DNA of 64,000 nucleotides from positions 40,091 through 104,090 of the forward strand of contig JAVBQF010000006.1 of NCBI GenBank assembly GCA_031549195.1. The letters run 5' to 3'. Shown here in pieces: positions 1 through 64,000 of the stretch; position 1 is the stretch's first letter, and every line of letters begins with the position of its first letter. Made by a program: the position numbers and the translations under genes. The stretch is from Bacilli bacterium (GTDB lineage Bacteria > Bacillota_I > Bacilli_A > RF39 > UBA660). The notes beneath the pieces are model-generated. The model worked only from the letters and a program-made list of their open reading frames with translations, searched no databases and had not been told where the DNA came from.

Positions 1-37
1 TTTGGTAGTGGCGGTGGACTATAGAATAGTTTAATTT

Positions 38-66
38 TAAAGATTCATAAAAATGAATCTTTTTAA
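38..66 (+). terminator. Rho-independent terminator-like hairpin (AAGATTCAT-aaaa-ATGAATCTT followed by a T-run) at the window start
   Basis: Perfect 9-bp inverted repeat with a 4-nt loop followed by TTTTT, read directly from the sequence. It presumably terminates an upstream gene that lies outside the window. Confidence 0.4.
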
Positions 67-144
67 TTTTTTACTGTAAAAATATTGTCTAATATGATAC
101 AATATTATATATAAAATAATACCAAAACATTGGTGGTGAGATTA

Positions 145-3114
145 ATGGAAGAAGAAAATTTACAAGCAGCAGAAGAAAAAAGAAAAAAAGGAAGTATTGC
201 TTCTAGATATTATTCTCAGCACATGCAAAATAATAGAAATAGAGTTAATCAAGGTAAAAACGGAGGCAAAGATAGCTTAGCAGATGCTCTTGAAAGAAAC
301 AAAATGAAGATAAAAAGAGATGCATTTACAAATGCAATTTCTGCAGCAGCAGGACCAGCAGCGCCTCTTGCAAAAGCGGCATTATCTACGCCAAAAGGGC
401 AAGAAGTAATGGATGATTTGATAAGCAAGACGGAGAGTCCAGAAAAAGCCGGAGAAACATTTATACAAAAAATTAAGATTAAAAAGGAAATAATTATTAC
501 GGCAATCCCCATTGTATTAACGACAGTGGCTTCTTTCTTATTACCAATGCTTCTTATATTACTTCTAAAGAATGCAGATAGTATATTATTTAGTGAACAA
601 GGTGGTAATGTTGATAAAGTAATACAGGATAAAGAAGTAGATTCTGCAAAGGAAGTCTCTGTTTTTACTAAGACAGAAGATTTATATTTAAAGGTAAACC
701 AAGTAGCAAAAGACTATCATAATAAATATGGATTAGAAATTGATAGAGATTTAATAGTTGCTACATTAGTATCGCAACTTCAAAATGATGAGTATGCCTA
801 TAGTGAAAAAACAAAAAAAGATGAAAATGGTAATATAGATTGGGATTGGTATGTAGAAAAGAAGATGATACCACAAGTAGATTTGCTTGCAAAATATCAA
901 ATTATGGAAGTAATTGGTCAAGGATCAGGCTTATGCACATCTCAGTGGCAAGAAGATGGTATCGACATGGAAAAGGTAGCTTCTCATGATACAAAAGCAA
1001 GTGTAATAGACTTTTTTCTAGGTTGGATATTTTATAAGGAAGCTGTAAAAAACGAACGTAACATAAGATGTGTAGCAGCTCCATTTAATGGAGAGTCTGA
1101 TTCTGTTAGTGTAATATCTACAGAAGAAGGAACTTATTCAGTAAATCTAGTAGGGAATGAATTAGTTGAAACAAAAAGTCCTTATACTGGTGGGGTATAC
1201 TTTTGGAATTTGGTTGGGCCAAAAGGATTTATATTTGAATATTATAATGACTATCTAGCTATACCCATAAAGAATGGAGATAAAGAGGCCCAATATGAAG
1301 CAAATAAAGCGCAAATACTTGAAATAGCACACAGTATTTATACTTATAGAAGAGGTCTAATAAACCCAAACTACTGTGAAAACTATAGAATTTTAAAAGA
1401 TCCAGTTGAACCAGAAATAAACGTTCTTCCAAATGATGCCGGTCTATATGGTGGAATATATGATCTAGAAACATATGTTGCAGGAGTAATGTCAATAGAG
1501 TTTCCTCCACATTTAGCAGGTAATACAGAAGCATTAAAAGCATTTGCAATATTAGCAAGAACATATGGGCTTGAAGTGATGCGTAAAGAGGGAAGCATAA
1601 AAAATAGTTCTGAAAATCAAAACTTTCATCCTAATGGAATAAATAATAAACAAATAAAAGATGCTGTTGAGGCTACTAGAGGACTAGTTCTGACTGGTAG
1701 GCAGGATGATCTTTGGGATAAAGATACAGTTGATCAAATTTTAGAAGAAAATGATTGGAGCGATTCTAATAAGAAAAAAATATTCGAATATCAATATTAT
1801 TTATATAATATTTTTATGTCAGAATATGATTCATTTTGTCCAACAACTTCACAAGAAGAAAATGGAGGATATTACCAACTTACTGCCAATCAAAATGGAT
1901 TGAAAATAAGTTCAGATTGGGTAAACGGAATGGGACTTAATAAAAAAGCAATATGTCCATGTAAAGCAAAAGGCTATAATGAAATTCATGTTTCATATGC
2001 TCAAAATAATGAATGGATTCTTTTAAATGGTAGCACAGCTATGAATCCATTTCCACACTATATTAGTTCAGACCGTGATGGACGCCAAGAAGGTGGGTAT
2101 ATGATGTGTTGGCGTAACAAAGATAATGATGGCAATGTTGGTGCAAAAATCTGTCTAAAAAAGAAGTTGGTACCAAACGATTATGGTGAATATGATGTAG
2201 TTGAAGATTGTAATACTCCTTCTGATTATGAATATATATATAGCTATAAACCATCAGGTGGCCATGGTAGAGGGGCTAGTCAATGGGGATTAAGGTACTT
2301 CGCTGAAAAAGGTTATAAAATGGAAGAACTATTGAAGTTATTCTATGACAGAAAAGGATCTGCAAGTTCGAATCATCATGTTCAAATTATGAGACTTGAA
2401 AGTTCTTTGGTTAGTGGACTATGTGATGTTCCAAAGGATTTATTCCCAAATGCCACACTTTACTATAAAGGCGAGATAGCAGTAACTAATAAAAAGTCAG
2501 TTATTTTAAGAGAACCATTGGGTGAATTTTTAGATCAACATAAGGTTGAAGGAGAAAAAAAGAACGGATTAGATCTTTATAAAGAACTAATTGAATCAAA
2601 AGCTAATTTAGCAGGACTTGGAACTGGTGAAGCAGTTGCTCAAGTTGCTATTGCTATGATTTCTAGCTTGGATCAAACATATAAACTTAAAATACCAGTA
2701 TCATTTGATGGTGGTATGAAAGAAGAAGATGCCATAATAGATGGACAATGGGGATCTTCAATTCCATGTGGGCCTTACTCTTGTGTTAAAGGACTAAGTA
2801 ACAGCGGTTTTGTAAACACCGTTTTGACTTTGGCAGGATTTAAATACAAGAGTTACAAAGCTGACCAATGGAGTACTGTTGGATTAAAAAAAGATATTGA
2901 TACTTGTGATGCTAAAAGAGGAGACTTAATTTGGCATCAAGGTGCAGTTATGATAATTCTTGAAAAAGGTGAAGGAAATTCCTTTTATGTAGCAAATGCT
3001 AAAAGTATTGATACAGGTATCATTATAGAAGAGATTCAATGTAATAATAAAACTTTTGCAAAACCTAATTATATAATTGATATGTCAGATTATTATTCAA
3101 AGAACAAGAAATAA
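145..3114 (+). CDS. Membrane-anchored multidomain cell-wall hydrolase: SpoIID/LytB-type lytic transglycosylase domain plus a C-terminal NlpC/P60-like endopeptidase domain. Likely the peptidoglycan hydrolase of a conjugative element.
   Basis: ATG at 145 follows GGTGGTGAG; the ORF track begins at a TTG at 130. There is a TM helix at aa ~120-150 (IIITAIPIVLTTVASFLLPMLLILLL). A SpoIID signature is present (DLETYVAGVMSIEFPPHLAGNTEALKAFAILARTYGLEV ... GGHGRGASQWGLRYFAEKGYKMEELLKLFY). The C-terminal NlpC/P60-like motifs are SCVKGLSNSGFV (catalytic Cys), RGDLIWHQGAVMIIL (His) and FYVANAKS. It sits next to a lipoprotein gene and a VirD4-like ATPase gene. Confidence 0.6.
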   Translation: MEEENLQAAEEKRKKGSIASRYYSQHMQNNRNRVNQGKNGGKDSLADALERNKMKIKRDAFTNAISAAAGPAAPLAKAALSTPKGQEVMDDLISKTESPEKAGETFIQKIKIKKEIIITAIPIVLTTVASFLLPMLLILLLKNADSILFSEQGGNVDKVIQDKEVDSAKEVSVFTKTEDLYLKVNQVAKDYHNKYGLEIDRDLIVATLVSQLQNDEYAYSEKTKKDENGNIDWDWYVEKKMIPQVDLLAKYQIMEVIGQGSGLCTSQWQEDGIDMEKVASHDTKASVIDFFLGWIFYKEAVKNERNIRCVAAPFNGESDSVSVISTEEGTYSVNLVGNELVETKSPYTGGVYFWNLVGPKGFIFEYYNDYLAIPIKNGDKEAQYEANKAQILEIAHSIYTYRRGLINPNYCENYRILKDPVEPEINVLPNDAGLYGGIYDLETYVAGVMSIEFPPHLAGNTEALKAFAILARTYGLEVMRKEGSIKNSSENQNFHPNGINNKQIKDAVEATRGLVLTGRQDDLWDKDTVDQILEENDWSDSNKKKIFEYQYYLYNIFMSEYDSFCPTTSQEENGGYYQLTANQNGLKISSDWVNGMGLNKKAICPCKAKGYNEIHVSYAQNNEWILLNGSTAMNPFPHYISSDRDGRQEGGYMMCWRNKDNDGNVGAKICLKKKLVPNDYGEYDVVEDCNTPSDYEYIYSYKPSGGHGRGASQWGLRYFAEKGYKMEELLKLFYDRKGSASSNHHVQIMRLESSLVSGLCDVPKDLFPNATLYYKGEIAVTNKKSVILREPLGEFLDQHKVEGEKKNGLDLYKELIESKANLAGLGTGEAVAQVAIAMISSLDQTYKLKIPVSFDGGMKEEDAIIDGQWGSSIPCGPYSCVKGLSNSGFVNTVLTLAGFKYKSYKADQWSTVGLKKDIDTCDAKRGDLIWHQGAVMIILEKGEGNSFYVANAKSIDTGIIIEEIQCNNKTFAKPNYIIDMSDYYSKNKK

Positions 3115-3126
3115 CTAGGAGGAACT

Positions 3127-3864
3127 ATGACTAATATAAAAAAAACAATAGTGGCACTAATATTACTAGTTTTTCTTACTGGGTGTCAAGGTAGTTATAC
3201 ATTACATATAGACGAGAATACTTTTAAGGAAGAACTAACAGCAAGTGAGGATGATGCAGCTTATTTTGACTTTGTCGAAGAATATTCTGGATATTCAACA
3301 AGAGGTGCATTTGAACAGGCATACAATTCTAATACAACTTCTCTTTATGACTCGCAAACTTTTCCTGAGTTAGAAGAAAAGGTGGAAGGAATTCCATATT
3401 ATAATAAGAAGTATAATGCAACAGATAGTTTATTAGAATTGAAGTATAGTTATGCCTTTACTTATGATAATTATGCATCTTCTTCTATCATTCAAAAGTT
3501 CTTTCCTGAATTTACAATGACAGAACATGTTGGATATGTAGAATTGAATACTGGTGATACTTGTAATGTATTTTACTACTATCCTAAATTAAAAGAGATA
3601 AGGATAACTATAACAACAGATTTTAATGTAGGTTTAAATAATGCAACAAAGAAGGATGATAATAGTTATACTTGGCTAATATCGAAAGATACAATTAATA
3701 ACAGGACACTTACTAGAGCACTGTTTTTCAATTATGAAAAGGGTGTAATAGCAGCAAATATTAATTGGGTTTTATATATCATAATATTTGTCTTTGCACT
3801 TGCAATTATTGGAATAATTGCTATAATATTTGCTAGAAGCCATGAGAAAAAGATGAAAATATAA
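3127..3864 (+). CDS. Lipoprotein with a C-terminal TM anchor. Function unknown; possibly a T4SS or ICE accessory protein.
   Basis: Signal peptide with lipobox LTGC. The C-terminus is hydrophobic (VLYIIIFVFALAIIGIIAIIFA). RBS AGGAGG lies 7 nt upstream. It lies between the hydrolase and the coupling-protein genes on the same strand. Confidence 0.5.
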   Translation: MTNIKKTIVALILLVFLTGCQGSYTLHIDENTFKEELTASEDDAAYFDFVEEYSGYSTRGAFEQAYNSNTTSLYDSQTFPELEEKVEGIPYYNKKYNATDSLLELKYSYAFTYDNYASSSIIQKFFPEFTMTEHVGYVELNTGDTCNVFYYYPKLKEIRITITTDFNVGLNNATKKDDNSYTWLISKDTINNRTLTRALFFNYEKGVIAANINWVLYIIIFVFALAIIGIIAIIFARSHEKKMKI

Positions 3865-3880
3865 CTTAGGAGGTACAATA

Positions 3881-6361
3881 ATGAAATTTAAAGTAGTTGC
3901 TGAAGCAAGAGATATACTAATTTTTATAATATTCGCAATATTTCTTTTATATGTTGTAGCCCTAGGCGTATTAAACTTTCAAACTTTAGCTGCAACTGGG
4001 AGATTTTTTGGTATAAATCCAATCCCTGCATTCTCACCTGATAATCTAACATATACAATATTCTTTTATATATTTTCTTTAGCAGGCTTATTTATGAGTG
4101 TAAGTTCTTATTTCTTTGAAATGGAATCAGGCTTTGGAGTAAGTTCTTCAAAGAAAGAAAAAGGATATACTAGATGGGCAAAAGATAAGGAAATGTACAA
4201 AGAGTTAAAGTGTGTGCATCCAACAGATGAAAAATCAGAATATGCTGGCGTTCCTTTAATTAGTAATGGAAAAGAACTATGGGTAGATGATGGAGAGTTT
4301 CACAACTTAGTAATAGGAGCAACTGGATCTGGTAAAACACAAAGTACAATATTACCAGCAGTAAAAGTATTAGCTAAGAAAGGCGAGTCAATTATATGTA
4401 CTGACCCTAAGGGTGAAATATATGAAAAAACAGGCGGATTATTAAAAGCAAAGGGCTATAATATTATACTTTTAAACTTTCGTAATCCACAAAGGGGAAA
4501 CGCTTGGAATCCAATTACCTTACCTTACAGGCTTTATAAAAATGACAATAAGGATAAAGCAATAGAGTTATTAGATGACCTTGCTTTAAATATTCTATAT
4601 GAAGAAAATAGCGGTAATGCAGATCCGTTTTGGGAGAAAACATCAGCTGACTATTTTTCAGGATTAACACTTGGAATGTTTGAAGACACGACAGAAGACA
4701 AGATAAATATCAACAGTATTAGCTTAACTACTACAGTTGGTGAAGATAAATGTGGTGGATCAACATATGTAAAAGAATACTTTGGCTTGAAAGATCCTAA
4801 TAGTGCAGCATATATAAATGCAAGTGGTACTATTATGGCACCAAATGAAACAAAGGGAAGTATTATTGCTGTATTCAAACAAAAAATCAAATTATTTTCA
4901 TCTCGTGAGAACTTATCAGAAATGTTATCTTATAGTGATTTTGATATGGAAGATATAGGTAAGAAACCTACAGCAGTTTTCATTATTATTCAAGATGAAA
5001 AGAAGACATATCATTCACTTGCAACTATATTTGTTAAACAATGCTATGAGACGCTTATTGATGTAGCGCAACAAAATGGTGGAAAACTTCCTTGTAGAAC
5101 GAATTTTCTACTAGATGAGTTTGCTAATATGCCACCACTTAAAGATGTTACAACAATGATTACAGCAGCTCGTTCAAGACAAATAAGGTTTACACTTATT
5201 ATTCAGAACTTTGCACAGTTAACACAAGTATATGGTAAGGAAAATGCAGAGACTATAAAAGGTAACTGCGGTAACTTAATATATTTAATATCAACAGAGC
5301 TTGCAGCACTCGAAGAAATTAGTAAGTTATGCGGTGAAGTTAAATCTAAGAAAGATGATAAAACTGCATCAACACCACTAGTTACAGTAAGTGACTTGCA
5401 ACGTATGAAGCAGTTTGATCAAATAGTATTAAGAATGAGATCACATCCTTTTAAAACATCTTTTGTACCAGATTTTAAAATAAACTGGGGAAACACGAAA
5501 TATGAAAAAGTTGATTATCCAGAAAGAGAGAAAAAGCCTGTACAAGTATTTGACATTAGAGAATATGTAAAGGAAAAAAAGCAACAAAAGATAAAGGAAA
5601 TGATGGGAGAAGCGGGAAATGCAGCTCCAGGTGGAGCTATGCCTCCGTTTCCAGCACCTGCTCCAACACCAGTACAAGGAGCTTTTCCACCACCTGCAGC
5701 AGCACCTGCACCATATGGCGGGGAAGAGCTGATACCAGCACCACGTCCAATTATGCAACCTGTTACTGATTCAGTATCAACTACACCAAAGCCAGCACCA
5801 AAACCAATTCCAGACTTTGATGTTAATGACTTGGTTAAGAAGATAGATGCTAAGATTGCAGCAATGGAAGCTGAAGAGAAAAAGAACAAAGAAGAAGCTA
5901 AGGAACAACCTAAAGAAGTAGTAAAAGAAGAAATAATTGAAGAACCTAAATTGGAGCCGATTGCACCAAAGCCAATATATGAAAGTACAAATAATGGAAG
6001 AAGTGCACTATTGCCTTTAGAGGAACCTAGAAAAGAAATGTCAACACAACAAATTCCTTCAAATGATGTAGATGAATATAAACCACTTATATCATCAGGT
6101 GTAATAGAAAATAAGGTTAATAATATAATTGCTTCTAGATTATTAAGTACTGAAGAAGAAGTAAAACCACAGGCAATTGAAAAGGTGGAGCCAGTAGTAG
6201 AAATGGATAGACCGCCTATAGGAGATATAACAAGAGCATTAACTGCAGAACCAATTATTCCAACAGAGAATGCCTATGTTCCTAACAAGCCAACTCCAAC
6301 AATTAGATTAGAAGATGTTAAAGAAGATGATAAATTCTTCGATGATTTCTTTGAAGACTAA
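3881..6361 (+). CDS. Type IV secretion coupling protein (VirD4/TraG/TraD-like ATPase) with a ~300-aa Pro/Ala/Glu/Lys-rich C-terminal tail
   Basis: Two N-terminal TM helices. Walker A is VIGATGSGKTQS, the Walker B-like motif is FLLDEFANMPPL, and there is a TLIIQNFAQL motif. The Walker A to Walker B spacing is ~265 aa, as in VirD4-type T4CPs rather than FtsK-type. RBS is GGAGG. The low-complexity tail reads APGGAMPPFPAPAPTPVQGAFPPPAAAPAP...PKPAPKPIP. Confidence 0.6.
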   Translation: MKFKVVAEARDILIFIIFAIFLLYVVALGVLNFQTLAATGRFFGINPIPAFSPDNLTYTIFFYIFSLAGLFMSVSSYFFEMESGFGVSSSKKEKGYTRWAKDKEMYKELKCVHPTDEKSEYAGVPLISNGKELWVDDGEFHNLVIGATGSGKTQSTILPAVKVLAKKGESIICTDPKGEIYEKTGGLLKAKGYNIILLNFRNPQRGNAWNPITLPYRLYKNDNKDKAIELLDDLALNILYEENSGNADPFWEKTSADYFSGLTLGMFEDTTEDKININSISLTTTVGEDKCGGSTYVKEYFGLKDPNSAAYINASGTIMAPNETKGSIIAVFKQKIKLFSSRENLSEMLSYSDFDMEDIGKKPTAVFIIIQDEKKTYHSLATIFVKQCYETLIDVAQQNGGKLPCRTNFLLDEFANMPPLKDVTTMITAARSRQIRFTLIIQNFAQLTQVYGKENAETIKGNCGNLIYLISTELAALEEISKLCGEVKSKKDDKTASTPLVTVSDLQRMKQFDQIVLRMRSHPFKTSFVPDFKINWGNTKYEKVDYPEREKKPVQVFDIREYVKEKKQQKIKEMMGEAGNAAPGGAMPPFPAPAPTPVQGAFPPPAAAPAPYGGEELIPAPRPIMQPVTDSVSTTPKPAPKPIPDFDVNDLVKKIDAKIAAMEAEEKKNKEEAKEQPKEVVKEEIIEEPKLEPIAPKPIYESTNNGRSALLPLEEPRKEMSTQQIPSNDVDEYKPLISSGVIENKVNNIIASRLLSTEEEVKPQAIEKVEPVVEMDRPPIGDITRALTAEPIIPTENAYVPNKPTPTIRLEDVKEDDKFFDDFFED

Positions 6362-6388
6362 AAAGACTGTCATTAATTGACAGTTTTT
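6361..6388. terminator. Bidirectional terminator hairpin between the T4CP gene (+) and the activase gene (-)
   Basis: AAAAGACTGTCA-ttaat-TGACAGTTTTT: a 7-bp GC-containing stem flanked by an A-run and a T-run. Confidence 0.5.
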
Positions 6389-7335
6389 AAATTACTTAAA
6401 CCATTATCGCATTTATTACCCCATGCATCAAGAAGGCTATTATTACTTTTTACACAAATTATTTCACATCCGTTTGGACATTTATTACATTCAATACTTC
6501 TTGTTTCAAACTTAATATCTAGTACATCAAAGCTGAATAAGTTTTCTTTTTTTTCTTTTCTCGCTAAGATAGCAACACCTAAAGCCCCCATAAGATGCCC
6601 ATATTGAGATACCTTAACTGTTTCTCCTAAATATTTTTCAAATGCTTTTTGGACACCAATGTTCTTGCTTACACCACCTTGAAATATTATAGGAGCGGTT
6701 ATTTTTTTCCCCTTAGCAACATTATTCAAGTAATTTCTTACTATACTTTCACAAAGTCCTGCCACAATATCTTCCTTCTTATGTCCGGTACCTGCCTTAT
6801 GAACTAAATCTGATTCTGCAAACACAGTACATCTAGCAGCTATTTTAGTTGGATTTGTTGAGCTAAGAGCAATATTTCCAAATTCCTCAACGGGAATATT
6901 TAGTCTCCTAGCTTGACTTGACAAGAAAGCACCACATCCTGCTGCACATAATGTATTCATAGCATAGTCAGTAACAATACCATCTTCTATCAAAATGATC
7001 TTGGAGTCCTGCCCACCAATTTCTAATATTGTCTTAGTATCAGGATACATTGATAGTGTCCCTATCGCATGAGCAGTTATCTCATTTTTAACAGTATTAG
7101 CTTTAAGTATTGTGCCTATTAATCGTCTAGCACTTCCAGTAGTACCAACACTTACAATCTGATATAACTCTTGATTAAAGTTACTTTTCAATATTCTAAG
7201 TAGAGTAGTTATTGCAGTTATTGGACTGCCATTTGTTTCAATATAAGCTTCTGATAGAATATTATTGTATTCATCTATTATCACACCCTTTGTTGAAACT
7301 GAGCCGACATCAACCCCTAAGTAGCATTTATTCAT
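6373..7335 (-). CDS. CoA-substrate-specific enzyme activase (BadF/BadG/BcrA/BcrD-type ASKHA ATPase, HgdC-like) with a C-terminal Cys-rich segment
   Basis: The N-terminus MNKCYLGVDVGSVSTKGVIIDE is a typical acetate/sugar-kinase-fold phosphate-1 motif. The C-terminus is CNKCPNGCEIICVKSNNSLLDAWGNKCDNG. The start overlaps the upstream gene's stop (ATGAATAA), which indicates translational coupling. Confidence 0.6.
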   Translation of the reverse strand: MNKCYLGVDVGSVSTKGVIIDEYNNILSEAYIETNGSPITAITTLLRILKSNFNQELYQIVSVGTTGSARRLIGTILKANTVKNEITAHAIGTLSMYPDTKTILEIGGQDSKIILIEDGIVTDYAMNTLCAAGCGAFLSSQARRLNIPVEEFGNIALSSTNPTKIAARCTVFAESDLVHKAGTGHKKEDIVAGLCESIVRNYLNNVAKGKKITAPIIFQGGVSKNIGVQKAFEKYLGETVKVSQYGHLMGALGVAILARKEKKENLFSFDVLDIKFETRSIECNKCPNGCEIICVKSNNSLLDAWGNKCDNGLSNLKTVN

Positions 7336-8407
7336 CTTTTTTCTCCTTACTTAAAACTAACATGTCATGAAATGCTTCTAATCTAGTTTTAATACCTTCC
7401 ATACTTGTTTGATTATCAAATGAAAAGTATATAATTGGCATTCCTTCTTCTTTACATACTTTATCTATTATTGGTATAGCAGTAATCTCAGGAGTACACC
7501 CAAATGGTTTAATATGAATTATACCATCATAACCATCATCTATAAGCTTCTTAGCTCTATAAACATTATCAAGTCCATCTGCACCAATCTTATGCTTAAC
7601 ATAATCATTAACATATCTAAGCATTTTTTTACCTTCAAATCTCTTCTTTATAAGTAAATAAGTAACATTTGTGAACCTTTTTACTTCAATATTCATACTT
7701 GCTAACTCTTTTTCTAAAAAGTAACTAGCAAATGGTTCCATAGAAGTATATAATTCTCCAATAATACCAACTTTAATTCTATTTTCTTTCTTATTAACTG
7801 GAATTTCCTTAAACTTTTTCTTATACTTAAAATATAAATATGTCAATTTAGTAAATGTTCTGACTTTAGTAAAGTCATTATGCATCTCCTCTTTAATCTT
7901 TAAAAATTCCCCACTATTTACTTCGAAGCCAATATTTAATCTTATATAGTCATCCAACTTATCCATGTAATTAATCATTAAAAGAGTAAGTAGAGTATAA
8001 TATCCATATTTAAAGAAGTTTAAATCTTCATTTATACATTTGAACTTTTTATATAGAGTAATCGGCGTTAGAGAGTCACTATCTGTTAGTGCATAAAAAT
8101 CAAAATCATATCCTAAATCCTTCAATATTTTTTTTTGCACTTCAGCATAATATCCATAACGACATCCACCACCAGCTTGTATTAATGTATTAGCTCCCAT
8201 CTCTAAGCTTTCAATAAAATTACCAAGATTATATTTAAAGGGGATACATACAAAATCAGGTGCATATTTAGAACCGAGTTCGATAGTCTTTTTCGTAATT
8301 GGTGGAGTATTTAATATTTTCACTTTTAATATTTTACTAATTAAATAGCTAATTGGAATGGAGTAATCACCAAGATGTGGAAAAGCAATTATCTTTTCAT
8401 CATTCAT
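7328..8407 (-). CDS. 2-hydroxyacyl-CoA dehydratase-like or DUF2229-type protein (partner subunit of the activase)
   Basis: Family-level call based on the conserved activase plus two dehydratase-like subunit gene triad. The likely start is MNDEKII at 8407, with RBS GGGGG, and it overlaps the upstream gene's stop (TATGAATGA). The ORF track extends to 8458, which would overlap the upstream gene by 59 bp. Confidence 0.45.
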   Translation of the reverse strand: MNDEKIIAFPHLGDYSIPISYLISKILKVKILNTPPITKKTIELGSKYAPDFVCIPFKYNLGNFIESLEMGANTLIQAGGGCRYGYYAEVQKKILKDLGYDFDFYALTDSDSLTPITLYKKFKCINEDLNFFKYGYYTLLTLLMINYMDKLDDYIRLNIGFEVNSGEFLKIKEEMHNDFTKVRTFTKLTYLYFKYKKKFKEIPVNKKENRIKVGIIGELYTSMEPFASYFLEKELASMNIEVKRFTNVTYLLIKKRFEGKKMLRYVNDYVKHKIGADGLDNVYRAKKLIDDGYDGIIHIKPFGCTPEITAIPIIDKVCKEEGMPIIYFSFDNQTSMEGIKTRLEAFHDMLVLSKEKKDE

Positions 8408-9326
8408 AAAAATTACCCCCATTTCTCTTTTCTTTAATAACATCAATAAAACTTTCAAGTCTCGTAATCATACCAGTATCATTATTAAGCTCATCTACAA
8501 TAACTTGAATTGTTGGGATATCTAAACTCCTTATAATTAATTCATTCGTCAAAGAATCTGGTCCGCAAGGAAAAGAAGTAACTAATATTATTCCATCAAT
8601 CTTATCTTTATAATGAGTAATTGCTCCAAGAAGTTCTCTATTAAAAGTCCAGTAGTTAGAGTAACTTATCTCATTACATTCATAATCTAATTTATCTTTA
8701 TTATAAATATCACTATATATAACATTTATATCCTTTTTCTCAAAATAACTTGAAATAGTAGTGCCTATAAATTCATCATACAAATTGTAAGGATGGCCAG
8801 CTAAAAGAATTTTAATGTTTTGCCCATCAAGTAATAAATTTTGCTTGATAATTCTCTTTTTTTCTATTTCTTCACTGTACTTTTTAGCTCTAATATAAGC
8901 TTTAATTACTTTTATTTTGTTTAATTTTAGTATTCTTCCAATATCAAAAAAAGCATCAGCTTCTTCTTGGTTATTATCGATATCAACATTAAACTTTAGT
9001 ATTCTTATATCGTCAAATAGGTTAAATGTTAAATCATATAAAGCCATGAAGTTAGTACACATCTTTTCGTTTTTCTTAATACTGGATAAGCGAGTGATTA
9101 AGATATAATCACATTTGTTTTTTAAATTTTCAACATGTCCAACAAATATTTTGAGCGCAAGGCAAGATTCATCTATAGTCTTTTTAATACCTTCGTCTAA
9201 TATTTGTTTGTTTGTCTTGTCACTTACTACAATATCAATATTTAATTCTTCAAAGAACTTGCTCCACATGTTAATATAACGATAGTAAAGTAGTCCTCTT
9301 GGTATTCCAATTTTTAGTTTATTCAA
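8400..9326 (-). CDS. 2-hydroxyacyl-CoA dehydratase-like or DUF2229-type protein (first gene of the triad)
   Basis: It is co-oriented with the two downstream genes and its stop overlaps their start. Composition and length fit the uncharacterised dehydratase-like partners of CoA activases. Confidence 0.45.
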   Translation of the reverse strand: MNKLKIGIPRGLLYYRYINMWSKFFEELNIDIVVSDKTNKQILDEGIKKTIDESCLALKIFVGHVENLKNKCDYILITRLSSIKKNEKMCTNFMALYDLTFNLFDDIRILKFNVDIDNNQEEADAFFDIGRILKLNKIKVIKAYIRAKKYSEEIEKKRIIKQNLLLDGQNIKILLAGHPYNLYDEFIGTTISSYFEKKDINVIYSDIYNKDKLDYECNEISYSNYWTFNRELLGAITHYKDKIDGIILVTSFPCGPDSLTNELIIRSLDIPTIQVIVDELNNDTGMITRLESFIDVIKEKRNGGNFYE

Positions 9327-9443
9327 CGAAATTCACCTCATCTAAATATACTTTTTATACATTGAAATATTATTAAATTAAATCGACAATTAATTTGGCA
9401 AAAGCAGCAAAATTTGCTATAATATTAATGATTAGAGGTAGTT

Positions 9444-10073
9444 ATGAAAAAGAAGTTATTGATATTATTAATGATATTTTTGATACCATTTAATGTATCT
9501 GCAATTACTGTTGGAACAAGTGTTGATACAGTTGTTTTAAGTAAGTGTGTCGATGGGGACACAGCAAGGTTTATGCTTAACAACGAAGAAATAAAAGTAA
9601 GATTTTTAGCTATTGATACTCCTGAATCTGTGCATCCAACTAAAGAAGTTGAAGTATATGGGAAGGATGCATCTGAATATACTTGTAAGGTATTAAGTGA
9701 TGCTGAAAAGATAGAACTTGAATACGATCCAAATAGTAACAAACAAGATAAATATGGAAGATACTTGGCTTGGATATTTGTTGATGATGTGTTACTTCAA
9801 GATACTTTAGTTAAAGTTGGATACGCTAAAGTGGCATATTTATATGGTGACTATTTATATACTGAAACACTAAAAGAAAGTGAAAAGTTAGCTAAGAAAG
9901 AAATGCTTGGTATCTGGAATGAGGTAGTAGTAGAGGAAGTCAATACAGAAACCAAAGCAGAAGAAAAAGAAGAAAAAAAATTTAGTTTATTAGACTTAAT
10001 TCTTGATTTCTTAAATGAAATTTTGGAGAAATTCATTGAGTTTATAGATAATCTAATTGAAGATATGTTATAA
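9444..10073 (+). CDS. Secreted thermonuclease (staphylococcal nuclease, SNase-fold) with an unusual acidic/amphipathic C-terminal tail
   Basis: Signal peptide MKKKLLILLMIFLIPFNVSA. The core DGDTARF...RFLAIDTPE...YGKDASEYT...DKYGRYLAWIFVDD...LVKVGYAKVAYLY aligns motif by motif with the S. aureus nuclease active-site regions. Confidence 0.85.
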   Translation: MKKKLLILLMIFLIPFNVSAITVGTSVDTVVLSKCVDGDTARFMLNNEEIKVRFLAIDTPESVHPTKEVEVYGKDASEYTCKVLSDAEKIELEYDPNSNKQDKYGRYLAWIFVDDVLLQDTLVKVGYAKVAYLYGDYLYTETLKESEKLAKKEMLGIWNEVVVEEVNTETKAEEKEEKKFSLLDLILDFLNEILEKFIEFIDNLIEDML

Positions 10074-10092
10074 TTTATATATGGAGGAAATT

Positions 10093-10569
10093 ATGAAGAT
10101 AAATGATAAAGTAAAAAATATAATAATAGTAGTATTAGTTTTGTTAATAGTATTCGGTGGTTCTTTTTTTGCATCAGAACTAAGACAACCTGATGAAGAA
10201 GTAACTACAGAATACTCAGTATATAATGAATTAACACTTAATGGATATTTAGATCTTGTTAAAAGTGATAAATTAACAGTTATCTATGTTGGTAATGAAA
10301 CTTGCGTAGCTTGCGCAACATTTGATCCAATATTAAAACCAATTGTTGAAGAAAATAACATAGTTATATATCATTTGAATTTGGCAAGAGTAAAAACACA
10401 GACAGATGCGAATAAGGTATATGAAAGTTATGATGATTTCAAAGAAAATGGAATTAATACACCAACATTATTAATAGTAAAAGGTGGCAAAGTCATTGCA
10501 GCACAAGTAGGTGCTAAAACAACTGATGTCACTACAGAATTTTTTAAAACTAATAACATTATAAAGTAG
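10093..10569 (+). CDS. Membrane-anchored thioredoxin-like protein (CxxC = CVAC)
   Basis: N-terminal TM (IIIVVLVLLIVFGGSFFA). The thioredoxin-fold context is LTVIYVGNETCVACATFDPIL. The start is placed at the ATG after GGAGG at 10093; the track starts at 10057. Confidence 0.5.
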   Translation: MKINDKVKNIIIVVLVLLIVFGGSFFASELRQPDEEVTTEYSVYNELTLNGYLDLVKSDKLTVIYVGNETCVACATFDPILKPIVEENNIVIYHLNLARVKTQTDANKVYESYDDFKENGINTPTLLIVKGGKVIAAQVGAKTTDVTTEFFKTNNIIK

Positions 10570-10577
10570 GTGAATAT

Positions 10578-11012
10578 ATGAGAATATTATCTCAAGCAAA
10601 AAAATTTGTACAAAAATATCCTCTTACTATTGCTTGGAGAATTAAGCAAAATAGCAGTATTGTAGAAAAATATATTAATCCCGATGAAAAGCCAATATAT
10701 GTTTTTACTGGTCAAATGAGCGAAAGCAGTCTTGATATATTTAGTACTGCCATAGTGGTACTTACAGACAAAAGAATTATAATAGGAAGAAAAAGAGTGA
10801 TATTTGGGTATTTTTTTTACTCAATAATGCCTCAAATGTTCAATGATTTAAATGTAAAAGCTAATTTGATATGGGGTAAAGTATATATCGATACAGTCAA
10901 AGAGTTAGTTACTATATCAAATATTGATAAAAAGGCTTTAGATGAAATAGAAACAAATATTAGCACTTATATGATGAATTTAAAAAAAGAGTATCCAAGT
11001 AAAGAAGAGTAG
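10578..11012 (+). CDS. Hypothetical protein, possibly bacterial PH-domain-like
   Basis: RBS AGGTGA. No diagnostic motif. Size and hydrophobic pattern resemble bPH-domain proteins, which often sit beside membrane proteins. Confidence 0.3.
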   Translation: MRILSQAKKFVQKYPLTIAWRIKQNSSIVEKYINPDEKPIYVFTGQMSESSLDIFSTAIVVLTDKRIIIGRKRVIFGYFFYSIMPQMFNDLNVKANLIWGKVYIDTVKELVTISNIDKKALDEIETNISTYMMNLKKEYPSKEE

Positions 11013-11084
11013 AATAGGATAGTTCTAATAAATAATAGTATTTATTAGAATTTTTTTTATGATATAATGAAAATAGGTGATAAT

Positions 11085-12308
11085 ATGAAAAGGGTAATTG
11101 GCTTTATTGTAGGAATCATTATATTTTATTTTATATTTCAAATATCTGTCACATTCTTTAAAACTTCGCACAATGTAGAATATATAAAGGAAATTGATGA
11201 TAAAAAATTTATAATTAATGAGATATATTCAAAAAATAATTCTGGTAATTATTATTCAATCAACATTAAAATAGATGATAAAGAATTTATTTTTTATGTT
11301 GGTAATAGTTTTAATAAACAAAAAAATATAGTTAAAGACATTAAATATTATCAAAAAGATAATCTTTTCTGTGTGTATCCAGTATACATAAAAGATAAAG
11401 TAGGAGAGGACCTTATTTGTGATATAGATGGTAATTTATATTCGTATACTAGCATTTATGATAAATATGATTTAAAAGATTTTGCAAGTGAATTGCCTAA
11501 CTTTGTTTATAACAAAAAAACGGTATCAACAACAAAAGAAAAAATAGCAGATGTCTATACATACAATGAAAATATTGAAGAAAATGAATATGTAATTATA
11601 TATAATTACAAGACTCTTTTAAAGGTTAGTCAAATTATGAATACGGAAATAGATTTCTCTTCATATGATGTTTATCAAAATATATATGGTACATTAGTCG
11701 ATAAGTATTATATTTTACCAATATCAGTTAATAAGTCACCTTACTTATCATTTAATATTATTGATATATTAAGTGCTGATTCAAAAGTTTTGAATATGAA
11801 TCAATCTACATCTACTAGTTTTTATGTAAATGGAGCAGTAGATAACAAACTGTATTTCTTTGACAAAATAGATTTAAAACAATATATGATTTCTCCTAAA
11901 GATCAGGATTATGAATTAATTGGTGATAGTGAACTAGGTGGGAAAGTCTACGAGAACGGGATTTGGAAAGATGTAAGTATATATGACTTGAAAAATAATA
12001 CTATATTTACCGAAGATTTTAGTAAATTAGCAAAATTTAATTACAAAGAGGCATTTAAATCAAATAGATACTATTATTTCTATGATGAAAAAAGTAATTT
12101 TTATAGAGTTCATCAAGATTATAAAGAAAGCCCCGTATTACTCTTTAATAAGAAGAACTTAAAAGAAATAAAAGTTGTAGATGATAATATATATTATATA
12201 ATTGATACAACTCTTTATAGATTTAATGAAAGTGGTGAAATTCCAATAGCAGAAAGACCAGAATTTAAGTATAATTCTACAAATATTTATAGTGTCTATA
12301 TCAAGTAG
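11085..12308 (+). CDS. Membrane-anchored hypothetical protein: N-terminal TM plus a large extracytoplasmic Tyr/Asn/Lys-rich domain
   Basis: TM is VIGFIVGIIIFYFIFQI. The start is the second ATG after AGGTGA. No recognisable catalytic motif. Confidence 0.4.
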   Translation: MKRVIGFIVGIIIFYFIFQISVTFFKTSHNVEYIKEIDDKKFIINEIYSKNNSGNYYSINIKIDDKEFIFYVGNSFNKQKNIVKDIKYYQKDNLFCVYPVYIKDKVGEDLICDIDGNLYSYTSIYDKYDLKDFASELPNFVYNKKTVSTTKEKIADVYTYNENIEENEYVIIYNYKTLLKVSQIMNTEIDFSSYDVYQNIYGTLVDKYYILPISVNKSPYLSFNIIDILSADSKVLNMNQSTSTSFYVNGAVDNKLYFFDKIDLKQYMISPKDQDYELIGDSELGGKVYENGIWKDVSIYDLKNNTIFTEDFSKLAKFNYKEAFKSNRYYYFYDEKSNFYRVHQDYKESPVLLFNKKNLKEIKVVDDNIYYIIDTTLYRFNESGEIPIAERPEFKYNSTNIYSVYIK

Positions 12309-12400
12309 ACACTTTTATTTTAAAAGTAACAAATTTGGACTTTTTCTTTTACTAATATTAATGTATACTATATGTAAGAATAAGATAGGGAGTGAATAAT

Positions 12401-14041
12401 GTGATACTTAGAAAACCATATGCTTTTTTAATTAAAAATTTTAAATTATTGCATTTATTTTTATCTTTATTTTTGGGATTTGTATTATATAAAACCTATA
12501 ATTTATTAGGTTTCTTTTCTGAACTAATAAAAGGTATTAAAAACTATGGACCATTTGATAATTTAAGCTCTATTTATATTGGTGCACTTACATATATAGC
12601 AATTATTTTAGCAATGACATTTGCAATAATAGTAATATTGTTATTAAGAGTTAAAAAGAAACCCACACTTTATTATTATTCTTTAACAGCTGTATATGTT
12701 GTCGTAATATTAGTTTTGCTTTATGCATCGTCAATTTTATCTAATATTCAATTTCAAACTTATGATACAAGAACACTTAAGTTGGCCCATGATATTATTT
12801 TAGCAGCACTTGCAACACAAATTTTCTTTTTAATAGTAGCAACACTTCGCGCAGTTGGCTTAAATTTAGGTAAGAAATTTAATTTTAAAAAAGACTTAGC
12901 AGAACTAGATATTGAAGCAAGCGACAATGAGGAATTTGAACTTAACTTAAATTTGGATACTGAAGAAGTAAAATCAAATCTTAGAAAAAGACTAAGAATG
13001 TTTAAATATATATATAAAGAGAACAAGGCAGTATTTTTAAGTCTTATTGGTATTTTGGCTATTATATTAATTGTGTTTATTGCTAATATAATTATGAGCA
13101 TTGAAAAGATTTATAAAGAAGATCAGATGTTTAGAAGTAAGTCTTTTGAGATAACAGTACTTGATAGTTATGTAACTGATAAAGATTATAATGGAAAAGA
13201 GATTAGCAATAAATATAGTTATGTTATTTTGAAAATAAAGTTTAAAAATGTTTCTAATATAACTCAAGATATTATTATAGATAACACAAGAGTTAGGGTA
13301 GAAAAATATATCACATATAAATCAACTAAAGCAGAATATGATAATTTTATAGAGTTTGGAGTTCCTTATTATAGTCAAAGGCTTAAAGCAGAGGAAACAA
13401 GAGAGTTTATATTTGTATATGAGATAGAAAAGAAGTATGCTGAAAATAGTATGAAGTTTGAATATTTAGTGGATATAAACAGCTCTAATAGTGAAGTTAA
13501 ATATGACTATACTAAAGTTGCAATAAAGCCAGATGATTTTTCTAAAAAGGAGACTAAAGCAACAGCATATTTAGGTGAAAAAGTAACATTTACTGATAGC
13601 CTATTATCAAATGCATCTCTAACTATAAACAGTATTGAGCTTAAAGATAAATATCAATATACATATACTTCTTGCATAGAAAATAAGTGTAGTAATTATT
13701 CTAAATATATAGAACCTTCTTTAAAGTCAGAGTATGACCTAACTATTATGAGAGTTAACTATAATTTAGATATGAGTAAAAATGTTGATAGGAGCTTTAA
13801 TATAAGTAAATTTATTGAAAAGTTTGGGACTGTTAGATATGTAATTAATGGTAAGGAATATTTAAATAGAATGGGTATGACTGATGTTACACCTATAATA
13901 CTTCCTAATGATACATATTTAGAAATAACAACAAGATTAAAACAAGCAGAGAAGGTCTATTTGGATATAACTATAAGAGATAAAGTATATACTTATATTA
14001 TTAAGGATACTACAAAGGTAGAAGAAAAAGCTGAGGAATAA
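12401..14041 (+). CDS. Polytopic membrane protein: ~5 N-terminal TM helices plus a large C-terminal extracytoplasmic domain. Function unknown.
   Basis: Hydrophobic helices at aa 20-230. A GTG start at 12401 with AGGGAG upstream is plausible; the track starts at 12392. The C-terminal domain is predicted beta-rich and has no known motif. Confidence 0.4.
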   Translation: MILRKPYAFLIKNFKLLHLFLSLFLGFVLYKTYNLLGFFSELIKGIKNYGPFDNLSSIYIGALTYIAIILAMTFAIIVILLLRVKKKPTLYYYSLTAVYVVVILVLLYASSILSNIQFQTYDTRTLKLAHDIILAALATQIFFLIVATLRAVGLNLGKKFNFKKDLAELDIEASDNEEFELNLNLDTEEVKSNLRKRLRMFKYIYKENKAVFLSLIGILAIILIVFIANIIMSIEKIYKEDQMFRSKSFEITVLDSYVTDKDYNGKEISNKYSYVILKIKFKNVSNITQDIIIDNTRVRVEKYITYKSTKAEYDNFIEFGVPYYSQRLKAEETREFIFVYEIEKKYAENSMKFEYLVDINSSNSEVKYDYTKVAIKPDDFSKKETKATAYLGEKVTFTDSLLSNASLTINSIELKDKYQYTYTSCIENKCSNYSKYIEPSLKSEYDLTIMRVNYNLDMSKNVDRSFNISKFIEKFGTVRYVINGKEYLNRMGMTDVTPIILPNDTYLEITTRLKQAEKVYLDITIRDKVYTYIIKDTTKVEEKAEE

Positions 14042-14086
14042 TCTTCAGTTTTTGTTCTATCAGGCAGATTTTTACATATATTTTAA

Positions 14087-14115
14087 TTGACTTTAAATTT
14101 TATTTAAGTTAAAAT
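14087..14115 (+). promoter_or_regulatory. Sigma-A-type promoter for tRNA-Cys (TTGACT-17-TAAAAT)
   Basis: Read directly from the sequence. It lies 18 nt upstream of the tRNA 5' end. Confidence 0.45.
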
Positions 14116-14133
14116 TAGAATGTACTTTAATTT

Positions 14134-14207
14134 GGGTCCATAGCCAAGTGGTAAGGCGTGGGACTGCAACTCCCTGATCGTTGGTTCAAATCCGACTGGG
14201 CCCTCCA
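14134..14207 (+). tRNA. tRNA-Cys (anticodon GCA) with encoded CCA
   Basis: Manual cloverleaf: acceptor GGGTCCA pairs with TGGGCCC, with a G-U wobble at pair 4. The D-arm is GCC/GGC. The anticodon loop is CTGCAAC, giving GCA. The T-arm is GTTGG-TTCAAAT-CCGAC, followed by discriminator T and CCA. Confidence 0.8.
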
Positions 14208-14209
14208 AT

Positions 14210-14270
14210 TAGAAGATTAAGAAGATTCCAAACTTTGGGGGTCTTCTTTTATTTTAAAATAATGTATAAT
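14210..14270 (+). repeat. Intergenic repeat A, copy 1 (~60 bp): GAAGA...TCTTC hairpin plus T-run, then a TG-extended -10 (TGTATAAT)
   Basis: TAGAAGATTAAGAAgattccAACTTTGGGGGTCTTCTTTTATTTtAAAATAATGTATAAT. It matches the copy at 14897-14956 except for one 6-nt block and one A/T change. It lies immediately 3' of tRNA-Cys. Confidence 0.7.
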
Positions 14271-14293
14271 TAAATTAAAAGGGAGAGATAATA

Positions 14294-14841
14294 ATGACAT
14301 TAGAAACAGAAAGACTAATTTTGAGAGAATGGGAAGAAAAAGATATCAATGATTTAATTGAAGGATTAAATAATATTGAAGTATCTAAATGGTTAGCGTT
14401 TGTTCCTTATCCTTACACAGAAAAAGATGCTAAAAGTTGGATTGATTATTGTTTAGAAAATTCTAAAAAAGAAAACAAAACTGCATATGAATTTGCTATT
14501 GTGTTGAAGGTAGAAAATAAAGTGATTGGTGGAACTAGCTTAGATAAAGTTAATAAGTCACAAGGAACTGCTGGTGGAGGTATTTGGATAAATGCAAAAT
14601 ATCATGGAAAAGGATAAGGTAGTGAAGCGTTTGGAAAAAGAATAGAATTTGCTTTTGATAAATTAAATTTAAGAAGGATAGATAATGGTTTCTTTGTTGG
14701 AAATGAATCATCATTTAAAATGCAAGAAAGATTTGGTTATAAAATTGAAGATTTAAAGAGGCAAGCATATATTTGTCGAGCAGATGGTAAAATAAAAGAT
14801 GAACAGTTAACAGGTTTGTTAAAAGAAGAGTGGAAAAGATA
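14294..14841 (+). pseudogene. GNAT (RimL/RimJ-like) N-acetyltransferase disrupted by an in-frame TAA and an apparent 1-nt frameshift near the 3' end
   Basis: The N-terminal part 14294-14617 ends at TAA exactly where motif A reads GKG-Y-GSEA (observed GKG*GSEA). The same frame continues with conserved GNAT C-terminal sequence (RIEFAFDKLNLRRIDNGFFVGNESSFKMQERFGYKIEDLKRQ). The canonical ending LLKEEWKR* appears only after a -1 shift in the A-run at ~14819-14822. Without the shift, the frame runs on into the intergenic repeat. Confidence 0.55.
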
Positions 14842-14844
14842 AAT

Positions 14845-14878
14845 TAAAGAAAGGTAAAAAAATAAAAGTTTGGAAGCC
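14845..14878 (+). repeat. Intergenic repeat B, copy 1 (AAAGAAAGGTA...AAAAGTTTGGAAGCCC)
   Basis: Near-identical to 15557-15591. Both copies lie directly after the stop of a cassette gene. Confidence 0.6.
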
Positions 14879-14896
14879 CTTTATATTTTCTCTAGT

Positions 14897-14956
14897 TAGA
14901 AGATTAAGAATGGCCCAACTTTGGGGGTCTTCTTTTATTTAAAAATAATGTATAAT
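14897..14956 (+). repeat. Intergenic repeat A, copy 2 (terminator-like hairpin plus extended -10 promoter), preceding the HAD gene
   Basis: See copy 1. TGTATAAT lies ~22 nt upstream of the ATG at 14979. Confidence 0.7.
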
Positions 14957-14978
14957 CTATTTTAGAAGGTGATAAAAA

Positions 14979-15557
14979 ATGATAAAAGCAATAATTTTTG
15001 ATTATTTTAAAACGATAACACTTGAATCAGAATTAGGAGTTTTACGACAATATGACCCCTCACGAATATATGAAAAAGAAATAAAGGCGCTTATTGAACA
15101 ATATGATAAAGGTAAAAGTATAAATTGGCTTTGTGAAGAAATAAGTAAAATTAATGGAACTCCAGCTAATGAATTAGTAAGAGCTTATAATAATCAGCCA
15201 GAACTTAAATTAAACATTGAACTGATAGACTTTATACTAAATGAGTTAAAAGGTAAATATAAAATTGGATTACTTTCAAATATTGGCGCCGAACCTAAAC
15301 AACTAGCTAATGTTAATAATCATTTATTTTTTGATGACAAAGTATTATCATTTGAAGTTGGGATAATTAAGCCTGATCCTGCTATTTATCTACTTGCAGC
15401 AAAACGACTAGATGTTATGCCGGAAGAATGTATTTTTGTTGACGATATAGCTATAAATGTAAATGCAGCAGAATCTACAGGCATGAAAGGTATTATGTTT
15501 AAAAACTATAATGAATTTTTAGTAGACTTAAATGAGATATTAAAAAGCAATAAATAA
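14979..15557 (+). CDS. HAD-superfamily hydrolase (subfamily IA-like) with a non-canonical motif I
   Basis: Motif IV FVDDIAINVNAAESTG, a motif III Lys region, and an N-terminal IIFDYFKT where DxDxT is expected. The second Asp is absent. Confidence 0.55.
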   Translation: MIKAIIFDYFKTITLESELGVLRQYDPSRIYEKEIKALIEQYDKGKSINWLCEEISKINGTPANELVRAYNNQPELKLNIELIDFILNELKGKYKIGLLSNIGAEPKQLANVNNHLFFDDKVLSFEVGIIKPDPAIYLLAAKRLDVMPEECIFVDDIAINVNAAESTGMKGIMFKNYNEFLVDLNEILKSNK

Positions 15558-15591
15558 AAGAAAGGTACTAAAAAGAAAAGTTTGGAAGACC
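15557..15591 (+). repeat. Intergenic repeat B, copy 2
   Basis: AAAGAAAGGTActAAAAAgAAAAGTTTGGAAGaCC compared with copy 1. Confidence 0.6.
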
Positions 15592-15645
15592 ATTTGCATT
15601 CCCTCCATAAGTAGAATCTGAACTTTTATGTTCATTTATATAAAT

Positions 15646-15682
15646 AACCACTGTAAATAGAGCGATTACAGTGGTTTTTTCT
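15646..15682 (+). terminator. Rho-independent terminator (AACCACTGTAA-9nt-TTACAGTGGTT plus TTTTTT)
   Basis: Perfect 11-bp stem followed by a T-run, read directly. Confidence 0.7.
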
Positions 15683-15726
15683 TTTCTAAAAATAGTATAT
15701 AATTAAAGTGGTAGGAGGTAATATCG

Positions 15727-16116
15727 ATGAAATTAAGTTCAGTTGTAATAGACTCAGACAACGCAAAAGAATTATCCGAATTTTATGAAAAGATATTAGG
15801 TTGGGAGAGAAAAGTATATAATCATGGTGATAATGGTGATTGGATTGTACTTAGAAACAAAGAAGAAAGTACTACTCGCTTAGTTTTTCAAGAAGTAGTC
15901 AATTTTGCTAAACCGATATGGCCTGAAGAGGAAAGCCAGCAACAACAAATGATACATTTAGATTTTTATTCTGATAATGTCGAAAAAGATATAGAACATG
16001 CTATTAATTGTGGCGCAGTTCTAGCAAATTATCAATCTGGTGATTGGAAAGTTTTGATTGATCCTGCTGGACATCCTTTTTGTATTGTACCAACAAGACA
16101 AAATAGGGTAAATTAG
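15727..16116 (+). CDS. VOC-family protein (glyoxalase/bleomycin-resistance/dioxygenase fold)
   Basis: Small ~130-aa beta-alpha-beta-beta-beta module pattern (MKLSSVVIDSDNAKELSEFYEKILGWER ... HLDFYSDNVEKDIEHAINCGA). RBS is GGAGG. Confidence 0.55.
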   Translation: MKLSSVVIDSDNAKELSEFYEKILGWERKVYNHGDNGDWIVLRNKEESTTRLVFQEVVNFAKPIWPEEESQQQQMIHLDFYSDNVEKDIEHAINCGAVLANYQSGDWKVLIDPAGHPFCIVPTRQNRVN

Positions 16117-16255
16117 AGATAAAAAGCATAAATAAAAATGCAAAATGGAAGCTGTAAATCTCACTCAAATCACTCCATTTGAAATAAGGGAAATCTACAT
16201 GTAGGTTTCTTTTCTTACTGAAAACGTATCGAATATAATAAATGCAGCAAAAAAA

Positions 16256-16291
16256 AAGATGATTTTGAGTTGTAATACTCTTAATCATCTT
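16256..16291. terminator. Bidirectional terminator hairpin (AAGATGATT-18nt-AATCATCTT) between the convergent VOC and zinc-ribbon genes
   Basis: 9-bp perfect stem. An A-run lies on the 5' side and T-rich sequence on the 3' side. Confidence 0.45.
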
Positions 16292-16293
16292 TA

Positions 16294-17703
16294 TTATTGT
16301 ATAGAAAGTAATTTATTATTTACTCTTGTTTGAACTTCAACATAATATTTAAACTCAGCATCATTCAAATCACTATCTTCCCATTTAACAAACTCATCTG
16401 AATATGTATTGTAATTTTTAAGCATATTCGCATAGTCAGTAATTAAAGTTAAATCACTTCCGTCTGAATTAGAATATTTTTTCATAAATTCTACATAATC
16501 ATTCATAAACTTTTCGTAGCTATCCATTGCTTTTTTAAAATCTGTTCTTAAACCGTTTTTATCAGTATTATCAGTACTATTCGTTGGATCTGAAGATTTT
16601 AAGGATACTTCCATTACATTACCACCAAGGTACATTAAATGAAGCTCATACCCATCACTATTTTTAGCTCTATAAGATTTTTTACTTTTACTATGGTCAA
16701 TTGTATATCCTTTATTTTCACATTCTACAACATACTCATTATATTCATCTAGTGTTGTATTTCCAATATGAACAATGAAACTTTCATTATTGTCCCATGA
16801 TATATTTCCCATATTAGATTTTGTTGCAGGTAATTTACTTCCTAATCCGTTAGCTGGCCATGAAAACTCTTCTAATGTTTCAGGTTTTTTTAATGTAATA
16901 CTCATATATTCACCTTGTTCCAAATAACTAATTCTAATTGAATAGCCATCTATATTAAAAGCACCATATACTGTATCCCAATCTTCATATTCTAAATCAA
17001 TAGTGTATCCCTTTTCTGTTACTTGATTATTTACATAATTTTTATAATCTTTTTCGGTGATATTAGTTATATCAAGAATTAATAAATCTTTTCTATTAGT
17101 ACCTAGCTTACCAAAAAGTTTTTTTGGCTCAGGTAAATATTCTTTTAATTCAATGTCATTAATATCAATATCAATAGATTTTTCTTCTTTATATGAAGAA
17201 TCCCCACCAGTATTAAGAATAGGTACAATTAGAACAAAAGCAAGAATAGTTAAAATAATTTTCAAACCTTTCAATGGTTCTTTAATTATTTCCATCCCCA
17301 TTAACCAAGCACCAATAAATAATCCAGCTTGCACTAAGGTTAAAGCTTTTACTAGAAAACCTGTCCCAACAAAGAATAATAAAACTGCAATTCCAAAAAA
17401 TATTAATAAAACTTTACTAAATTTACTTTTCTTAAATTTTTCTTTTGCATTAACTTTATCTAGAACTTCCTTTTCCCTTAAGTCCTGTTCAAGTTTATTG
17501 TTTCTTTCTTTTATATCTTGTTCATGATTGTCTTTTCGGGCTTTTAGTTTTGCTTCTTCAATTCTTTTAACTTTGGTAGCTTCATCGTCAATTAAGACTT
17601 CTGATCCACAAAAATTGCAATGGATTTTATCTAAATCTTTATTAACTTCTAATGATGCACCGCAATTTTCACATTTCATTTTAATTAAATTCAAATCTCT
17701 CAC
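16294..17703 (-). CDS. Zinc-ribbon plus coiled-coil plus multi-TM protein with two tandem ~75-aa C-terminal repeats. Function unknown.
   Basis: The N-terminus is CENCGASLEVNKDLDKIHCNFCGS, a CxxC...CxxC zinc ribbon. A Lys/Glu-rich coiled-coil follows, then 3-4 TM helices. The repeated modules are ...EKGYTIDLEYEDWDTVYGAFNIDGYSIRISYLEQGEYMSITLK and ...NKGYTIDHSKSKKSYRAKNSDGYELHLMYLGGNVMEVSLK. Confidence 0.45.
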   Translation of the reverse strand: MRDLNLIKMKCENCGASLEVNKDLDKIHCNFCGSEVLIDDEATKVKRIEEAKLKARKDNHEQDIKERNNKLEQDLREKEVLDKVNAKEKFKKSKFSKVLLIFFGIAVLLFFVGTGFLVKALTLVQAGLFIGAWLMGMEIIKEPLKGLKIILTILAFVLIVPILNTGGDSSYKEEKSIDIDINDIELKEYLPEPKKLFGKLGTNRKDLLILDITNITEKDYKNYVNNQVTEKGYTIDLEYEDWDTVYGAFNIDGYSIRISYLEQGEYMSITLKKPETLEEFSWPANGLGSKLPATKSNMGNISWDNNESFIVHIGNTTLDEYNEYVVECENKGYTIDHSKSKKSYRAKNSDGYELHLMYLGGNVMEVSLKSSDPTNSTDNTDKNGLRTDFKKAMDSYEKFMNDYVEFMKKYSNSDGSDLTLITDYANMLKNYNTYSDEFVKWEDSDLNDAEFKYYVEVQTRVNNKLLSIQ

Positions 17704-17925
17704 TCCTTATAAAACCATTATACAATCTAATATGTAATTTGTTAATACTTTCAATTGCATTAGTTTCATTATTTAAAATACAAAATAAAAATATACTCAC
17801 AAAAAACATAAATACATAGCCGGGTAAAATGTTAGTTTATTAATATTAACTATAATCAAATTTATTTTAATTGTAGTATATACTTCACAATAAAAATGTT
17901 ACAATTATATCATGAGGTATTTAGT

Positions 17926-18735
17926 ATGGGTAAAATGGAATTAGAAGTAAAGATATTAAATGTTGATGAAACACAATTTATAAAAAAATTAGAGACATTG
18001 GGTGCTACTTTTAAAGAAAAGAGTAAACAGTGTTTATATACCTATGATTTGCCAACTATATATGGAAAATATATTGATATTTTAACTCAGCTAAATGATA
18101 GGGGAAGCGATATTAAATATGAAACAGCTATTTCTAAACTAAAATTATTATTTTTTGAGATAGATAATTTACTTTCAAACGATGATAGAAAAGAATTAAA
18201 AAAAATAATAAATAATGAAAGGCTATCATCACTATTAGAAAAGGATAATTTATTGGAGTTATTAAATGATACCAACTTAATAAATGTTATTAACAAATTT
18301 CATAATAATTCAAAAAAATGGATCAGATTAAGAGAGACAAATGATAAAACAACAATTGCAGTAAAACATATTCTAGCTGATAATAATACAGCCCTACAGC
18401 AGATGTTAGAAACAGAGATAGAAATTCCAAGTATAAAAGATGGAAATGAATTGCTTGAGGCATTAGGATTTTGTCATAAGAGTTATCAAGAAAAAAGAAG
18501 AATTACATATGAATATGAAGGACATGAAATAGATATTGATTCCTGGCCTGGTATTCCTACTTATTTCGAAATAGAAGGAAATAATGAAGAAGATCTAAAT
18601 GAAGTATTAAAAAAACTTGGTTATGATATAAAAGATGCAGTTTCATGTACAGCAGATGATATTTATATTATGAATGGAAAAACAATGTTTGACAAAAGAG
18701 AATTAAAGTTTAATGATAGTAAAGATAATCTATAA
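17926..18735 (+). CDS. CYTH-domain protein (CyaB/ThTPase-like triphosphate tunnel metalloenzyme)
   Basis: ExExK motif at the N-terminus (MELEVKI). C-terminal EIEIPS...YEYEGHEIDIDSWPGIPTYFEIEG is typical of a CYTH beta-barrel. The start was chosen at the ATG 6 nt after GAGGT. Confidence 0.5.
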   Translation: MGKMELEVKILNVDETQFIKKLETLGATFKEKSKQCLYTYDLPTIYGKYIDILTQLNDRGSDIKYETAISKLKLLFFEIDNLLSNDDRKELKKIINNERLSSLLEKDNLLELLNDTNLINVINKFHNNSKKWIRLRETNDKTTIAVKHILADNNTALQQMLETEIEIPSIKDGNELLEALGFCHKSYQEKRRITYEYEGHEIDIDSWPGIPTYFEIEGNNEEDLNEVLKKLGYDIKDAVSCTADDIYIMNGKTMFDKRELKFNDSKDNL

Positions 18736-18846
18736 TCATTTTATTTTTGAGCTGTGGAGATACTAATAATAGCCAATAAAATAATTTCTATATATTATGT
18801 TCACTCTTATTCATGCAAGACATATAACTATTATGGAGGGAACCTA

Positions 18847-19746
18847 ATGTTAAATAATAATGATTATATTAAAATGTCTTTAGAATTGCATCTTTTCTTT
18901 GCGCGTATTATGAAAGAGCATAGCTTTTTTTTAGCTGCAAGCTTTACTGAAAAGGATGCTGAGTATAAGAAAGTAGCCAATGATTTTCAAGCATCATTCA
19001 GTCAAGTATTAGATAATGCTATCGAGCTATCTAATGGTAATATTAGTGAGGAACTATTACGCTCAAATGAAATTGTAACAGAAAACACCTTGAAATCAGA
19101 AAAACAAAGTAGTAATCTAACAAGTATTATGATAGATGAGGCTCTTACAATAAAAGAGATGAATCTAAGGAGTGGCAATGTTATTGAAAATCCTCAATTG
19201 TTAATGAATATTAGTAACTTAAATAATAGGAGTTTACCATTAATAAAAAACCTAATTCATTTCAAAAATGACATATTAACTAATGTCCTAAATTGCAATA
19301 TGTTTACTACTAACTATCCTTTATTAATAAAACATATACTTAGCGAAGCGCAAATGTATCATGATTTACTCTTAAAAATTGAGAATAGAGAATTAGTAAC
19401 AGATGAATATCTATATAATCAAGAGTTGTTTTGGAATAATATTATGAAGGAGCATGCTGAATTTATCAGAGGACTACTTGATCCAACAGAAAAGGATTTA
19501 TTATTAATAGCAGACAAGTATGCTTATGAGTATGAAAAAATATTAAATGATTATAGAAATAACTCTTTAGAATTAACGATGAAGAGTCTAGAAGAGACAA
19601 TCAGTTTCAAAGAATTCAAAGAAGCAGGAGAAAATGGAATATTAAATTGTAAAATTAAAAGTATTATAGTACCCTTACTTGCTGATCATGTGTTAAGAGA
19701 AGCGAACCATTTTATTAGGTTGCTGAGGAGTTATAGAAGAATTTAA
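18847..19746 (+). CDS. DUF2935-like protein with two internal repeats. Function unknown.
   Basis: Duplicated motifs IMKEHSFFL and IMKEHAEFIRGLLDP. The start follows GGAGGG. This family is common in Clostridia and Bacilli. Confidence 0.4.
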   Translation: MLNNNDYIKMSLELHLFFARIMKEHSFFLAASFTEKDAEYKKVANDFQASFSQVLDNAIELSNGNISEELLRSNEIVTENTLKSEKQSSNLTSIMIDEALTIKEMNLRSGNVIENPQLLMNISNLNNRSLPLIKNLIHFKNDILTNVLNCNMFTTNYPLLIKHILSEAQMYHDLLLKIENRELVTDEYLYNQELFWNNIMKEHAEFIRGLLDPTEKDLLLIADKYAYEYEKILNDYRNNSLELTMKSLEETISFKEFKEAGENGILNCKIKSIIVPLLADHVLREANHFIRLLRSYRRI

Positions 19747-19818
19747 TAATTATGTTATTTATGATAGAACTTGAAAAGAGTTCTTTTTTAGTATAATATT
19801 AATTACAAAGGAGATTGA

Positions 19819-20475
19819 ATGAATAAGAAAAATAATGTGTTAAAAATTTTTGCTTTCTCAATTATTTCTATATTAATATGTACATTTACTTGTACCATTG
19901 GAATAATAAGCAATTATAAATGGACAGCCTTAATAGTGGGTATTATTCTCACAATTGCATCAATTCCTATACATTTTATGGCAAAGAAAAATGATAATTT
20001 GTATCTTTTAAGTTATTTTATAAATATGTTAGGAACGGGATTATCAATATCTTTTTATTATAAGGTTAAAGATATTCCGTTTAAAATAAATCAAGTATTA
20101 ACATCAATATTGATAAGTGTAATTCTATTATTTATAGTTTTATATATATTAAAAAAATTCAATACAAAATTTATGTATAAAACAATATTAACCATTGTAA
20201 TTATTATTACAATTATAGTTACAATATTTTGGATAAGTAATGAAAAAGTTACTTTTTATAGTATCTTGACTTTTTTATTAATACTATCAGTATTTTATAT
20301 AATATTATTTTATAAGGCTATAAATGAGAAAGGAAATATTTATAAGGATATATCAAAGTATAGTTATGGAATATATTTTGTTATTACAATGATAGTAATT
20401 GCTATTTTAACCGAAGGCGATATAGATTTTGACTTTGGATATAGTAATGATAAAAATAAAAAGAAAAGCTCTTAG
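19819..20475 (+). CDS. Polytopic membrane protein (~6 TM). Function unknown.
   Basis: Hydrophobic helices run throughout. RBS is GGAG. Confidence 0.4.
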   Translation: MNKKNNVLKIFAFSIISILICTFTCTIGIISNYKWTALIVGIILTIASIPIHFMAKKNDNLYLLSYFINMLGTGLSISFYYKVKDIPFKINQVLTSILISVILLFIVLYILKKFNTKFMYKTILTIVIIITIIVTIFWISNEKVTFYSILTFLLILSVFYIILFYKAINEKGNIYKDISKYSYGIYFVITMIVIAILTEGDIDFDFGYSNDKNKKKSS

Positions 20476-20494
20476 TAAATTAAGAGCTTTTAAA

Positions 20495-21478
20495 TTATAA
20501 TAGATTAATATTATATTCTATACATTTGTTAATAATGTCTTTAGTCCAATAACTTGCTTGAACCTCTCCAATATGAGCTTTTTCTAATAGTAACATACAT
20601 AATCTAGACTGACCAATACCACCACCAATAGTAAATGGTAATTTTTTATTAATAACTAATTTGTGATATTCTAAAGATAATCTATCATTACAATTAGACT
20701 TATCTAATTGATCAATTAATGCTTTATCATCAACTCTAATTCCCATGGATAATATTTCAATAGGTATTTCTAATACATCACTCCATATTAATAAATCCCC
20801 ATTTAATTTCCAATCATCATAATCAGGGCTTCTTTTATCATGTGGCAGTCCTGATTTCAATTTATCTCCAATGCCCATTATAAACACGGCTCCTTTTTCT
20901 TTGGTAATCAAATACTCTCTTTCTTTTGAATCTTTTTCTTTATATAGAGTATCTAATTCCTCTGAAGAAATAATATATAAACTTTTAGGTAGTTTATGTG
21001 TTAGCATTGGATATTCTTTTTTTATATATTTACTAGTTGATCTTATTGCTTTATAAATACTTGTTATTACATTAATAAGTTTATCTTTTGTACGATTTTC
21101 TTCTACAATAACTTGTTCAAAGTCCCATTGATCAACAAGATAAGAATGTATCTCATCTAAAGTTTCAGACTTTCTTATCGCAATCATGTCTGTATATAGT
21201 CCAGTATCTTTTTTAAAACCATATTTCATCAAGGCAAAACGTTTCCATTTAGCAAGTGAATGGACAATTTCTAATTTTTCTTCAACTTCAAAACTTACAG
21301 CTGCTTCATTACCAGATAAAGTATCTTGAAATCCTGATGCTGGGGATACAAATAGGGGAGCAGATACTTTTATTAAGGATAATCTAGATTGTAACTCTTT
21401 AGAAAAATGTTGCTTAATCTTATAGACCGCTTCTTGTGTCTTTATAATATCCAATTTGCTTTTATATTCTTTTTTCAT
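20495..21478 (-). CDS. asnA: Aspartate--ammonia ligase (asparagine synthetase A)
   Basis: Aligns along its whole length to E. coli AsnA. Examples: SAPLFVSPASGFQDTLSGNEAAV, GLYTDMIAIR...HSYLVDQWDFEQV, GIRVDDKAL, GGGIGQSRLCMLLL. RBS is AAGGAGGAAAA. Confidence 0.85.
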   Translation of the reverse strand: MKKEYKSKLDIIKTQEAVYKIKQHFSKELQSRLSLIKVSAPLFVSPASGFQDTLSGNEAAVSFEVEEKLEIVHSLAKWKRFALMKYGFKKDTGLYTDMIAIRKSETLDEIHSYLVDQWDFEQVIVEENRTKDKLINVITSIYKAIRSTSKYIKKEYPMLTHKLPKSLYIISSEELDTLYKEKDSKEREYLITKEKGAVFIMGIGDKLKSGLPHDKRSPDYDDWKLNGDLLIWSDVLEIPIEILSMGIRVDDKALIDQLDKSNCNDRLSLEYHKLVINKKLPFTIGGGIGQSRLCMLLLEKAHIGEVQASYWTKDIINKCIEYNINLL

Positions 21479-21491
21479 AATATTTTCCTCC

Positions 21492-21980
21492 TTATAATTT
21501 CATTTCTCTTAGTGAAGCTTCATAATCTTCACTTATTATTTTAGATCCAACTGGATAAAATCCTAGTTTCTCATAATAATCATTTAGCTTAATGTTTTTT
21601 TTAACACAATCAAGTCTTAAATATTGTTTTTCTTTTTTTAAAGCAACTTTTTTAGCAAAATCAATTAGTTCTGCTCCAATTCCTTTATACTTTCTATCAG
21701 TAGCTAAGTTGTGAATATAAAGTGCTTTACCATCATCTTCGAAGCGAGAAATATCCTTTTCTTTTAAGACAATAACACCAACGGTTTCATCTTTTATTTT
21801 AGCTACATATAGTTCTTTGTCCTTAATTCGTTTTGTAAAATAATCATAATCATATTCTCTCATATAATAATTTTTATCCCATTGATAAGTAATACCTAAT
21901 GACCTAATCCAAATACATCTTTTCAAGATAATATCTTGAATCCATAAAATATCTTTTACTTTTGCATATACAATATCCAT
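21492..21980 (-). CDS. GNAT-family N-acetyltransferase, first gene of the T-box-controlled operon with asnA
   Basis: Motif A-like GIGAELIDFAKKVA. RBS AAGGAGGTG. The stop lies 13 nt from the asnA start. Confidence 0.55.
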   Translation of the reverse strand: MDIVYAKVKDILWIQDIILKRCIWIRSLGITYQWDKNYYMREYDYDYFTKRIKDKELYVAKIKDETVGVIVLKEKDISRFEDDGKALYIHNLATDRKYKGIGAELIDFAKKVALKKEKQYLRLDCVKKNIKLNDYYEKLGFYPVGSKIISEDYEASLREMKL

Positions 21981-21984
21981 GATT

Positions 21985-22310
21985 CACCTCCTTTTTAACA
22001 TAATAAAAAACAGTATTATCCCCAAATAGGGACGAATACTGTTTGATCCGCGTTGCCACCCAATTTATTATAAAATAAAATTATTTCATAATCTCTTCAT
22101 TTCAGTTCTATTAAACCTAGTAATTTGATAACGGATTACTTTCCGTCCTAATCTACTGTTACTTCGATAGGCGACTCATGAGTGTTATTCATAGTAATAT
22201 TGATATTGGCTTTCACTATCCCCAACTAGCTTAATCAAATCTTAACTATTACTTCTCTCGATCAAAGTCTTTGTGCATATAAATTTACATTATAATATGC
22301 AATTTGTCAA
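21985..22310 (-). promoter_or_regulatory. T-box riboswitch leader, probably Asn-specific, with promoter, Stem I, T-box sequence and a terminator/antiterminator
   Basis: On the minus strand: TTGACA (22310-22305) -17- TAAATT. Stem I contains GAGAGA and an AGTA K-turn motif. The candidate specifier is ...GAAUAAC A... (AAU-AAC, both Asn codons; AAC at plus 22186-22184). The T-box motif is AAUUGGGUGGCAACGCGG (plus 22064-22048). The terminator is AACAGUAUU...AAUACUGUU plus U6 (plus 22044-22005). Confidence 0.6.
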
Positions 22311-22328
22311 TATGTTATATTCATATCA

Positions 22329-23507
22329 TTATTTGTTGTTGTATAAGATGTTTATATCGACGGCCCCACTAACACCATTTATTCTCCCAATATTACTTAA
22401 TTGCCACATTACATAATCACCTTGATATGTTGTTTCCTTTGTATAATGAGCAAGCCATACTGGATGGTTATTTTTGTTAGTCCAAATATTTTCTAGATAA
22501 TTTTTACTACTGTAAAGCATACCTTGATATCCACCTTTATTAATTGCATCAATAAACTTTTCCGCTATATTATTGATATCGTAAAAGCTTAAATTAAAAT
22601 TATTCCATTGAGACCAACTTTCCCAGTCAAATACCACTGGTAAATCTAATTTAGTACCATTTAACTTTTCAAGTACCCAATTAGCATGTTTGACACTCTC
22701 TTCAGCACTAGTTGCAATACTATATAAATAAACGCCTACTTTTAATCCAGCTTTCTTCGCATTTTCAATATTCTTTAAATAATATGAATCTATCTCTAGT
22801 TCACCGTTTGCAACCTTTTGAACACCAATTCTCATCATTGCAAAAGTAGCCCCAGCTTCCTTTACCTTGTTAAAGTCTATACTAGTTTGCCATCTTGATA
22901 CATCGATACCAATTTCATTATCAACTGTTTTATACTTATTTATTACATCTTGAAAGTATAATTTTTCAGTACTCGTTGAGGAGCTATTATTAATCTTCTT
23001 TACGACATTTAATGTAATATTGAAAGTAGAGTAGTTGTTACTACTATCAGTAACTGTATATTCTAAAGGATAACTTCCAACTTTAGAAATATCATAACTA
23101 CCTTTAATTGTACATAATGCCTTTTTATCATAATTATCTCCAAACATAATCAAGTTACACAAATCCCCAGTGTGGTTTAATTCTACTGTTTTATTAACAC
23201 CACTAAATATTCGTGGGGCTTCTTTATCAACAATATTTACATCAAACTTATAAACATATTTATTCTTATCTACTTTATAGTATATTTCTTGTTTTATAAT
23301 ACCAGTTTTGTTTGTATTGATTAGAATATTATCACTAACCATTTCTCCGTTTGTAATAGTTACTATATCTTTTAGGTAAATATTGCTATACACTTCAACA
23401 GTAGACTTTGCACGTATTGTTACGGTTTTTGGTATTTCAGTATAAATCTTTTCTTTACAGCCACACATTAATAGACAAAATATAAATAGCAGAAAAAACT
23501 TTTTCAT
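22329..23507 (-). CDS. GH25 muramidase (lysozyme) with an N-terminal signal/lipoprotein peptide and an Ig-like spacer domain
   Basis: GH25 core: GIDVSRWQTSIDFNKVKEAGATFAMMRIGVQ ... DSYYLKNIENAKKAGLKVGVYLYS ... LPVVFDWESW. The N-terminus is MKKFFLLFIFCLLMCGC. Confidence 0.6.
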   Translation of the reverse strand: MKKFFLLFIFCLLMCGCKEKIYTEIPKTVTIRAKSTVEVYSNIYLKDIVTITNGEMVSDNILINTNKTGIIKQEIYYKVDKNKYVYKFDVNIVDKEAPRIFSGVNKTVELNHTGDLCNLIMFGDNYDKKALCTIKGSYDISKVGSYPLEYTVTDSSNNYSTFNITLNVVKKINNSSSTSTEKLYFQDVINKYKTVDNEIGIDVSRWQTSIDFNKVKEAGATFAMMRIGVQKVANGELEIDSYYLKNIENAKKAGLKVGVYLYSIATSAEESVKHANWVLEKLNGTKLDLPVVFDWESWSQWNNFNLSFYDINNIAEKFIDAINKGGYQGMLYSSKNYLENIWTNKNNHPVWLAHYTKETTYQGDYVMWQLSNIGRINGVSGAVDINILYNNK

Positions 23508-23604
23508 AATTATCACCTTACATTAATTATAACAGTATCACTAAAATTTTAATACTAATTTATATTATACGATGTGATATAATTATTTATATGGAGGATC
23601 TAAT

Positions 23605-24339
23605 ATGAATAGAGTTGTATTAATAACAGGAGCAAGTAGAGGAATAGGAAAAGAAACTGCTATTGAGTTTGCAAAGTGTGGGTATGATGTAGTCATTAAT
23701 TATAATAAAAGTGACAAAAGTGCAGAGGAAGTTGCTAACATAATAAAATCTAATGGGGGGGTGCAATCACTATTAATAAAAGCTGATGTATCTGATGAAC
23801 ATCAAGTAAGAGAAATGGTGGACAAAGCAATTGAAAAATTTGGTAGAATAGATGTATTAGTAAATAACGCAGGAATAGTTTATGATGCCGAATTTGACGA
23901 TAGAACCGTAAATCAATGGCAAGAAACACTAAGTGTCAATTTAATAGGACCTTTTCTAGTAAGTAAATATGTAGGAAAGAAAATGCTAGAACAGAAAAGT
24001 GGAAAAATAATAAACGTTTCTTCAACAAATGGAATAAATACTTTTTATCCAACTAGTATTGACTATGATGCTTCAAAAGCAGGACTAATATCATTAACAT
24101 ATAATTTAGCATTGCAGTTTGCTCCATATATAAATGTTAATGCAGTAGCGCCAGGATGGATAAATACCGATATGAATAAATTATTAGATAAAGAATTTTT
24201 AGAAGAAGAGAAAGAAAAAATATGTTTGAAAAGATTTGCTGATCCTAATGAAGTAGCTAAGCTTATTGTGTTTTTAGCTAGTGATAATGCAAATTATATA
24301 AATGGTGAAGTGATAAAAATAGATGGTGGAATGTTATAA
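23605..24339 (+). CDS. Short-chain dehydrogenase/reductase (FabG-like 3-oxoacyl-ACP reductase family)
   Basis: TGASRGIGKETA Rossmann motif, NNAG, and a catalytic YxxxK (YDASKAG). Confidence 0.65.
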   Translation: MNRVVLITGASRGIGKETAIEFAKCGYDVVINYNKSDKSAEEVANIIKSNGGVQSLLIKADVSDEHQVREMVDKAIEKFGRIDVLVNNAGIVYDAEFDDRTVNQWQETLSVNLIGPFLVSKYVGKKMLEQKSGKIINVSSTNGINTFYPTSIDYDASKAGLISLTYNLALQFAPYINVNAVAPGWINTDMNKLLDKEFLEEEKEKICLKRFADPNEVAKLIVFLASDNANYINGEVIKIDGGML

Positions 24340-24360
24340 CAAACAATGGAGGTAATATTA

Positions 24361-25752
24361 ATGAACAAAAAATATGATGTAGCTATAATAGGCGCAGGAC
24401 CAGCAGGAATTTTTGCAGCAATTGAATTGTTGAAATTAAAGAAAAATATTAAAATAGCATTATTTGAAGAAGGAAATTCAATTCTTAGTAGGAAGTGTCC
24501 AATAGTAACTAAAAAAACAGATAGAGATTGCGTAGGGTGTAAATCTTGCAGTATTATGCGTGGCTTTGGTGGCGCAGGGGCTTTTTCTGATGGAAAATAT
24601 AATTTTGCAACTAGTTTTGGTGGATGGCTGACTGACTATTTAGAAGATAAAGAAATAATGTCTTTAATAGATTATGTTGATAAAATTAATGTTGAATTTG
24701 GCGCAACTAAAGATATTATTAGTCCAAGTGAAGAAGTGCTAAATGAAATAGCTTCTAAAGCAATAGGATTTGATTTACATTTTCTACCAGCAAAAGTAAA
24801 ACATTTAGGAACAGAATGTAATTTTGAGATAATTAAGAAACAATATGAATTTTTAAACAAGAAAGTAGATTTATTTTGTGATACAAAAGTAATTGATATT
24901 ATACCAAGTGATAACGAGTATAAAATAACTACTAAAGATAAAGAATATTCTGCTAAATACCTAATAGCTGCCCCAGGAAGAGCTGGAGCTGAATGGTTTA
25001 GTGATCAGTGTAAAAAGTTAAAACTTGATCTTACTAACAATCAAGTGGATATTGGAGTAAGGGTAGAAGTACCTGCGGTTGTGTTTAAACATTTAACTGA
25101 TAAAGTATATGAATCAAAATTAGTATATCGTACTGAAAGTCATGGGGATTTAGTTAGGACCTTCTGTATGAATCCTTACGGACATGTTACAAGCGAAAAT
25201 GTTGATGGTATAGTTACTGTTAATGGACATAGTTATGCTGATAAATCACTTAGAAGTGATAATACTAATTTTGCATTGCTAGTAAGTAATTCTTTTACTT
25301 ATCCATTTAAAGAACCATATTTATATGGTAAGAGAATAGCATCTCTATCTAACTTATTGGGTGGAGGCGTAATTGTTCAAAGATTTGGGGACTTGATTAA
25401 AGGGAAACGTAGCGATGATAAAAGGATTGCAAAAAGCTTTGTAAGGCCAACACTTAATGCTACACCAGGTGATTTAAGTCTTGTTCTTCCAAAACGTCAC
25501 CTTGATAATATTATTGAGATGATTTATGCTCTTGATAATATTGCTCCAGGAACAGCTAATCATGATACCTTATTGTATGGTGTTGAAGTTAAATTTTATA
25601 GTTCAAGACTAGAGCTTAGTAAAACATTAGAAACAAAGCTACCCAATATGTATGCGATTGGTGATGGTGCTGGAATAACAAGAGGGTTGGCCCAAGCAGC
25701 AGCAAGTGGGATACACGTAGCAAGAGATATAGTTGAAAAAGAAAATAAATAG
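24361..25752 (+). CDS. FAD-dependent dehydrogenase (COG2509-like)
   Basis: DVAIIGAGPAGIFAA dinucleotide-binding motif, an internal Cys cluster CPIVTKKTDRDCVGCKSC, and a C-terminal GDGAGITRG. Confidence 0.55.
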   Translation: MNKKYDVAIIGAGPAGIFAAIELLKLKKNIKIALFEEGNSILSRKCPIVTKKTDRDCVGCKSCSIMRGFGGAGAFSDGKYNFATSFGGWLTDYLEDKEIMSLIDYVDKINVEFGATKDIISPSEEVLNEIASKAIGFDLHFLPAKVKHLGTECNFEIIKKQYEFLNKKVDLFCDTKVIDIIPSDNEYKITTKDKEYSAKYLIAAPGRAGAEWFSDQCKKLKLDLTNNQVDIGVRVEVPAVVFKHLTDKVYESKLVYRTESHGDLVRTFCMNPYGHVTSENVDGIVTVNGHSYADKSLRSDNTNFALLVSNSFTYPFKEPYLYGKRIASLSNLLGGGVIVQRFGDLIKGKRSDDKRIAKSFVRPTLNATPGDLSLVLPKRHLDNIIEMIYALDNIAPGTANHDTLLYGVEVKFYSSRLELSKTLETKLPNMYAIGDGAGITRGLAQAAASGIHVARDIVEKENK

Positions 25753-25848
25753 TAAATTAAAATTAATTCAAAAAAGAATTAATTTTTTTTGTCTACTTTG
25801 AGGAAATGAAAATGTTATGGGTAATAATGATAGTAAGGAGGTGATAAA

Positions 25849-27930
25849 GTGTTAAAAAAGTATGAATGTGTTATGCAAGAAGGAATTAAAGACTGTGGTA
25901 TTTGTTCCTTACTTACAATTGTAAAAACGTATGGTGGTAATGTTTCAAAGGAGTATTTAAGAAGTTTGACAAATACTACAAAAGATGGTGTAACAGCACT
26001 ATCTTTACTCGAAGCAGGCAAAGACCTAGGCTTCAGCACAAAAGGAGTAACGGGAGACGTTTTTGATATAGATAGTAATTCTCTTCCTTGTATAGCACAT
26101 GTCATCATCAATAATAGTTATAAACATTTTGTAGTAATACATCATATAGATAAAACTAAAAAAGTTATAACTATTGCAGATCCAGCAAGTGGAATTATAA
26201 AGATTAAGTATGAAGATTTCAAAGAGATATCAACTGATAAATATTTGTTATTTATGCCAAACAAACCTATACCTATATTCGAAAAAGTTAATACATTAAA
26301 AGAACTTATAATTGAATTTATAACTACTAATAAAAAAATATTTATTTCAATATTTCTTTTCTCACTCTTATACACCCTAATTAATATAATAACTGCATAT
26401 AATTTTCAATTTATTATAGAAAGTTCAATAAATTACTTCTCTAAAAATAACTTGTATTTTATTATGGTTATAATGTTTATATTAGTAGTCTTCAAAACAA
26501 TTATAGATTATTTTAGAAGTCAATTACTTAATTTTATTAATCATAAACTGGATTATACGATGGTCAAATCACTTTTTAGACATATAATATCACTTCCTTA
26601 TTTATATTATAAAAATAGAACTACTGGAGAAGTTATTTCTAGAATTAATGATTTGTCTGAAATAAGGCAAACATTGAGTCAAGTATTTGTAACACTATTT
26701 GTTGATACTATTTTAGTTACTTTTGTTTTAATAGCATTATTTACAATTAACTTTGTACTATCTTTGATTACAATATCTATTATAGTCATATACATGCTTT
26801 TAATATGGATATTCAATGGTTATTTGGCAAAAAACATCGTCAAAATCACTAAAGACAATGCCATAGTTAATTCTTATATGATTGAATCTATTAATTCTAT
26901 CGAATCAATTAAGGGATTAAATATAGTTGATAAAATTAATAATGAATTCAATAAAAAATATTCTAAATATATAAATAATAGTTATAAATTTAATTATATA
27001 TATAATATAGAAATTTTTATTAAAGAATTAATAAACTCGATAGGATTATTACTAATTATATTTATTGGAAGTATACATGTTATAGACAATAAAATGTCTT
27101 TAGCAGAACTTATTACTTACAATAGTTTAATTATATATTTTCTAGAGCCAGTAAAAAGTATTATTAATTTTGATATTATATTTAGAAAAACAAAAATAGT
27201 ATTTGATAGAGTTATGGAGCTTTATACAGTTAAAGCTGAAAAAGTAATAGCGTGTGAAAAATATGTTGATAAAAAACTAAATGGAGATATAGAAATAAAA
27301 AATCTAACTTTTTCTTATAATCACATTAATAATGTGATTGACAAATTAAACTTGACAATAAAAAAAGGCGAAAAAATAATAGTAAGTGGCTCATCTGGAA
27401 GTGGAAAAAGTACTCGTGCTAAAATATTGATGAAATATTTTGATATAGAGAGAGATAAAGTTTTTATAGACAATAAGGACATCAATGATTATAGCTTATT
27501 AAATATAAGAGAAAGTATATGTTACATTTCCCAAAATGAAACTCTTTATACTGACAGTGTCTATAACAATGTAGTATTATCTAATAATTGTAATTATGAT
27601 GAATTTTTAAAGGTATCAAAAGTGACGTTACTTGAAGAAATTGTTAAAAATAATGGCCTTGGTTTTAATATGTTACTTGAAGAAAATGGCTCAAACTTAT
27701 CTGGTGGAGAGAAAGAGAGAGTTGTTTTATCAAGATCATTAATGAAAAATAGTGATATTTATATTATGGATGAAACACTAAGTCAAGTAGATACAAAAAA
27801 GGAAAGAGAAATATTAACAAATCTATTTAATTTTTATAAGGAAAAAACAATAATATTTATAAGTCACCGTTTTGATAATGAAGATTTATTTGATAAATGT
27901 ATTAATTTGAATGAGGTACTTTGTGAATAA
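25849..27930 (+). CDS. Bacteriocin-processing and export ABC transporter with an N-terminal C39 peptidase domain (ComA/LagD/SunT-type)
   Basis: GTG start after AGGAGGTG. C39 motifs are QEGIKDCGICSLLTIVKTYGG (catalytic Cys) and a His-containing region HFVVIHHID. It has 6 TM helices. Walker A is GSSGSGKST, the signature is LSGGEKER, Walker B is IYIMDE, and the H-loop is SHR. Confidence 0.75.
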   Translation: MLKKYECVMQEGIKDCGICSLLTIVKTYGGNVSKEYLRSLTNTTKDGVTALSLLEAGKDLGFSTKGVTGDVFDIDSNSLPCIAHVIINNSYKHFVVIHHIDKTKKVITIADPASGIIKIKYEDFKEISTDKYLLFMPNKPIPIFEKVNTLKELIIEFITTNKKIFISIFLFSLLYTLINIITAYNFQFIIESSINYFSKNNLYFIMVIMFILVVFKTIIDYFRSQLLNFINHKLDYTMVKSLFRHIISLPYLYYKNRTTGEVISRINDLSEIRQTLSQVFVTLFVDTILVTFVLIALFTINFVLSLITISIIVIYMLLIWIFNGYLAKNIVKITKDNAIVNSYMIESINSIESIKGLNIVDKINNEFNKKYSKYINNSYKFNYIYNIEIFIKELINSIGLLLIIFIGSIHVIDNKMSLAELITYNSLIIYFLEPVKSIINFDIIFRKTKIVFDRVMELYTVKAEKVIACEKYVDKKLNGDIEIKNLTFSYNHINNVIDKLNLTIKKGEKIIVSGSSGSGKSTRAKILMKYFDIERDKVFIDNKDINDYSLLNIRESICYISQNETLYTDSVYNNVVLSNNCNYDEFLKVSKVTLLEEIVKNNGLGFNMLLEENGSNLSGGEKERVVLSRSLMKNSDIYIMDETLSQVDTKKEREILTNLFNFYKEKTIIFISHRFDNEDLFDKCINLNEVLCE

Positions 27931-28366
27931 GTTTATTGATATAGGTGACTATAATTTAGGATATGGAAATAAAAAAGTTAATATTTTATATAAGTGGATA
28001 GTAGTTTTAATTTTTATAATAACAATTACTTTGATATTAATATTTAATAAGTATCATTATATGTATTATCAAGGTAGTGGGATTCTAAAGGAAAGAGATT
28101 ATTTAACTATTAATGTGTATATTGAAGATATTGATAAGGTTATAAAAAATAAGTATATTATGATAGGAGGATCCACACTTACTTACAACGTGGCAAATAT
28201 AAGTGAAGAGTTTACAGCTCAAGGAACAATTCTTTACAAGGAAATAACCTTGAAAATAGATTTGGAAGATACTATAAATATAGAAAATAATTATATTAAA
28301 TTTAGAATAATGATAGATAAGATTTCGATGCTTGATTATGTATTAAGTAAAATAAAGGGGGAATGA
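27911..28366 (+). CDS. Small membrane-anchored protein of the bacteriocin locus (accessory or immunity candidate)
   Basis: Overlaps the ABC gene stop by 20 nt. Single N-terminal TM (ILYKWIVVLIFIITITLILIF). No known motif. Confidence 0.4.
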   Translation: MRYFVNKFIDIGDYNLGYGNKKVNILYKWIVVLIFIITITLILIFNKYHYMYYQGSGILKERDYLTINVYIEDIDKVIKNKYIMIGGSTLTYNVANISEEFTAQGTILYKEITLKIDLEDTINIENNYIKFRIMIDKISMLDYVLSKIKGE

Positions 28367-28367
28367 A

Positions 28368-28508
28368 ATGAAAGATTTATCAAATAATGAACTAACAGAG
28401 ACAAAAGGTGGAATAGGTGTTTGGGGGCTTATTGGAATAGGTGCTGTTGTTGTGTTTTTAATAGGCGTAGTAGATGGTTACACAAGACCACTTGCTTGCA
28501 ATAAATAA
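28368..28508 (+). CDS. Class II bacteriocin precursor peptide 1 with a double-glycine leader (46 aa: MKDLSNNELTETKGG | IGVWGLIGIGAVVVFLIGVVDGYTRPLACNK)
   Basis: Translated by hand from the DNA. RBS AAGGGGG lies 7 nt upstream. The leader LSxxELxxxxGG matches the consensus for C39-processed leaders. The mature peptide is small, cationic at the C-terminus, and carries GxxxG motifs typical of two-peptide bacteriocins. Confidence 0.6.
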   Translation: MKDLSNNELTETKGGIGVWGLIGIGAVVVFLIGVVDGYTRPLACNK

Positions 28509-28518
28509 AGGAGGAATT

Positions 28519-28686
28519 ATGGTTGATGTTACTAATGAAGAAATGTATCTTACGCATGGTGGTATCTCTATTTCAGGTAGTTTAGTAAACTCTCTTACTA
28601 GTGGAATAAAAGTAATATTAGATATAGGAAGAAGTGCTGGTACTGCAGCAAGAAGACTACTTTTTAATAGTGTATGCCCAGTTTAA
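28519..28686 (+). CDS. Class II bacteriocin precursor peptide 2 with a double-glycine leader (55 aa: MVDVTNEEMYLTHGG | ISISGSLVNSLTSGIKVILDIGRSAGTAARRLLFNSVCPV)
   Basis: RBS AAGGAGG lies 5 nt upstream of the ATG at 28519. The track's 70-aa ORF starts further upstream inside peptide 1. The leader is VTxxEMxxxxGG. The mature peptide has an SxxxS/GxxxG-like motif and an Arg-rich C-terminus. Confidence 0.55.
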   Translation: MVDVTNEEMYLTHGGISISGSLVNSLTSGIKVILDIGRSAGTAARRLLFNSVCPV

Positions 28687-28751
28687 TTAAAAGAGTATCT
28701 GACAATAAAAGGTTGTTAACAGTACTATCAATACTTTTATTACCAGTAACG

Positions 28752-28847
28752 ATGTATCTTTTTAATATTATTGTAACCTTTACCTTTAGTATGGGTACAC
28801 ATGTAGGTACATTTATAAGACACTTATATACAAATGTTGTATGTTAA
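28752..28847 (+). CDS. Candidate small hydrophobic ORF (31 aa from ATG, or 44 aa from TTG at 28713). A possible immunity peptide.
   Basis: MYLFNIIVTFTFSMGTHVGTFIRHLYTNVVC lies between peptide 2 and the operon terminator. No convincing RBS was found. Confidence 0.2.
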   Translation: MYLFNIIVTFTFSMGTHVGTFIRHLYTNVVC

Positions 28848-28854
28848 AGAAAAA

Positions 28855-28880
28855 GTTACATAGAAATATGTAACTTTTTA
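28855..28880. terminator. Terminator hairpin (GTTACATA-gaaa-TATGTAAC) flanked by an A-run and a T-run, ending the bacteriocin operon
   Basis: 8-bp perfect stem, read directly. Confidence 0.55.
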
Positions 28881-28897
28881 TATGTTAAAAATACTAT

Positions 28898-28926
28898 TTG
28901 AAATAAGTAATTCCTTATAGTATAAT
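28898..28926 (+). promoter_or_regulatory. Sigma-A promoter for ftsA (TTGAAA-17-TATAAT)
   Basis: Consensus hexamers with 17-nt spacing, ~25 nt upstream of the ftsA ATG. Confidence 0.55.
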
Positions 28927-28951
28927 GTATTTAAGATAAGGAAGAGATGTT

Positions 28952-30193
28952 ATGAGAAATATTTATACTGGTATTGATATTGGTAGTGATAGTATTAAGA
29001 TTGTTGTAGTAGAATTTCTAAAAGATAAGTTTCACGTTTTAGCATCTACTTCTGTTCGTACTCAAGGCGTAAAAAGAGGTTTAGTAACCGATCATGAATT
29101 AGTTGTTAATTCATTAAAACTAGCATTAGTTGAGATAGAAAAAAGTTTAGGAGTAAGGATTGATAAAGCAGTAGTAGCAATTCCATCAAATGAAAGAGCT
29201 TTAGAGATAGTATCTGGTACAATTACACTTGAAAATGGTGTAGTATCAGGAGATGAGATAATAAGGGCTCTGCAAATTGCAACGAATGGTAAGATAAAAG
29301 AAAAATATGAATTAGTATCCATGATTCCAATATTATTTAAAGTTGATGGTAAAGGAAATTTTCAAGATCCTAAAGGTCAGATTGGAAATGAATTAGAAGT
29401 AAAAGCAGTATTAGCAGCAGCACCACGTAAGGTTATATATGACACATTAAGAGTTGTGAGTGATTGTAATATAGAAATTGCAGATATTGTATTTAGTGGT
29501 ATTGGTGATTATTATGAAGCAATGGGAGCAGATACTAAAGAAGAGTTAGGTGCTGTTGTAAATATTGGTAGTGAAACTATAGACATATCAATATTTAATA
29601 AAGGCATATTAATTAAAAATTCGTTGATTAACTTAGGTAGTAAAAATATAGATAAAGACATTTCTTATGTATGCGGAGTAGATAATAATACCGCAAGAGA
29701 ACTAAAAGAAAAATTTGCTGTTTGCTCAAGGAGATATGCTGATATTAATGATGTAATTGAAGTTCCTATAAATGATAATGAAAAAGTATCAATTAATCAG
29801 TACGAGATATCTGAAATTATTGAAGCAAGAGTGATGGAACTATTGAAATTAGCTAAAAAAGAAATAAATGACTTAACAAAAAGAAAAATAAGTTATATAA
29901 TTGTTACAGGTGGAATAAGCGAACTGATGGGCTTCAGCTATGTTGTTGAAAATATGTTAGGAATGAATGCTTCTACGCTAGTTATCACTACAGTGGGTAT
30001 TAGAAGTAACAGATATTCTACTGCAATTGGTATTGTTAAATATTTTTATGATAAAATGAAACTAAGAGGTAAACATATTTCAATGTTATCAGAAGAAAAA
30101 GTTAATGAACTAATGGAAAATAAAAGAAGTATGATAGAATTATCTGATGATACATTAATAAGTAGAATATTTGGTTATTTTACTATTGACTAA
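28952..30193 (+). CDS. ftsA: Cell division protein FtsA
   Basis: Actin-fold motifs IYTGIDIGSDSIKIVVVE, VVNIGSETIDISIF and IIVTGGISELMG. It lies immediately upstream of ftsZ. Confidence 0.85.
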   Translation: MRNIYTGIDIGSDSIKIVVVEFLKDKFHVLASTSVRTQGVKRGLVTDHELVVNSLKLALVEIEKSLGVRIDKAVVAIPSNERALEIVSGTITLENGVVSGDEIIRALQIATNGKIKEKYELVSMIPILFKVDGKGNFQDPKGQIGNELEVKAVLAAAPRKVIYDTLRVVSDCNIEIADIVFSGIGDYYEAMGADTKEELGAVVNIGSETIDISIFNKGILIKNSLINLGSKNIDKDISYVCGVDNNTARELKEKFAVCSRRYADINDVIEVPINDNEKVSINQYEISEIIEARVMELLKLAKKEINDLTKRKISYIIVTGGISELMGFSYVVENMLGMNASTLVITTVGIRSNRYSTAIGIVKYFYDKMKLRGKHISMLSEEKVNELMENKRSMIELSDDTLISRIFGYFTID

Positions 30194-30205
30194 GGAGGAA
30201 AGATT

Positions 30206-31339
30206 ATGTTCGGTGGGTTAGAAATGGATCAATTAGCTAAAATAAAGGTAATTGGTATTGGTGGTGGTGGTGGAAACGCTGTTAACAGAATGATAGAATC
30301 AGGTGTTAAGGGTGTTGAATTTATTGTTGCGAATACAGACCTTCAGGTGCTAAATACATCAAAAGCAGATGTGAAACTACAAATTGGATCAACTCTTACA
30401 TCAGGACTTGGTGCAGGTGCAAAACCAGAAGTAGGAAAAGAAGCTGCTATTGAAGCTAAGAAAGAGATTGAAGAAGCTTTAGCTGGTGCGGATATGGTAT
30501 TCATCACATGCGGAATGGGTGGTGGAACAGGCTCTGGAGCTGCTCCAGTAGTTGCTGAAATTGCACAAGCTTTAGGAGCTCTTACAGTTGCTATCGTTAC
30601 AAAACCATTTACTTTTGAAGGAAGAAAGAGAATGGAAAATGCTATGACTGGTCTTGATGAATTAAAAAAACATGTAGATACGTTAATAGTTATTCCAAAT
30701 GATAGATTAAGAGAAATAATCGATAAAACTACTCCAATGCTAGAAGCGTTTAAAGAAGTAGATAATGTTTTAAGAAGAGGAGTACAATCTATTTCAGATT
30801 TAATTGCTGTAGTTGGTCTTGTTAACCTTGATTTTGCAGACGTTAAAGCTGTTATGGAAAAATCAGGTAATGCAATTATTGGTATTGGTATTGGAATGGG
30901 TGAAGAAAGAGCGATTGAAGCTGCAAAACAAGCTGTATCTTCGCCACTACTTGAAACATCAATTACTGGTGCTACTGATGCAATTATTAACATCACAGGT
31001 GGTATGAACCTAACATTATTTGAAGCAGAACAAGCTGCTGAAGTTGTAAGACTTGCAGCAGGTACTGATATAAATACAATATTTGGTTCAGTAATTAATG
31101 AGAACTTAACAGATGAAGTTATTGTAACAGTAATAGCTACAGGATTTGATAAAAATGGAAAAGAAGTTAGAAATAATACAATAAGTGCTCAAGAACTTCC
31201 AAGGCCAACTAGAAGAGTTGAACCACTTCCAGAAAGAAGAGAAATTCCTATAATAGACAGGGATGAAGATGATGAGGAAGAAGACGATTCAGACAATGAA
31301 TATGAATTACCTCCATTCTTAAGAGATAGAAATTATTAA
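30206..31339 (+). CDS. ftsZ: Cell division GTPase FtsZ
   Basis: [13 protein letters not shown], tubulin signature [18 protein letters not shown], and a conserved C-terminal peptide. Confidence 0.9.
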
Positions 31340-31360
31340 GTCTAGTAATAGACTTTTTTC
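31339..31360 (+). terminator. Terminator after ftsZ (AGTCTA-gtaa-TAGACT plus T6)
   Basis: Read directly. Confidence 0.5.
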
Positions 31361-31442
31361 TTTTCGTAAATATTAGTAAAGTTTATTCTTTTCTATTTAT
31401 TTCCATGGTATAATGTTGTTATCTTAGACTGGAGTGAAGTTT

Positions 31443-33686
31443 ATGGCAAAAAGAAAAAAAAGAAAAGATGAAAATGGAAAAAAGTTTGAGCATGCTCCTG
31501 AACTTTGGGGCATTGCCTGCATAATACTTTCGATATTAGCATTTGGAGCAGGGCGACCTCTTGGGATTGTTGGTAAAGTGATGAGAGCCTTTGCTGTCTT
31601 CCTATTTGGAACACTTGATGGAGTATTCTTATTAGTGCTATTTATACTAGGTTGGTATTTATTAATAAAAAGAAAAGCACCATCTATATGGTCAACTAAA
31701 GTAATTGGTCTTGTAATATTAGCAGCAGGAATATTAGTATTTTCCCATCTTGTATATATACAAAAAAATGATGGAAGTGCCTCTTTAATATTTCAAGCAA
31801 CATTAGATGATACAATGGAAATATTCAATCAAATATTAAGTGGTATACCATTTAAAACAAGTGGAAGTGGAATGATTGGATGTTCTTTGGCAGTATTATT
31901 CAACATACTATTTGATTCTACTGGTACCAAAATTGTATCTATCATATTAATTGTTATGGGTGCTTGTTTCTTTACAGGGTTCTCAATGTTTGAATTTATT
32001 CGTAAAGGATATGAAAAGGGGAAGAATATCTTACCAAATATAAATAGGCAAAGAGAAATAGAAAAAGAGAAAGATGAAGGAACTGCAGTTATTATAAATG
32101 ATAGTAATGCACCAGCAGATAATAAAGTAGTTGTCTCAAATATTGAAGAGTTAAAACATATGACACAGCATAATGAAGCACCACAAGAGACTACACTAAA
32201 AGAAGATATAGAGACTAGTCCAAGTAAATATGTATTGCCACCAATATCACTGTTGAATATGCCACCAAAGAAAATAAATAATAATCTACAAGCAAGTATT
32301 GAAAATAATATTGTTATTTTAGAGAAAACACTAAGAGAATTTGGTATCGTTGGTAGGGTTGTTGAGGTTAATAGCGGACCATCAGTAACTCAGTATGAAT
32401 TAGAAATTCAAACAGGAACAAAACTTAATCGATTATTAAGTATAAATAGAGAAATATCATTAGCGCTTGCAAAAAGAGATGTTAGAATTCAAGCACCAAT
32501 ACCTGGTAAGAGTACGGTTGGAATAGAAGTTGCAAATGATGTTATCTCAATGGTATCAATGAGAGAAATTATTGAAAACGTTCCTGAAAATAAGAAATCA
32601 AATAAATTACTTGCAGTATTAGGAAAAAACATTTTAGGGCAGACTAAATTCTGTGAGATAAACAAAACACCACACTTACTAGTTGCTGGTGCTACCGGCT
32701 CAGGTAAATCAGTATGCATCAACTGTATTATTACATCTATCTTGATGCGTGCTAAACCAGATGAAGTAAAACTTGTAATGGTTGACCCTAAAAAAGTAGA
32801 GTTAAGTATATATAATGGAATTCCACATTTGCTTATGCCTGTTGTAACAGACCCAAGAAAAGCTAATGTAGCACTTCAGAAAATAGTTTCTGAAATGGAA
32901 TCAAGATATGAAATACTAAGTGAAAAAAATGTCAAAAATATAGAATCATATAATGAATGGGTAGAAAAGGAAAATAAGAATAGACCTGATGGTGAAAAGT
33001 TAAGAAAAATGCATTACATTGTTGTAATTGTAGATGAGCTTGCTGACTTGATGCTCGTAGCTAGTAAAGAGGTTGAAGATTCAATTATGAGAATTACTCA
33101 AATGGCAAGAGCAGCAGGAATTCATTTGATTATTGCAACACAGCGTCCGTCAACTGATGTTATTACAGGTGTTGTTAAAGCAAATATACCATCACGTATA
33201 TCATTTACTGTAAGTAGTAGTATCGATTCACGTACAATACTAGACCAAATGGGTGCTGAAAAGTTGCTTGGAAAAGGTGACATGTTATTCCTACCAATGG
33301 GAGAAAATGCACCAGAGCGTATTCAAGGAGCATATGTATCAGATGAAGAGATACAAAAAATTGTGGACTATACAGTATCTCAGCAAATTGCTCAATATGA
33401 TGAAAAATTTATGAATTTAGCAAATGCAAAAGATCAAGGAAATGCTGGTGGAGAAGTTGGTATAACAGAAGAGGAATATGATGATCCTCTATACGATGAG
33501 ATTGTGGAATTTGTATTAACTTCTGGAAAAGCTAGCGCATCACTTTTACAAAGAAGATTTAAACTTGGTTATAATAGAGCAGCAAGAATAGTTGATTTAC
33601 TTGAAGAAAGAGGAATCATTGGACCACAAAATGGATCTAAGCCAAGAGACGTTTTAATGAAGTTAAAGGATAGTGAAGAGGAATAA
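31443..33686 (+). CDS. ftsK: DNA translocase FtsK/SpoIIIE
   Basis: N-terminal TM helices. Motor domain VAGATGSGKSVCIN, VIVDELADLM, IIATQRPS. C-terminal gamma winged-helix (ASLLQRRFKLGYNRAARIVDLLEERGIIGP). Start is the ATG after GGAGTGA. Confidence 0.8.
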   Translation: MAKRKKRKDENGKKFEHAPELWGIACIILSILAFGAGRPLGIVGKVMRAFAVFLFGTLDGVFLLVLFILGWYLLIKRKAPSIWSTKVIGLVILAAGILVFSHLVYIQKNDGSASLIFQATLDDTMEIFNQILSGIPFKTSGSGMIGCSLAVLFNILFDSTGTKIVSIILIVMGACFFTGFSMFEFIRKGYEKGKNILPNINRQREIEKEKDEGTAVIINDSNAPADNKVVVSNIEELKHMTQHNEAPQETTLKEDIETSPSKYVLPPISLLNMPPKKINNNLQASIENNIVILEKTLREFGIVGRVVEVNSGPSVTQYELEIQTGTKLNRLLSINREISLALAKRDVRIQAPIPGKSTVGIEVANDVISMVSMREIIENVPENKKSNKLLAVLGKNILGQTKFCEINKTPHLLVAGATGSGKSVCINCIITSILMRAKPDEVKLVMVDPKKVELSIYNGIPHLLMPVVTDPRKANVALQKIVSEMESRYEILSEKNVKNIESYNEWVEKENKNRPDGEKLRKMHYIVVIVDELADLMLVASKEVEDSIMRITQMARAAGIHLIIATQRPSTDVITGVVKANIPSRISFTVSSSIDSRTILDQMGAEKLLGKGDMLFLPMGENAPERIQGAYVSDEEIQKIVDYTVSQQIAQYDEKFMNLANAKDQGNAGGEVGITEEEYDDPLYDEIVEFVLTSGKASASLLQRRFKLGYNRAARIVDLLEERGIIGPQNGSKPRDVLMKLKDSEEE

Positions 33687-33710
33687 GTAGTCATTTTGAC
33701 TACTTTTTTG
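33687..33710 (+). terminator. Terminator after ftsK (GTAGTCA-ttt-TGACTAC plus T6)
   Basis: Read directly. Confidence 0.55.
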
Positions 33711-33781
33711 GTGCCGTTTTTAGTAATTTTTGGTAAAACCATGTTATAATAATACTAATAGTAGCAGAAAGAAGGGATAAT

Positions 33782-34498
33782 ATGCCAACACCACATATAG
33801 AAGCAAATGTAGAAGATATAGCAGAAATAGTATTAATGCCAGGCGATCCGCTAAGAGCAAAATATATTGCAGAAAAATATTTGGAAAATGCTGTATTAGT
33901 TAATAAGGTTAGGAATATGTTTTGTTATACAGGTTATTATAAAGGTGTAAAATTAAGTGTTATGGGTAGTGGAATGGGGATGCCAAGCACAGGTATTTAC
34001 TCCTATGAACTATTTAAATTTTATAATGTAAAGACAATTATTAGAATTGGAAGTTGTGGAACATATACAAATAAATTAAGTATTGCAGATGTATTATTAG
34101 TTACCAGTGCATTTAGTGATTCTAATTATGCGAAAATTCAAAATAATGAGGACCGTTTAATACTAAATTCCGATAATGAAGTGAATGAAGAAATTAGAAA
34201 AACAGCGATATTAAAGAATGTTGAACTATATGAAGGAACTATTCATAGTAGTGATGTTTTCTATCAAGAAAAGAACAACTATAAAGAACTAGTAGATAAG
34301 TATAATGTATTAGGTGTAGAAATGGAGTCATTTGCCCTGTTTCATAATGCAAATGTGTTAAATAAAAAGGCAACTTGTTTATTAACTGTTTCAGATTCAT
34401 TTGTTTCGGATGAAAAAATGACAAGAGAAGAAAGAGAAAAAAGTTTAAACAGGATGATTGAATTAGCACTTGATTCAATAATTACATTTGATAAATAA
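33782..34498 (+). CDS. deoD: Purine nucleoside phosphorylase, DeoD-type
   Basis: MPTPHIEAN...VLMPGDPLRAKYIAE...GYYKGVKLSVMGSGMGMPS...IRIGSCG aligns with E. coli DeoD. Confidence 0.8.
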   Translation: MPTPHIEANVEDIAEIVLMPGDPLRAKYIAEKYLENAVLVNKVRNMFCYTGYYKGVKLSVMGSGMGMPSTGIYSYELFKFYNVKTIIRIGSCGTYTNKLSIADVLLVTSAFSDSNYAKIQNNEDRLILNSDNEVNEEIRKTAILKNVELYEGTIHSSDVFYQEKNNYKELVDKYNVLGVEMESFALFHNANVLNKKATCLLTVSDSFVSDEKMTREEREKSLNRMIELALDSIITFDK

Positions 34499-34536
34499 TT
34501 TTTTAAGATTTAACTATAATAATAAGGAGGTGTTAT

Positions 34537-35811
34537 ATGGAATATAAAAAGAAAGAGTTCGGTTCTTATAATTTGCATATGATTAAAACTGATAGGTTTA
34601 AGTCAGTGAACATGGAAATTATATTTAGTGATGAAATAAAAAAAGAAGAAATAACAAAAAGAAATTTTTTAGCAGATATGCTTACTTATTCAAGCAAACT
34701 TTATAAAACTAGACACTCTTTAGTAATAGCTATGCAAGATTTATATTCTGCAAAGTTTTATGCCTCGAGCTATAGAATAGTTAATTATTATAATACAGAT
34801 TTTAATCTTCGCTTTTTAGATGAAAGATATACTGAAAAGGGAATGTTAGAAAAGAGCATTAAGTTTGCAATTGAAACAATATTAAATCCTAATGTTTTAG
34901 ACAATAGTTTTGACAATGACACCTTCGAAGTAGTTAAAAGAGATGCTAAAAACCAAATAGAAGGTATCAAGGAAAACCCTATTAAATATGCTATTATCAA
35001 TATGCTAAATAAAATGAATTCTAAAGCAAGATATTCATACCATAGCTTTGGTTATCTTGAGGATCTAGAAAAGATAACAGAAGAAAATCTATATGAGTAT
35101 TATAAAGAATTTATAAAAAGAAGTAATATTGATATATATATAATTGGAAATATTGATTTTGAAGTAGTAGAAAAAGTAATTTCCGAAAGCTTAAAAGTTC
35201 ATGTGTTAAAGAAACCAAAATGTAGTGCCTACATAGTACATAATAATATTAAAATACGTGTTAAAAAGTACGAAGAAGATGATAATACAAATCAAACAAA
35301 ATTAAGTATTGGTTGTAAATTAAAAGATTTAACAGAGTTTGAAAAAAACTATGCTTCTAATATTTACAGTACTATTTTAGGTGGCAATAGTGACTCTAAG
35401 CTTTTTAAGAACGTAAGAGAGAAAAATTCATTATGTTATTCAATATATTCTTCAATTAATAAACTTGATAATTTATTTTTAATAAATTCATATATTACAA
35501 AAGCTAATTATAATAAGGTAATAAAGTTAATTAAACAAGAAATGAAAGCAATTACAGAAGGTAATATTACTGATGAAGAGTTAGAAAAGGCAAAAAAGAG
35601 TTATATAGCTATGATAGAAGATATATATGATTCACCAAGTCTTTTAATCGCATCCTATTATGCTATGGATATTCTAAATGCAGATGAACCAGAAACTAGG
35701 AAAAAGATGATAATGGAAGTAACAAAAGAAGATGTTATTAATGTAAGTAAAAAAGTATATATGGATACTATATATCTGTTAGGTGGTGATAAAGAAAATG
35801 AAGAAGATTGA
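34537..35811 (+). CDS. M16-family peptidase homolog lacking the HxxEH zinc site (non-catalytic partner subunit)
   Basis: Insulinase-like fold and length; no HxxEH. It overlaps the downstream M16 gene by 29 nt. Confidence 0.5.
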   Translation: MEYKKKEFGSYNLHMIKTDRFKSVNMEIIFSDEIKKEEITKRNFLADMLTYSSKLYKTRHSLVIAMQDLYSAKFYASSYRIVNYYNTDFNLRFLDERYTEKGMLEKSIKFAIETILNPNVLDNSFDNDTFEVVKRDAKNQIEGIKENPIKYAIINMLNKMNSKARYSYHSFGYLEDLEKITEENLYEYYKEFIKRSNIDIYIIGNIDFEVVEKVISESLKVHVLKKPKCSAYIVHNNIKIRVKKYEEDDNTNQTKLSIGCKLKDLTEFEKNYASNIYSTILGGNSDSKLFKNVREKNSLCYSIYSSINKLDNLFLINSYITKANYNKVIKLIKQEMKAITEGNITDEELEKAKKSYIAMIEDIYDSPSLLIASYYAMDILNADEPETRKKMIMEVTKEDVINVSKKVYMDTIYLLGGDKENEED

Positions 35812-37078
35812 ACTAGCAGGTCTAGACCAAGAAATACATCATGAAATACTTGATAATGGATTAGAATTTTATTGGTTGCCTTATAAAAATAAGAATAATT
35901 ATTTTGTAAGCTACGTATCAAAATTTGGAAGTGTCGATTTAGAATTTAAAAGTGATGGTAAATATGTAAGCGTGCCGGCAGGAATTGCTCATTTTCTTGA
36001 ACACAAAATTTTTGCTCAAGAAGATGATATTGATCCGATGGACTTCTTTGCAAGAAGTGGAACTGATTGCAATGCATCCACTACTTATAACATAACAAAA
36101 TATATTATTGGTGGTACAAATAATTTGGAAGAAAATCTTGATTACTTATTAACCTTTGTTAATAGACCATACTTTACAGACGAGAATGTTTTAAAGGAAA
36201 AAGGAATAATAATTGAAGAAGTTAAGATGTATCAAAATGACCCAGGATGGATTTTATCTGGAGAATTATATAAGAATACTTTTAAGAAACATCCAATTAG
36301 AATCGATATAGGTGGTACTGTAGAGAGTGTAAAAAGTATTACAAAAGAAGATATATATACTTGCTATAATACCTTTTATCAACCGTCAAATATGATTTTA
36401 CTTATTGGTGGTAATTTTAACTTTGATAGAATAGTGAATGTAATAAAAAATAACAAGTGCTTAAATGCTAAAACTGAAAAGAAGAAAATAGAAATTAAAA
36501 GGATAAATGAACCTGTTGAGATAAATAAAGCTTTTGCAGAAGTTAAAGTTCCTAATGTAGTTATACCTAAGTTATCTTTTGCTATAAAACAAAGTATTAA
36601 GGAAGTTAAAAAGAATGATAGATATATCAACAATTTGTATATAAATATGATTCTAACAATACTATTTGGAAGTGCTTCTACATTTAGAGAAGAGATGCTT
36701 AAAAATAGTAAAATGACAGCTTTAGCATTTGATAGAGTAACCGTTGATGATATTATGATAATAGAGTTCTTTGCAGAAACAAATAAACCTAAAGATTTAG
36801 TTGATAAGATATTAGAGCATTTAAAAGAGCATCCAATTACAAAAGAAGATGTTGAAAGATGCAAAAAAGTCTGGATTGCATCTGAAGTGTTAATTAGTGA
36901 TAATATAGAAGCAACAATCAACAATATTGCATCAGATATAGATGAAATTGGCGAACTTATACCTGATAAAATAGACATTATAAGAAAATTATCATATAAA
37001 GAACTAGAAAGGGTAAGAGAAAAGCTAGAATATACAAATACATCATTAGTATTAGTGGATGGTGAGAAAGAGGACTAA
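35783..37078 (+). CDS. M16-family zinc peptidase (HxxEH present: HFLEHK)
   Basis: HFLEHKIF inverted zincin motif and a downstream Glu region (EEVKMYQNDP). Confidence 0.6.
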   Translation: MVIKKMKKIELAGLDQEIHHEILDNGLEFYWLPYKNKNNYFVSYVSKFGSVDLEFKSDGKYVSVPAGIAHFLEHKIFAQEDDIDPMDFFARSGTDCNASTTYNITKYIIGGTNNLEENLDYLLTFVNRPYFTDENVLKEKGIIIEEVKMYQNDPGWILSGELYKNTFKKHPIRIDIGGTVESVKSITKEDIYTCYNTFYQPSNMILLIGGNFNFDRIVNVIKNNKCLNAKTEKKKIEIKRINEPVEINKAFAEVKVPNVVIPKLSFAIKQSIKEVKKNDRYINNLYINMILTILFGSASTFREEMLKNSKMTALAFDRVTVDDIMIIEFFAETNKPKDLVDKILEHLKEHPITKEDVERCKKVWIASEVLISDNIEATINNIASDIDEIGELIPDKIDIIRKLSYKELERVREKLEYTNTSLVLVDGEKED

Positions 37079-37183
37079 CAGAAATGTTAGTTTTTAAATG
37101 TAATAATATTTTATTGCATACAATTATATTGTGGTATAATTAAATAGTGAGAAAAAATACAAATGGTTTAAAAGAGGTAATGA

Positions 37184-37756
37184 ATGTTATATAGAGTAGT
37201 TAGATTGATTATTACACCATTGTTTAAGATGATATTTAGGCCTAAATATATTGGAAGAAATAATATTCCTAGAAAAGGCAGAATTGTATTAGCTGGAAAT
37301 CATACTAACAATTTAGATTCTGTTTTAGTATTGTCTTCTACCAAACGAACAGTTCATTTTTTAGCAAAGAAAGAACTTGTTGATAGCAACTTAGGCTTTA
37401 TATTTAAAAACTTAGAAATAATTCCAGTAGATAGAAAAAGAAAAAATAAAGAAGCTTTGATAGAGGCTGAAAATATACTCAATAATGATGAAGTGATAGG
37501 AATATTTCCAGAAGGAACTATTAATAGAACAGAAGATGTTATAATGCCATTTAAAATGGGAGCAGTATCTATGGCGAGTAAGACAAATACTAAGATACTC
37601 CCATTTATAATTAGTGGAGAATATGGTTTCCTTAAAAAAAGAGTAAAAATTGAGTTTCTTTCTCCTTATGAGTTAGAAAGTGATAATCTTGAAGTAGAAA
37701 ATAAAAAATTAGAAAATATTATAAGTAAAAATATTATTAAGAGTAGGAGTGCATAA
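37184..37756 (+). CDS. 1-acyl-sn-glycerol-3-phosphate acyltransferase-like (PlsC/LPLAT family)
   Basis: HxxxxD motif (NHTNNLD), FPEGTINRT, and MPFKMGAV. Confidence 0.6.
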   Translation: MLYRVVRLIITPLFKMIFRPKYIGRNNIPRKGRIVLAGNHTNNLDSVLVLSSTKRTVHFLAKKELVDSNLGFIFKNLEIIPVDRKRKNKEALIEAENILNNDEVIGIFPEGTINRTEDVIMPFKMGAVSMASKTNTKILPFIISGEYGFLKKRVKIEFLSPYELESDNLEVENKKLENIISKNIIKSRSA

Positions 37757-39489
37757 TGGGAATATTGGATATTTTTAAAGGAAAGAAGAAATTAACTGGT
37801 CCATGGTTAAAATATTATACAAAGGAAGACATTAACTTTAAGGTACCAGATGTATCAATTTATGAATTTTTAAAAGAAAGATCTAAAGAATGGAAGCATT
37901 CTATTGCATATAACTATTTTGGTAAGACAGCAACATTTGATGCTTTTATTAAAGAAATTGATGAAGCTGCAAGATCATTTAGATGCCAAGGTATTCGTCC
38001 AGGTGATGTTGTTACTGTATGTATGCCAAATACACCAGAAGCAATTATATCTTTTTATGCCTTAAATAAAATTGGGGCGGTTGCAAATATGATACATCCA
38101 TTATCTGGGGAACAGGAAATAAAAGAGTATTTAGTATCAACGAACAGTGTTATGCTTGTTATGGTAGATTTATGTTATGAGAAAGTTAAAAATATAATCA
38201 AAGAAACAAATGTGTATAAGACTATTGTCATATCTGTAAAGGATTCTATGCCTGTTTTAATTGGAATGGGGTATTTCTTTACAAGAGGATTTAAAGTTAG
38301 TAGACCATCACGTAGTGAGGATTATTTATATTGGAAGGATTTTATTAGAAAAGGTCACAGATATCATAATGATGGAACTATTCAAGTAAAAAAGGATATG
38401 CCTGCAGTTATATTGCACAGTGGTGGTACAACTGGAAGTCCAAAGGGAATCGTTTTATCAAATGCTAACTTCAATGTATTATCATTTCAAATCAAGGGAA
38501 CAATTTATGATATAGGAGTGGGTGATAGAACTCTTGCTATACTGCCAGTCTTTCATGGCTTTGGTCTTTGTGCAAATATTCATCTACCTTTAACGATTGG
38601 TGCAACAGTAGTGCCAGTGCCACAACTTGATGCTAAAAAGTTTGATAAATTATTAGAAAAATATAGACCAACGATTCTTTTTGGAGTGCCAACTCTTTAT
38701 GAAGCAATGTGTAATATTAAGAATGATTCACTAGACTTATCATTTGTAAAATATGTAATATCTGGTGGGGACTCACTAAAACCAGCTGCTATTAGAAAAG
38801 TAGACCTTTATTTAAGAGAACATAATTCAAAAGCAGTATTATCACAAGGATATGGCATGACAGAAAGTGTATCTGCAACAGCAGTGGCACTTAAAGTAAA
38901 CAAAGAAGGTAGTATTGGTATACCACTTCCTGGAAACTTTTATAAAGTAGTAACACCAAATACACAAGAAGAAGTTCAAGTTGGAGAAGATGGAGAAATA
39001 TGTGTTTCGGGACCATCTGTTATGCTTGGATATTTAAATAATGAAAAAGAAACCAATGAAATATTACAAATACATAAGGATGGTCACGTATGGCTACATA
39101 CAGGCGATATTGGATACATGGATTCAGATGGAGTATTCTTCTATAAACAAAGATTAAAAAGAATGCTTATCGTATCAGGATACAATGTTTATCCAAGCCA
39201 TGTAGAAAGCGTTATAGAGGAGCATGCTGCAGTAATGAATTGTACAGTTATTGGTATACCACATCCATATAAGGTACAAGTGCCAAAAGCATTTATTGTA
39301 TTAAATTCAGATTATAAAGATAGCTATTCTGTTAAAAAAAGCATCAAAGAACATTGTGAAAAAAATCTAGCAAAATATGCAATACCTGCTGAGTTTGAAT
39401 TTAGGCAGTCTCTTCCAAAAACAATGATTGGAAAAGTTGACTTTAAACAACTTCAAGTAGAAGAAGACAATAAGCGTAAAGATAGTTAA
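37756..39489 (+). CDS. AMP-dependent synthetase/ligase (long-chain acyl-CoA synthetase, FadD-like)
   Basis: AMP-binding motif I LHSGGTTGSPKGI, motif II YGMTE, motif III GDIGYMDSDG. The start overlaps the upstream stop (TAATG). Confidence 0.65.
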   Translation: MGILDIFKGKKKLTGPWLKYYTKEDINFKVPDVSIYEFLKERSKEWKHSIAYNYFGKTATFDAFIKEIDEAARSFRCQGIRPGDVVTVCMPNTPEAIISFYALNKIGAVANMIHPLSGEQEIKEYLVSTNSVMLVMVDLCYEKVKNIIKETNVYKTIVISVKDSMPVLIGMGYFFTRGFKVSRPSRSEDYLYWKDFIRKGHRYHNDGTIQVKKDMPAVILHSGGTTGSPKGIVLSNANFNVLSFQIKGTIYDIGVGDRTLAILPVFHGFGLCANIHLPLTIGATVVPVPQLDAKKFDKLLEKYRPTILFGVPTLYEAMCNIKNDSLDLSFVKYVISGGDSLKPAAIRKVDLYLREHNSKAVLSQGYGMTESVSATAVALKVNKEGSIGIPLPGNFYKVVTPNTQEEVQVGEDGEICVSGPSVMLGYLNNEKETNEILQIHKDGHVWLHTGDIGYMDSDGVFFYKQRLKRMLIVSGYNVYPSHVESVIEEHAAVMNCTVIGIPHPYKVQVPKAFIVLNSDYKDSYSVKKSIKEHCEKNLAKYAIPAEFEFRQSLPKTMIGKVDFKQLQVEEDNKRKDS

Positions 39490-39498
39490 GGAGTAATA

Positions 39499-40095
39499 AT
39501 GAAAAAAAAACATGGAGAATTTGGTTATAAACTTTTTAGACTTATTTTAGGTCCAATATTTAAATTATATTATAATCCTAAAGTAATTGGAAAAGAGAAT
39601 ATACCGAAAGAAGGCGCAATGCTTATTGCTGGAAATCATAAGCATTTATTTGATCAGTGTCTATCAGTTATATCAACAAAAAGAGTAATACACTACATGG
39701 CAAAAAAAGAACATCTTGATGGTAAGATGGGATGGTTTTTTAGATCGTGCGGATGTATACGTGTAGATAGAAGTATTAAAGATGAAAACGCAAAGGCAGA
39801 AGCACTTGATGTATTAAATGATGGTGGAGCAATCGGAATATTTCCAGAGGGAACAAGAAATAGAACAGAAGCTTTCTTATTACCATTTAAGTTTGGTGTA
39901 GTATCTATGGCAAGTAAAACAGATGCGACTATTGTACCGTTTGGACTTACTGGTGATTATAAATTCAGAAGCAAAAACTTAACTGTTAGATTTGGTAGGC
40001 CATTTAAAGTAGGAAATATGACTTTAGAAGAAGCTAATAAAAAATTAGAAGAAGAAGTTGGAAAGTTAATGAAGGAGAGTTTGAATAAAAGGTAA
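39499..40095 (+). CDS. Second PlsC/LPLAT-family acyltransferase
   Basis: NHKHLFD (HxxxxD), FPEGTRNRT, LPFKFGVV. Confidence 0.6.
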   Translation: MKKKHGEFGYKLFRLILGPIFKLYYNPKVIGKENIPKEGAMLIAGNHKHLFDQCLSVISTKRVIHYMAKKEHLDGKMGWFFRSCGCIRVDRSIKDENAKAEALDVLNDGGAIGIFPEGTRNRTEAFLLPFKFGVVSMASKTDATIVPFGLTGDYKFRSKNLTVRFGRPFKVGNMTLEEANKKLEEEVGKLMKESLNKR

Positions 40096-40113
40096 ACTCT
40101 TTTTTAAAAATAA

Positions 40114-40135
40114 AAATACAGAATTAACTGTATTT
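40114..40135. terminator. Bidirectional terminator (AAATACAG-aattaa-CTGTATTT) between plsC-like (+) and csp (-)
   Basis: Read directly; T/A runs on both sides. Confidence 0.5.
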
Positions 40136-40139
40136 CAAA

Positions 40140-40352
40140 CTACATCTTTACTTCTTCTAAACTTTTAACATTTACAGCTTGAAATCCTTTTGAAGTTTCA
40201 AGTAATTCAAAATCAACATCTTCGCCTTCTCTTAAAGTTCTAAAACCATTAGTTAAAATTGCAGAATAATGAACAAAAATATCTTCACTATTTCTATTGG
40301 TTATAAATCCATAACCCTTTTGATTATTAAACCATTTTACTTTTGATTTCAT
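40140..40352 (-). CDS. Cold-shock protein (CspA family)
   Basis: MKSKVKWFNNQKGYGFI...DIFVHYSAI contains RNP1 and RNP2 motifs. Confidence 0.85.
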   Translation of the reverse strand: MKSKVKWFNNQKGYGFITNRNSEDIFVHYSAILTNGFRTLREGEDVDFELLETSKGFQAVNVKSLEEVKM

Positions 40353-40440
40353 TTGTACCTCCTTATGATATGATTATATAGAAATATTTGATATAATTAA
40401 AATACTAAAAAATTATAACAATGATAAGGAGAACTTATGA

Positions 40441-41337
40441 ATGCATAGAGTTAATTTTGAATTATATAAAGTGTTTTATGTAGTAACAAAACATAGGAAC
40501 ATTACTAGGGCAAGCGAAGAATTGTTAATAAGCCAACCAGCAATAACACAATCAATTAAGAAGTTAGAGGATCAACTAGGGGGAGTTCTATTTACTAGAA
40601 GTAAAAAAGGAGTAGAACTTACTATGGATGGAGAATATCTTTTTAATAATATTAAGGAACACATTGAAGGCCTTCATAAAAATAGTTACTATTTTGATAA
40701 TATTAAGAATTTAGATGTAGGGGTATTAAGAATAGGTAGTGATATATCAAACTTTAACAATATATTGATGCCATTTATAAAGATGTTTCATAAGCTACAT
40801 CCAAATATCGATGTAAAAATAATAAGAAAAGAAAATTATGAGTTACTTAATATGCTTGAACATAATGATATAGATATTATATTACTCAATATGCCTGTAA
40901 ATTATCAAGACAAAGTAAAGGTAATTAAAACATTTGAATTTACAGAAAGTTTTATTGGAAGTTATGATCTGTATGAGGAATACAAAAATAGGCTAATTAC
41001 TTTGAAAGATGTGGAAAAAATACCGCTAGTATTATTAGCATATCCTTCTACATCAAGAAAAAACATAGAGTCCTTCTTTGAAAAAAATAGGATAAGACCA
41101 TATCCAAAATATGAATTTGATAGCTATTCAATGGCACTTGATTTTGTTAAGAATGGTTTCGGTTTTGGAGTAATCAATAAAGAATATGTTAAAAGTGAAT
41201 TGGAGTCTAAAAAGTTATTTGTATTAAATACAGAATTTACACTTCCACCTAGAAAGAAGATAATAGGTGTCAGCACAATTCATAAAACAAGTATATGTGC
41301 AAATAAGTTTTTACAAATTGTTATACAAGGTAATTAA
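40441..41337 (+). CDS. LysR-family transcriptional regulator
   Basis: N-terminal HTH (ITRASEELLISQPAITQSIKKLEDQLGGVLFTR) plus a C-terminal substrate-binding domain. Confidence 0.7.
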   Translation: MHRVNFELYKVFYVVTKHRNITRASEELLISQPAITQSIKKLEDQLGGVLFTRSKKGVELTMDGEYLFNNIKEHIEGLHKNSYYFDNIKNLDVGVLRIGSDISNFNNILMPFIKMFHKLHPNIDVKIIRKENYELLNMLEHNDIDIILLNMPVNYQDKVKVIKTFEFTESFIGSYDLYEEYKNRLITLKDVEKIPLVLLAYPSTSRKNIESFFEKNRIRPYPKYEFDSYSMALDFVKNGFGFGVINKEYVKSELESKKLFVLNTEFTLPPRKKIIGVSTIHKTSICANKFLQIVIQGN

Positions 41338-41439
41338 TATTAAATAAATTGCATTTTTAAGATTTCTTTTCTTTTATAATAATATCTTTTACAAAAACAA
41401 TTACTATGATATAATCTTTTATAGAATAGGGTTGATAGA

Positions 41440-43218
41440 ATGGTAGAATCATTAGGAAAAATTATAAACATTGAAGGAAGCACAATTATAGTAAAATCAT
41501 TAGTTAATATTGACACATTACCGAACTTAGTGAATTCACATTTGGTATTTGAAGATGGCACTAAAAGAATAGTTGCAGAAGTTTTAAGTGTTGAAATAGA
41601 AACAATGAAGGCAAGTGTTGTAGGAGAAATTATTGATAACAGGTTTACACCAGGACTTAATAATAAGCCAGCTTTTTCATCAGGTATTAGAAGAATTAAA
41701 ATGGAAGAATTACCACTGATTTTTGGTAGTCAAGAAATAACTGATAATACAGAAATACATCTAGGATATTCGACAGTATATGATAACTATAAAATAAATA
41801 TTGGTATTAATAATTTCTTTAGTAATCATTTTTCAATACTTGGTAATACTGGTAGTGGAAAAAGTTCAGCTATGTCTAGGCTAATACAAAATATATTTAC
41901 TAGTAATACTTATCTACCTGTTAATGCAAATATATTTATTTTTGATGCTTATGGAGAATACAATAGTGCATTTTCAATGATAAATGAGATTAGTCCGGGT
42001 CTTAACTTCAAATCTTATACAACAAATACAATGTATCCAGAAAGCCCCATTTTAAAGATACCATTATGGCTTTTGGATGTTGATGATATAGCACTACTAC
42101 TTGGTGCTACTGAACCTGCACAATTACCAATAATTGAAAAAACTTTGAAGCTAGTCCCAATACTAAATGGTACTAGTGAAGATGTAATCAAACTTAAAAA
42201 TGATATTATTGCAAGGGCACTTCTAGATATATTAAAAAGCGGAAAAGATTCTACTAAAATAAGAGACCAAATAACAGCCGTTTTAACTGCATTCAATACA
42301 GAACAATTAAATCTTGAGTCTCCAATCGTTCAACCAGGGTATTATAGAACATTAAAGCAATGTATATTTGTTGATAATAACGGTAAATTACAAGAGATGG
42401 AATTAGTTGTTAATTTCTTGTATGGTTTTGTAAATGAAAATCAAGAAATACCAAAACCAAATGGATTAGTACCGTATAGCCTTATTGATTTAGAACGTGC
42501 ACTAGAGTTTGCTTTAATATCTGAAGGTATCTTAAAGAGTGATAAGGTGTTTGATTATGCTAATATATTAAGTGTTAGACTTCACGCATTAGCTAATAGC
42601 GATGCTGCGCAATATTTTGACTATCCAAAGATGGTTACAAGAATAGGCTTTATTGGTGATTTATTAACAACTTATGAGGGTAAAAAAGCACAAATAGTTA
42701 ACTTTAATATTAACTATGTCGATGATAGATTAGCAAAGACAATCACAAAAATCATATCTAAAATACTATTTGATTATGCAGCAACTACAAAAGAGCGCGG
42801 TAAAATACCATTCCATATAATAATAGAAGAAGCCCATAGATATGTTCAAAAGGATATAGATGCTGAATTACTTGGATATAATATATTTGATAGAATTACC
42901 AAAGAAGGAAGAAAATATGGAGTACTATTAGGACTTATTACACAAAGACCAAGTGAACTATCTGAAACTAGTATTTCACAGTGCTCAAACTTCTTAGTAC
43001 TAAGAACGCTTCACCCAAAAGACTTAGTCTATATAAGAGAAATGGTACCAAATGTTAATGATGAAATAGTTGAAATATTAAATACATTGCAGCCAGGTAA
43101 TGCCATAGAGTTTGGAAGTGCCTTTAAAGTTCCAATTGCATTTAAGATGGACAAACCAAATCCAGAACCATACAGCAGCAATAGTGATGTTGCAAGTATA
43201 TGGTATGCAATAAAATAA
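41440..43218 (+). CDS. HerA-like (DUF87/FtsK-HerA superfamily) ATPase. No partner nuclease in the window.
   Basis: N-terminal barrel region. Walker A GNTGSGKSS, Walker B/catalytic HIIIEEAHRY, and an Arg-finger region LGLITQRPSELSETSISQCSNFLVLR. Confidence 0.55.
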   Translation: MVESLGKIINIEGSTIIVKSLVNIDTLPNLVNSHLVFEDGTKRIVAEVLSVEIETMKASVVGEIIDNRFTPGLNNKPAFSSGIRRIKMEELPLIFGSQEITDNTEIHLGYSTVYDNYKINIGINNFFSNHFSILGNTGSGKSSAMSRLIQNIFTSNTYLPVNANIFIFDAYGEYNSAFSMINEISPGLNFKSYTTNTMYPESPILKIPLWLLDVDDIALLLGATEPAQLPIIEKTLKLVPILNGTSEDVIKLKNDIIARALLDILKSGKDSTKIRDQITAVLTAFNTEQLNLESPIVQPGYYRTLKQCIFVDNNGKLQEMELVVNFLYGFVNENQEIPKPNGLVPYSLIDLERALEFALISEGILKSDKVFDYANILSVRLHALANSDAAQYFDYPKMVTRIGFIGDLLTTYEGKKAQIVNFNINYVDDRLAKTITKIISKILFDYAATTKERGKIPFHIIIEEAHRYVQKDIDAELLGYNIFDRITKEGRKYGVLLGLITQRPSELSETSISQCSNFLVLRTLHPKDLVYIREMVPNVNDEIVEILNTLQPGNAIEFGSAFKVPIAFKMDKPNPEPYSSNSDVASIWYAIK

Positions 43219-43281
43219 GGACTTTAATTTTAAAATAAATTGTGTTAGAATTATCTTAGTGATAATAGGGAGGAATAAATA

Positions 43282-43680
43282 ATGGCATTAGATAAATTAA
43301 AAGGATTTTTTGGTGGAGATGTTGAAGAACGCGATGAAGATGAGATGATTAGCGAAGAATCATATGATATGTCTGGAAATAAAATGATTTTATTAGAACC
43401 AAGAGCATATTCAGAATCACAACAAATCGCAGATTATCTTAAGAATAGAAGCGCAGTAGTAGTAAATCTTAAAAGAGTAACACCAGATCAAGCAAAGAGA
43501 ATTGTAGATTTCTTAAGTGGAACTTTATATGCAATTGAAGGAGATTTACAAAAACTTGGTGGCGGAATATTCTTATGTACTCCAAAAAACTTTAATGTTG
43601 AAGGAAAAATAACGGATGATTCTGTAAAAGGACAAAAAGGAAGAAAAGAAGAAGAGCAAGAAGACGAATTTAATTGGTAA
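43282..43680 (+). CDS. sepF: Cell division protein SepF
   Basis: [12 protein letters not shown]..., then an acidic linker, then the conserved core [28 protein letters not shown]...[19 protein letters not shown]. Confidence 0.7.
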
Positions 43681-43713
43681 TTATAATTAAGTAGCTTTAA
43701 TTGAGGTGATAAT

Positions 43714-44145
43714 GTGAATAGGTTTTCCATTGTTGAAAATGGTTATAGTAAAGAAGAAGTCAACAAATTTGTTGATGATGTTATCGCCCACACTGAAGAT
43801 GTTATAAAAAGAGTTAAACTACAACAAGATAAAATAGAAAGTTTAAAGAAAGAATTAGAGCACTATAAATCAATTGAAGATAACTTGAAGAACTCATTAT
43901 ATAAGGCAGAAGCAGCAGGCAGTGATATTAAAAAACAAGCAATTGAAGAACGTAATATGATTGTTGAAGACGCTAAAAAGAATGCTTCTAGAATAGTAAA
44001 TGATGCACTATTACGTGCTGAAAAGATAGAAATTAAAGCTGATGTCTTAGAACGTAATATGAGAATATTTAAAAAGAAATTAAGACTTGTTATTGAACAA
44101 CAATTAACAGTTGTTGATGAAATTGAAGAGCTAGAGATAAACTAG
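43714..44145 (+). CDS. DivIVA-domain protein
   Basis: N-terminal DivIVA motif FSIVENGYSKEEVNKFVDDV followed by a coiled-coil. GTG start after GAGGTGA. Confidence 0.55.
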   Translation: MNRFSIVENGYSKEEVNKFVDDVIAHTEDVIKRVKLQQDKIESLKKELEHYKSIEDNLKNSLYKAEAAGSDIKKQAIEERNMIVEDAKKNASRIVNDALLRAEKIEIKADVLERNMRIFKKKLRLVIEQQLTVVDEIEELEIN

Positions 44146-44175
44146 TTCTTTTTATTATACAAAATAAAAAACAGC

Positions 44176-44370
44176 TTACTCAGCTGCTTCTTCTACTTTA
44201 GAATCTTTTCTTAATGTTCTTGCTTCTTTATTACTAACTCTTACTCTAGTACCATCTTCTAATCTAACAACTTGAAGATTTAATTTTTGTTTTCTATTAG
44301 TAGTGTTAAGAGCATGACTTCTTTGTCTAGCAGAACAGTTAGGTGTTCTATTTGATACATTAATAGCCAT
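44176..44370 (-). CDS. rpmB: 50S ribosomal protein L28
   Basis: MAINVSNRTPNCSARQRSHALNTTNRKQKLNLQVVRL matches the L28 family pattern (...SHA.N...R....NLQ.V). Confidence 0.7.
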   Translation of the reverse strand: MAINVSNRTPNCSARQRSHALNTTNRKQKLNLQVVRLEDGTRVRVSNKEARTLRKDSKVEEAAE

Positions 44371-44483
44371 AATATCCTCCTTTATATGTAAAAAACACTT
44401 GCTAAATAACTTTATCATAAAATTTTAGTTTAGTCAAATATTTCAATTATATTTTATGTGTGTTAAAATATGCTTAGAAAGGA

Positions 44484-47414
44484 GTGTTTTATATGTATAC
44501 ACCATTATATGTAAAAAGTAACTATTCGTTTCTATCTAGTCTAGTAGATATTGATAAACTAATAAAAAATTGTAAAGAAGAAAATATTAAATCAGTAGCA
44601 CTCCTTGACGATAATATGATAATAACAATGCATTTTTATAAGGAATGTATTAATAATGGAATAAAACCTATAATTGGTCTTGATATAGAATATAAAAACA
44701 GTAGAGTTTTATTATATGCAAAAACATTTAATGGTTATAAATCATTAATAAAACTATCCACAATTAAAAGTGAAAGAGCAATAGCTATAGAAGATTTAAA
44801 TAATAACAGTGAAGATTTAATATGCATTGTAATGTATGAATATAAAGAGTTATTTAATGAATTAAAAGAGGTATATGAATATATATATTTGGGTTATTCT
44901 AATAGGGAAGAAGAACATTTGGCATTATCTATAACTAGTAGAGTAGTATTTGCTAATAAAATCTTGTATTTAAATAAAAAAGATAGTAAATATTTAAAAT
45001 ATGTCCTTATGATTCGTGATAAAAAAAATGTAATGGATGAAGTTGATTATGAAGATAATAACAACTATTTACTTGGTAATGAAATAGAAAAGTTAAGTAG
45101 TAAAACAGGAATAGATACAACTAATTTTATTGCTGATATGTGTAACGTAACTTTTCCTAAAAACACTAATTTCATACCAGAATTTAAGCATAATAGTGAT
45201 GAATATTTGTTTACACTTAGTATTGAAGGACTAAAAAGAAGACTAAAAAATGAAGTTAGTGATATATATAAAGAAAGATTAGTGTATGAATTAGATGTTA
45301 TTAAGAAAATGGGATTTTCTAACTATTTCTTAATTGTTTATGATTATGTAAAATATGCTAAAAAGAGCGGATTGTTAGTTGGTCCAGGCCGCGGTAGTGC
45401 AGGTGGCTCTCTAGTCGCATACTCTCTAGGTATTATTGATGTTGATCCGATTGAATATGATTTGCTATTTGAACGTTTCTTAAATCCAGGAAGAATTACA
45501 ATGCCTGATATAGATATAGACTTTCCAGATATCTATAGGGATGATGTAATAAATTATGTTAAAGAAAAATATGGTAAGAAGAATGTATCTGGTATTGTTG
45601 CAATTGGTACATTAAAAGCAAAAGCAGTATTAGATGATGTTTCTAAAGTATTAAAAATTGCCCCTGAAAAAGTAGATAGATTAAAGAAATATATTGCCCT
45701 TTTTACTGATAAACTTAAGGAAGTTTATGATAGTAATTTAGAGTTTAAAAATATAATTGATAATGATGAAAGATTATCATTGTTGTATGAAATATCATTG
45801 TTCCTAGAAGGATTTCCAAGGAATATTACTACACATGCATCTGGTATTATAATTTCAGGAGTAGAACTAGATGAAATAATACCATTAATTAGACAAGAAG
45901 ACATGTACGTATCTGGTTATGAGATGGGTTTTCTTGAAGACTTAGGATTACTTAAGATGGACTTTCTAGGCAATAGGAATTTAACTACAATAATGGAAAT
46001 ACTTGAATCAATCAAAAAATATGAAAATATAGATATTAATTTCTTAGACATTCCGCTTGACGATAAGGAAGCAATAAAAGTATTTTTTGATATTGATACT
46101 AATGGGATATTTCAGTTTGAATCGGATGTTATGAAAAATTTACTTAAAAGATTAAAACCATCAACATTTGCTGATATTATTGCCGCAAATGCTTTAGTAA
46201 GACCAGGACCTAGTGATATAGAATATATAAAAAGGAAACATGATCCGAGTTTGATAACTTATTCTGCTGAATGCTTAATACCAATACTTAAAGCAACTTA
46301 TGGAGTAATAATATATCAAGAGCAAATAATGCAAATAGCATCCATAATGGCAGGTTTTTCATTAAGCGAAGCTGATAATTTAAGAAGAGCTATGAGTAAG
46401 AAGAAGAAAGATGCACTAAAAAATGAAGAAGATAAATTTATTAGTGGAAGCATTAAAAATGGCCATAGTTATGAAGTTGCAAAAGAAGTATATGACTTAA
46501 TATTGAACTTTGCACAATATGGATTCAATAAATCTCATACAGTAGCGTACTCAATGATTGCATACAAAATGGCCTATTTAAAAGCAAAATATCCAAAATA
46601 TTTCTACCTTAATTTATTATCACAGATAATTGGACATGATTCTAAAACATCATTGATTATTAAAGAAGCTAGGAAAAAAGGTGTTAACTTTTATCTGCCA
46701 AGCATAAATTTAAGCACTGAAAGATATTCTGTTGCATCAGATGGCATTGTATTTCCTCTTTCTAATATTAGGAATTTAGGTGCTTCAGTTGCAACAGCAA
46801 TCGTTAGTACAAGAGAAACTGAATTTAAAGATATATATGATTGCCTCATTAAATTAACTAACAAGGGAATAAATAAAAAAACAATAGAAACATTGATATA
46901 TGCTTCTTGCTTTAGAGAATTTGGATTTAATAAGAAAACACTAATAGAAAACTTAGATAATTTATTAACATATGCCTTTGTAGCAAAAGGACTAGATCCA
47001 ACAAGCAGCTTTAAATTAGAGCCAAACATAGAAATATGTGAAGAATATGATAATGAGTTTTTGATGTCTAAAGAAAAGGAATTATTTGGCTTCTATTTAA
47101 GCTATCATCCCACTACAAAATATAAGTCTGATTATAAAGTAATTGATATAAACAATATTGGACAATATTTTAACAAGGATGTTGATACTATTATTATGGT
47201 TGATAGAATAAAAACTCATATTGATAAATCAGGTAAGAAAATGGCTTTCGTTTTAGGTAGTGATGAGGGTGATTCTTTAGACTATGTTATATTTTCAAGT
47301 ACACTATCTAGTTATGGTGAAATTAACAAGGGAGATATACTTTTAGTAAGAGGCAAGGTCGAGCGTAATACCAGCTATCAAATAGTAGTAAATAGATTAA
47401 AAAAACTCAATTAG
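44484..47414 (+). CDS. dnaE: DNA polymerase III alpha subunit DnaE (short, ~970-aa form)
   Basis: N-terminal PHP domain. Palm and fingers motifs GPGRGSAGGSLVAYSLGI and MPDIDIDF, HHH and OB regions. The true start may be the internal ATG at 44493. Confidence 0.8.
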   Translation: MFYMYTPLYVKSNYSFLSSLVDIDKLIKNCKEENIKSVALLDDNMIITMHFYKECINNGIKPIIGLDIEYKNSRVLLYAKTFNGYKSLIKLSTIKSERAIAIEDLNNNSEDLICIVMYEYKELFNELKEVYEYIYLGYSNREEEHLALSITSRVVFANKILYLNKKDSKYLKYVLMIRDKKNVMDEVDYEDNNNYLLGNEIEKLSSKTGIDTTNFIADMCNVTFPKNTNFIPEFKHNSDEYLFTLSIEGLKRRLKNEVSDIYKERLVYELDVIKKMGFSNYFLIVYDYVKYAKKSGLLVGPGRGSAGGSLVAYSLGIIDVDPIEYDLLFERFLNPGRITMPDIDIDFPDIYRDDVINYVKEKYGKKNVSGIVAIGTLKAKAVLDDVSKVLKIAPEKVDRLKKYIALFTDKLKEVYDSNLEFKNIIDNDERLSLLYEISLFLEGFPRNITTHASGIIISGVELDEIIPLIRQEDMYVSGYEMGFLEDLGLLKMDFLGNRNLTTIMEILESIKKYENIDINFLDIPLDDKEAIKVFFDIDTNGIFQFESDVMKNLLKRLKPSTFADIIAANALVRPGPSDIEYIKRKHDPSLITYSAECLIPILKATYGVIIYQEQIMQIASIMAGFSLSEADNLRRAMSKKKKDALKNEEDKFISGSIKNGHSYEVAKEVYDLILNFAQYGFNKSHTVAYSMIAYKMAYLKAKYPKYFYLNLLSQIIGHDSKTSLIIKEARKKGVNFYLPSINLSTERYSVASDGIVFPLSNIRNLGASVATAIVSTRETEFKDIYDCLIKLTNKGINKKTIETLIYASCFREFGFNKKTLIENLDNLLTYAFVAKGLDPTSSFKLEPNIEICEEYDNEFLMSKEKELFGFYLSYHPTTKYKSDYKVIDINNIGQYFNKDVDTIIMVDRIKTHIDKSGKKMAFVLGSDEGDSLDYVIFSSTLSSYGEINKGDILLVRGKVERNTSYQIVVNRLKKLN

Positions 47415-47495
47415 AAATTTATGGTAAATATCAATAAAGGATTTAATTTATATATAAATTGTGATATATTAAATACATAGATTGGAGGTTAAATA

Positions 47496-48332
47496 ATGAA
47501 TGTAGAATTTATAACAAATGATTATCTTCTTGCTTGGTGCCTTTTATTTAAACCTTCTATATGTGAAGAGATACAATCACTTAAAGAGCGCCTTTGGAAA
47601 AATTATCCAAAGCAATACAAAAATATGGAAAAAGACAATGTTGAAATATTAAAGTATACAAGTGATTTTATACCTGATGATGATACTGTATATAACTTTG
47701 TATTCAATTCAGAAATCTTTGTAAAAATAAAAAAACAATCTGATAAACACAGACAACTTCTTATGAAAATATGGGATTCAAATCAAAAACAAATTAAAGC
47801 AATATTAAAAGAGGTATTAAGAATCGATATTAAAAATAACTTTAAAATAATAGTTGTTCATCCAGATCTTGAAACAATAGAATTTCTTAAGGCAAATCCT
47901 AAAAAAAATATAGTATGGGGTAAAAAGGAAGATTCAGAAGATGGGCTAAAAGCAATAATGAAGATAATGTTTACTTTAGTTAAATATGAAATAGGTGACT
48001 ATCAAAAAGAAAACAACGAAATAGTATCTTCTATAATAGACTTGGCAATAACAAATGAACTTTATACCCGTATTTTAGGTGTTACAATGTATGAAGAAGG
48101 ATTTAAAAAGTTGAGATTTCTTAAAAGACAGCTTTATCCTTATTTCCTAATGTATATGGGAGCAGATAGAGAAGAGTTAGTAAGTTATATGATGAGAGAT
48201 AGAATACCATTTGATATTGATAAGTACCCAATAGAAAAAGGATTAAGAAAAGTTGATTTATATGGTTTTATAGATTTTTGTTGTAATAATCAAAAATATA
48301 TAATAAGGCTTAATAATTTAGAAATGATATAA
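47496..48332 (+). CDS. Hypothetical protein (278 aa) between dnaE and polC
   Basis: RBS GGAGG. No recognisable motif. Confidence 0.4.
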   Translation: MNVEFITNDYLLAWCLLFKPSICEEIQSLKERLWKNYPKQYKNMEKDNVEILKYTSDFIPDDDTVYNFVFNSEIFVKIKKQSDKHRQLLMKIWDSNQKQIKAILKEVLRIDIKNNFKIIVVHPDLETIEFLKANPKKNIVWGKKEDSEDGLKAIMKIMFTLVKYEIGDYQKENNEIVSSIIDLAITNELYTRILGVTMYEEGFKKLRFLKRQLYPYFLMYMGADREELVSYMMRDRIPFDIDKYPIEKGLRKVDLYGFIDFCCNNQKYIIRLNNLEMI

Positions 48333-48516
48333 GGACTGTTCAATAATAGTTCTTTTATTATGTAAATAATTGACTAGTAATAATTATTGGACGTCAAATA
48401 AAAAATTTAAATTAGTTAGTAATAAAGAAAACTTTTATAAATTAATTTTCTTTTATGCAAAACATATTCTTTATGTGTTATGATAATTTTATACAGATTT
48501 ATCAAGGAGGTATTTT

Positions 48517-51500
48517 ATGAGCGAGAGATTAAAAAGTATATTTGAAAAATTAAGTTTAGATATAGATTTTGGTGCTGATCTTAAGAATGCCGACTTAGTG
48601 AATGTTAATATTAAAGAAAAAGAAAAGGAAGTTGAAGTTATTATTAAAAATGATACTAATATTTCATTTTCTTTGTATAGTACTATTTTAGAGAAACTAA
48701 AAGAGTATTTTAAGGACGTAACAGTATATCTATATATTGAGAGCACAGAGGAAAATGGTACTTATTTTGAAGAGTATTTGGATTATGTATTAGAAGCGAT
48801 GGAATTAGAGTATCCAAATGGAGAATATTTTGCCAACTTAATTCAGAACAGACTAGTAATAGAAAGTAGACAATTAGATGTAATGAACAACAGTGAGTCA
48901 GCTTCATTAGAAGAGACAGTAGGATATATCAATAGACAATTAAAAAACTATGGTTTTCATAATGTTTTAAAAATTGTTGTAAATGAAGTTGATCCTAATG
49001 AAACAAGAGCAACTATTGAAAAAGAAATGATGGAAGCTATGACTAAACCTATTGAAAAGCCTAAGATCGAAGTAAGAAAAGAAAATACTTTTAATAGCTT
49101 TCCAAAAAGAGAGAAAAGAGAAGTAGATGAATTTACTATTTTTGGTAATGCAATTAAAGACGGATCAGTATCGATTGCTACCATTGTTGGAGAAGAAGAA
49201 AGGGTTACAATAGAGGGTACTGTATTTGGTGTTGATGAATTTGAGCCAGCGAGCAAAGCTTTTAAAATTTTAACTTTGAAAGTCACAGATAATACAGATA
49301 GTATTTATTGTAAGGTTTTCATAAGGGATGATGAAGAATTTAGTAAAGTAAAAAGTAAAACAAAAGTAGGATCATGGTTAAAGTTAAGAGGCGGTACTAA
49401 AAGTGATAAATGGCAAAATGATGAGATAGTATTTAATATAAGAGATATTAATGAAATAGAGTCAAAAGAAGTAAAAGTGAAAGATATATGCGAAAGAAAA
49501 AGAGTTGAATTACATACTCATACTCAAATGAGCCAGATGGATGGTATAAGTGAACCTAAAGCATTAATAAAAATGGCTAGAAAGCTTGGGCATAAAGCGG
49601 TAGCTATTACAGATCATGACGGATGTCAATCTTTCCCTGATGTTTATCACACAGTCACCGATATAAATAGCAGCCTAAAAGAAGGCGAAGAACCATTTAA
49701 AGCTATTTACGGTACTGAATTAACTTTAATAGAAGATACTGTTGATATAGTTAAAAGACCAACAGAAGATAGTCTGTTTGAAACAACTTTTGTTGTATTT
49801 GACTTTGAGACGACTGGATTTAATGCCGGTGCTGGAGACCAAATCATCGAAGTTGGTGCAGTTAAAATATTAAATGGTGAGATAATTGATAAGTTTTCTG
49901 AACTTATTGATCCTAAAAGAGAATTATCAAAGAAAATTACTGAAGTTACTGGTATAACCGATACTATGTTAGCTGGGAAAGATGATGAAGAAACTGTCAT
50001 TAAAAGATTTGTTGAATGGACAGGAAATCTTCCAATGGTTGCCCATAATGCCAAATTTGACACATCATTCTTAGAAATGGCATATAGCAAATATAAGTTA
50101 GGAAAATATATAAATACAATTATAGATACACTAGCATTATCAAGATTACTTGATAGTGAGTCAGCAAGACATTCACTTTCAGCACTTGTTAAACGTTACG
50201 ATGTAGAATTCGATGAAGACTCACATCATAGAGCTGATTATGATGCTGAAGGCACTGCTTTAGTATTTCATAGAATGACTCAAAAACTAGCAAATAGGGA
50301 CATTCTTAAAATAAGTGATTTAGACAAATTAATTGATAAAGAAGAAATATATAAATATGGAAATAAATATCATATTAATCTTTTAGCAACAAATAAAATT
50401 GGTTTAAAAAATCTATTTAAAATAGTAAGTTTTGCTAATACAAAATATTTCTATAAAGGAACAGCTAGAATACTTAGAAGTGTACTTTCAGAGTTAAGAG
50501 AAGGTTTGCTTGTAGGAAGCGGATGTTATGAGTCTGAAATATTTGTAGAAGCAAGAAGTAAATCAGATTCAGAATTGCTTGAACTCATTAGTTTCTATGA
50601 CTATGTAGAAGTTCAACCACTTGATTGCTATGATCATTTACTTCAAATGCAAGATTTTACCAATAAGTTTGAATTAACTGACCATGTAAAAAAAATTGTT
50701 AGATTGACAAAAGAAGCAGGGAAAATAGCTGTTGCGACAGGTGATGTTCATCATCTGAATAAGGATGATAAAATTTTCAGAGAAGTTATCGTTAATCAGA
50801 AGGTGCCTGGTGGTGGAAGACATCCGCTTGCAAGAGAAAGCATTAGAGAAATAGCAAGTATGCATTTTAGGACGACTAATGAAATGCTAGATGATTTTAA
50901 ATTTCTTGAAGAAGATTTAAGAGAAGAAATAGTTATAGATAATCCCAATAAAATTGCAGATATGATTGAAATTATTGAAGTAATTATTGAAACTGGAGGG
51001 ATACCATTTTCACCAAAGATTGAAAATAGCCAGGAAACGACTAAAGAATTAGTATATGGTAAAGCTCATGAAATGTATGGTGAAGAATTACCTACTATTG
51101 TTAATGACAGAATAGAGCAAGAACTTGCTGGTATTTTTAAAGGTGGATTCGATGTTATTTACTTAATTGCTCAAAAACTTGTTAAAAAGAGCAATGATGA
51201 TGGCTATCTCGTTGGATCGCGTGGATCTGTTGGTTCAAGTTTTGTTGCTACGATGATGGGAATAACAGAAGTTAATCCACTTCCAGCTCATTATCTATGC
51301 AGAAAATGTAAAACTAGTGTTTTTGAGATGGATGGCAAATCCTTTGGTAGTGATTATCCAAGTGGGTATGATTTACCTGATATGTTATGTCCAAACTGTA
51401 ATGAACCGTTAGGTAAAGAAGGACAGGACATGCCGTTTGCGACATTCCTTGGATTTAATGCTGATAAGGTACCAGATATAGATTTAAACTTTTCTGGTGA

Positions 51501-52914
51501 ATATCAATGGAAAGCACATGAATATACAAAAGAGTTATTTGGCGTTGATAATGTTTATCGAGCAGGGACGATTGGTACAGTTGCTGATAAAACAGCATTT
51601 GGTTTTGCAAAAGGATATGCTGAAGATAAGGGAGTAACTTTAAGAACAGCAGAAATAGAACGCTTAGCTAGTGGGTGTACTGGTGTCAAAAGAACAACAG
51701 GACAGCATCCAGGTGGTATTGTTGTTGTACCGGATTATATGGACGTATATGATTTTACTCCTTATCAATTTCCAGCAGGTGATACAAATGCTTTATGGAG
51801 AACCACACACTTTGATTATCATGCAATTGATCAAGACTTATTAAAACTCGATATACTAGGTCATGATGATCCTACAATATTAAAAATGTTGGGTGATTTA
51901 TCTGGTATTGATGTTACAAAACTTCCAATGGATGATAAAAAGGTAATTAGTCTACTTTGCTCACCTGATGCACTAGGTGTAACAGAAGACCAAATTATGT
52001 GTCCAACAGGAACTCTTGGACTTCCTGAACTTGGAACTAGATTTGTTATTAATATGTTAGTTGAGACAAAACCAACAACATTTGCAGAACTTGTAAAAAT
52101 ATCTGGGCTCTCACATGGGACTGATGTTTGGGCCGGAAATGCTTCCGAACTTATTAAAAATAATATTGTCCCATTTAAAGAGGTTATTGGATGTCGTGAT
52201 GATATAATGGTATATCTTTCTTATAATGGTGTAGCACCACTTGATGCTTTTAAAATAATGGAGCTTGTTCGTAAAGGTAAAGCTAGCAAAGATAAAGAAG
52301 CTTGGGAAAAATGGGTAGCTAAGATGAAAGAAGTTGATATACCAGATTGGTATATTGATTCCTGCTACAAAATTAAGTACATGTTCCCTAAAGCACATGC
52401 TTGTGCTTATGTTATGAGTGCAATACGTATTGCATGGTTTAAAGTATATAGACCAGTATTGTATTATGCAGCATATTTTTCTATTCGAAGTGATGATTTT
52501 GACATAGAAACAATGATAAAGGGATATAATGCTATTAGAAGTAAGATGGAAGATTTAAAATTAAAAGGCTATGATATTTCTAATAAAGAAGAAAATATTT
52601 CTACTGTTTTAGAACTTGCATTAGAAGCTACTGCAAGAGGGATTACCATTGCTAATGTTAATCTTATGAAAAGTGATGCTTCTAGATTTTTGGTAGATGA
52701 AGAAAATAAAGTGTTAATACCACCATTTAGGACTATTGATGGTCTTGGTGATACGGTTGCCAAAACAATTGTTGAAGAAAGAAATATTAGAGAATTTATA
52801 AGCATAGAAGACTTGCAGAAAAGAGGGAAAGCATCTGCTACTATAATAGAGAAGATGAAGAGAATGGGAATATTGGATGGTATGCCTGAATCTAGTCAAC
52901 TGTCTTTATTCTAA
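48517..52914 (+). CDS. polC: DNA polymerase III PolC-type (Gram-positive replicative polymerase with an intrinsic 3'-5' exonuclease)
   Basis: Exonuclease motif VVFDFETTGFN...EVGAV, a PHP domain, and polymerase core motifs. Length is 1465 aa. Confidence 0.9.
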   Translation: MSERLKSIFEKLSLDIDFGADLKNADLVNVNIKEKEKEVEVIIKNDTNISFSLYSTILEKLKEYFKDVTVYLYIESTEENGTYFEEYLDYVLEAMELEYPNGEYFANLIQNRLVIESRQLDVMNNSESASLEETVGYINRQLKNYGFHNVLKIVVNEVDPNETRATIEKEMMEAMTKPIEKPKIEVRKENTFNSFPKREKREVDEFTIFGNAIKDGSVSIATIVGEEERVTIEGTVFGVDEFEPASKAFKILTLKVTDNTDSIYCKVFIRDDEEFSKVKSKTKVGSWLKLRGGTKSDKWQNDEIVFNIRDINEIESKEVKVKDICERKRVELHTHTQMSQMDGISEPKALIKMARKLGHKAVAITDHDGCQSFPDVYHTVTDINSSLKEGEEPFKAIYGTELTLIEDTVDIVKRPTEDSLFETTFVVFDFETTGFNAGAGDQIIEVGAVKILNGEIIDKFSELIDPKRELSKKITEVTGITDTMLAGKDDEETVIKRFVEWTGNLPMVAHNAKFDTSFLEMAYSKYKLGKYINTIIDTLALSRLLDSESARHSLSALVKRYDVEFDEDSHHRADYDAEGTALVFHRMTQKLANRDILKISDLDKLIDKEEIYKYGNKYHINLLATNKIGLKNLFKIVSFANTKYFYKGTARILRSVLSELREGLLVGSGCYESEIFVEARSKSDSELLELISFYDYVEVQPLDCYDHLLQMQDFTNKFELTDHVKKIVRLTKEAGKIAVATGDVHHLNKDDKIFREVIVNQKVPGGGRHPLARESIREIASMHFRTTNEMLDDFKFLEEDLREEIVIDNPNKIADMIEIIEVIIETGGIPFSPKIENSQETTKELVYGKAHEMYGEELPTIVNDRIEQELAGIFKGGFDVIYLIAQKLVKKSNDDGYLVGSRGSVGSSFVATMMGITEVNPLPAHYLCRKCKTSVFEMDGKSFGSDYPSGYDLPDMLCPNCNEPLGKEGQDMPFATFLGFNADKVPDIDLNFSGEYQWKAHEYTKELFGVDNVYRAGTIGTVADKTAFGFAKGYAEDKGVTLRTAEIERLASGCTGVKRTTGQHPGGIVVVPDYMDVYDFTPYQFPAGDTNALWRTTHFDYHAIDQDLLKLDILGHDDPTILKMLGDLSGIDVTKLPMDDKKVISLLCSPDALGVTEDQIMCPTGTLGLPELGTRFVINMLVETKPTTFAELVKISGLSHGTDVWAGNASELIKNNIVPFKEVIGCRDDIMVYLSYNGVAPLDAFKIMELVRKGKASKDKEAWEKWVAKMKEVDIPDWYIDSCYKIKYMFPKAHACAYVMSAIRIAWFKVYRPVLYYAAYFSIRSDDFDIETMIKGYNAIRSKMEDLKLKGYDISNKEENISTVLELALEATARGITIANVNLMKSDASRFLVDEENKVLIPPFRTIDGLGDTVAKTIVEERNIREFISIEDLQKRGKASATIIEKMKRMGILDGMPESSQLSLF

Positions 52915-52923
52915 GGAGATTAT

Positions 52924-53682
52924 ATGAAAAAATCTAAAATAGGATTATTTGATTCTGGCATCGGTGGATTAACTGTATTAAGTGAGATAAAGAAATTACT
53001 ACCAAATGAAGATTATATTTATTATGCGGATTCACTACATAATCCTTATGGTTCTAAAGACAGTAATGAGTTGTTAAAAATAACTTCTAATATAGTAGAT
53101 TATTTAATAAGTAACAATGTCAAATTAATAGTAATTGCCTGTAATACTGCAACAACGGTATGTATGAAAGAATTAAAGGATAAATATAAGGATATAATTT
53201 TTGTAGGTGTTGTGCCTGCAATAAAAGTTGCATATGATCAAAATTCTCATAAAACACTGGTTTTAGCAACTCCATATACGGTCAAATCAAAAAGAGTTGA
53301 TGAATTAGTTGCTACGTATAAACACCTGAATCAGGAAATCACTTTAGTGCCATGTCACAATTTAGCAAATGCAATAGAAACAAAAAGTGGTGAAGAAATA
53401 GAAGAGGTGTTAAAAGAGCAAATTAAAAAATATCTTAATCAAAATTATGATACTATTGTACTTGGATGTACTCATTACTCAATTATAAGGAACATGATTA
53501 AAAGATATTTTCCAAATAGCCAAATAATAGATGGAAATATTGGCGTAGCCAAAGAAGTAAAAAGACAATTAGAACTTAATGATTTGATAAGTATTGAGGG
53601 AAGTGGTTCAACCGAGTTTTTTAATAGCTTGACTGAGGATGATAAAGACTATCTAGATATTTTAAATAGAATAAAAGAATAA
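52924..53682 (+). CDS. murI: Glutamate racemase
   Basis: IGLFDSGIGGLTVL, IVIACNTATT, LGCTHY. Confidence 0.8.
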   Translation: MKKSKIGLFDSGIGGLTVLSEIKKLLPNEDYIYYADSLHNPYGSKDSNELLKITSNIVDYLISNNVKLIVIACNTATTVCMKELKDKYKDIIFVGVVPAIKVAYDQNSHKTLVLATPYTVKSKRVDELVATYKHLNQEITLVPCHNLANAIETKSGEEIEEVLKEQIKKYLNQNYDTIVLGCTHYSIIRNMIKRYFPNSQIIDGNIGVAKEVKRQLELNDLISIEGSGSTEFFNSLTEDDKDYLDILNRIKE

Positions 53683-53782
53683 CAAAAGGTAAGACTTTAC
53701 AGTCTTCCTTTTAATTTCTTTACTTTTATTTAAGTTAATATTAAACTATATTTAGTGATATGTATTAAAAAAGAGGTGAGTT

Positions 53783-54484
53783 ATGTTAAATGAAAATAAA
53801 AATAGGGAAGTATTTACTAAAGCAGGATATTTTCTACCAGTAAATCCACCTATACTAAATGTAAGACCTACTTTTATGGAACTGTTAAAGAAGCCTTCAT
53901 CTATTGTTTTAGCAGGCACTTTATTGGCTGTAACTATTGGACTAGGGGCATTGCTTTTGGATTCTTCAAATAACAATCTAACACCAGCGACTAATCAACT
54001 TCCTACAATTACTAATTTTATTCCAGAAGGAAGCATAACTGTGGAAGGTTGGAGTAATTGGGCTACTCCTTTGGTATTTACTGGGGAACAAGTAATAGAT
54101 TCAAACGGAATGCCTTCAGTTAGTGGCGACTGGATAGCAGGTGTTGTACAAGATGGACTTGTATCTTCAGAGTTTAATAAAAACATGGGAGAATTTACAG
54201 GATTAGTATATCATCCTACTGGAAGAGTTCGACAGAATGCAGAAGGTGTTACTGAGCAATTTGTTAATATTGAAAGATGGAAAGTAGAAGAGGCTGGTCC
54301 AGCAACTAACTTAAACAATTCTCAAATGGAACAATCTCAATTATTAAAAGCAATAGATACAACAGGCCAATTAAATGGGAGACCAGCAGTAATTGGAATA
54401 ACCCGTCAAAATCCTCAAGCAGTGAGAGATGAAATTGAGCATAACATGCTAGTTATTGATAGAATAATTGATAGAAAACGATAG
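53783..54484 (+). CDS. Signal-anchored extracytoplasmic protein. Function unknown.
   Basis: Single TM (SIVLAGTLLAVTIGLGALLL) followed by a ~180-aa Thr/Asn/Gly-rich domain. Confidence 0.4.
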   Translation: MLNENKNREVFTKAGYFLPVNPPILNVRPTFMELLKKPSSIVLAGTLLAVTIGLGALLLDSSNNNLTPATNQLPTITNFIPEGSITVEGWSNWATPLVFTGEQVIDSNGMPSVSGDWIAGVVQDGLVSSEFNKNMGEFTGLVYHPTGRVRQNAEGVTEQFVNIERWKVEEAGPATNLNNSQMEQSQLLKAIDTTGQLNGRPAVIGITRQNPQAVRDEIEHNMLVIDRIIDRKR

Positions 54485-54547
54485 AAAAGTTCTTTGAACT
54501 TTTTCTTTTTTTATTGTATAATATATACATGTTTTGGAGGGCTATTT

Positions 54548-56269
54548 ATGAATAATCAAAATGTTATTAATGAAATAAGAAGTAAAATAGACATTGTTGA
54601 ACTTGTATCAGAATATGTTTCTCTTACTAAAAAAGGGCAGTACTATTGGGGGGTATGTCCCTTTCATAATGATAAAAATCCTTCGATGAGTGTAAGTACA
54701 ACAAGACAAACATTTACTTGTTGGTCTTGTCATACCAGTGGAAATGTATATAATTTTATTCAGTTAATAGAAAATTTAGATTTTCCTAGCACTTTAAAAT
54801 TTCTTGCTAATAAAGCAGGAGTAACAATTGGAAATACCGTTAGTAACTATGATAAGAAAAATGAAAAGTTATTTGAAATATATGATATTACAAGTAAGTA
54901 TTATCAACTATTACTTAATACACAAGAAGGCATTGTAGCTAAAGAGTACTTGAAAAACAGGGGAATTGATAGTGATATTATAAAAGAGTTTGGCATAGGA
55001 CTATCAAGCAACAATAAAACTTCTTTAACAAATTATTTAAAGCAAAGGAGTTATGATATAAACACTCTTGATAACATAGGACTAGTGAATGGTGATAATG
55101 ACACCTTTATAAATAGAATAATGTTTCCACTTCATGATAGATTTGGACGAGTGGTCGCCTTCAGTGGTAGAATCTATGATAATTCTAATATGTCTAAGTA
55201 CATGAATACAAAAGAAACGAATATATTTAAAAAGGGGCATTGTTTATATAATTATTACAATTGCAAAGAATATGTAAGAAAAGAGAAAAGTGTAATAATT
55301 ATGGAAGGCTTTATGGATGTCATTAGAGCTAGTACTATAGGAATAAAAAATACAGTAGCACTTATGGGAACTGCTTTAACAGATGAACAAATATCGCTTA
55401 TAAAGAAATTATCTCTTAACGTTTATTTATGTCTTGATGGAGATGACCCTGGTCAAGTTGCAACAATGAGTGTTGGTGAGCATTTAGAAAACGCCGGATT
55501 AACTGTAAAAGTGATACCACTTAAAAACAATGATGATCCCGATACTTATATTTTAAAAAATGGGAAAGACAAGTTTATAAGTCTAATAGAAAATGCCTTG
55601 AATTTTAGTGATTTTAAAATTGAAAGGCTTAAGGTTGGTATAAATTTAAAAAGTGATATAGAGCTTGCAAACTACATAAATAAGGTAATAAAAGAGGCGA
55701 GCTTAATAAATGACGAAATAAGACGAGAAATAATACTGAAAAAACTTGCAAATGAGACAAATTTGAGTTATACTACACTAGAAAAAAAATTAAATGAATT
55801 TCTTTTAAATAAGGAAAAAAAAGATGCAGAAACTATTTTACCTATGGTTAAAGAAAAAGTGGATAAGTATACTAAAGCAGCAATTGCCTTCCTTTATTAC
55901 ATGATTATTAGCCCAACCATAATTAAAGTATATGAAGATAAAAACATATATTTTGCTAATAGTGTAGAAAGAAGCTTAGCAGCTGAAATTAGTTATTACT
56001 ATCATGAATTTGGAGATATTGTTATTGCAGACTTTTATACTTATTTAAAGGATAAAACAGAGTTATTAGAATTATACGAAAGAATCATGTCACTTGATTT
56101 AGATGAAGTGTTGAATGATGAGGCAATAAAAGATTATATTAATGTCATCGACGATTATAATATGAGGCAAGAAGTATTACGCCTAAAAGAATTAATGAAA
56201 ACTGAAGTCGATGAACTAGAAAAAGCTAAGATTGCTGAACGTATAAGACTATTAAGAGTTAAGGAGTGA
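54548..56269 (+). CDS. dnaG: DNA primase
   Basis: Zinc-binding [13 protein letters not shown]...CWSCH, and a TOPRIM domain ([18 protein letters not shown]). The start was chosen after GGAGGG; the track starts at 54494. Confidence 0.8.
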
Positions 56270-56273
56270 AACC

Positions 56274-57362
56274 ATGCTTAATGAAATAAAGACTATTGAT
56301 GATAGAAAAAAAAGATTAATAGATCTAGGTAAAGAAAATGGCTATATAACTTATGAACAATTAGCAGAAGAACTAAAAGGACTAGATATAGATAGTGATA
56401 CACTAGATGATTTATATAATACATTAGTGGAAGAAAAAATCGAAATAATATCAGATTCAACAGATAATAATGACACCACAGATGATCCTGAAGACTTAAT
56501 AGTAGAAGATTTAACACTCTCAAAAGATATTAAAATTAATGATCCTGTTAGAATGTATTTAAAAGAGATTGGTAGAATAAACTTACTTACAACAGACGAG
56601 GAGTTTGAATATGCTAAGCTAGCTGAACAAGGGGATGAATATGCTAAAAAGATGTTGGCAGAATCTAACCTTCGTTTAGTTGTTTCGATTGCAAAAAGAT
56701 ATGTAGGTCGTGGTATGTTGTTCCTTGATTTAATTCAAGAAGGAAATATTGGACTTATGAAAGCTGTTGATAAGTTTGATCCAACAAAAGGATATAAATT
56801 TTCAACATACGCTACTTGGTGGATTAGACAAGCTATAACAAGAGCAATTGCAGACCAAGCAAGAACGATAAGAGTACCAGTACATATGGTTGAAACTATT
56901 AATAAACTTGCAAGAGTTCAAAGACAACTTACACAAGAATTAAATAGAGAACCAACGGAAGAAGAAATAGCTAAAAAGTTAAATATAACTGTTGAAAAAG
57001 TTAGAGAAGTATATAAGATATCTCAAGATCCTGTATCTTTAGAAACACCAATTGGTGAAGAAGATGATTCTCACTTGGGTGACTTTATAAGAGATGAAAG
57101 AACTATGTCTCCAGAAGAATATGCAACAGTTGAAATGCTAAAGGAAGAATTAACTGCTGCACTTCTAACACTAACTGATAGAGAAGAAAAGGTGTTAAGA
57201 CTTAGATTTGGTCTTGATGATGGGCAATGTAGAACTCTTGAAGAGGTTGGTCAAATATTTGGTGTTACTAGAGAGCGTATTAGACAAATTGAAGCAAAAG
57301 CTTTAAGAAAACTAAGACATCCATCACGCTCAAGAAAATTAAAGGATTTCTTAATTGATTAA
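56274..57362 (+). CDS. sigA: RNA polymerase primary sigma factor (sigma-A/RpoD)
   Basis: Region 2 [18 protein letters not shown]...[14 protein letters not shown], and a region 4 HTH ([27 protein letters not shown]). Confidence 0.9.
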
Positions 57363-58008
57363 TAAAAGATTAAAAACAATTGCTAACTTTGTTTCTGACA
57401 ATTCTAATATTATTGATGTGGGATGCGATCATGCATACTTATCAATTTATTTAGTAGAAAATAAAAAAAACACAAGAGCTATTGCATCAGATATCAATGA
57501 AGGACCATTACGAATAGCAAAATCAAATGTTGAAGCATCTAACCTAGAATCCTTAATAAAAATAAAATTAGGAGACGGGTTAGAACCAATAGAAGAAGAG
57601 ACTGATACAGTTATCATATCTGGTATGGGCGGAATTACGATTGCAAACATGATGTGTCGTAAAGATAAATTAAAAAATATCAGCAAAATAATTATTTCGC
57701 CAAATAATGAGTTTTATATAGTTAGAAAAACTCTTAACGAAAATGGATATTATGTTGTAGATGAAGCAATGGTAAAAGATCGAACAAAATATTACCCAAT
57801 TATTGTTTTTGAAAAGGGACAGCAAAAATATACAGAAGATGAATTGCTCTTTGGACCAATACTACTTAGAACAAAACAAAAAGACTTTATAGAATTTTAT
57901 ACATTTTTAAAAGATAATCTCTCATCTTATGTAAAACAATTGACAGATATGAATAAAAAAGAAAAAATATTAGAAGAAATAAAAAGACTAGCTCATATAT
58001 TGAGTTAG
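57355..58008 (+). CDS. trmK: tRNA (adenine22-N1)-methyltransferase TrmK (YqfN-like)
   Basis: [24 protein letters not shown] and ISGMGG align with B. subtilis TrmK. The dnaG-sigA-trmK synteny matches Bacillus. Confidence 0.75.
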
Positions 58009-58016
58009 TCTTCTTT

Positions 58017-58250
58017 TTATAAATCCGGTATATTTTCCTTGATTTTTCTCATAATCTTCCAAGCTTGCATTTCTAAATATACTGAAGGTGTCATCAAATA
58101 TTTTTCACCATCTATTTCATATATTCTGCTTTTTTCAACGCTTGCTTTTTCTCTTTCTGAAATAAAAGAACTTCGCATAGGGATATTTAGCATTGGGCTG
58201 CTTAAGTGGCTTCTTATAGACCCAAATTGTAGATTGTTTACTGCATTCAT
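58017..58250 (-). CDS. Small hypothetical protein (77 aa from the internal ATG after GGAGGG)
   Basis: Minus-strand ORF with balanced composition. It overlaps a plus-strand ORF whose composition looks like antisense (L/F/I/S-rich). Confidence 0.3.
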   Translation of the reverse strand: MNAVNNLQFGSIRSHLSSPMLNIPMRSSFISEREKASVEKSRIYEIDGEKYLMTPSVYLEMQAWKIMRKIKENIPDL

Positions 58251-58368
58251 ACATTCCCTCCATGACATAAAGTATACCATATTATATCTTGTTTGTACTA
58301 ATTTTAGTCTATCTTTAGTTATAAATAGTAAATAATTACATATATTCTAATAGGAAGGAATGATTATA

Positions 58369-59184
58369 ATGAGAGAAATTGTATCTTTTAAAAAAGAAAT
58401 AGAATTTAAAACAATGATTAGTAGAATTACAGGTATTTCACTTGATCATACTCTAGAAGTTAATGATCATACGATTAGTGGTGATTTTGTAGTATCTGGT
58501 ACATATAGGATGACAAGTGCTAGTCAAATTGAAGAAGACTTTAGTTATAAAGTGCCAGTAGATATTGAGGTAGATGACAAATATGAGACAAAAGAGTTGT
58601 CTGTTGATATTGATGATTTCACTTATGAGGTTTTAAACGAAGAAATATTATTAGTAAAAATTGACCTTTGTCTTGATCATCTTGAATTAAAAGAGGAGCC
58701 AGAAGTTGTTGAAGAAAAAATAGACCCAATTGATGAACTAGAAGAAATTTTATTTGAAGATGATAGTGTTGAAGAAAAAGAGGAAGAATTAGTAAGAGTA
58801 GATGATGTGATTGTAGTTAATCATGGTGAAGAATCAAAAACTGATGTTGAAGAATATAAAGAGCTACCAATTGAGGATTTATTTAAAGAAGTAGAAACAA
58901 CAGAAAAATTAGAAATACCAGTTAATGTTAAAGAAGATATTACTGTGGAAGAAAAAGAAGAGTTTAGGTTTGATCCTACTAAGAGTGATTCTATATTTAT
59001 GAATTTAAATGATGGTACTGAATCATTTTCAACTTATCATATTCACATAGTAAGAGAAGGAGATAGTGTTGATTCAATATTAAACAAGTATAAAACAACA
59101 AAAGAATGTCTAGAAGAATATAATAATTTAAATGAGTTAAAATTAGGTACTAAAGTCATAATACCTGCAGTACATGAAGAATGA
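58369..59184 (+). CDS. SpoVID-like morphogenetic spore-coat protein: SpoVID N-domain, acidic linker, C-terminal LysM
   Basis: The N-terminus ISLDHTLEVNDHTISGDFVVSGTYR...PVDIEVDD...VDIDDFTYEVLNEEILLVKIDLCLD parallels the B. subtilis SpoVID N-domain. There is a Glu-rich middle region. The C-terminal LysM is YHIHIVREGDSVDSILNKY...LNELKLGTKVIIP. Confidence 0.5.
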   Translation: MREIVSFKKEIEFKTMISRITGISLDHTLEVNDHTISGDFVVSGTYRMTSASQIEEDFSYKVPVDIEVDDKYETKELSVDIDDFTYEVLNEEILLVKIDLCLDHLELKEEPEVVEEKIDPIDELEEILFEDDSVEEKEEELVRVDDVIVVNHGEESKTDVEEYKELPIEDLFKEVETTEKLEIPVNVKEDITVEEKEEFRFDPTKSDSIFMNLNDGTESFSTYHIHIVREGDSVDSILNKYKTTKECLEEYNNLNELKLGTKVIIPAVHEE

Positions 59185-60085
59185 TTTATCAAACCTAATA
59201 AATAAGTATCAATTTAAAGTAAATAGTTATAAAAGAATAGGTAATGTTCAAATAATTGGTACAGATAAAGGTAACTTTGCTATTAAAAGAAAAGCTGTTG
59301 ATGATAAAGAAAACTTACATAATTATTTGAAGTCAAAACAATTTTTTAATTATTTGCCATTGCATAATGATACAAGAGACGATTATGAAATAGTACCTTT
59401 TGTAGAAAATGTTGATATGTCAAAAGAAGATAAAGCTTTAAATATTATATACATAATGAGCATGCTTCACAATAAGACTACCTTCTATAAAAATATATCA
59501 CTTGATGAGATAAAAGAGTTCTACGAAGATAAAACAATAGAACTTCAAAACATGAATGACTACTATGACAATATAAGAATGCTGCTTGAAGAAGATCAAT
59601 ATGTATCACCAAGTAATTATTTACTATTAAGGAGTATTACATTAATATATAGGGCTATTGATACATCAAAATATTTTTTAGATAAGTGGTATAAGTTGAT
59701 GGAAGAAAAAAGAAGCAAAAGAGTAGTAATGCTTCATAATAATTTATCTTTAGATCATTTAGTTTCATCTACGGAGCTTTATCTAATTAGTTGGGATAAA
59801 TCTACTGTTGATAGTCCAATTTATGATTTTCTAAATTTTTATAAAAATGATTATTTAGAAATAAACTTTCCTGATCTATTTGATATTTATAATACTAAGT
59901 ATAAACTTTTAACAGAAGAAAAATATTTGTTATTTTCATTATTATCAATTCCAGAAAAACTAGAATTACATGATAAAGAAATAAATAATAGCAAAACAGT
60001 TTACGAGTTAATAAGCTATTTATATGGAGTAATTAACTTTATATCAGAAAATAACCCTGCATATTCCAATACTAAGACAAACTAA
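59174..60085 (+). CDS. CotS/YsxE-family spore-coat protein (kinase-like fold)
   Basis: Overlaps the spoVID-like stop, matching the spoVID-ysxE operon of Bacillus. It has a degenerate kinase catalytic-loop-like LHNNLSLDHLV. Confidence 0.4.
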   Translation: MKNDLSNLINKYQFKVNSYKRIGNVQIIGTDKGNFAIKRKAVDDKENLHNYLKSKQFFNYLPLHNDTRDDYEIVPFVENVDMSKEDKALNIIYIMSMLHNKTTFYKNISLDEIKEFYEDKTIELQNMNDYYDNIRMLLEEDQYVSPSNYLLLRSITLIYRAIDTSKYFLDKWYKLMEEKRSKRVVMLHNNLSLDHLVSSTELYLISWDKSTVDSPIYDFLNFYKNDYLEINFPDLFDIYNTKYKLLTEEKYLLFSLLSIPEKLELHDKEINNSKTVYELISYLYGVINFISENNPAYSNTKTN

Positions 60086-60367
60086 TTCAACAAACAATAC
60101 AATTGCATTTATTTTAGTGGTTATAAATATTAAAAGAAATGACTGATAGAATATAATTAAAATTAAAAGTAGAAGACAGCTTATATAGAAAGGGTTTCTT
60201 CTCCTTTTTGCTTTACACATATCACAACCACAATAGAAATTATGTTTCCTTGAATTAAACATAATAATCACCTATAGTATTCTATGACAAATAACGATAA
60301 TTGTTATTTTTTATTTGTAGTTTAATATATTCTTTGCTATAATTAATGCATAATAGGATGGTGTTAT

Positions 60368-62005
60368 ATGAAGAATAGAAGAGGGTTTACGTTAATTGAA
60401 CTTATTGGTGTAATTACAATTATTGGATTATTGCTATTAATTGTATTTCCATCAACAATGAAGTTGATAGAACAAAATAGTAAAAAGAAATATAATTATT
60501 ATTATGATGTTATAGAGAAAGCTGCTTTAGTTTATGCGAATAGCATCACAGATGAACTGGGTGGAATTTATGGTAATGGGTGTGTTGAGACAGATTTAGC
60601 AACTTTAATTAAAGAGAACTTTGTTAAAACTTTTGAAGATGAAGAGGTCACGTGTGATACACCAGAGAGTAGTGAAAACGTTAAAGTAAAGATAACTAAT
60701 GAAAAAGGAAAAGTAAAAGCTAATGTAAGCTTAGTTTGTATGAAGGGTACAAAAGTGGTGTATGAAAATAATGTGAAAAAGGAAGGTAGCTGTGTTGCAT
60801 ATCAGCCAGATACTCCAAATATATTGGTTTCAACACTAAAAACTAGTCTAGCGCCTTTCTTAACTACAGATGATAATAAAGAATATTTTATAACAGGAAG
60901 TAACCCTAATAACTATATTTGGTATTCTGGAAAATTATGGAGAGTAATATCATTTAATGATGAGTCTAAGACTATAAAACTAGTTACTGAAGATGTTATA
61001 TCGATAGTAACTTATAACAAAGATACAATTAATTATCCAACTAGTAACATATATTCTTGGTTAAACAGTCATTTTATATCTACATTAAGAGATACTAATA
61101 AATACTTAATAAATACTAACTGGAATTATACAACAGTTAGTAATACTAATAAACCAGCTGATACTAATTTAAATGCAAGTAAAGTTGGTATGCTTAACTT
61201 ATATGAGTACAATAAAGTTAAAACGTATTTAAATAAAAGTAAAAATTTTTGGTTACTATCACCTGTGGATGAATTGAATGCATGGTATGTAAATTCAAGT
61301 AACGCTACTGCAAGTGCATCTGTTGCAAGTTTCTTCGGAGTAAGACCATCGATTGTACTTAAAGCCAATGTTAGTTTTATAACTGGTGGTAATGGAAGTA
61401 TGAGTACTCCTTATCGTTTAGTAGGAGATAACTATGCAACAACAAATGCACCACTTAATACAAGATATAGTGGAGAATATGTATATTTTGCTGGATCAAC
61501 TACAAAATATAGAATAGTATCTACTGATGCCAATAGTACTAAAATAATAGCAGAAGCATCACTTCCAATAGGCAATATAAATTTTGATGATACATATTAT
61601 GAATATTCACCAGCTACAACTCTTGGAGAATATCTTAATACAACATGGTACAATAGTTTAGCAACAAATTACAAAAATATGATTTATAGTGGAGACTTTT
61701 GTGGTGAAATATTAGCATCAGATAAAGTCCAAAATCCAGTTTGTAGAACTACTGCTGAGATTAGAAATATGAAAGTAGGAATACCTAAAGCTGGTGATTA
61801 CTTTAGCAGTGCTAAGGCAACTACATATTGGACACTTAATAGAAAAGATGATGATAATATAAGTTGTATAGATAATACAGGTACAGTTTCATATCTTCCA
61901 TTTACATCAACATCAGCAGTAATACCTGTTGTATATATTGATAAATCGGTTAAAATAACTGGAGGATTAGGCACATTGGATTCACCATTTACCATAAGTA
62001 AGTAG
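60368..62005 (+). CDS. Type IV pilin-like protein with a class III (prepilin) signal peptide. Unusually large (545 aa).
   Basis: MKNRRG|FTLIELIGVITIIGLLLLIVFP is the canonical prepilin peptidase site with a hydrophobic alpha-1 helix. The remainder is Asn/Thr/Ser/Tyr-rich. No other pil or com genes are adjacent. Confidence 0.6.
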   Translation: MKNRRGFTLIELIGVITIIGLLLLIVFPSTMKLIEQNSKKKYNYYYDVIEKAALVYANSITDELGGIYGNGCVETDLATLIKENFVKTFEDEEVTCDTPESSENVKVKITNEKGKVKANVSLVCMKGTKVVYENNVKKEGSCVAYQPDTPNILVSTLKTSLAPFLTTDDNKEYFITGSNPNNYIWYSGKLWRVISFNDESKTIKLVTEDVISIVTYNKDTINYPTSNIYSWLNSHFISTLRDTNKYLINTNWNYTTVSNTNKPADTNLNASKVGMLNLYEYNKVKTYLNKSKNFWLLSPVDELNAWYVNSSNATASASVASFFGVRPSIVLKANVSFITGGNGSMSTPYRLVGDNYATTNAPLNTRYSGEYVYFAGSTTKYRIVSTDANSTKIIAEASLPIGNINFDDTYYEYSPATTLGEYLNTTWYNSLATNYKNMIYSGDFCGEILASDKVQNPVCRTTAEIRNMKVGIPKAGDYFSSAKATTYWTLNRKDDDNISCIDNTGTVSYLPFTSTSAVIPVVYIDKSVKITGGLGTLDSPFTISK

Positions 62006-62017
62006 TTTACAAAATAA

Positions 62018-62262
62018 AGATATTATAATATAATACTTTAAAAGCAATGAAGCTGAGGAGTAAATTAATAATTATTGATAGAGAGTTAGTGTTTGATGGA
62101 AACTAATAATAGTATTAATTGAAGGTAGCAGCAGAGTTTAATTTCTAAGTAAATAGGAAATTACGTATTAATGCGTTAAATTGTTGAGTGTGTGATTTTT
62201 CACAAACTAAGGTGGTACCGCGATAACTCGTCCTTATATAGAAATATATAAGGGCTTTTTTA
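62018..62262 (+). promoter_or_regulatory. T-box riboswitch leader with promoter TTTACA-17-TATAAT; presumed Val specificity based on the valS context
   Basis: The promoter is at 62018-62046. The T-box motif AACUAAGGUGGUACCGCG is at 62204-62222. A strong terminator CCUUAUAUA-gaaa-UAUAUAAGG plus U6 is at 62230-62262, overlapping the antiterminator. The specifier codon is not assigned with confidence. Confidence 0.6.
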
Positions 62263-62278
62263 TTTTATAGGAGGATTT

Positions 62279-62602
62279 ATGAATAGAGCAAAAGTGATAA
62301 CAATTTGTGGGAGCATAAAATTTATTAGTGAAATACAATACCATGCGGAAAGATTAGAATTAGAAGGAAATTGTGTGCTAAGTATTATTTATCCAACAAG
62401 AGAAAATAAGGATGCATATACACCTAGTGAGCGTATAGTTTTTGATAGTATGCATAAGCAAAGGATTGATATGTCAGATGCTATATATATTGTAAATGTA
62501 AATGGTTATATAGGAAAAGGTACAAAAAGTGAAATAGAATATGCAAAGAAAAAAGGCAAGGAAATAAAGTATTTAGTTCCAAATAAGGAGGATTTATGTT
62601 AG
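62279..62602 (+). CDS. Small hypothetical protein (107 aa), possibly nucleoside 2-deoxyribosyltransferase-like Rossmann fold. It sits between the T-box leader and valS.
   Basis: RBS AGGAGG lies immediately after the leader terminator. The stop overlaps the valS start by 8 nt. Motifs [10 protein letters not shown]...[27 protein letters not shown] are suggestive only. Confidence 0.35.
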
Positions 62603-64000
62603 ATAAGAAATATGATCATAAGATAGTAGAAGCTAATAGATATGAAAAATGGTTTAAAGGAGATTATTTTAAAGCTGGTAAAGATAAAAGTAAGGAACCG
62701 TTTACAATTGTGATCCCACCACCAAATGTAACGGGAAAACTACATTTAGGTCATGCCTGGGATACAACGCTTCAAGATATTATTATTCGGTATAAAAGAA
62801 TGGATGGATATGATGCTTTATGGCTTCCTGGAATGGATCATGCTGGTATTGCAACACAAGCAAAGATTGATAAAAAACTAAAAGACATGGGCATGAAGCC
62901 AAGAGAAATGAATAGGGAAGAATGGCTTTCTTATGCTTGGGACTGGAAAAAGGAGTATTCAGAAAATATTCGTGCCCAATGGGCAAAACTCGGATTATCA
63001 CTCGATTACTCTCGTGAAAGATTTACACTTGACGATGGTCTATCGAATGCTGTAAAAGACGTATTTATAACTCTTTATAATAAAGGATATATTTATAGAG
63101 GAGAAAGAATAATTAATTGGGATCCAGAAGCGATGACTGCACTGTCCAATGAAGAAGTTATTTATAAAGATATTGAAGGAGCTTTCTATCATCTAAAATA
63201 TATAATTGAGGGAACCAAAGAATATTTAGAAGTTGCAACAACAAGACCTGAAACATTATTTGGAGATACAGCAGTTGCAGTTAATCCAAATGATGAAAGA
63301 TATACTCATTTGATAGGTAAGAATGTAATACTTCCGATTGTAAATAAATCTATACCAATAGTAGGGGATGAATATGCTGATCCAGAATTTGGAACAGGCG
63401 TTGTTAAAATTACTCCAGCACATGATCCTAACGATTTTGAAGTGGGAAATAGACATAACTTAGAGCGAATTAATGTTATGAACGTAAACGGAACCATGAA
63501 TGCATTTGCTAAAGGATATGAAGGTTTAGACAGATATGATTGTAGAGAAAAATTAGTAAAAAAATTGAAAGAAAACAATTTATTAATTAAAATAGAAAAA
63601 ATGAAACATTCAGTTGGCCATTCTGAAAGAACAGATGTAATGGTTGAACCTTATCTCTCAAAACAATGGTTTGTTAAGATGGATATACTTGCAAAACAAG
63701 TGTTAGAAAATCAAAAAAGTTTGAATGATAAAGTTAATTTTGTTCCAAAAAGATTTGAAAAAATACTAATACATTGGATGGGAAACTGTCGTGACTGGTG
63801 TATATCTCGTCAATTGTGGTGGGGACATAGAATTCCAGCTTGGTATAAAGATGAAGAAATATATGTTGGAAAAGATGCTCCTATAGGTGACGGCTGGGTA
63901 CAAGATAATGATGTACTTGACACATGGTTCTCTTCCGCGTTATGGCCTTTTAGTACTCTAGGTTGGCCTAACGATACAGAAGATTTAGAAAGGTACTTTC
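62595..64000 (+). CDS. valS: Valyl-tRNA synthetase (5' portion; runs off the window end)
   Basis: [15 protein letters not shown] (HIGH motif), [56 protein letters not shown]. Confidence 0.85.

What the first reader, a model, noticed from the sequence alone, without database searches (positions are those of the whole stretch)
25849..28880. Compact two-peptide class II bacteriocin locus (C39-ABC exporter, a 151-aa accessory protein, two GG-leader peptides) with no evident immunity or regulatory genes
Two adjacent small ORFs, each with its own strong RBS, were found by hand translation. They encode MKDLSNNELTETKGG-IGVWGLIGIGAVVVFLIGVVDGYTRPLACNK and MVDVTNEEMYLTHGG-ISISGSLVNSLTSGIKVILDIGRSAGTAARRLLFNSVCPV. 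The leaders fit the double-glycine consensus cleaved by C39 domains. The mature parts carry the GxxxG or SxxxS helix-packing motifs characteristic of two-peptide bacteriocins, and each has one Cys near the C-terminus. The upstream ABC transporter has an intact C39 domain with its catalytic Cys. The peptides have no obvious named homolog by inspection and were missed or mis-started in the ORF track. The accessory gene, 151 aa with one TM, is far shorter than the usual ~450-aa HlyD-like partner. The only immunity candidate is a 31-44-aa hydrophobic ORF at 28713/28752-28847. The operon is insulated by hairpins at 25760-25790 and 28855-28880.
Basis: partly seen in the sequence, partly recalled or inferred. 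Interest (0 to 1): 0.7.

Follow-up and report, generated by a model that had tools for sequence, protein, structure and literature searches.

The report
Conserved two-peptide bacteriocin-like operon

Summary
Window 25849-28847 (+) is one tightly packed operon bounded by two terminator hairpins. It has five genes:
- a C39-peptidase ABC exporter with its catalytic residues intact;
- a 147-aa accessory protein (GTG 27923);

New results:
1. The accessory belongs to an unannotated family of about 116 clusters, nearly all of the listed members 133-154 aa. A confident model (pLDDT 93) shows one membrane helix plus a beta-barrel most like that of membrane-fusion proteins, so it looks like a minimal HlyD-like adaptor.
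2. ORF3 is conserved, under purifying selection, and a membrane-anchored paralogue of pepB. Its ATG is built on pepB's invariant Cys codon.
3. All three small proteins carry an invariant GxxxG.
4. The cassette is not an orphan. All 80 returned species-representative genomes of uncultured Bacilli (RF39-type) have pepA and pepB, in the same order as the other cassette genes present, and sit among housekeeping genes.

pepA scores just above the cutoff of the lactobin A/cerein 7B model. pepB and ORF3 match no family. Antimicrobial activity and immunity are inferred, not shown.

The parts
25759..25790 (+). Upstream boundary: A/T-rich stem-loop (25759-25786) followed by a U-run. It is the intrinsic terminator of the preceding 468-aa gene.
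   Evidence: RNA fold gives -8.1 kcal/mol, z -3.9 against shuffles. The sequence was read directly.
25849..27930 (+). Peptidase-containing ABC exporter (PCAT type), 693 aa. The N-terminal C39 domain is about nt 25861-26262, followed by the six-helix transmembrane domain and the nucleotide-binding domain.
   Evidence: Pfam C39, ABC_membrane and ABC_tran all pass. TIGR01193 scores 444 bits, below its 523.85 cut-off. PCAT1 4ry2 gives E 2e-113 and ComA 8hf7 gives 1e-97. Q10, C16, H93, D111, Walker A 514-522, LSGG 617 and Walker B 637-642 are present. The same motifs are found in 76 of 76 homologous exporters.
27923..28366 (+). Accessory protein, 147 aa (alternative ATG at 27911 gives 151 aa). It has an N-terminal membrane helix (about residues 21-42) and an extracytoplasmic six-stranded beta-barrel with one short helix. 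It looks like a minimal membrane-fusion-protein adaptor. Its start overlaps the ABC stop (GTGAATAA).
28368..28508 (+). pepA, 46 aa: a 15-aa double-glycine leader (MKDLSNNELTETKGG) and a 31-aa mature peptide. The mature part is a hydrophobic helix followed by the conserved tail GV(V/I)DG(Y/F)xRPxxC.
Evidence: TIGR03949 scores 21.6 bits against a 21.5 cut-off. The family has at least 507 clusters of about 46 aa, some named class IIb bacteriocin. GG, F30, G33, V34, D36, G37, P41 and C44 are invariant in 75 unique sequences. dN/dS is 0.25.
28519..28686 (+). pepB, 55 aa: a 15-aa double-glycine leader (MVDVTNEEMYLTHGG) and a 40-aa cationic mature peptide containing S/GxxxS/G repeats and the motif LGRSxGTAxRR...C.
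   Evidence: No curated family matches. It was found in 12 clusters by word-indexed search and by HMM in all 80 related loci directly after pepA. GG, G37, G41 and C53 are invariant; R38, R45 and R46 are at least 90% conserved. dN/dS is 0.45.
28674..28847 (+). ORF3, 57 aa: a basic N-terminus, one roughly 25-residue membrane helix with a central Pro, and a pepB-like tail G-x3-G-T-x-I-R...C. It is the candidate immunity protein. Its ATG overlaps the Val-Cys codons of pepB (gtATGc).
   Evidence: It is 65% identical in L002 and conserved in L003. It is present next to pepB in about 75 of 80 species loci. Its start overlaps the pepB end in 67 of 68 loci. dN/dS is 0.43, and the other two frames are full of stops. 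hhalign pepB against ORF3 gives probability 95.9%, E 5e-9, while the control pepA against ORF3 gives nothing. The N-side net charge is +3.0 against +0.9 on the C-side.
28850..28884 (+). Operon terminator: a 13-bp stem-loop (28850-28862 / 28867-28879) with a U-run, 3 nt after the ORF3 stop. The ftsA promoter region follows.
   Evidence: RNA fold gives -13.0 kcal/mol, z -5.8, and 0 of 200 shuffles fold as well.

Best explanation
This is a self-contained five-gene operon that makes, processes and exports a pair of membrane-active peptides, most likely a class IIb-type (two-peptide) bacteriocin, together with its own protection factor.

Proposed mechanism:
1. The operon is transcribed from upstream of 25849 to the terminator at 28850-28879. 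The genes are translationally coupled: ABC and accessory overlap by 8 nt, accessory and pepA are 1 nt apart, pepA and pepB are 10 nt apart, and pepB and ORF3 overlap by 13 nt.
2. The C39 domain of the ABC exporter (Cys16, His93, Asp111, with Gln10 as oxyanion residue) recognises the 15-residue double-glycine leaders of pepA and pepB and cuts after Gly-Gly. The transporter then expels the mature peptides: 31 aa (3200.8 Da) and 40 aa (4086.8 Da).
3. The 147-aa accessory protein is anchored by one helix with a membrane-fusion-protein-like beta-barrel outside the cell. It sits on the exporter as a minimal adaptor. It lacks the coiled-coil hairpin that HlyD-type partners use to span a periplasm, and there is no outer membrane to reach here.
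4. Outside the cell, the hydrophobic helix of pepA and the cationic amphipathic pepB pack through their invariant GxxxG motifs (pepA GVVDG, pepB GRSAG) and permeabilise target membranes. Their single invariant C-terminal cysteines may link them as a heterodimer.
5. ORF3 is an old membrane-anchored paralogue of pepB. It presents the same G-x3-G-T-x-I-R tail on the outer face of the producer's membrane. I propose it protects the producer as a decoy that occupies the pepB-binding face of pepA or of a receptor.

What is shown: the gene anatomy, domain content, catalytic motifs, conservation and the pepB-ORF3 paralogy. The accessory fold is a prediction, though a confident one. What is inferred: cleavage, export, pore formation, killing, the disulfide and the immunity mechanism.
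For: Gene content and coordinates.

Exporter: the three domains and its close relation to PCAT1 and ComA, with aligned catalytic residues. The motifs are kept in 76 of 76 homologues.

Peptides:
- pepA passes TIGR03949, and relatives are annotated as class IIb bacteriocins.
- The leader profile weakly matches the PCAT1 substrate leader CtA.
- GxxxG and Cys are invariant in both peptides.
- Mature pepA is strongly hydrophobic (best 19-residue Kyte-Doolittle mean 2.44). Mature pepB is cationic (mean net charge +2.9).

Accessory: TM helix plus MFP-like barrel, a family of uniform length, and always placed between the exporter and pepA.

ORF3: coding and conserved, coupled to pepB, homologous to pepB, and with a tail far more similar to pepB tails than shuffled controls are (BLOSUM +23 against -17 +/- 10; +12 of that is built in by anchoring on the two GxxxG glycines).

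Operon: gene order is conserved in 80 of 80 species loci, and the boundaries are hairpins.
Against: - No activity, cleavage or expression data exist for any member. No paper in the searchable library links these bacteria to a bacteriocin.
- The cassette is single-copy, syntenic with housekeeping genes (RsmD-like and YqeY-like neighbours, or ftsA-ftsZ), under purifying selection, and diverges at about the rate of FtsA. This is unlike the patchy, fast-changing distribution typical of bacteriocin loci.
- Five of the 80 related loci lack ORF3, and four of these also lack the accessory gene, yet they keep the exporter and both peptides. So neither gene is strictly required, and ORF3 cannot be the only route to self-protection there.
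- There is no co-evolution signal between cognate pepB and ORF3 tails (p 0.83).
- The pepA family hit is marginal and driven by the leader plus the Gly-rich helix.
- The membrane-fusion-protein similarity is remote: no sequence hit, and Foldseek E is at least 0.04.
- These are gut anaerobes, where extracellular disulfides are not favoured.
Confidence: 0.6

Rival explanations
1. The cassette is a core, vertically inherited system with a physiological role, not a weapon against competitors. The exported pepA/pepB pair, with membrane-anchored ORF3 as its cell-bound partner, would serve the producer's own lifestyle. For example, it could permeabilise neighbouring or host cells to obtain nucleotides and amino acids that these genome-reduced auxotrophs cannot make, or it could act in envelope or cell-cell contact.
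For: - The same cassette occurs in at least 80 (122 by tblastn) species-representative genomes, single-copy, colinear and embedded among housekeeping genes.
- dN/dS is 0.25-0.45, and divergence is similar to FtsA.
- There are no plasmid copies.
- Carriers have genomes of about 1.2-1.3 Mb.
- RF39 is described as highly reduced and auxotrophic (PMC12306168, PMC13155120).
Against: - All recognisable parts are those of bacteriocin export systems.
- Nothing ties the peptides to a cellular process.
- Conserved bacteriocin families do exist.
- Whether the cassette is universal in the order could not be measured with the scans available.
Confidence: 0.2
2. ORF3 is not an immunity protein. It would be a third structural or receptor subunit: a membrane-tethered pepB paralogue that captures exported pepA on the producer's surface. 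Self-protection, if needed at all, would come from elsewhere, or from the 147-aa protein.
For: - pepB-ORF3 homology extends over the whole length.
- GxxxG is invariant in all three small proteins.
- A C-terminal Cys is present in 50 of 65 ORF3 sequences.
- ORF3 and the accessory gene are absent together in four loci.
Against: - In two-peptide bacteriocin operons the small membrane protein directly downstream is normally the immunity gene (general knowledge of class IIb loci).
- The Cys is not conserved in about a quarter of ORF3 sequences.
- The four double-loss loci are probably one clade, and so one event.
Confidence: 0.2
3. The peptides are secreted signals (ComC/BlpC-like pheromones) rather than effectors.
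For: The same leader type and exporter class are used for competence and bacteriocin-inducing pheromones. ComA is the second-closest solved relative.
Against: - No histidine kinase or response regulator lies near the cassette in the window, and none recurs among its neighbours in the 80 related loci.
- Mature pepA is essentially a transmembrane helix (Kyte-Doolittle 2.44), and pepB is 40 aa with GxxxG motifs. Neither looks like a diffusible pheromone.
Confidence: 0.04

Closest known systems
Class IIb (two-peptide) bacteriocins of Gram-positive bacteria, e.g. lactococcin G, plantaricins EF and JK, ABP-118, brochocin C (from general knowledge of the class)
   Same: - Two adjacent peptide genes in one operon.
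- 15-residue double-glycine leaders.
- Mature peptides of 31 and 40 aa, one hydrophobic and one cationic, each with a conserved GxxxG helix-packing motif.
- A small membrane-protein gene directly downstream.
- A dedicated C39-ABC exporter with an accessory gene.
   Different: - There is no detectable sequence relationship of the mature parts to any characterised member.
- pepB has no family at all.
- Both peptides have one invariant C-terminal Cys.
- The putative immunity protein is a paralogue of one of the peptides.
- The exporter genes are in the same operon, upstream of the peptides.
- There is no regulatory three-component system.
- The locus is conserved and syntenic across a whole lineage instead of strain-variable.
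NCBIfam TIGR03949, class IIb bacteriocin, lactobin A/cerein 7B family
   Same: pepA scores 21.6 bits against a 21.5-bit cut-off over residues 2-35. Some relatives carry this name in NCBI and JGI annotation.
   Different: The match covers the leader and the Gly-rich helix only. The family-defining tail here (GVIDGYxRPxxC) lies outside the model. pepB members score only 13.6-14.8 bits.
PCAT1 of Clostridium thermocellum (PDB 4ry2) and ComA (8hf7): peptidase-containing ABC transporters
   Same: The full length aligns (E 2e-113 and 1e-97). The C39 Gln, Cys, His and Asp residues and all nucleotide-binding-domain motifs are conserved.
   Different: It scores below the TIGR01193 cut-off (444 against 523.85 bits), and in most loci it is paired with a novel 147-aa partner.
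HlyD/LcnD/ComB-type accessory proteins and periplasmic adaptor (membrane fusion) proteins such as MacA, BesA, EmrA, AcrA
   Same: - The gene is immediately next to, and coupled with, its ABC transporter.
   Different: - It is about one third of the usual length.
- It has no alpha-helical hairpin and no lipoyl or membrane-proximal domains.
- It has no HlyD-family Pfam or NCBIfam hit.
- It forms its own unannotated family of uniform length.
- It is absent from five related cassettes.

Membership tests
Class IIb two-peptide bacteriocin | Two different peptide genes adjacent in one operon | tested here: met
   pepA and pepB are 10 nt apart in the window. They are adjacent in 74 of 80 related loci, and in the same order with inserted genes in 6.
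Class IIb two-peptide bacteriocin | Double-glycine leaders of 15-30 residues on both peptides | tested here: met
   The Gly-Gly (pepA: 96%/100%) sits at leader positions 14-15, with a conserved Glu-Leu at -8/-7, in 75 pepA and 81 pepB sequences. Cleavage itself was not tested.
Class IIb two-peptide bacteriocin | GxxxG-type helix-helix motifs in both mature peptides | tested here: met
   pepA G33-x3-G37 and pepB G37-x3-G41 are invariant.
Class IIb two-peptide bacteriocin | Cognate immunity gene next to the peptide genes | tested here: inconclusive
   ORF3 (57 aa, one TM helix) is in the right place and is conserved. However, it matches no known immunity family, and its function is untested.
Class IIb two-peptide bacteriocin | Antimicrobial activity that needs both peptides in about equal amounts | not testable with these tools
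   This needs synthetic or purified peptides and indicator strains.
NCBIfam TIGR03949 (lactobin A/cerein 7B) | Whole-protein score at or above the curated cut-off of 21.5 bits | tested here: met
   pepA scores 21.6 bits, a margin of 0.1 bit. pepB-type members score only 13.6-14.8 bits, so pepB is not a member.
Peptidase-containing ABC transporter (bacteriocin cleavage/export, TIGR01193) | C39 domain with catalytic Cys, His and Asp, plus a six-helix transmembrane domain and a nucleotide-binding domain in one chain | tested here: met
   All three Pfam domains score above their gathering thresholds. The residues align to PCAT1.
Peptidase-containing ABC transporter (bacteriocin cleavage/export, TIGR01193) | Score above the curated TIGR01193 cut-off (523.85 bits) | tested here: not met
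   It scores 444.4 bits. It is the best-scoring model but below NCBI's naming threshold, so this is a divergent subfamily.
HlyD / membrane fusion protein family | Match to HlyD-family sequence models | tested here: not met
   There are no Pfam or NCBIfam hits for the window protein or for 108 family members, and no PDB sequence relative.
HlyD / membrane fusion protein family | MFP beta-barrel domain attached to an N-terminal membrane anchor | tested here: met
   [not shown]
HlyD / membrane fusion protein family | Alpha-helical coiled-coil hairpin and lipoyl domain | tested here: not met
   The model has only a TM helix, six strands and two short helices in 147 residues. It is therefore not filed as a member, only as working like one.

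The most novel reading that the evidence does not exclude
The cassette may be a lineage-defining core system of genome-reduced RF39-type gut Bacilli rather than an accessory weapon. On this reading, the exported pepA-pepB pair, possibly a Cys-linked heterodimer, is used to permeabilise neighbouring cells and harvest metabolites these auxotrophs cannot make. ORF3, a membrane-tethered copy of pepB, shields the producer by molecular mimicry. Mimicry of this kind has, to my knowledge, not been described as an immunity principle for two-peptide bacteriocins.
Probability: 0.15. Interest if true: 0.8.

Novelty: new variant of a known kind. Interest (0 to 1): 0.55.

Why it matters
RF39-type Bacilli are common in human and animal guts, are uncultured, and have very small genomes. 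Almost nothing is known about how they compete or interact. A compact export system that at least 80 of their species have kept is a concrete, synthesisable handle, because the two mature peptides are only 31 and 40 residues long.

It also defines three protein families that no curated database covers:
- a minimal membrane-fusion-like partner for peptidase-ABC exporters;
- the pepB peptides;
- a pepB-derived membrane protein.

Finally, it suggests a testable immunity principle: a tethered decoy of one of the two peptides.

If instead it proves to be an ordinary bacteriocin, it is still a new two-peptide family from an unexplored lineage, with a clean minimal export machinery suited to structural work.

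Tried and rejected
- **First genome scan.** A scan of species-representative genomes with the two-sequence accessory alignment found nothing. The window's own species is apparently not among the representatives. A second scan with the pepA profile worked.
- **Exact look-up of the 151-aa form.** It found nothing, because databases hold the 147-aa form.
- **Shallow structure model.** AlphaFold2 with only two sequences gave an unusable model (pLDDT 45). It was replaced by the 108-sequence run.
- **AlphaFold database search.** The Foldseek library for the AlphaFold database was not available.
- **Sequence searches of solved structures.** Searches with the accessory, pepA and pepB profiles gave only chance hits.
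- **Plasmids.** tblastn of pepA and pepB against 72,556 plasmids found no match.
- **Promoter.** The scan gave no more sites than shuffled sequence and no convincing site between the upstream terminator and the exporter start. The promoter is left unassigned.
- **Co-evolution test.** Cognate pepB and ORF3 tails are no more alike than non-cognate ones (p 0.83). Recent gene conversion or tight co-evolution is therefore rejected, and an old duplication is retained.
- **UGA as Trp.** I considered whether UGA is read as Trp here, because two database proteins are accessory-pepA fusions. I rejected this. The window's genes are long and intact under the standard code, and RF39 genomes are documented as mis-annotated with code 4 (PMC8629427).
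- **Pheromone reading.** It is considered unlikely, because no sensor genes occur in any neighbourhood.

Full report
**1. What is there**

Window 25849-28847 on the + strand holds five tightly packed genes.
- A 693-aa ABC exporter (25849-27930, GTG start 7 nt after AAGGAGG).
- An accessory gene whose start overlaps the exporter's stop.
- pepA (28368-28508), 1 nt after the accessory stop.
- pepB (28519-28686), 10 nt after pepA.
- A fifth ORF (28674-28847), which overlaps the last 13 nt of pepB.

The first, 25759-25786, gives -8.1 kcal/mol (z -3.9) and terminates the upstream gene. The second, 28850-28879, gives -13.0 kcal/mol (z -5.8) and closes the operon. ftsA, ftsZ and ftsK follow. The locus is AT-rich: 24.7% G+C against 28.9% for the window.

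**2. The exporter**

Pfam finds Peptidase_C39, ABC_membrane and ABC_tran, all above threshold. The best NCBIfam model is the bacteriocin cleavage/export transporter TIGR01193, but at 444 bits it falls below that model's 523.85-bit cut-off. The closest solved structures are PCAT1 (4ry2, E 2e-113) and ComA (8hf7, E 1e-97). The alignment to PCAT1 places Gln10, Cys16, His93 and Asp111 of the window protein at the C39 Gln, Cys, His and Asp motif positions. Walker A, LSGG, Walker B and the H-loop are also present. The peptidase therefore looks catalytically competent. The same motifs occur in 76 of 76 homologous exporters in related loci.

**3. The short accessory protein**

It has no Pfam or NCBIfam match, and only two close homologues share 5-mer words with it. 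Those homologues, and a GAGG 6 nt upstream, favour the GTG at 27923 as the start, giving 147 aa.

An exhaustive profile search of 1.84 billion representative proteins found 116 clusters at E <= 1e-3, nearly all 133-154 aa. So the short length is the family norm, not a truncation. None of the 108 aligned members hits a meaningful Pfam family, and there is no sequence relative in the PDB.

I read this as a minimal membrane-fusion-like adaptor: an anchor plus the beta-barrel, without the coiled-coil hairpin or the lipoyl domain. It works like an HlyD/LcnD-type partner but fails two of that family's defining tests, so I do not file it as a member. Five related cassettes have no room for this gene, so it is not indispensable.

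**4. The two peptides**

pepA reaches TIGR03949 (class IIb bacteriocin, lactobin A/cerein 7B family) by a margin of 0.1 bit. The match covers the leader and the Gly-rich helix only. A profile of six pepA sequences retrieves at least 507 clusters of about 46 aa. Most are unnamed. A few are named by NCBI or JGI as this bacteriocin family, and they come from MAGs labelled Bacilli bacterium.

pepB matches no curated family. The word-indexed search found 12 clusters.

Across 75 and 81 unique sequences from related loci, the following are invariant:
- pepA: the Gly-Gly site (first Gly 96%, second 100%), F30, G33, V34, D36, G37, P41 and C44.
- pepB: the Gly-Gly site, G37, G41 and C53, with R38, R45 and R46 at 90% or more.

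Each peptide thus has one invariant GxxxG and one invariant Cys near its C-terminus. Mature pepA is essentially a hydrophobic helix (best 19-residue hydropathy 2.44). Mature pepB is cationic (mean net charge +2.9). The window peptides are 3200.8 Da (pI 8.2) and 4086.8 Da (pI 10.8). Neither has a relative among solved structures. The only noteworthy weak hit is the leader of the PCAT1 substrate CtA.

**5. The fifth gene**

Comparison with a diverged relative, L002 (accessory 65% identical), shows a 57/58-aa protein conserved from an ATG that lies inside the end of pepB. A more distant relative, L003, has it too.

With an HMM, iterated once, it is present directly after pepB in about 75 of 80 species loci. 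Window versus L002 gives dN/dS 0.43, compared with pepA 0.25, pepB 0.45, the accessory 0.24 and FtsA 0.30. The other two frames of the region are full of stops. It is therefore a real gene.

In 67 of 68 loci its start overlaps the end of pepB by 7, 13 or 16 nt. In other words, the ATG is made of the last base of the codon before pepB's invariant Cys plus the TG of that Cys codon (in the window, gtATGc at 28672-28677). This indicates translational coupling.

The protein has a basic N-terminus (mean net charge +3.0), one long hydrophobic segment with a central Pro, and a tail G-x3-G-T-x-I-R...C with invariant G41 and G45. The positive-inside rule predicts that the tail is outside the cell.

Profile-profile comparison shows that it is homologous to pepB over 56 columns (probability 95.9%, E 5e-9). 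The control comparison of pepA with ORF3 gives nothing. Tails aligned on the GxxxG score +23 (BLOSUM62) against -17 +/- 10 for shuffled tails; about +12 of the +23 comes by construction from the two anchored glycines. Cognate pairs are no more alike than non-cognate pairs (p 0.83), so the duplication is old.

**6. Distribution**

The window's species is not among the GTDB representatives; the best pepA identity there is 65%. A pattern scan with the pepA profile found 122 species-representative genomes, of which 80 were fetched.
- All 80 have pepA and pepB; in every locus the cassette genes found (exporter, accessory, pepA, pepB, ORF3) lie in that order on one strand.
- 76 show the exporter within the fetched DNA.
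- 70 show the accessory.

The records are labelled uncultured Bacilli, Tenericutes, Mollicutes, Mycoplasmatota, Bacillales bacterium UBA660 and Candidatus Pelethosoma. UBA660 is a family of the GTDB order RF39 (PMC13155120). Three carriers are contigs of 1.19-1.31 Mb, one of them labelled a chromosome. RF39 is described as an uncultivated, highly genome-reduced, auxotrophic gut lineage (PMC12306168).

The neighbours are housekeeping genes in two recurrent arrangements:
- an RsmD-like methyltransferase upstream (26 loci) and a YqeY-like protein downstream (42 loci);
- ftsA-ftsZ downstream, in 10 loci including the window.

My naming of the two neighbour families is by eye from their sequences. 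No kinase, response regulator or Abi-type gene recurs among the neighbours. pepA and pepB have no tblastn match on 72,556 plasmids. Between the window and seven relatives that also have ftsA downstream, the peptides are 36-72% identical, FtsA 56-62% and FtsZ 84-90%. The peptides therefore evolve about as slowly as FtsA.

**7. Interpretation**

The anatomy is that of a class IIb bacteriocin system in its most compact form, and I commit to that as the most likely function. The exporter cuts after Gly-Gly and exports both peptides. The minimal adaptor assists. pepA and pepB pair through their GxxxG motifs in target membranes. ORF3 protects the producer.

Because ORF3 is a membrane-tethered copy of pepB's GxxxG-Arg tail, the simplest mechanism is a decoy that occupies the pepB-binding face of pepA or of a shared receptor. 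The paired invariant cysteines suggest an A-B disulfide or another shared chemistry, but in an anaerobe this is uncertain.

The main reason for caution is evolutionary. A single-copy, syntenic, slowly evolving cassette kept by many species with tiny genomes is unlike most bacteriocin loci. A core physiological role cannot be excluded; one example would be permeabilising neighbours to obtain nutrients. In addition, five loci lack ORF3 and four of them also lack the accessory. Neither gene is therefore essential for whatever the exporter-peptide core does.

**8. Novelty**

The kind of system is known. The following are new as far as the curated libraries and the searchable literature show:
- the minimal MFP-like accessory family;
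- the pepB family;
- the pepB-derived membrane protein, whose start codon sits on the Cys codon;
- the lineage-wide conservation in RF39-type bacteria.

I rate it a new variant of a known kind, of moderate to good interest.

Noticed in passing
Proteins P0045 (185 aa) and P0055 (190 aa): Two database 'proteins' are read-through fusions of the accessory protein and pepA (...KGEW...GG...). The gene caller read the accessory's TGA stop as Trp. This fits the report that RF39 genomes are mis-annotated with genetic code 4 although UGA is a stop in them (PMC8629427). The window's genes are intact under the standard code.
   Followed up: partly
L015 8139-9920, L031 8139-9355, L020 8142-8850, L036 8142-8650, L070 8136-8900, L065 6138-6700: In six related species, one to three unrelated same-strand genes sit between pepA and pepB. 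By eye they look like Nudix-like hydrolases, a methyltransferase-like protein and others of unknown type. The junction between the two peptide genes seems to tolerate or attract insertions without loss of either peptide gene.
   Followed up: partly
L062, L072, L068, L065 (also L013 and L081): Four related cassettes lack both the accessory gene and ORF3 but keep the exporter, pepA and pepB. L013 lacks only the accessory and L081 lacks only ORF3. The joint absence could mean the two proteins work together, or it could be one loss event in one clade.
   Followed up: partly
window 28401-28403 and 28552-28554 (codon 12, position -4 of both leaders); L002 likewise: Both leaders of the window and of its closest relative L002 have Thr at position -4 before the cleavage site. 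About 70% of family members have Ile there in both peptides. The two leaders appear to have changed in parallel, as expected if one protease domain reads both.
   Followed up: no
window 22025-22274 (-), 62038-62238 (+), 14134-14204 (+): There are two T-box leaders (107 and 134 bits, both above the gathering score) and one tRNA gene elsewhere in the window. They are unrelated to the operon.
   Followed up: no
window 22329-23516 (-): This 395-aa ORF has an N-terminal hydrophobic segment and a C-terminal part that looks by eye like a GH25-type muramidase (GIDVSRWQ...). That would suggest the organism has peptidoglycan. It was not checked against any library.
   Followed up: no
whole window: The window's species appears to be absent from the GTDB r232 species representatives. 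The accessory-based scan found nothing, and the best pepA match there is 65% identical. A near-identical copy exists in one NCBI assembly contig of 114,720 nt and in Logan run SRR23967709.
   Followed up: partly
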